Source of the DNA: Reclinomonas americana ATCC 50394
Lineage: Eukaryota
DNA: 20,000 bases
NCBI GenBank assembly: GCA_048213135.1
Contig: PS015201.1
Coordinates: 90,619 to 110,618 of the forward strand
Direction of reading: 5' to 3'
Shown: piece after piece, positions 1 through 20,000 of the stretch
How positions within the stretch are numbered: position 1 is the first letter of the stretch
Layout: each line of letters starts with the position of its first letter
The notes under the pieces: generated by a model
Databases searched by the model: none
Told to the model about the DNA's origin: nothing
What the model saw: the letters and a program-made list of their open reading frames with translations, nothing else
Position numbers and translations under genes: made by a program

Positions 1-258
1 ATGGGAATGGTGCTGGTGCAGCTCGTCACTGGCAAACCGGTGGCCACGGTGGGCGAGTGGTCCGAGGAGTGGCACGAGTCGCCAGAGTCGCTGCGCGTGA
101 TGGAGCTGGTGGATGTCGGGGAGGGCGTGGAGTGGACGCCGCGCGTTGCGGAGCCGATGTTTGCGCTCGGCATGCGGTGCATGAGTTTGCAGGCGAATCG
201 ACCGACGGCGCAGGAGGTGCTCGAGGTGATGCGCGGTGTGCGGGAGGTGTGTGGGTAG
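1..258 (+). CDS. 3' terminal exon (partial) of an IRAK/Pelle-like protein kinase; paralog of the gene at 871-4861
   Basis: MGMVLVQLVTGKPVATVGEWSEEWHESPESLRVMELVD...WTPRVAEPMFALGMRCMSLQANRPTAQEVLEVMR aligns almost residue-for-residue with 4589-4861 (MGVVLAQLVTAKPAKTVSEWSAELDDSPASLRVMRLVD...WTPRVAEPMFELGMRCMSMRHDRPTAQEVVDGMR). This is kinase subdomains IX-XI. The gene starts upstream of the window. Confidence 0.88.
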   Translation: MGMVLVQLVTGKPVATVGEWSEEWHESPESLRVMELVDVGEGVEWTPRVAEPMFALGMRCMSLQANRPTAQEVLEVMRGVREVCG

Positions 259-788
259 ATTGTAAAGAAAGGAGTGATGCATGAGTTGCGATGGGTAGCT
301 CGAGCGGCCCGGCAAAGATAATGTGCATTCGATGGTGGATCGTGGCGTTGCCTGCATGTCGCCAGAACCAGTGACGAGAGCGGGAGAGTGGGAACTGCAT
401 TTAGTGAGCAATGGATCTCAGCTTCAGAGTCCCTTCCACGTTCCAGACCACCTCGTCGTGTTCAGCATGCCTCTGATATGGCTCCGAAACCTAGGGGCAC
501 TCGGAATAATAGGACTGAATCTCAGAAGCAAGTGAGAGACTGCTCTGCTCGTGAGTCTCTTGCACCACACTCCATGCACTTCAAAGAAACCAAGACGTCG
601 ACGTCGCCTTGTCTGAAACTGTGCAGGTACCACACCAGTGAGTCTCTGCGCGATAGTGAGTGAGAGAGAACTAAAGACCTATCGCCGCCGTCGGTGCAGC
701 ATGAGAAGCGCACGACGTCCACTCTCTGACAAGATTTGCAGGACAACAAACACGACAAAACTTGTCGGCGCAGAGAAGGCTGCGTGGA

Positions 789-848
789 GTGCGTGTGTGC
801 GTGTGTGTGCGTGCGTGTGTGTGTGTGTGTGAGAAAGAGAGAGAGACA
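789..848. repeat. (GT)n/(GA)n microsatellite just upstream of the ankyrin-kinase start
   Basis: gtgcgtgtgtgcgtgtgtgt...gagaaagagagagaga. Confidence 0.85.
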
Positions 849-870
849 GTGACAAGCGCCCACCCAAGAA

Positions 871-3800
871 ATGAGCTCGAGGTCTGTCTTTTCCCCGTTG
901 TCAGAATACCTTCATCTCTTTCTCCCTCATCCCTTCCCCTTCATCCCTCATCCCTTCCCCCATCCCCCTCATCCCTCATCCCGCCCTTCCCCCTCACTCC
1001 TCCCTTTCCCTCTTCAGAAAAAAAGCATACGAACTCGCCGCCGCCGGCAACCTCAAATCCCTCCGCAAGCTCGTCGCCCGCAAAGGCGCCCACACCCTCC
1101 TCCAACGCGACGAAATGAGCAGCGGTGGCGGCTCGGCCTTTGACTGGGCCGCCCAGCACGGCCACCTCCCCGTACTCGAGTACCTCTGGGAGGAGAGCGG
1201 CGTCGGCCCGCAACTCGCCCGCCTCGTCAACGACTCGGGATGGACGCCATTGATGGAGGCCGCCTATTATGACCACCTGCCAGTGGTCGATTGGCTGCTG
1301 GCCGATGCGCGACGGTGTCCGCTGGAAATGGTGCTGGCCGTGACCAATGAGCGCTCGTTTGATCCGCAATCGACGGCGTTGCATGTGGCCGCTGTGAAGG
1401 GACATGAGGCGGTGGTGCAGTTGCTGGCCACGAGATTCCCCGAGTTGATGTCGATGGTGGATGCCAAGGGGAAGACGGCGGCGCAGAGGGCACGTACGAA
1501 TGATAGGGTGCAGGTGGCCGAGTTGCTGGAGCGGCTGGCTCAGTCGCCACCGCCACGTGAGCAGGAAGGTGAAGGTGCGGTGTTGTTGTCTGATGCTGTT
1601 CTTGTTTTCCGCTGCTCACTTTTTTCCCTTGTCGTTGCAGGGGTGACACGGCAGGTGAGAGTCCTTCTCCTCCTTGCTCTTCACCTTCGCAGACTCTCCT
1701 TCGTGTCTTGTTCTTTGCCTGCTCTTTTCGGATTTCTTCGTGTCTCTTATTCTTCTCCTCCTCTCTTCTTCTTCTCCTCCTCCCTCTCCTCCGCCTCCTC
1801 CTCCTTCTACAGCCGAGTCTCTTCTTCTTCTTCTCCCCCTTCTCCTTGTCCCGTAACAGCTGAGTCTCTCCGCTCTTCTTCTTCTCTCATTTCATTTTCT
1901 CCTCCTCTTCCTCCTTCTCCACTTCCTCCTTCTCCTTCTCCCCTTCTACAACTGAGTGTCTCTTCACTCCTCTTCGCGCAGAGACTCCATCCACTCCTCT
2001 TCTTCGATTCTTGTTCTTCTCCTGCTTTTCCTCATTTCTTCGTCTTTCTTCTTCTCTCCGTTCTATTTTCTCCTCCTCTTCATCCTTCTCTTGCTCCTTC
2101 CCCATTTCATTCTCCTCTCTGTCTTTCTTCGTCCTTCACCTCCTCATCGTTCCCCGTCTACAACTGAGTCTCTCTCCTCTCCTCTTCTTCATGTCATCCT
2201 CTTCTCCTGCTTTTTCTTCTTGTTGACTGCTCTGGTTTCTTGTACTTCTGGCTCTATTTCCACCTCGCTTTCTTCTACTTCTCCCGTTCGCTCTCGCCCT
2301 CTTCCCTCCATCTTCTTCTCCCTCTCCCTCCCCTCCCTCTCCTTCTCCTCCACCACTTCCTCCTTATCGTTCTTTTTTCTTCTCTCTCCTCATCCTCTTC
2401 CTCTTCTTCTTCTTCGTCTTCGTCCTCTTCTCTCTTCTCCTCTCTTCTCCTCTGTTCTCCTTTCTTCTCTCCATTTTCTTCCCCTTCTTCTTCTTTTCCA
2501 TCTTCTTCTTATCCCCCTTTCTTCCTTCTTTCTTATTCTCCCCTCCCCTTCTCCTCGTCCTCCCCCTCTTATTTCCCCTTGTTCTTCTTCTTCTTCTCTT
2601 CCTCCTTCTCCTCCTTCTCCTCCTTCTCCTCCTTCTCCTTCTCCTTCTCCTCCTCCTCCTCCTCCTCCTTCCCCCTCTCACTTCCCTTCGCAGCCCCCGC
2701 CTGACGACTCGCATCTCACACTCATCGCCGACCTCCAACGCGACCTGGCCGCCGCGCTGCAGGAGCGCGCCCAACAGCAGCTGGAGTGGGACCGACAGCG
2801 ACGAGAGCACGAGGACACCATGGCGCAGCTGCAACAGGCCATGGCCGACCTGCAGCACGGCAACGCGGCGGGGCAGCAGCAAGTCGCGCACCTGCAGCGT
2901 GCGCTGGCCTACGAGCAGCAGAAGAACGCCCAGTTGCAGCGCACCAACTCGGAGCTGCAGCAGGCGCACGCCGGCGAGCTGCAGAGGGATGCCCAGCTGC
3001 AGCTTGCGCAGCAGCAAGTCGCCCAACTGCAGCGAACCGTCGCCGAATGCCAGCAGCGAGCGGATCAGTGGCAGCGAGCCAGCGCGGAGAAGCAGGCTGA
3101 GCGGGATCGAATCGCCGCGCAGCTGACAGTGGCGTTGCACGACAAGGACGAGCTCACCACGCAGCTTCAGGAGAAGGAACATGTTGTCGCGCAGCTGCGA
3201 CTGGAACTCCTCCTCGCGCGAGGTCTGCTTCTGGCTGTTCTTTTTTTGCGCCGCCTTATTCTCAATTCGCTGCAGTTCACACGTCGGTGCAGCGTTTCGA
3301 GTGGGCGGAGATTGAGCAGGCCACCAACTCATTCGCGGATGACCTGAAGGTCGGTGAGGGCGGTCAAGGCGCCGTTTACATCTGCAATCTCCAGGAAGCC
3401 CATGTGGCCATCAAGGTGCTTGATCCCGAGGCCCCGTGGACGATGGAGTCGTTTGAGAGTGAGGTCTGCCTCGTCCTTTTCTGCTTCTATTTCTTTCTGC
3501 TCATCTGTCTGCAGGTTGCCACTCTCGGGCGCCTGCGCGACCGTCGCATTGTGCCTCTTGTCGGTTATTCGGTGGGCGACGACAGGGCGCGTTGTCTCGT
3601 TTACAAGGCCCTGCAGTGCGTTGTTCATTGATCTCTCTTTCTCCATCATTGCCTCACTTAAAAAGCACGCAGAGTTCCCAACCTGGAAGATCTGTTGCTG
3701 CTGCCGCGTGCCGGTCGTGTGCCACTCTCTGTCGTGCAGCGTGTGCAGATTGGTCTCGGACTGGCTGAGGCTGTGGCCTTTTTGCACAAGGTTCGCACCA

Positions 3801-4468
3801 CCATCTAGTCAGGGACCTTGCTCTCTCTCTCTCTCTCCCTCGATTGCCACAACTCTTTTCACTCTCTGTCATGTTTTTTATTCCCCACTCTTCGCTCATC
3901 CTGCTCCTTCTTGTGTCACCATCTTTACTTTCTACCGTTCTGTCATCATGCCTCATCACTGTTGCTCCCCTTGCCGCACACATCGTTCCTCTTCCATCTG
4001 TCCCTCTCTCGCCCCTGCTTTTCTCCATCTTTGCGTTCCGCCGTTGTGCCTCTGTCACTCTTGATCCCCTTCCGCACTCTTCGTTTTGTCATGCTCCTCC
4101 TGTTTTCCACTCTCGCTGCTTTCTGTCATTTTCTCTCAGTCGCTCTTCGTTCCCCCCTTCTCCTCCCGTTGTTCTCTCCGTGCCTTCAGTCTTCGTTTCA
4201 GCTTCCACCCTTCTGTTTTGCTTTTCTCCTCCCTTCGCTCACTCTCCTGCATTAGATGCTCACTTCCCTCATCTCTGTTCTCTCTTTCACGCGCTTTTCC
4301 GCAGAATGATGTGGTGCACCGCGACATCAAACCCGCCAACATCCTCCTCGACCACAAGCTCGAGCCTTGCCTCGGCGACTTTGGCATCGCGCGATCGATT
4401 GCAAGTGACAAGGTACGAACTCTTCTTCTCCTTCTCTTCTCTCCTCGTTCCTCGTCTCCCCTGTCTCA

Positions 4469-4500
<32 letters not shown>

Positions 4501-4861
4501 GTCAACGACCGCCGCCGGCACCATGGACTACATGGACCCACTGTCGCTCCGCATTCGTCGCCCGCTGCCGAAAAACGACGTGTACTGCATGGGCGTGGTG
4601 CTGGCGCAGCTGGTCACCGCCAAGCCGGCAAAGACGGTGAGCGAGTGGTCGGCGGAGTTGGACGACTCGCCAGCCTCGTTGCGCGTCATGCGGTTGGTGG
4701 ACGCTAGTGCGGAGTGGACACCGCGCGTCGCCGAGCCCATGTTCGAGCTCGGCATGCGGTGCATGAGTATGCGACACGATCGACCGACGGCGCAGGAGGT
4801 GGTCGACGGGATGCGTGCACTGCGCGAGGCGTGCGGGCGGTACACGTCGGTTGTTGCATGA
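871..4861 (+). CDS. Ankyrin-repeat + coiled-coil + IRAK/Pelle/RLK-like kinase (multi-exon)
   Basis: Hand-built exons, all GT-AG and phase-consistent: 871-881, 1018-1574 (alternative donor after 1568), 1641-1654, 2694-3222, 3276-3463, 3515-3615, 3673-3790, 4305-4412, 4502-4861. Ankyrin motifs: SAFDWAAQHGHL, GWTPLMEAAYYDHL, STALHVAAVKGHEAVVQLL, DAKGKTA. A Q/L-rich heptad coiled coil follows. Kinase motifs: RFEWAEIEQATNSF...VGEGGQGAVY, VAIK, FESEV, IVPLVGYS...CLVY, LSVVQRVQIGLGLAEAVAFLH, HRDIKPANILL, GDFGIAR, GTMDYMDP, DVYCMGVVL, RPT. Confidence 0.9.
1655..2693 (+). repeat. ~1 kb intron of CT-rich low-complexity sequence
   Basis: GTGAGA donor at 1655 and TTCGCAG acceptor at 2693. The interior is almost all C/T (ctt, cct, ctcctt units). 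Confidence 0.85.
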
Positions 4862-5467
4862 CGACTGTGGCGCGTGAAGGAAGAGCAGAGGTGGCCATGA
4901 GACAGACCGTGTCCACGGTCCGGATCAACCAAGTGCATCCGTTCTCTCAGGAGCACAGAAGAGTGTGAGCTGCAATTGACAACAACGATTCATTTACCAC
5001 TGTCTTGATGACCAAGTTCAAGCACATGCAAAACATTAACACAAACACCAATCTTGAGGCAACAGCAGGTTTCATGTGTGTGTGTTCGCTCTCGGAGCTC
5101 CGAACAAGTCGAGAACTGCGATCTTCACCGCGTTAGCGTGGTTGACCAGTGGATTACGAACTTGAATTATGTCGTCACAGCACCAAGAGTGCTACAACGA
5201 TCTCGAGTTCAGCGTCTTCGAAGGTCACTGACGCCAAGTGCGCCACGAAGTCTTTTGAGCTCGATACGCGATTGCCTCCTGAAAGGGAAGTTGAAGACGA
5301 CTGTTGCAGTTCTGTCTCTCATCGATGAAGCTGCAGCTCTAAAGGTCAGAGAAAGAATCCGTGATCGAAGAACGTTAACGCAGCCTTCATATGCATATGC
5401 ATGGCTTCTTCTCGTTCTTTCCGTGATGTCTGAGTTTCTGGTGCTCACTCTGGTGATCATCACGCAG

Positions 5468-8124
5468 CTGTGTTGCTGTTTGGATTGGTAAAGTTGTTGT
5501 TGTTGTTGTTGTCGTTGTGCATCGCTCCTTCTGTTCTGCAACATCGCCAATGCATTTGTCGGGTTCGGAAACGGCTTCCTGTTGTCCGGCACACTCTCGT
5601 CCTCTCTCTTTCTCTCTCTTTCCTCAGCGCGCGCGGATGCGCGACTGCCTGTGTGCCCTCCACGATGCCTTTTGTTGCGTGACGCCCCCTGCACACACAC
5701 ACACACACACTCCACACTTATCTCACGCTCACGCTCACCACACAGGGCCATGTGTGTGCACAACAACATGGTGAGCAGATACTCCGACCTCTCACACACG
5801 CTCATTCACTTGCTCACAGCCGCACAGCTGCATTGCCCAGTACGCCATCAACTACATCAAACTCCGTTCGTCCCTCTCCGCCTGCTCTCCCTCACTCATC
5901 TTGCGATCTATTGACATGCCTCTCCATTCAGAGCGATACAAGGAGTACAGTCGATTATCCATGTTTCACAGCTTCGACAAGTGCTTCGACTGCGAAGAGT
6001 CCATCAGCTGCTGCATACAAACAGCTGCAGGTGGGTAGATATCGTGCTGCATGCACAGGTACTTCTGTGTTGTTGACTCACCTTCATTGCAGGTTCTCTT
6101 TGTTTCTGTGGTGTTGCGTTACTCTGTATCATTCCAGCTCCCATTGCATCTCATGCCTTGATCTCACTGCTGCTTTTTTTGAAGCTGCCCGGTGTCATGG
6201 CAGAATTGGATCCGGACTACGCGCAGCTGCAGGAGGATGTTGACAACACGGACTATCGTGAATGCTGTCGGTGTTTCTTGTCGTGCAACTTTTGGTGTCG
6301 TTGCGTGATCATCTCTGAGTCGTCTCACGTCTCACGTCTTGTCATTTCTTGTCCTCCTTCCCACTTTTCTCTGCTCTATGTGCCTCCTTCCCCCTTCCGG
6401 GATCCCCTCTCACTCCACGGACTTGCCATCTCACGCGATTGCATCACAGACTGTTGCCTCCCGTTCTGTACCGTGTGCTACACTGGGTACCGCCTCAACA
6501 GAATACAACGCGCCTACGGTGCCGGATTGCCTCCACGAACAAGCATTCGCCGCGAAGCAGTCTCCCCTGTATCCTCGCGACTAGCGGATCCGGCGGGCGA
6601 TGCCTGGCCAAACTCTATCAGCTCACCGCGAGTGGAGATGCGGCCAGCACCACCCCCTCCAGCAAGAGCACCTCCTCCACCACCACCACCACCACGAGCG
6701 GCTACTGCTCCGTATGTGCCCGTGACGGTGCGTCGAGTAACAGATGGCTCACTGCGTTGCGAGTCGTGCCTCGGCAGCGACTCCGGAACCGCTGTGTACT
6801 CCTTGCCATGTGTGCACGGCATCCACGCCGAGTGCTTGGTGGCTGCGCTGCGTGACGACTTGCAGGCCGGCAGGAAGGTCCGATGCAGTGCCACAGGCTG
6901 CAATCGAGGTTCGCGCACGAGTGAAGTGAGGGTGCGTCTTCTTGTACATTGCACTCACTGGGACGATCAGAGGTGCCACCGGAGATTGTGGGATCGGCAG
7001 TGGCCGACCAGCATGTCAAGCCACTGGGCGAGGAGTACAACGATTTCCTCAATCGCCAGTTTGTCGAGTCGGTGTTGCATGGCGTGTCGTGCCCGAATCC
7101 GCAGGTGAGGCGAAGAGAGGAAAGGAGAGGCAAAGGGAGTGGCAGAAGGGGAAGGGAGAGAGAGGGAGAGAGGGAGAGAGAGAGCGCGCGCGCGCGCAGA
7201 CTCAAGGAGGAAAGGAACAGGCAGCATGCAGCGTTGGTGTGGACTCGAATGGGAAGGGAATGGGAAAGACATGCATGCAAGAGAATTTGAGAACAGGAGT
7301 CCAGCGGATAGAGCCAGCAGACTGCAAAAAGATGAGAGGCGGAAGAGGAGAGCGGCATGAATGGAGTGCTCTTGATCATTGCAGTGTCGACGGATGGTGG
7401 AGGCCGCTGAGGTGGGGCAAGTGTGCATCAACTGTGCTCAGTGTGGAACAAGGTGAGTGGGGGTGAGAGAGAAAGCAAGAGAGCAATTCTCTTCGGGCAA
7501 AGCGCCTTCTTGTACCTCTCTTCACACCGCCTTGCTCTCTCCCTCCGCACCAATTCTCTCGTCAACACACAGCTTGCTACTATTCATTAATTCCACCTTT
7601 TGTGTCACCGCCACCAGGTTGTGCTCACGGTGCGGCTGTCGCCGTCCACCCACCGCCACCACCTGCGACGTGTGCGACGACGCCGAGCGCGCCCTCAACA
7701 CCGATCTGCAACGGTGTGGCACCAAGCAGATCAGTGGCCTTCCTGGTGCGGTGCCCGAAGTACGCGCCTGCCCGCGGTGTCGGAACTTGCTGTGTGAGTC
7801 TCCGGATCCCTGTCTGTTTTGCTGCTGCAGCTGCTCACGATGCATGTACAGCGCACATGGAGGCATGCAAGCACGTCAAGTGTTCGCAGGTGTGTCGTGG
7901 AGGGAGGGTGCACCTCTCTTGCCTCCGAAACTGACAGCTGTTACGTTTGTAGTGTCAGTCCGAGTTCTGTTTCCGCTGCCTGCAAATCCGGCCAGTGGGC
8001 GGCGTGTGGCCGTTGCGTGTGCGGCTGTTTCCCGTACGGGCTTCATGGTCCTCACTGCAACTGCACTTGCAGGTGTGGCTCGTTCAGCCACCCCTGCCCA
8101 ATCGCACCGCGACAGAGCTTCTGA
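5468..8124 (+). CDS. Cys-rich/hydrophobic (PLAC8-like) N-terminus + Pro-rich linker + RBR-type E3 ubiquitin ligase
   Basis: RBR exons are well supported: ..6908, 6971-7104, 7385-7452, 7618-7793, 7852-7889, 7953-8011, 8073-8124. RING1: CESC...CVHGIHAEC...CSATGC. IBR: CPNPQC...CAQCGTRLCSRC...C. RING2: CPRCRNLLSHMEACKHVKCSQCQSEFCFRC; the protein ends CPIAPRQSF*. Upstream exons 5932-6030 and 6093-~6257, then 6450 onward, give FDKCFDCEESISCC...LCFCGVALLCIIP...LISLLLFLKL...CCLPFCTVCY. The 5'-most microexons (5468-5487, 5746-5770, 5828-5839) and the start codon are uncertain. Confidence 0.8.
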
Positions 8125-10703
8125 GTGTGGCATCGCGTTTCAATTCGGCGGACTGTCAGACGAATATGCAAGCCAGCACGTGTACGTTGACTCCAACATG
8201 TACAGGCTCGACACTGGAGCGATCAATTCACCGACGTCGACGTCGGCGGCGTTCGACGCACTCACTAATATTGTGATGGAAAGTGGTGCAACACACAAGA
8301 AAGCAGGGAGCAGCGGGGTGAACGAGGGCGAAGGCGCATGAGGAATGAAACGTCGAGCGACCGAGATGTCGTCAGGACGAACAGACAACAAGTTGAGTGG
8401 AGAGTGGGTGTTCACTGCTGCAGTCTCCTTCAGCTCCGAATCAAGAAGATATGAGGTCTGTTTTTGTGCTCATTGTTCCGCACTCCATCTCGCTCACAAC
8501 CACACACACACAGCGGAACAATGGATCTGATGCAATTGGCATGGGATGGCGATGAGAAGGCACTGCGCGAGGTGGTGGCGCGTGAAGGAGCGCAGTATCT
8601 GATCAGCAGCGAGATGATTGCTCGACACGCAGGCTCTGTTTTCCATTTCGCTGTTGGCGGAGGCCATCTCTCTCTGCTGGAGTACTTGTGGGCGGAGACG
8701 GGCGTGGGACCACAGTTCGCACATATGATCAGCGGCGAGGGCTTCACACCGCTGATCATGGCTGCCTATCACGGGCATCTACATGTGGTTGAGTGGTTGC
8801 TGGCCGATGAGCGACGATGTCCACTGGAGACAGCGTTGCAGGTCGACTTGTACAAGCGCTCTGCGTTGCATTACGCTGCCCTGCATGGCCACGAAGCCAT
8901 GGTGGAGCTGCTTGGCACTCGTTTCCCCGAGCTCCTTCCGCTGACCGACATTTGGCGGAAAACAGCGGCTGAGAGCGTGTCACTGAGTCGACAACCATTC
9001 TTGGCGATTGCCGAGTTGCTGGACCGCCTTGCGGCGATGCCACGCCGCCAGAGACAGCCGCTATTTGGCCCACCAGAAGGTGTGGTGCAGATGTTGATGA
9101 GTGCTCCTCTTGCTTCCCACGCTGCCTCATTGTGCGAAATCATGTGCAGTGCCGGTAGTGCGGGTGAGACGAACGATGCTGCATTCTGTTAATGTTTTTG
9201 CACACATATTTTGTGCAGGCTCACAAGGTTGTGGACGAAGACCCGCTCAACGCACACCTCCAAGTGCATCGTATATTGGATGGCTCCCTTCGTTGCGAGA
9301 CGTGCCTCGGTAGCGACTCCGGCACCGCTGTGTACTCCTTGCCATGCGTGCACGGCATCCACGCCGAGTGCCTGGTCGCAGCGCTGCGTGACGATTTACA
9401 GGCCGGCAGGAAGGTCCGATGCAGTGCCTCCGGCTGCAATCGAGGTGCGCGCACGAGTGGGGTGAGAGTGCATCTTCTTGTACATTGCACTCACCAGGAC
9501 TATCAGAGGTGCCACCGGAGATTGTGGGCTCGGCTGCGGCCGACCAGCATGCAACCCCGCTGGGCGAGGAGTACAACGAATTTCTCAATCGCCAGTTTGT
9601 GGAGTCGGTGTTGCATGGCGTGTCGTGCCCGAATCCGCAGGTGAGGCGAAGAGAGGAAAGGGAGAGGCAGAAGGGGAAGGAAAGAGGAAAGAGAGAGAGG
9701 CAAAAGGGGAAGGGAGAGAGAGGGAGAGGGGCGAGAGAGAGCGAGCACAGAGTCAATGTAAGGGAACAGGCAGGTACGTTGGTGTGGACTCGAAAGGGAA
9801 GAGAATAGGAAGGGTACGAAACTTACGAGAGAAAGAGAGGGAGAGTGGACTTGGGGTGTGAATCGGACAGAGTGAGGGAAGCAGTAGACTGCAATAAAGA
9901 TGATAGGCAAAAGACGACAGCGGCATGAACGCCACTGTGACTGAGTGCTCTTGATCATCGCAGTGCCTACGGATGGTCGAGGCCGCTGGGGTGGGACAAG
10001 TGTGCATCACCTGTGCTCAATGTGGAACAAGGTGAGTGGGTGACAGAGAAAGCGAGAGAGCCATTCTCTTCGGGCAAAGCGCCTTCTTGTACCTCTCTTC
10101 ATACCACCTTGCTCTCTCCCTCCGCACCACTTCTCTGGTCAACACACAGCTTGCTGCTAGTCATTAATTCCACTTTTGTGTCACCGCCACAAGGTTGTGC
10201 TCACGGTGCGGCTGTCGCCGTCCACCCACCGCCACCACCTGCGACGTGTGCGACGACGCCGAGCGCGCCCTCAACACCGATCTGCAACGATGCGGCACCA
10301 AGCAGATCAGCGGCCTCCCTGGTGCGGTGCCCGAAGTACGCGCCTGTCCGCGGTGTCGGAACTTGCTGTGTGAGTCTCCCTGTCTGTTTTCCGCGATAGA
10401 GTACTTCTCACGACGCATGATCATGAACAGCGCACATGGAGGCATGCAAGCACATCAAGTGTTCGCAGGTGTGTCGTTGAGCCAGGGTGCACCTCTCTTG
10501 CCAGTGAGTCTCAAATCAGTTGCGTCTGCAGTGCCAGTCCGAGTTCTGTTTCCGATGCCTGCAAATCAGGCCAGCGGGCGGCGTGTGGCCGTTGCGTGCG
10601 CGGGCTGTTCCCAGTGGGTTTCTTGCAACTCGTCCTCACTGCGATTGCAGGTGTGGCTCGTTCAATCATCCCTGCCCGATCGCACCGCGACAGAGCTTCT
10701 GAG
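6740..10703 (+). repeat. Direct segmental duplication of the RBR cassette: ~6740-8125 vs ~9277-10703
   Basis: Exons are nearly identical and most introns align by eye, e.g. ttctcttcgggcaaagcgccttcttgtacctctcttca in both copies. Similarity stops right after the shared stop codon (cagagcttctgag). Confidence 0.93.
8451..10702 (+). CDS. Ankyrin-repeat + RBR-type E3 ubiquitin ligase (multi-exon)
   Basis: Exons 8451-8455, 8514-9079, 9150-9163, 9219-9444, 9507-9640, 9964-10031, 10194-10369, 10431-10468, 10532-10590, 10651-10702; all GT-AG and phase-consistent. Ankyrin motifs: SVFHFAVGGGHL, GFTPLIMAAYHGHL, RSALHYAALHGHEAMVELL. The RBR part is nearly identical to that in 6740-8124, with ACKHIKC in RING2. 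Confidence 0.87.
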
Positions 10704-10825
10704 AGAGTCGAGGTAAACACTTGGCAACGCAGTATCGGCAAACATGCACGTCCGCTATTCGCTCGCCTTCCTCGCGAGCAAATATTCCAGATATCCGCTC
10801 GCACACCAATATTCACCACCAACAA

Positions 10826-13800
10826 ATGAGCACACCTCGTTGCCTCCCCGTGCTGCGCGCTCTTCTCTTCACACTCGCACTTTCACTGGTGCTGCTGATG
10901 GCAACGGCCAGCACCCACGCTCGTGCTCGTGGTGAGCGGACGATCGAGGAGGATCTCCCACTTTGTACTCAGTTTCTCTCGCTCGTTCTCTCTTGTCTCT
11001 TGTCTTGCCTTCTTTTCTCTTTCTCCTCTCATCTCTCTTTGTCTTCACGTCTCTTCTGTTCACTCCTCTCTCATCTCATTTCATCACTTCTATTCTCTCT
11101 CCTCTCCTCTCCTGTCTTCTTCTCATCTCTCCTCTCCTCTCCTCTCCTCTTGCCTCTCCCCTCCTCTCCTCTTGCCTCTCCCCTCCTCTCCTCTTCCTCT
11201 TCCTCTTCCTCTTCCCCTTCTCTTTCTCTTTCTCCTCTCCTCAGCTCTTCTCTCTCTCTCCTCTACTCTCTTCTCCTCTCCCTCACTTAAGCTCTCCTCG
11301 CCTCGCCTCGCCTTTCCTCTCCTGTCCTCCACTTTCCTCCCTCCTTCTCCGCCTATTCTCCTTCTCCTCTCCTCTCCTCTGTTTGCCCTCTACTCTCCTC
11401 TCTTCTCCTCTCCCTCTCGTCCTTCGTCTTGTCTCCTCTCCTCTTCTCTCCTCTCTTCTCCTATCCTCTCTTCTCCTCTCCTCTCCTCTCTTTCTCTTTC
11501 CCTTCTCCTCCCCATCTCCTTCTCTTCTCCTCTCCTTCTCCTCCTATCCTCCTTCTCCTCTCTTTCTCTTCCCCTTCTCCTTCCCTTCTCCTCTCCTCTC
11601 TTCCGCCTTCCCATCCCTCCTCTCTCTCCTCTCCCTCTCTCTTTGCCCTCACCTTCCCCCTTTTCCCCACAGACTCCTCCGACATCCTCACCGCCCTCGA
11701 CGAATACCTCGCCGACAGCAACANNNNNNNNNNNNNNNNNNNNNNNNNNNNNNNNNNNNNNNNNNNNNNNNNNNNNNNNNNNNNNNNNNNNNNNNNNNNN
11801 NNNNNNNNNNNNNNNNNNNNNNNNNNNNNNNNNNNNNNNNNNNNNNNNNNNNNNNNNNNNNNNNNNNNNNNNNNNNNNNNNNNNNNNNNNNNNNNNNNNN
11901 NNNNNNNNNNNNNNNNNNNNNNNNNNNNNNNNNNNNNNNNNNNNNNNNNNNNNNNNNNNNNNNNNNNNNNNNNNNNNNNNNNNNNNNNNNNNNNNNNNNN
12001 NNNNNNNNNNNNNNNNNNNNNNNNNNNNNNNNNNNCCAGCCAACACCTCGCCTTCGCCTCGGCGGAGAAGTCCGGCAGTGTCATTGCGCAAGAAACCGCC
12101 GTGACCATTGTCGAAACGATTCCGCTCTTCAACGAGTGGATGACGGCGAATGGAGTGGCGGCGGTGGAGACCGGTCGGTACTTGCGAACGTCGGTGTCGC
12201 TGGGTGATTTGGTGTTCCAGGCGGGCACGGCGGCGTGCCTGTTGCAGTGTCGGTCGACGAGTGTGAATGATTTGGATGCGTGGTGAGTGGAAGGGGGATG
12301 GGAGGGGGAAGGGGACGGAGGGGAGAAGGGGAGAGATACACGAGCAGGTAGAAAGGAAAACAGAAGAGTGGAAGGAGAAAGCGCGACAAGCAGCAGAGAA
12401 AGAAATGAAGCTGACAGGTAGGAGAACAGTGTATGCGAGGCGAAGGGGAAGAAGGAGAAGAAGAGAGAGATATGACCAGAGAGAGAGGCAGTGACACGAT
12501 AGCGCAGTCCGTTTACGAAAAACGAAGAAGGAATAGCTTTGAGCCACATAAAGAAACAAGAAGAAGCACCCACAGTCAAGAAGTGAAGATGCAGCGAAAG
12601 AACCTGAGCAAAGTCATGTGAGAGAATGCACTCTGTGCAGACAACAACGAGACTCGGGCATGAAGAAAAGAGATCTCCGTACTCCGTCAGAGTGTCTGTG
12701 ATGCAGAGAGAAGCACGAGGAAGAGCACCACAGCCAACCACGACGACGAAACAGAGAAATAGGAGAAGAAGCATCTGCAAAAACCGAGACTCAGCGAGAT
12801 ATGAAGGAGATCTCCATTCTCCGTCAGAGTGTCTGTTATGCAGAGAGAAGCACGAGGAAAGGCACCACAGCCAACCACGACGACGAAACAGAGAAACAAG
12901 AGAAGAAGCACTCACTCAGCGATAAATGAAGGATACCTACATTCTCTGTCAGAGTTTTTGCATCCCGTGTCACACAAAGAGAAACATAAGATGCGAAGAG
13001 ATTAGGAGCACGAGAAGAAGCACTCTTTTCAGGCATCGAGACCCAGTCATGAACACGAGAGACCTGCAGACTCTCAAGGAGACACAGACAGTCACTGACT
13101 GCAAGGACTGGCAAGAGACAGAAAACATCTCACCTCTACTTCCCCTTTATCCCCCCTTCCCCTTTATCCCCCCTTCCCCTTTATCCCCCTCCCACAGGGT
13201 CATCCCCGGCCNNNNNNNNNNNNNNNNNNNNNNNNNNNNNNNNNNNNNNNNNNNNNNNNNNNNNNNNNNNNNNNNNNNNNNNNNNNNNNNNNNNNNNNNN
13301 NNNNNNNNNNNNNNNNNNNNNNNNNNNNNNNNNNNNNNNNNNNNNNNNNNNNNNNNNNNNNNNNNNNNNNNNNNNNNNNNNNNNNNNNNNNNNNNNNNNN
13401 NNNNNNNNNNNNNNNNNNNNNNNNNNNNNNNNNNNNNNNNNNNNNNNNNNNNNNNNNNNNNNNNNNNNNNNNNNNNNNNNNNNNNNNNNNNNNNNNNNNN
13501 NNNNNNNNNNNNNNNNNNNNNNNNNNNNNNNNNNNNNNNNNNNNNNNNNNNNNNNNNNNNNNNNNNNNNNNNNNNNNNNNNNNNNNNNNNNNNNNNNNNN
13601 NNNNNNNNNNNNNNNNNNNNNNNNNNNNNNNNNNNNNNNNNNNNNNNNNNNNNNNNNNNNNNNNNNNNNNNNNNNNNNNNNNNNNNNNNNNNNNNNNNNN
13701 NNNNNNNNNNNNNNNNNNNNNNNNNCGCCCTCGACTCTCGCTGTCTCTATATTCGTCCCTCGTCGCCACTTCTTCTGTCCTTCCTTCTCTCTCCTCCTCT

Positions 13801-14760
13801 CTCTCTCTCTCTCTCGTTTTTTTTCTGCACGCAGGCTGCCCTTTTGCTATTTCCCTTCTCATTCCCACTTTCCGCACTTCATATCAAATCCCCCTACCCC
13901 TTGCCCTTCCTTCTTTCTCTCCCTCTCTCTCCCGTCTGTAGCTTGTCTTCGCCATCTCCTTGTTTCTCTTTCCTATCCCACGCCACCACTCCTCGTCACC
14001 TCCTTTTTCCCTTCCTCTCTCTCTCTCTCGCTCTTGTATGCCTCTCAATCCAATCTATTTTCTTCTCTTGCCCCACTCCCAGTCTTTTTCCCTTACTGTG
14101 TCCGTTTCTTTCGCCAATCCCACACTTTCTTTTCTCGCCCCGCCAAGTCACCGCTATTTCTCTCGCTCTCTCCTCGCGTGTCCTCATTTCTTTTCTCTTG
14201 CCCGGCTCCCAGTGCAGTCCCTGTCGCCAACAAAGCTCCTCACTTGCCTTTGTTCATTCAGTTCTCTTTACTTTTCTCCTTCTTTGTCGCTCGCTTTTTT
14301 CCCACCCCTCTTCACCCTTTTCCCGTTTCCCTTCGACCATCGCCTTCCCTTCTCCTCACTCCCTCCCTTTCCCTCTATTGCCCCATTTCCCTCACCCCCT
14401 TTTCCCATTCTCCCTTTGCCTTTCCAGAGCACCAAAACGCCCAACTCGGAGAAAATCTGCACGGGCAACTGGGCGGAGATCGCCGAGTTTGTGCGCACCA
14501 ACGAGGCCATCGTCATCGCCGCCGTCAAGAGCACCCACAAGCCCGCACAAGAAATCGACTTTGGCTCTGGCGAGCTGAAGCTGGCCGTCGGCGACAACGC
14601 CGAGAAGCAAGCCATTCGGCTCACCGACAATGCCGGTGCGCCGTGGACGTGGGCGAAGCGGTGGCCGGAGACCGCGGTCATCAGTGGCAGCAGCGGCAGT
14701 GACGGCACCACCATGCAGCTGCTGTCGTTTGCCATGCTGGAGTTCGAGGAGGAGGAGTAA
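10826..14760 (+). CDS. Uncharacterised signal-peptide-bearing (probably secreted/luminal) protein, interrupted by two assembly gaps
   Basis: Exon 10826-10931 (MSTPRCLPVLRALLFTLALSLVLLMATASTHARAR, signal-peptide-like; phase-1 donor GTGAGC) joins 11673 (DSSDILTALDEYLADSN, then gap). After the gap, 12036-12282 is coding-like with a phase-2 GTGAGT donor that joins the acceptor at 13198 (W-VIPG, then gap). The last exon 14428-14760 (STKTPNSEKICTGNWAEIAEFV...LEFEEEE*) has GC3-rich codon usage. Linkage across the gaps is inferred. Confidence 0.65.
10932..11672 (+). repeat. CT-rich low-complexity intron
   Basis: GTGAGC...CCACAG boundaries with (ctcct)n-type units inside. Confidence 0.8.
11724..12035. 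other. Assembly gap
   Basis: Run of N. Confidence 0.99.
12650..12955. repeat. Intronic tandem repeat, ~137 nt period, two copies plus a partial third
   Basis: agatctcc...ctccgtcagagtgtctgt.atgcagagagaagcacgagga...caccacagccaaccacgacgacgaaacagagaaa occurs at ~12671 and ~12808, with a degenerate partial copy at ~12926. Confidence 0.85.
13212..13725. other. Assembly gap
   Basis: Run of N. Confidence 0.99.
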
Positions 14761-14824
14761 TAAGTGTTACCGTTGTTTCTTTACATTGTTGGCGCTTGCC
14801 AGTGTACTTCACAGAAGCTGCAAG

Positions 14825-15158
14825 TGGTGTCGTCGGAGACAGTTCATTCTTCGCAAGAGCGAGTCCGGTGTTGCAAACAGATCTGCAACAACAACAACAA
14901 CGACGACGACGACGACTTCATTAATCTCAACAGCAACACCTGTATCTCCATGGTCGTCGAGGACAGTTCATTCTTCGCAAGAGCGAGTCCGGTGTCGCAA
15001 ACAGATATGCGACAACAACAACGACGACGACGACGACGACTTCATTACTCCCAGCTGCAACCTGGATCACCATGGTGTCGTCGGAGACAGTTCATTCTCC
15101 GCAACAGATGCGCGCCGAGTCTTGCCCTTTCACACACAGATCAGCAGCAACAGCAACT

Positions 15159-15206
<48 letters not shown>

Positions 15207-15212
15207 GCAACA

Positions 15213-15267
<55 letters not shown>

Positions 15268-15295
15268 TAGCAACAGCAACAGCAACAGCAACACA
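14825..15295. repeat. ~125 nt tandem repeat (two copies plus a partial) followed by a (CAA)n/(CAG)n microsatellite
   Basis: tggtgtcgtcggagacagttcattct-type unit starts at ~14825, ~14951 and ~15073. The first two contain (caa)n(cga)n. A CAA/CAG run spans ~15143-15295. Confidence 0.88.
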
Positions 15296-15732
15296 GCTGC
15301 CTGTCACCATCTCAAGTGAGCACCAGCATTTGGAACTCACGCAATTGCAAAACGATGCTGGCTTGCTGTGCTGCTTTCATCGGTGTTGTTGTACTTGCTT
15401 GTTCCTGTTATCTCTCTTCCCTTCGCGCTCCCCTTCTCCCCCTTGGCACTTGCACCAATCTCCACCAGCTGCCATCGACGTCGACGTCGACGTCGACGTC
15501 GCGATCGACGTCTGTATTCAAATTATCACAATGGGCCTTCGGGAGCCACTCCGGCCGGCCCGCTCAGTTCACCAAAGCCTCCAGGCACACCAAGCCACAG
15601 CGTAGTAAGCACCGGGCCCCCTCCGCACTGCAGCATACGCATATGGCAAAGACATCCTCTCCTCCGAGCGAGCACCGACTACCGTCCGTCCGCTCCCATC
15701 GTCTTCCTTCCTGTTGTTGTCTTTGTGAGCCA

Positions 15733-15794
15733 ATGTTCCTCGTTGAACGCTCTGCACACCTCCTTCGCCCTCTGAGCCGTGGTACGCGAACTCA

Positions 15795-15832
<38 letters not shown>

Positions 15833-17732
15833 TCCAAACTCTAATCTGACAACACAAACAGCGCTCGGCGTGCGACCTATCATGCACATGACACGCGCAC
15901 TCTTCTCCAGTGACGCCACGTCATCGGAGAAGCCCTCCACTCCGACCACACCGAGTACAGCCGCGGAAAAGGTCATCTTGCAAGCTGTCCGCGACTCAGT
16001 GGCCGCCGGACAGAGCCCGTGGAAATGGTGAGCAACGAAAGCAGCGGCCGCTCACCACAGTGGACGATGACTGCTCACAACGACGCACAGGAAGAGCTTC
16101 CTTCCCGAGCACACGTATCCTGCACTGGAGCACGCAAAGACTGTGGATCTGTCGCTGCATCACCCGACGCGGACGTTTGGCGATCGTGTGGCGTACTGGG
16201 TGGTCAAGGCGATGCGCGTGCCCACGGATATGTTCTTTAAGCGCCGATATGGTCACCGGTGAGTATCGCCACTGGCCACAGGAATTAATAGGGACTACTA
16301 CAGCTATATACTGACGACTCCAATTGCCAGTGCATGCATGCTGGAGACGGTGGCGGCTGTGCCGGGTATGGTGGGCGGTATGCTTCTGCACTTCCGCTCG
16401 CTGCGTCGCTTTGAGGAGTCTCGCGGGTGGATTCGAGCGCTGCTTGATGAGGCGGAGAAGTTGCGACTTGTGCCGGCAGCTGTAGTGGTTGTGGTTTGTT
16501 TGCTCATCGTTGATGCAGTGAGCGGATGCATCTGGAGGTGTTTATGGCGTACTCGAAGCCGGGTCTCTTTGAGCGCTTCTTGGTTATGGCCACTCAGGTT
16601 CGCTTGTGCTGTATGCCACCCTCAACTCGGGCGTGGATCCCATATCCGCTCTTCTCTTTCGTCGTCCTCCGTTGCGCGTTTCTCTCTCTTGCTCTCTCTC
16701 TTTCTGTCTCTTTTTCTCGCTCTCTTTCTTTCTGTCTCCGCCTCTCTCCCTCTTTCTGTCTCTTTCCATCTCTCTCCTTCTCTGTCTCTTGTTCTCTCTT
16801 ATCTGTCTCTCTCAGAGTCTGTCACTCTCTCTCTCTCTTTCTCGCCCTCTTGCTGTCTCGCTCTCTCTTTGTCACTCTCTCCTCTCCCTGTCTCGCGCTC
16901 TCTCTTTGTCTGTCTCTTTCTCTCTCACTTTCTGTCTCTGTCTCTCCTCTCCTGTCTCGCGCTCCCTCTTTGTTGGTCTCTCTTTGATTCTATCACTCTC
17001 TCGTTGTCTGTCTGTCTCTCTTTGTTTCTGTCTCCCTTTCTCTCTTTCTCACTTGTCTCTCGCTCTCTCTTTGTCTGTCTCACTTTGTTTCTGTCTGTCA
17101 GTTTCTTTCCCTCTCCCTCTTCCCTCTTCCCTCTCCTCCTCCTCCCTCCTCCCTCCCTCCTCCCTCCCTCCCTCCCTCCCTCCCTCCCTCCCTCCCTCCC
17201 TCCCTCCCTCCCTCCCTCCCTCCCTCCCTCTCATATCTACCTCTCTTCCCCTCCACGCAGGTTGTATTCTCCACGGCATACACTGCGATTTTCATCATAT
17301 CACCAAAGGTGAGGTCTTCAGTTGCCTGTCGACTGCTTGTCATCGTTGAACTCATCACGCGCTATCTCATCAGACGGCCCATCGAGTTGTCGGCTACCTG
17401 GAGGAGGAAGCCATTCACAGCTACACCGAGTTTCTGAAGGACATTGAGGAGGGCATCATTGAGAATGTTCCGGCGCCCGAGATTGCCATTGTTGCGTCGC
17501 GTCGCGTCGTGCAGTTGGCCCCCCTCCCCTACTCACGTGTTTTTTGATGCAGGCCTACTGGCGCTTGCCAGCGAATGCCACGCTGAAGGACGTGGTGATT
17601 GCCGTGCGCAGCGACGAGGCCGGTCACCGCGACGTGAATCACTTGCGGGCCAATTATCTAGAGGCCGGCAAGGTCGACGAGGCTGCGCCGCTCGGCCCGC
17701 ACCCGCAGGTGCCGCCGGAGAAGATTTTGTAG
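15733..17732 (+). CDS. AOX: Mitochondrial alternative oxidase (ubiquinol oxidase, di-iron carboxylate)
   Basis: Exons 15733-15781, 15862-16027, 16091-16258, 16331-16459, 16519-16597, 17261-17308, 17374-17490, 17553-17732. Signature motifs [34 protein letters not shown] and [12 protein letters not shown] are all present. The N-terminus [33 protein letters not shown] resembles a mitochondrial presequence. Confidence 0.96.
16598..17260 (+). repeat. AOX intron with CT-rich filler and a (CCCT)n tetranucleotide tract at ~17150-17230
   Basis: Directly visible; GTTCGC donor and ACGCAG acceptor. Confidence 0.85.
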
Positions 17733-18241
17733 GCCATTGCAGCAACTGATGGTCATGCTCTCTCGTTTGCCCTCCTAATTCACTGTCGTTGCAAAAGTGG
17801 AGAGTGAATCCTCAATAGACTATTAATTTAAGGTGACGAAAGTCTCTCATTTTTGAGAAGGGCCCCTCTGTTCCCCTACCCCTTCCCCTTCCGCCTTCCC
17901 CCTTCCCCCTTCCCCCTTCCCCCTTCCCCCTTCCCCTTTCTTCCCCCTTCCCTTCCCCCTTCTCCCCTTCCGCCTTCTCCTTCTACCCCTTCCCCCTTCC
18001 CCCTTCTCCGCCTTCCCCTTCCCCCACTTGTCCCATGTCCGTGTTCAGAAATTCTTTTCGAACGCGCAGCGAAAAAATGCCACTCCTCCTCCCCCTTCGC
18101 CATCGTCGCCGCCGTTGCCTCGCTGGTGGCGGCTGCTGCTCCTCCCACTCCTCACCACCCACACTCTCACGACCCCCTCGAGCTCCTCCATCGTCTTCGC
18201 CACCACCCTCGAACACAGGAGAAGCATACGAGTGGCACGCC

Positions 18242-19273
18242 ATGAACGCCTCCTCCGACCCACGCTCTCCCTTTCGCACCAGCTTCACCTCGGTGGCCGT
18301 CACACGCGACGCGCAGTACATTATCTGCGGCAGCGTGGACGGCTCTGTGCATGTGAGGTCAACATCAAGTGGCCAACTGGTGCGACGCTGTGTGGGCCAC
18401 ACGGGCGACGTCAACGCAGTGGCCGTAGTGCGTGGCGAGGAGAGCGAGGAGGGCGCCAGCGCAGGCGAGCAGCGATTCGTCAGCGCCTCCAGCGACAAGA
18501 CGTTGCGCGTGTGGTCGCTCGCCACCGGACAAACAGTGCGCACACTCGCCGGCCACGACGGCGCCGTGACGTGCCTGGCCGCCTCACGCGATGGGCGACT
18601 CGTGGCCAGTGGGTGCAGTCGGCCAGAATTCGGAGTGCGCTTGTGGGGCGCCACGGGAGGTGCGCCACGACCGCCGGCGCTCTACCTGCTCACGGCGCAC
18701 ACCAACACCGTGACCGCTGTTGACATTTCGCGCGACAGTCGCCTGGTCGTGAGCGGTGGCGCCGACTGCATCGTCAATCTGTGGTCCGTGGCCACGGGCG
18801 ATATCGTGTGCTCGATTGGTGACATGGATCGAGCGTGCGCCGTGCGCGCAGTGGCGTTTTCGGGCAGCGGACATTTCGCGTTTGTCGGCACCACTGCTCC
18901 CGCGGTGGAGGTGTGCTCGGTGCCAGGTGAGCAGGAGGAGCAGCAGCAAAAGGACGCACCCGACGGGGACGACGATGAGCTGGCCGCCGTGCACCAGCTG
19001 CCGGGCCATAGCCATGGAGGAACGCTGTGCACGTGCATGGCGGTGCGGGAGGACGGCCGCATGCTGGCCACAGGTGGCGCCGACGGTCGCTGCGCGGTGG
19101 TGTCGCTCGCCACGGGCGAGGTGGTGAGCAGCGTGGACCACAACGAGTGGGTGATGGGTGTGGCGTTCACGCCAGAAGGCCGTCACGTGGTCACCTGCAG
19201 TCGCGACTGCACGATCAGAGTGGCGCGAGTGGACAGTGGGCTGGTGGAGCGGGTATTAGAGTCGGCGGGGTAG
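18242..19273 (+). CDS. WD40-repeat beta-propeller protein
   Basis: About 6-7 WD repeats: GHTGDVNAVAV...SASSDKTLRVWS; GHDGAVTCLAASRDGRLVASG; AHTNTVTAVDISRDSRLVVSGGADCIVNLWS; DHNEWVMGVAFTPEGRHVVTCSRDCTIRV. The start is uncertain: in-frame ATGs at 18035, 18077 and 18242, and a possible acceptor at 18218. Confidence 0.88.
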   Translation: MNASSDPRSPFRTSFTSVAVTRDAQYIICGSVDGSVHVRSTSSGQLVRRCVGHTGDVNAVAVVRGEESEEGASAGEQRFVSASSDKTLRVWSLATGQTVRTLAGHDGAVTCLAASRDGRLVASGCSRPEFGVRLWGATGGAPRPPALYLLTAHTNTVTAVDISRDSRLVVSGGADCIVNLWSVATGDIVCSIGDMDRACAVRAVAFSGSGHFAFVGTTAPAVEVCSVPGEQEEQQQKDAPDGDDDELAAVHQLPGHSHGGTLCTCMAVREDGRMLATGGADGRCAVVSLATGEVVSSVDHNEWVMGVAFTPEGRHVVTCSRDCTIRVARVDSGLVERVLESAG

Positions 19274-20000
19274 CAGTGGTAAAAAAGAGAAGCAGCGCTT
19301 GATCTGCAGGGGGGTGTCTGCGACTTGGTTGTGCAGAAAGGAAAAATAGTCATGAACAGCGGAAGAAGCAGTGGTCGCTCTGCAGGTGGGCGTCCACTGC
19401 GACTTGTCTTCTCAGTGGTGGTCTGTGGGCGGCACCTCCACATCAGGTGGAGAGAGGCCGTACAGAGGACTGAGGCAGTGGAGCGCCCACTTGTCGACGT
19501 CTTCTTTCACGATCGCTGACGCGTACGCTTCCGATCGATCATCGCGAAGGCTGGCGCACTCCGCAGCAGGTGGGAGAGGCAAATAGTCAAGAGGACTGGC
19601 AGTGGCTCTGCAGTGGAGCGCTTGCCTCGGATTCAACACCACAAAGTTGCAGCAGTCATCTTGCATGCAGTCTGACTTGTCTTCTCAACAGCGCAGCAGT
19701 TTGGGAAACACAAGAGGACTGAAGCAGTGGCACTGCAGTGAGGCACCCTCACCCACACCACACAGACAAGCAAACAGGGCATGCGTTGGCGCCTCCCATT
19801 TCCCTCCTCCCTCCCACTCTTCTGTTTTTGGCAAGTTTCTTTTTATCAACAAGGGGGAATAGAGTATCTTTTTTCTTCTTCTCAACCACAGCACACACTC
19901 ACACACACCGCAGCAACAAAGGAGGAGACGAGTCTCTCCTGCGCGCATGCGGCTGCTGTGCGTGTGCACGTGGCGCTGCGTACATAATCATCATTGTTTT

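What the first reader, a model, noticed from the sequence alone, without database searches (positions are those of the whole stretch)
1..10702. Mix-and-match locus: ankyrin-kinase, PLAC8-like-RBR and ankyrin-RBR genes in one tandem cluster
Seen in sequence: four adjacent co-oriented genes share modules pairwise. Kinase(1) matches kinase(2), ANK(2) matches ANK(4), and RBR(3) matches RBR(4). Gene 4 is therefore a chimera of the N-terminus type of gene 2 and the C-terminus of gene 3. Established knowledge: IRAK/Pelle/RLK kinases and RBR ligases (e.g. HOIP/HOIL, RNF19, RNF144) act in animal and plant innate-immune signalling, and ankyrin repeats are versatile binding surfaces. Inference: this may be an undescribed protist sensor-effector cluster in which one ankyrin recognition family is wired to either phosphorylation or ubiquitination output, as expected for a rapidly shuffling defence locus.
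Basis: partly seen in the sequence, partly recalled or inferred. Interest (0 to 1): 0.8.

Follow-up and report, generated by a model that had tools for sequence, protein, structure and literature searches.

The report
Ankyrin module swapped between enzyme outputs
In an unidentified microbial eukaryote, one fast-changing ankyrin binding module, present in hundreds of copies and usually attached to a signalling kinase, has been joined more than once to a ubiquitin ligase instead; one such gene lies in this window, and a defence role is plausible but untested.

Summary
All four genes splice into open GT-AG models. Gene 1 starts upstream and is also an ankyrin-coiled-coil-kinase. The window is the edge of an ankyrin family with about 470 candidate copies.

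Gene 4 is a real chimera. A copy of gene 3's RBR ligase (92% aa, dN/dS 0.12) is joined about 15 codons into the family's coiled-coil exon. Its ankyrin is not gene 2's closest kin: gene 2 ranks 83rd of 126.

Genome-wide, 75 of 127 sampled ankyrin copies precede a kinase, 8 a HEPN-like domain and 4 an RBR. Ankyrin-bearing RBRs are not one clade, so the join arose two or three times. The ankyrin binding face is hypervariable.

Best reading: a diversifying binder wired to phosphorylation, ubiquitination or possibly RNA cleavage. Immunity is inferred only, and no transcripts were available. Ankyrin-RBR already exists in animals (ANKIB1).

The parts
1..258 (+). 3' end of gene 1, a complete ANK-coiled-coil-kinase (673 aa) starting at G000:C193:87274, upstream of the window
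871..4861 (+). Gene 2: ANK-coiled-coil-kinase, 661 aa; exons 871-881, 1018-1574, 1641-1654, 2694-3222, 3276-3463, 3515-3615, 3673-3790, 4305-4412, 4502-4861
   Evidence: model; Pfam Ank, Pkinase
1018..1574 (+). Ankyrin exon of gene 2; family with 476 candidate places in the genome
1641..1654 (+). 14-nt microexon (phase 1 to phase 0), shared with gene 4 and seen in 54 of 127 family copies (control 2 of 127)
2694..3222 (+). Coiled-coil exon of gene 2 (Gln-rich; weak coiled-coil Pfam hits only)
3276..4861 (+). RLK/Pelle-IRAK-like kinase exons; Gly loop, VAIK, HRD and DFG present, Tyr at the gatekeeper position, Glu of the APE motif replaced by Leu
   Evidence: gatekeeper and APE roles recalled
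5750..8124 (+). Gene 3: Cys-rich PLAC8-like N-terminus, Pro-rich linker, RBR; 419 aa, 12 exons
5750..6541 (+). Cys-rich, tentatively PLAC8-like N-terminal module; 4 other matches in the genome, each in front of an RBR of the same subfamily
6743..8124 (+). RBR of gene 3 (RING1, IBR, RING2; catalytic Cys376, His378, Glu387); likely donor of gene 4's RBR
8451..10702 (+). Gene 4: ANK-RBR, 450 aa; exons 8451-8455, 8514-9079, 9150-9163, 9219-9461, 9509-9640, 9964-10031, 10194-10369, 10431-10468, 10532-10590, 10651-10702
8514..9079 (+). Ankyrin exon of gene 4; longest end branch of 127 family copies, at most 59% identical to any of them
9150..9163 (+). 14-nt microexon of gene 4
9219..9263 (+). Remnant head of the family's coiled-coil exon; the fusion point lies just after it (about 9264-9279), inside the exon
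9279..10702 (+). RBR of gene 4, copy of gene 3's RBR with all six introns; catalytic Cys407 (codon 10445-10447), His409, Glu418

Best explanation
The window is the downstream edge of an array of a greatly expanded, lineage-specific family of soluble ankyrin proteins. The ankyrin unit is a diversifying binder and the C-terminus is an exchangeable enzyme. The default output is a coiled coil plus an IRAK/Pelle-type kinase (genes 1 and 2); binding probably acts through the coiled-coil stalk to switch the kinase on (inferred). Gene 4 arose when a genomic copy of neighbouring gene 3's RBR, from RING1 to the stop codon with its introns, was joined in frame to such an ankyrin gene about 15 codons into the coiled-coil exon, removing stalk and kinase (junction shown; direction inferred). 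Gene 4 most likely works as a one-chain E3 ligase: the ankyrin face grips a target, RING1 holds E2~ubiquitin, ubiquitin passes to Cys407 and then to the target (from the established RBR mechanism; not assayed). The same pairing happened separately with other RBRs elsewhere in the genome (shown by tree). The most likely driver of the binder diversity is recognition of foreign or fast-changing proteins (inferred; about 0.4 on its own).
For: Clean open models. RBR pair dS 0.227, dN 0.028, with 10 synonymous and 6 non-synonymous changes placed on each branch and 16 unresolved. The head of gene 4's exon 4 ranks 2nd of 29,031 window 15-mers under a profile of 54 family coiled-coil heads built without gene 4. 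Of 127 ankyrin copies, 75 are followed by kinase sequence (2 by a tail fragment only), 24 by another ankyrin exon, 8 by a HEPN-like domain, 4 by an RBR (one pair allelic-looking), 15 other, 1 unknown. On the 28-row RBR tree gene 4 is sister to gene 3 (100/99); one clade of all ANK-bearing RBRs is rejected (AU p 6e-78), as is one clade of C636/C1779 with C402 (p 3.6e-5). In C636 ankyrin and RING1 share one intron-free frame, repeated on contig C1779. Entropy is 2.96 bits at 18 predicted binding-face columns against 0.87 elsewhere (114 rows, p 1e-10), and face pN 0.50 exceeds pS 0.21 at other columns in 300 of 932 pairs at 75-90% identity. Catalytic Cys/His/Glu align with ARIH1 RING2. The kinase's best PDB matches are BRI1 and IRAK4.
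Against: There is no transcript, protein or activity data. The ankyrin tree carries little signal: AU tests on a 34-row subset did not reject ANK4 with ANK2 (p 0.75) or ANK4 with the C636/C402 ankyrins (p 0.73), so separate origins rest on the RBR tree and on junction structure alone. RBR rows other than genes 3 and 4 were assembled from tblastn pieces and some are incomplete. The pN/pS pairs are not independent, were binned by identity, and the 14 closest pairs show no excess at the face (pN 0.014). RBRs of this family also carry Pro-rich, putatively myristoylated, membrane and PLAC8-like fronts, so front-end swapping is general and needs no immune cause. The kinases are RD kinases, whereas pattern-receptor kinases are usually non-RD (recalled), and they lack the APE Glu. 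There is no NOD switch domain. The C402 ANK-TPR-RBR join crosses a 178-base gap. Only 127 of about 470 candidates were classified, biased to those closest to ANK2 and ANK4.
Confidence: 0.62

Rival explanations
1. Neutral birth-and-death: a hyper-expanded ankyrin cassette and a promiscuous RBR family fuse by chance where arrays abut. Gene 4 is a tolerated ligase with a housekeeping or no specific target, and nothing here is a defence system.
For: RBRs take many unrelated fronts. ANK-RBR is rare (3 distinct genes in 127 copies). Broken or truncated family members occur (C193:85278). ANK4 is the longest branch, with non-face dN/dS about 0.4 against its nearest relatives. Architectural rearrangement of E3s is general in eukaryotes (PMC4327156, passages).
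Against: Purifying selection acts on both RBR branches. All ten exons stay in frame. Variation in the family is concentrated on the binding face. The same pairing recurs with different RBRs.
Confidence: 0.25
2. Same anatomy, different history: the ANK-RBR fusion is old, and gene conversion between genes 3 and 4 keeps the two RBRs alike.
For: Similarity stops at the stop codon: introns are 76-94% identical but the 3' flank scores within the shuffled range (-25; shuffles mean -40, max -6). dS is uneven, 0.29 in the first 126 codons and 0.16 in the rest. ANK4 is far from all relatives (dS 0.64-0.75 at best).
Against: Every exon and intron of the module is 76-97% identical, which needs full-length conversion. 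A single copy event of RING1-to-stop explains the same boundaries. The coiled-coil head remnant is still recognisable.
Confidence: 0.3
3. Assembly artefact: the two RBRs are alleles merged in tandem, and the ANK-RBR join is false.
For: The assembly is a fragmented draft (16,441 contigs) holding haplotype-like duplicates (C3292, C3293). No second contig covers genes 3-4. No reads were available.
Against: RBR dS 0.227 against about 0.08 for allele-like copies of gene 2. There is no N between 1 and 11,723. The junction is in frame and inside a recognisable exon. An independent ANK-RBR join is present on two contigs.
Confidence: 0.05
4. The family serves self/non-self recognition between cells, or prey and symbiont handling, rather than anti-pathogen defence; the outputs are ordinary signalling and turnover.
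For: Hypervariable ankyrin faces are also seen in fungal NLRs, a class that includes incompatibility genes (PMC4986451, passages). The RD-type kinase fits general signalling (recalled).
Against: A HEPN-like domain with an R-x4-H motif among the outputs points to a conflict or suicide function (PMC3710099, passages), though its identity is not proven.
Confidence: 0.2

Closest known systems
ANKIB1 (human ankyrin-RBR-Ariadne-UIM ligase; PMC12992118 and PMC3940038, passages read)
   Same: N-terminal ankyrin repeats in front of an RBR. ANKIB1 makes K11 chains in TLR3/4 and cGAS-STING signalling.
   Different: Gene 4 ends right after RING2, with no Ariadne domain and no UIM. ANKIB1 is recruited through its UIM. 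Gene 4's ankyrin belongs to a hypervariable family of hundreds and its RBR is a local copy of a PLAC8-like-RBR gene, so the architecture is most likely convergent. No ANKIB1 sequence was placed on a tree.
Small RBR ligases with a C-terminal Cys-x-x-Ala-Pro-x-Gln tail, often UBL-RBR (library relatives P0121-P0270; named members from Pelomyxa, Paulinella and a scallop RING-B-box protein)
   Same: Whole-module match at E about 7e-46; 245 relatives at E <= 0.001; catalytic motif in 126 and tail in 117 of 150.
   Different: 25 of 85 scanned relatives have a ubiquitin-like front and none showed Ank or PLAC8 (one protein had a sixth family not displayed). I found no paper describing this family.
ARIH1/ARIH2 (Ariadne RBRs)
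   Same: Only solved structures matched by the RING2 profile (E 2e-5); Cys, His and Glu align.
   Different: No Ariadne domain or UBA; the second zinc sites of IBR and RING2 use Cys where the Ariadne pattern has His (recalled pattern; sequences).
RLK/Pelle-IRAK kinases (BRI1, IRAK4, BIK1)
   Same: Top PDB matches for the C-lobe of a close gene-1-type copy (E 1e-12 to 1e-11); catalytic motifs intact.
   Different: No death domain, ectodomain or membrane helix (maximum 19-residue hydropathy 1.3); ankyrin plus coiled coil instead; APE Glu absent.
Fungal NLRs with ANK repeats (Dyrka et al. 2014, PMC4986451, passages read)
   Same: Combinatorial assortment of effector domains with repeat sensors; variable sites on the concave ankyrin surface.
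   Different: No NACHT/NB-ARC switch; the sensor is N-terminal and joined directly to the enzyme.
RNase L and DZIP3-type HEPN proteins (PMC3710099, passages read)
   Same: Relatives outside the window join ankyrin, a HEPN-like domain with R-x4-H and kinase sequence.
   Different: The order is ANK-coiled coil-HEPN-kinase, not ANK-kinase-KEN. HEPN identity rests on ESM features (0.94-0.95) and the motif; Pfam gave no hit and the model was unusable.

Membership tests
RBR E3 ligases | RING1-IBR-RING2 in order with zinc ligands | tested here: met
   Models, family alignment, HMM of 109 relatives E about 7e-46. Pfam IBR did not hit the short exons of genes 3/4 but hits most outside relatives.
RBR E3 ligases | Catalytic Cys in RING2 with downstream His and acidic residue | tested here: met
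   Cys407/His409/Glu418 in gene 4, Cys376/His378/Glu387 in gene 3; invariant in 10 of 10 paralogue exons; aligned to ARIH1.
RBR E3 ligases | Ubiquitin thioester formation and ligase activity | not testable with these tools
   Needs biochemistry.
ANKIB1 / Ariadne subfamily | N-terminal ankyrin repeats | tested here: met
   Pfam Ank_2 E 8e-22.
ANKIB1 / Ariadne subfamily | Ariadne domain (and UIM) after RING2 | tested here: not met
   The stop codon follows the RING2 tail; ANKIB1 layout from PMC12992118 and PMC3940038.
ANKIB1 / Ariadne subfamily | Groups with ANKIB1 on an RBR tree | not tested
   No ANKIB1 sequence was held; the sister of gene 4's RBR is gene 3's.
RLK/Pelle-IRAK kinases | Kinase domain closest to BRI1/IRAK4/BIK1 | tested here: met
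   PDB search with L002:178-729, a C-lobe about 63% identical to gene 2's over the aligned span, which includes an in-frame intron.
RLK/Pelle-IRAK kinases | Catalytic Lys, HRD, DFG; Tyr gatekeeper | tested here: met
   Motifs located; Tyr gatekeeper as a family mark is recalled.
RLK/Pelle-IRAK kinases | Placement inside the clade on a kinase tree | not tested
   No reference kinase set was held.
IRAK proper / plant receptor kinases | Death domain, or ectodomain plus membrane helix | tested here: not met
   Pfam and hydropathy.
PLAC8 | Match to PF04749 over the domain | tested here: inconclusive
   No Pfam hit on pieces; not among 9 genome matches; ESM 0.85-0.86 to PLAC8 clusters, lead only; the C-terminal Cys-rich third seen in L201 appears absent.
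NLR-type immune receptors | Central NACHT/NB-ARC ATPase | tested here: not met
   Absent from the models of genes 1-4.
NLR-type immune receptors | Hypervariable repeat surface | tested here: met
NLR-type immune receptors | Response to non-self | not testable with these tools
   No expression or functional data.
HEPN RNases (relatives outside the window) | R-x4-6-H motif in a HEPN helical fold | tested here: inconclusive
   Motif present; ESM 0.94-0.95 to HEPN_DZIP3/DUF4559 clusters; no Pfam hit; model pLDDT 44.

The most novel reading that the evidence does not exclude
This protist has an intracellular receptor repertoire without a NOD switch. Several hundred ankyrin binders diversify on their binding face and are wired directly, by repeated recombination, to three chemistries: IRAK-type phosphorylation, RBR ubiquitination and HEPN RNA cleavage. 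That would arrive independently at the logic of IRAK, ANKIB1-like and RNase L-like defence. Gene 4 would be a recent conversion of a signalling receptor into a binder that tags its target with ubiquitin.
Probability: 0.35. Interest if true: 0.85.

Novelty: new variant of a known kind. Interest (0 to 1): 0.6.

Why it matters
How free-living protists detect and destroy intracellular invaders is largely unknown. Here a traceable fusion, with donor, junction and selection all readable in one 11-kb stretch, links two families that this scan had noted separately: hypervariable ankyrin kinases and RBR ligases with swapped fronts. If the defence reading holds, it gives a concrete, testable receptor-effector set and a natural library of ankyrin binders with built-in ligase. 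If it does not, it is still a clear case of repeated, convergent origin of the ANKIB1-like architecture.

Tried and rejected
RNA or DNA runs: none was listed for window 800-10750; this is no evidence either way, and no reads could be laid. Outside homologues of the ankyrin exon: the 120 listed of 527 hits among longer proteins were generic ankyrins at 24-39% identity, none with an IBR or PLAC8 accession; weak evidence, because long proteins crowd the list. Single-exon search with the IBR/RING2 exon found nothing. A search meant to collect PLAC8 references found nothing, so the planned PLAC8 HMM test was not done. A mixed alignment of RBR pieces misaligned and was dropped. The AU test on the full 127-row ankyrin tree did not finish; on a 34-row subset (10 focal rows plus every fifth other row) it was uninformative. 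My split into two kinase types was unreliable, because in-frame introns lowered identity, so the two were pooled. The HEPN-like model had pLDDT 44 and was not used for a fold search. Pfam IBR_1 on the genome missed these RBRs because the exons are short. Rfam found nothing in the window. 'Exon shuffling at the phase-0 intron' was rejected for gene 4, because the junction lies inside the next exon, and for C636, where there is no intron at the join. 'Gene 2 is the ankyrin donor' is disfavoured by identity (rank 83 of 126; dS about 2.1 against 0.64-0.75 for others) but not rejected by the tree. 'ANK and RBR are separate genes' is disfavoured because no Met occurs between the ankyrin region and residue 323 in the IBR (model). 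No complex prediction was sent. About 340 ankyrin candidates and the contigs beside many RBRs were left unread. Literature searches (open-access library only) listed no paper on this family or on a PLAC8-RBR; I read passages of five papers and no supplements.
Full report
OBSERVATION. The window is G000:C193:90619-110618 in a 108-Mb, 16,441-contig eukaryotic assembly. Splicing by coordinate gives three complete open models with GT-AG at all introns: gene 2 (871-4861, 661 aa, ankyrin-coiled coil-kinase), gene 3 (5750-8124, 419 aa, Cys-rich front-Pro linker-RBR) and gene 4 (8451-10702, 450 aa, ankyrin-RBR). Gene 1 continues upstream as a complete 673-aa ankyrin-coiled coil-kinase. No sequencing run was listed, so all models rest on DNA.

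THE ARRAY AND THE FAMILY. Four more ankyrin genes lie in the 12.5 kb upstream, three with full kinases and one with only a kinase tail. Contigs C3292 and C3293 repeat parts of this array at 85-94% nucleotide identity. C3293 has an extra ankyrin-kinase between the counterparts of genes 1 and 2, so gene content differs between what look like haplotypes. The ankyrin exon finds 476 and 464 candidate places genome-wide, 150 scored each time; together I listed 192 places on 88 contigs. On fetched DNA I classified 127 copies (114 after removing rows at least 90% identical). Of these, 75 are followed by kinase sequence (2 only by a tail fragment), 24 by another ankyrin exon, 8 by a HEPN-like domain (with kinase sequence behind it where checked), 4 by an RBR, 15 other (those inspected were largely ankyrin plus coiled coil only) and 1 unknown. 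The HEPN-like exon has 42 genome matches, 20 of them within 3 kb downstream of a listed ankyrin. The sample is biased towards copies closest to the two queries.

GENE 4 IS A CHIMERA. Genes 2 and 4 share a short phase-2 first exon, one large ankyrin exon and a 14-nt microexon ending in phase 0; the microexon pattern is found in 54 of 127 copies against 2 of 127 control stretches. Gene 4's next exon opens with 15 codons that rank 2nd of 29,031 15-mers in the window under a profile of 54 family coiled-coil exon heads built without gene 4; only gene 2's own motif scores higher. Similarity to gene 3 starts about 60 bases into that exon and ends at the stop. The join is therefore inside the coiled-coil exon, not at the phase-0 intron. 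The two RBRs differ by dS 0.227 and dN 0.028, while allele-like copies of gene 2 differ by dS about 0.08; this argues against merged haplotypes. With two outgroups, 10 synonymous and 6 non-synonymous changes fall on each branch and 16 are unresolved, so neither copy is decaying. No second copy of genes 3-4 was found in the assembly. ANK4 is at most 59% identical to any other copy, gene 2 ranks 83rd of 126, and ANK4 has the longest end branch. The ankyrin tree is too weak to exclude kinship with ANK2. Similarity ends at the stop and dS is uneven along the module, so an older fusion kept alike by gene conversion is not excluded.

THE JOIN RECURS. Related RBRs occur at about 13 other matches for the window's subfamily and 37 for a second subfamily. 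Their fronts include the PLAC8-like module (4 other matches), an ectodomain plus membrane helix, a multi-helix membrane region, an SH3-like repeat and Pro-rich or putatively myristoylated tails (read by eye; the SH3 and myristoylation labels are recalled and Pfam gave no hit). On C636 an ankyrin runs into RING1 in one intron-free frame, and contig C1779 repeats this. On C402 an ankyrin precedes TPR repeats (Pfam TPR_12 E 2e-31) and an RBR, across a 178-base gap, so that join is probable but not shown. On a 28-row RBR tree gene 4 is sister to gene 3 (100/99), the C636 gene is sister to a non-ankyrin neighbour (100/98), and one clade of ankyrin-bearing RBRs is rejected (AU p 6e-78; C636/C1779 with C402, p 3.6e-5). 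Yet the C636 and C402 ankyrins are 93% identical sisters.

WHAT THE PARTS ARE. The ankyrin unit varies at the hairpin tips and inner helices. Eighteen columns chosen from the ankyrin consensus pattern (positions recalled from designed ankyrin libraries, plus one helix position that I added after seeing the entropy profile) average 2.96 bits against 0.87 (p 1e-10). pN there exceeds pS elsewhere among 75-90% pairs but not among the 14 closest pairs; the pairs are not independent. The kinase has intact catalytic motifs and matches BRI1 and IRAK4 best. It is an RD kinase and lacks the APE glutamate. The RBR keeps Cys, His and Glu of RING2 and has no Ariadne, UBL or UIM domain. It belongs to a widespread small-RBR family: 245 library relatives, with named members from Pelomyxa, Paulinella and a scallop among 10 looked up. 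Of 85 scanned, 25 have a ubiquitin-like front and none showed Ank or PLAC8. The PLAC8 label for gene 3 is a lead only.

MECHANISM. Shown: architecture, junction, selection on the RBR, recurrence, variable face. From established knowledge: RBRs take ubiquitin from E2 at RING1 onto the RING2 cysteine and then to substrate (PMC3940038, passages). Inferred: in gene 4 the ankyrin picks the substrate, and loss of the stalk and kinase turns a signalling receptor into a tagging enzyme; in genes 1 and 2 binding acts through the coiled coil on the kinase. That the targets are foreign is the weakest step. It rests on the variable face, the copy number, the difference in gene content between haplotype-like contigs, and the company of IRAK-type, HEPN-like and RBR outputs.

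COMPARISON. ANKIB1 already combines ankyrins with an RBR and acts in innate signalling, but has Ariadne and UIM domains and is recruited through the UIM (PMC12992118, passages). Fungal NLRs show combinatorial effectors and variable ankyrin faces but have a NOD (PMC4986451, passages). DZIP3-type HEPN domains are reported fused to ankyrin, TPR, RING and NACHT in animals (PMC3710099, passages). Nine searches of the open-access library listed no description of this family; subscription papers are not covered. Earlier notes of this scan describe the ankyrin-kinase arrays, their variable face, a HEPN version and RBR arrays with swapped fronts on other pieces of this genome.

VERDICT. The feature is real and the module swapping is well supported. 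It is a new variant of known kinds. The defence role is plausible and untested. Interest 0.6; 0.85 if the repertoire proves to be a NOD-less immune receptor system (probability about 0.35).

Noticed in passing
window ~5001-5167: Fragment of a dispersed repeat between genes 2 and 3; 1149 candidates and about 90% identity among the 40 scored. The other copies stay alike beyond the point where the window copy ends, so it is probably a truncated mobile element. No Rfam match.
   Followed up: partly
L035 (G000:C3293:4500-7062): Extra ankyrin-coiled coil-kinase gene between the counterparts of genes 1 and 2, absent from C193.
   Followed up: partly
L034:4660-6216 (G000:C193:85278-86834) and L037:4788-6345: Ankyrin-short coiled coil gene followed by only the tail of a kinase, on both haplotype-like contigs.
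   Followed up: partly
L098:989-3358 (-), L087:6147-8431, L180:1606-4558: Ankyrin-coiled coil-HEPN-like-kinase genes; R-x4-H motif present, ESM 0.94-0.95 to DZIP3-type HEPN clusters, 42 genome matches. The kinase behind it did not match the gene 2 kinase.
   Followed up: partly
L032:1000-4374 (G000:C193:~61600-64990): A related coiled coil-kinase with no ankyrin in front; LRR-like exons lie upstream (weak LRR_4 hit) and may be its front end.
   Followed up: partly
L106 (G000:C49:283-6400), L103-L104 (G000:C52:112000-121500): Runs of up to five ankyrin exons about 800 bases apart before one kinase, suggesting multi-ankyrin genes.
   Followed up: no
L077:1044-3663 (G000:C5413) and L082:3300-6000 (G000:C46): RBRs of the window's subfamily behind an apparent ectodomain plus membrane helix, and behind a multi-helix membrane region.
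   Followed up: partly
G000:C636:1-24714 (L137, L140, L145, L092, L143, L187): Row of five RBR genes of the second subfamily with different fronts where read (Pro-rich, Pro repeats, ankyrin, Arg/Pro-rich).
   Followed up: partly
window 10827-14760: Next gene downstream starts 125 bases after gene 4's stop with a signal-peptide-like hydrophobic stretch, has two assembly gaps and no Pfam hit on two pieces; it looks unrelated to the array.
   Followed up: partly
window ~16263-17730 and 18206-19273: Alternative oxidase gene (Pfam AOX E 2.5e-15 on one exon) and a WD40 gene.
   Followed up: no
L201 (G000:C215:68305-68655): A conventional PLAC8 gene elsewhere in the genome, not obviously close to gene 3's front end.
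   Followed up: partly

Follow-up and report, generated by a model that had tools for sequence, protein, structure and literature searches.

A probable chimeric ankyrin-headed gene of Reclinomonas americana with an exonic tail junction and a predicted 14-nt microexon in common with its paralogue

We consider it probable that two ankyrin-headed genes, A and B, found in a 20,000-nt stretch of Reclinomonas americana ATCC 50394 DNA (the window), are old paralogues, that gene B is a chimera whose tail was replaced at a point inside an exon, and that the predicted 14-nt microexons of both genes are spliced in. Read from the alignments, the junction between the A-like head and the new tail of gene B is exonic, rather than the product of classical intron-phase exon shuffling. 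The features of the two genes, and of the neighbouring gene C which carries a module similar to the tail of B, are listed in Table 1.

Table 1. Features of genes A, B and C, in coordinates of the window (a slash marks the end of an exon).
Feature	Position	Strand	Description
Gene A exon 1	871..881	+	11 coding nt from start codon; donor GAG/GTCTGT; phase 2
Gene A ankyrin exon	1018..1574	+	557 nt; ends GAAG/GTGCGG, phase 1
Gene A intron 2	1575..1640	+	66 nt, stop-free, in frame; CTCAC branch-like motif 22 nt before end
Gene A microexon (predicted)	1641..1654	+	14 nt; donor CAG/GTGAGA; ends phase 0
Gene A intron 3	1655..2693	+	1039 nt; CT-rich, microsatellite-like; ends phase 0
Gene A exon 4 head	2694..2738	+	first 45 nt; common to gene B
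Gene A remainder	2739..4861	+	Q/L-rich coiled-coil-like exon, then five kinase exons
Gene A kinase exons	3276-3463, 3515-3615, 3673-3790, 4305-4412, 4502-4861	+	
Gene C RBR-like module	6743..8125	+	exons plus introns; resembles gene B 9279-10703
Gene B putative exon 1	8451..8455	+	5 coding nt; donor GAG/GTCTGT; phase 2
Gene B ankyrin exon	8514..9079	+	566 nt; ends GAAG/GTGTGG, phase 1
Gene B intron 2	9080..9149	+	70 nt; CTCAT branch-like motif 20 nt before end
Gene B microexon (predicted)	9150..9163	+	14 nt; donor CGG/GTGAGA; phase 0
Gene B intron 3	9164..9218	+	55 nt; ends phase 0
Gene B exon 4 head	9219..9263	+	15 codons; matches gene A exon 4 head
Junction interval, gene B	9264..9278	+	A similarity ends, C similarity begins; exonic, codon boundary
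Gene B RBR-like module	9279..10703	+	rest of exon 4 and six exons; stop codon 10700-10702

A preliminary description of this DNA had assigned the same architecture to both ankyrin genes, and the two do have homologous ankyrin front ends with an identical exon-intron plan. The ankyrin exons of A and B are identical at 87 of 180 positions (48%, E 3e-55). Membership of the ankyrin family was judged by the Pfam models Ank_2 (PF12796) and Ank (PF00023) at the curated cut-off, and Ank_2 scores 68 bits with the A exon (E 1.1e-18) and 78 bits with the B exon (E 8.1e-22), the cut-off being 27.3. The coordinates, the splice motifs, the phases (2, 1 and 0) and the two 14-nt segments with their GTGAGA donors were borne out by script, and scripted translation of the full models yields 661 aa for A and 445 aa for B, with no internal stops. 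The tails differ as described, namely: a coiled-coil-like stretch followed by a protein kinase in A, and an RBR-like zinc-finger module in B. The kinase is recognized by Pfam Pkinase (PF00069) in single exons: the exon at 4305-4412 (36 aa) scores 38 bits over profile positions 118-151, above the cut-off of 31.7, while the last exon (4502-4858) scores 27.1 bits, below it. A homologue search with the last kinase exon as query gave zero matches; from motif reading, the kinase may be of the IRAK/RLK-Pelle type. The front end had also been called a portable cassette, a label that is not supported, with just two instances behind it in this window. Genes A and B are neighbours in the window, and their host is an intron-rich protist.

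Outside the window, a broad homologue search retrieved mostly generic multi-repeat ankyrin proteins, none exceeding 39% identity among the 120 proteins listed, and a search for near homologues had P0141 as its sole match. An exhaustive search identified two close relatives among candidates taken from the best 150 rows: P0141, an EST-derived fragment from Reclinomonas americana by its source name, which is 64% identical and whose tail leaves the family alignment after ATRF, and P0174, a 400-aa ORF that is 47% identical. The microexon junction lies outside the coverage of both. With exon 1 of gene A joined to 1018, the first eight residues include six that agree with the N-terminal region of P0174. 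The putative exon 1 of gene B makes the number of residues between the start Met and a conserved LR pair equal in A and B, which is not decisive; translation might instead begin at an in-frame ATG at 8521. Similarity between A and B in intron 1 and the 5′ flank is confined to 10-12 nt around the donor. The two copies of intron 2 are only weakly alike, as 7 of 149 control pairs and 13 of 1000 shuffles attain their score of 21. Intron 3 of gene A contains tandem repeats at 2306-2689; enrichment of the repeated motif CTGAGTCTCT in this intron was dismissed (8 matches against 3.85 expected, with at least 8 in 6 of 200 shuffles).

The shared ankyrin front end very probably includes the 14-base exon, as judged from its splice signals. 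These were scored with splice-site matrices derived from 27 other introns of the window, six of them paralogous pairs, with the tested sites left out. The acceptor of intron 2 reaches 12.8 bits in A and 10.5 bits in B, each higher than 27 of 27 leave-one-out acceptors, and the donor of the ankyrin exon 10.0 bits in A (higher than 18 of 22 leave-one-out donors) and 9.6 bits in B. In each gene, all four sites flanking the microexon are canonical, lie within or above the training range and keep the frame. Only 2 of 1082 other AGs attain 10.5 bits. Furthermore, acceptor-donor pairs 3-30 nt apart, with at least 10.5 bits for the acceptor and at least 6.0 bits for the donor, are limited to the two microexons (2 on the + strand, 0 on the - strand); as these thresholds were taken from the observed microexon values, the informative figure is the zero others on both strands of the window. 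When splicing paths are enumerated, the microexon path ranks top in gene A (40.7 bits), and the 14-nt microexon path ranks top in gene B (33.0 bits). An 8-nt version (9150-9157, frame unchanged) follows in B at 32.8 bits; it would use a second donor at 9158 (GTGCGG), which scores 5.8 bits vs 6.0 for the donor at 9164. Given the splice scores and the uniqueness of the pairs in the window, the sequence signals on which the microexons rest are strong, and we infer that both microexons are spliced in.

Two earlier statements about the microexon have to be narrowed. It had been called conserved, which holds for its length and position but not for its sequence, the two 14-mers being identical at 6 of 14 bases. 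It had also been held to be required for the reading frame, with the frame as independent support for it. This is correct for gene B, in which retention of intron 2 leads to a stop, but not for gene A, where the stop-free intron 2 allows a single long exon at 1018-1654 to work too.

That long exon belongs to a different reading, which we regard as unlikely, where one or both microexons are unused. Gene B would then either splice directly to 9218 from 9085 or 9082, both weak donors, or consist of two genes, an ankyrin-only gene ending at the TAA at 9190-9192 and a ligase gene starting from the ATG at 9192. Several observations fit: retention of intron 2 keeps the frame in A, while in B both direct paths are open, as is the ORF from ATG 9192 (intron 3 contains the ankyrin-frame TAA, which overlaps the ATG at 9192-9194). 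Codon usage in the intron-2 region of B is also ambiguous, its log ratio being +3.8 bits (as low or lower in 78 of 1387 coding windows, as high or higher in 72 of 3243 intron windows). However, the corresponding region of A has a log ratio of -12.5 bits, as low in only 11 of 1387 coding windows, and thus looks intronic. The phase-0 donors that would bypass the microexon directly were rejected: none has the G at +5 shown by 19 of 19 ordinary donors, and with 1.5 bits (A 1580), -0.8 bits (B 9082) and 4.0 bits (B 9085) they are ranked at the bottom, each exceeding just 1 to 3 of 22 training donors. Moreover, a strong acceptor, a branch-like motif and a donor would have to lie idle not once but twice, in the corresponding position of both paralogues. 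As for the two-gene version, the other genes in the window are spaced by 124-890 nt, not by zero, and the exon 4 head of B has its homologue in an internal exon of A.

If both microexons are used, their skipping would have consequences, since translation would run into a stop 3 codons later in A and 30 codons later in B; neither microexon has a length divisible by three. The microexon might then be a regulated switch, skipping of which would give an ankyrin-only protein or nonsense-mediated decay and turn the effector off. Such a switch is compatible with a chimeric gene B, but the on/off idea is speculation and we find it very unlikely: very strong acceptors are, according to PMC8831610, a trait of constitutive and not alternative microexons, and as we read the models the microexon is placed in a linker for which A and B do not align. 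Even more improbable would be a family-wide version, in which the non-3n microexon is a regulated gate throughout a large signalling-gene family with ankyrin heads, possibly of immune type. If this were true, skipping would yield a truncated ankyrin-only decoy or a degraded transcript in place of a sensor-effector protein, and the gate, being part of the shared head, would travel with it irrespective of the effector tail. Constitutive inclusion of the microexon is most likely; the introns around it are short (upstream 66 nt in A and 70 nt in B, downstream 55 nt in B), and their 3′ splice sites are unusually strong.

A close comparison is with the small coding microexons (1-15 nt) of plants described by Yu et al. 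2022 (PMC8831610), where constitutive microexons are reported to have strong flanking signals and often to be missed by annotation. Like these, the A/B microexon is internal, coding, at most 15 nt long and not a multiple of three; it is flanked by introns with strong signals, its size and phase are kept between homologues, and it is easily missed. Unlike them, it occurs in a protist, is predicted from sequence, has copies identical at only 6 of 14 bases and encodes linker residues rather than a conserved motif.

Beyond the microexon, the genes had been said to diverge completely after the following phase-0 intron, which placed the breakpoint in or just after that intron. The first statement is not exact, and the breakpoint is not in the intron: the first 45 nt of exon 4 match in register between A and B, and the junction lies 46-60 nt into the exon. 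The match is clearest at 2721-2738 vs 9246-9263, where 15 of 18 bases are identical, a value reached in 0 of 1393, 1 of 1393 and 3 of 20000 null comparisons, in a test made after the homology had been noticed. Unrestricted tests are weak: 20 of 2000 shuffles attain the DNA local alignment score, 71 of 1000 do so when the whole exon is the target, and for the protein score the figure is 338 of 2000. Similarity between B and C sets in at 9264-9279 and continues up to the stop codon: within the junction interval 9 of 15 bases match gene C (hand count), the match is near-continuous from 9279, and the 45 nt of B before 9264 gave no alignment with C. Because the A-B match spans the exon 4 head and similarity to C starts right after it, the junction is exonic and intron-mediated shuffling is disfavoured.

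The latter would have a three-exon ankyrin cassette move by recombination in the phase-0 intron behind the microexon. It is in keeping with the same three-exon plan standing before two unrelated tails, with a cassette that ends in phase 0 and with a mapped junction at most 60 nt from the intron. We nevertheless judge it decidedly unlikely, as the in-register A-B match runs 45 nt past the intron, B resembles C only from 9264-9279 onwards, and there are just two instances. Aligned with each other, the phase-0 introns of A and B show no evident similarity in their 3′ portions. The homology boundary is found inside exon 4, and not at an intron boundary as in intron-mediated exon shuffling.

RBR E3 ligases are defined by three consecutive zinc-binding domains, namely RING1, BRcat/IBR and Rcat in this order (PMC3940038). 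In spliced B and C, Cys/His spacing patterns for these domains match once each and in the correct order, with a second match of the loose RING1 pattern in the Rcat stretch of both. The Rcat-like pattern has a Cys, a candidate for the catalytic cysteine of an RBR ligase, at its C-x-H position in C and, within residues 389-418, in B. At the level of exons, the Pfam RING match is sub-threshold (20.2 bits vs 27.3), and searches of Pfam, PDB and Atlas for IBR or Rcat in single exons gave nothing past weak RING matches, with no Pfam IBR match. We describe the tail of gene B as an RBR-like ubiquitin-ligase module, a label resting on the Cys/His patterns. For the Cys-rich N-terminal part of gene C, a PLAC8-like label was dropped after zero Pfam matches.

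The modules of B and C are 84.0% identical over 1455 columns by blastn (exons 93.9%, introns 88.3%). Exon lengths are equal, all splice sites are kept, and among 230 compared codons 29 differ synonymously and 12 non-synonymously. Taken together, these features indicate that the ligase half of B is translated in this frame, and the codon differences show purifying selection on it, as far as the B-C comparison extends.

In architecture, the predicted product of gene B resembles animal ANKIB1, an ankyrin and RBR ligase of the Ariadne group, in having N-terminal ankyrin repeats followed by the order RING1, BRcat, Rcat-like. According to PMC3940038, ANKIB1 has an Ariadne domain after the RBR, whereas the 445-aa model of B ends 27 residues past its Rcat-like motif. 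The likeness noted here is one of architecture, and the ANKIB1-like arrangement of B would have arisen locally by fusion.

In the history that we favour, A and B would be old members of a family of ankyrin-headed signalling genes that inherited a common 5′ plan, comprising a start exon only a few bases long, an exon with the whole ankyrin domain, the 14-nt exon, which would encode part of an unconserved linker, and the opening 15 codons of exon 4. Beyond these, starting with codon 16, the coiled coil and kinase expected for the family and seen in A would in gene B have been replaced in frame by the RBR-like module (RING1, BRcat/IBR, Rcat), which is present with its introns in the neighbouring gene C. 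As the join is inside an exon, the phase-0 intron would just have been inherited with the head, and the exchange would have happened elsewhere. In which direction and by which mechanism the exchange went, and what function there may be, are matters of inference.

Chimeric genes can form through tandem duplication, fusion or gene conversion, when a 5′ part is joined in frame to the copied 3′ part of a neighbour, and both copies may later be under purifying selection. Against this background there is nothing unusual about gene B, with a junction that is exonic, at a codon boundary, and a copied tract that ends at the stop codon. It is an ordinary chimeric gene, a case of gene remodelling that involves no new mechanism. 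If RNA confirms the microexons, there would be a lesson for annotation, as gene finders that overlook the 14-nt exon would break gene B in two or cut both proteins short. Gene B would also be a well-resolved example of a domain swap, in which the kinase tail behind an ankyrin head has given way to a ligase tail and the junction is placed within a 15-nt exonic interval.

Every recognisable gene in the window, which is eukaryotic and intron-dense, lies on the + strand (see the table). The analysis is based on the window sequence plus a few database relatives. All coordinates, motifs and phases in the preliminary description of a three-exon ankyrin cassette were reproduced by script, and full gene models were obtained by adding the downstream exons to those already proposed. 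The model of gene A has 661 residues and is stop-free, with ankyrin repeats, a Q/L-rich coiled-coil-like exon and a protein kinase in that order; the kinase scores 38 bits against Pfam Pkinase from one 36-residue exon. The model of gene B (445 residues) is also stop-free and places ankyrin repeats before the Cys/His-rich module.

Coordinates of the genes in the window (nt)
Feature	Position	Strand	Remarks
Kinase gene tail	1-258	+	last exon only, interrupted by window edge
Gene A	871-4861	+	ankyrin, coiled-coil-like, kinase
Gene C	about 5750-8124	+	RBR-like module in 3′ part
Gene B	8451-10702	+	ankyrin, Cys/His-rich module
Signal-peptide gene	10826-14760	+	broken by two N runs
Alternative oxidase gene	15733-17732	+	Pfam AOX, single exons, E 3.4e-12 and 2.3e-10
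WD40 gene, apparently intronless	18077-19272	+	

The last exon of the upstream kinase gene shares 78% DNA identity with the last exon of gene A (4589-4837), thus the kinases too are tandem paralogues. The N-terminal part of gene C (about 5750-6740) is Cys-rich and continues into a proline-rich linker; a Pfam search with this part gave no match, and candidate donors for its exon borders are GTTGCG near 6300 or GTGTTT at 6271. The N runs (11724-12035 and 13212-13725) both fall inside the signal-peptide gene, whose model is incomplete as a result, and 3′ of this gene are a 124-nt unit present 2.3 times (14825-15104) and a long CAG/CAA repeat (15145-15293).

The ankyrin exons of genes A and B are identical at 87 of 180 positions (E 3e-55), and Pfam Ank_2 is found in both; they are clearly homologous. 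These exons and two database relatives make up a specific ankyrin subfamily, whose alignment has 36 invariant columns. Among candidates taken from the best 150 matches, the closest named ankyrin-domain relative is an EST-derived fragment labelled Reclinomonas americana by its source (64% identity). The tiny first exon of gene A is supported by the spliced protein, since 6 of its first 8 residues match residues 50-57 of P0174, a 400-aa ORF related to the ankyrin exon. Gene B has an alternative start at an in-frame ATG (8521).

The splice signals of the 14-nt microexons (1641-1654 in A, 9150-9163 in B) were scored with donor and acceptor matrices built from 27 other window introns, every tested site being left out. 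The training introns belong to the oxidase and signal-peptide genes, to the kinase-coding portion of A and to the ligase-coding portions of B and C. Among them, G occupies +5 in all 19 unique ordinary donors (19 of 19), and three unique donors form a second class that starts with GTTGCG. The ankyrin-exon donors score 10.0 (A) and 9.6 bits (B), exceeding 18 of 22 leave-one-out donors, and just 6 of 1081 other GTs attain 9.6 bits. The microexon acceptors, at 12.8 (A) and 10.5 bits (B), exceed all 27 leave-one-out acceptors, 10.5 bits being attained by just 2 of 1082 other AGs; the microexon donors score 10.1 (A) and 6.0 bits (B). When all frame-preserving paths with zero or one internal exon were enumerated, the microexon path ranked first in both genes. 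A scan of both window strands for acceptor-donor pairs 3-30 nt apart, with the weaker of the observed values as thresholds, returned the two microexons only. Furthermore, a branch-like motif, CT[CGA]A[CT], lies 22 nt (A) and 20 nt (B) 5′ of the microexon acceptors, and 20 of the 27 training introns carry it no more than 45 nt from the 3′ splice site, mostly at 11-22 nt. The microexon splice signals are strong, as signals in the DNA rather than transcript evidence, and they fit the picture of constitutive microexons given in PMC8831610. A literature search on jakobid nuclear introns turned up nothing on nuclear microexons, which we do not read as absence from the literature.

Several features of the window introns were also recorded. 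Sites of the branch-like motif include 1612-1620, 3655-3660, 9488-9494 and 16072-16078. GTTGCG introns begin at 8012, 10591, 16460 and 17491 (n = 4), after exons that end in C, C, A and T, respectively; removal of the one in gene C (8012-8072) is required for frame. The long introns 1655-2693, 3791-4304, 10932-11672 and 16598-17260 consist, on the coding strand, almost purely of CT-rich sequence resembling microsatellites; introns 7105-7384, 9641-9963 and 12283-13197 are AG-rich, and the short introns (51-89 nt) have ordinary composition.

The microexon had been described as necessary for frame in both genes. This holds for B, in which both splices are required, but not for A: intron 2 of A (1575-1640; 66 nt) is in frame and stop-free, so an unspliced exon 1018-1654 would keep the downstream frame. 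This readability favours an account in which one or both microexons are unused. A variant of the account splits B into two genes, and its sole favouring feature is a TAA of the unspliced ankyrin frame that overlaps by one base the ATG of the ligase frame (9190-9194). We consider this account unlikely, given that the phase-0 donors that would bypass the microexons (A 1580, B 9082 and B 9085) score 1.5, -0.8 and 4.0 bits, all lacking the +5 G, and that intron 2 of A looks intronic by codon usage: its log ratio is -12.5 bits, a value at or below which no more than 11 of 1387 coding windows fall and which 905 of 3243 intron windows reach or exceed.

The microexons are conserved in length and position, and not in sequence, since the A and B 14-mers match at 6 of 14 bases. 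Intron 2 is weakly similar between the genes (score 21, attained by 7 of 149 control pairs). In B, a second donor 6 nt away (9158, GTGCGG, 5.8 bits vs. 9164, GTGAGA, 6.0 bits) would give an 8-nt exon with the frame unchanged and two codons fewer (path score 32.8 vs. 33.0 bits). Skipping of the microexon truncates both modelled proteins, as had been anticipated; with nothing else in its favour, a regulated skipping switch is very improbable, though compatible with the best reading below.

The ligase half of B resembles part of gene C. B 9279-10703 and C 6743-8125 are 84% identical by blastn, introns included; exons are 93.9% identical, and introns 88.3% with 108 gap columns. All 7 exon pieces have the same length in both genes, and the 230 codons compared differ by 29 synonymous and 12 non-synonymous changes, so purifying selection acts on this half of B, and its reading frame is the modelled one. 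The similarity starts within exon 4 of B, at 9264-9279, and stops at the stop codon. The borders are sharp, one falling where the first zinc finger begins and the other at the stop codon, and they agree with either recent copying or gene conversion among older paralogues, each gene being a possible donor. The acceptor of B intron 10032-10193 is AAG (10193) vs. CAG in the paralogous intron of C (7617), and is the sole splice site weaker in B than in C.

As for the nature of this module, we relied on Cys/His spacing patterns for RING1, BRcat/IBR and Rcat. Spliced B and spliced C each contain one match to the BRcat pattern and one to the Rcat pattern, correctly ordered; the RING1 pattern, which is looser, has two matches, the second of them on the Rcat stretch. 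None of 270 unrelated proteins matches the Rcat pattern. Profile, structure-database and Atlas searches with single exons gave weak RING matches and nothing more. "RBR-like" is thus a reasoned label rather than demonstrated membership, because it relies on spacing patterns and the profile and structure searches used single exons. Animal ANKIB1 has the same ankyrin-plus-RBR order as B and, according to PMC3940038, carries an Ariadne domain, whereas B stops 27 residues past the Rcat-like motif.

Genes A and B were previously held to diverge completely after the phase-0 intron. However, exon 4 (starting at 2694 in A and 9219 in B) matches in register at 15 of 18 bases, which lie at +27 to +45 relative to the acceptor in both genes. 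In offset-zero controls, this level was reached by 0 of 1393 other coding segments for the B segment, 1 of 1393 for the A segment and 3 of 20000 codon shuffles. Unrestricted tests of the exon-4 head, its first 15 codons, were weaker: 20 of 2000 shuffles attained the DNA score, as did 71 of 1000 when the whole exon was the target, and 338 of 2000 attained the protein score. Because the match was spotted before it was tested and the unrestricted tests are weak, we rate homology of the two heads as quite likely, and no higher. If it is real, the common head would take in the phase-0 intron and 15 more codons, and the part of B that resembles A would meet the part that resembles C at 9263/9264, a codon boundary within the exon, which would not be intron-mediated shuffling.

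The proposed breakpoint in or just after the phase-0 intron is therefore displaced by the start of the B-C similarity inside exon 4. Exchange of an ankyrin cassette through the intron, as first suggested, is accordingly rather improbable, as the A-B match also persists past that intron. Our best reading, which we hold to be moderately probable, is that the start exon, the ankyrin exon, the linker microexon and the exon-4 head form one head inherited by both A and B. In this reading B would be a chimera in which the ligase module that B and C have in common took the place, from within exon 4, of the tail typical of the family.
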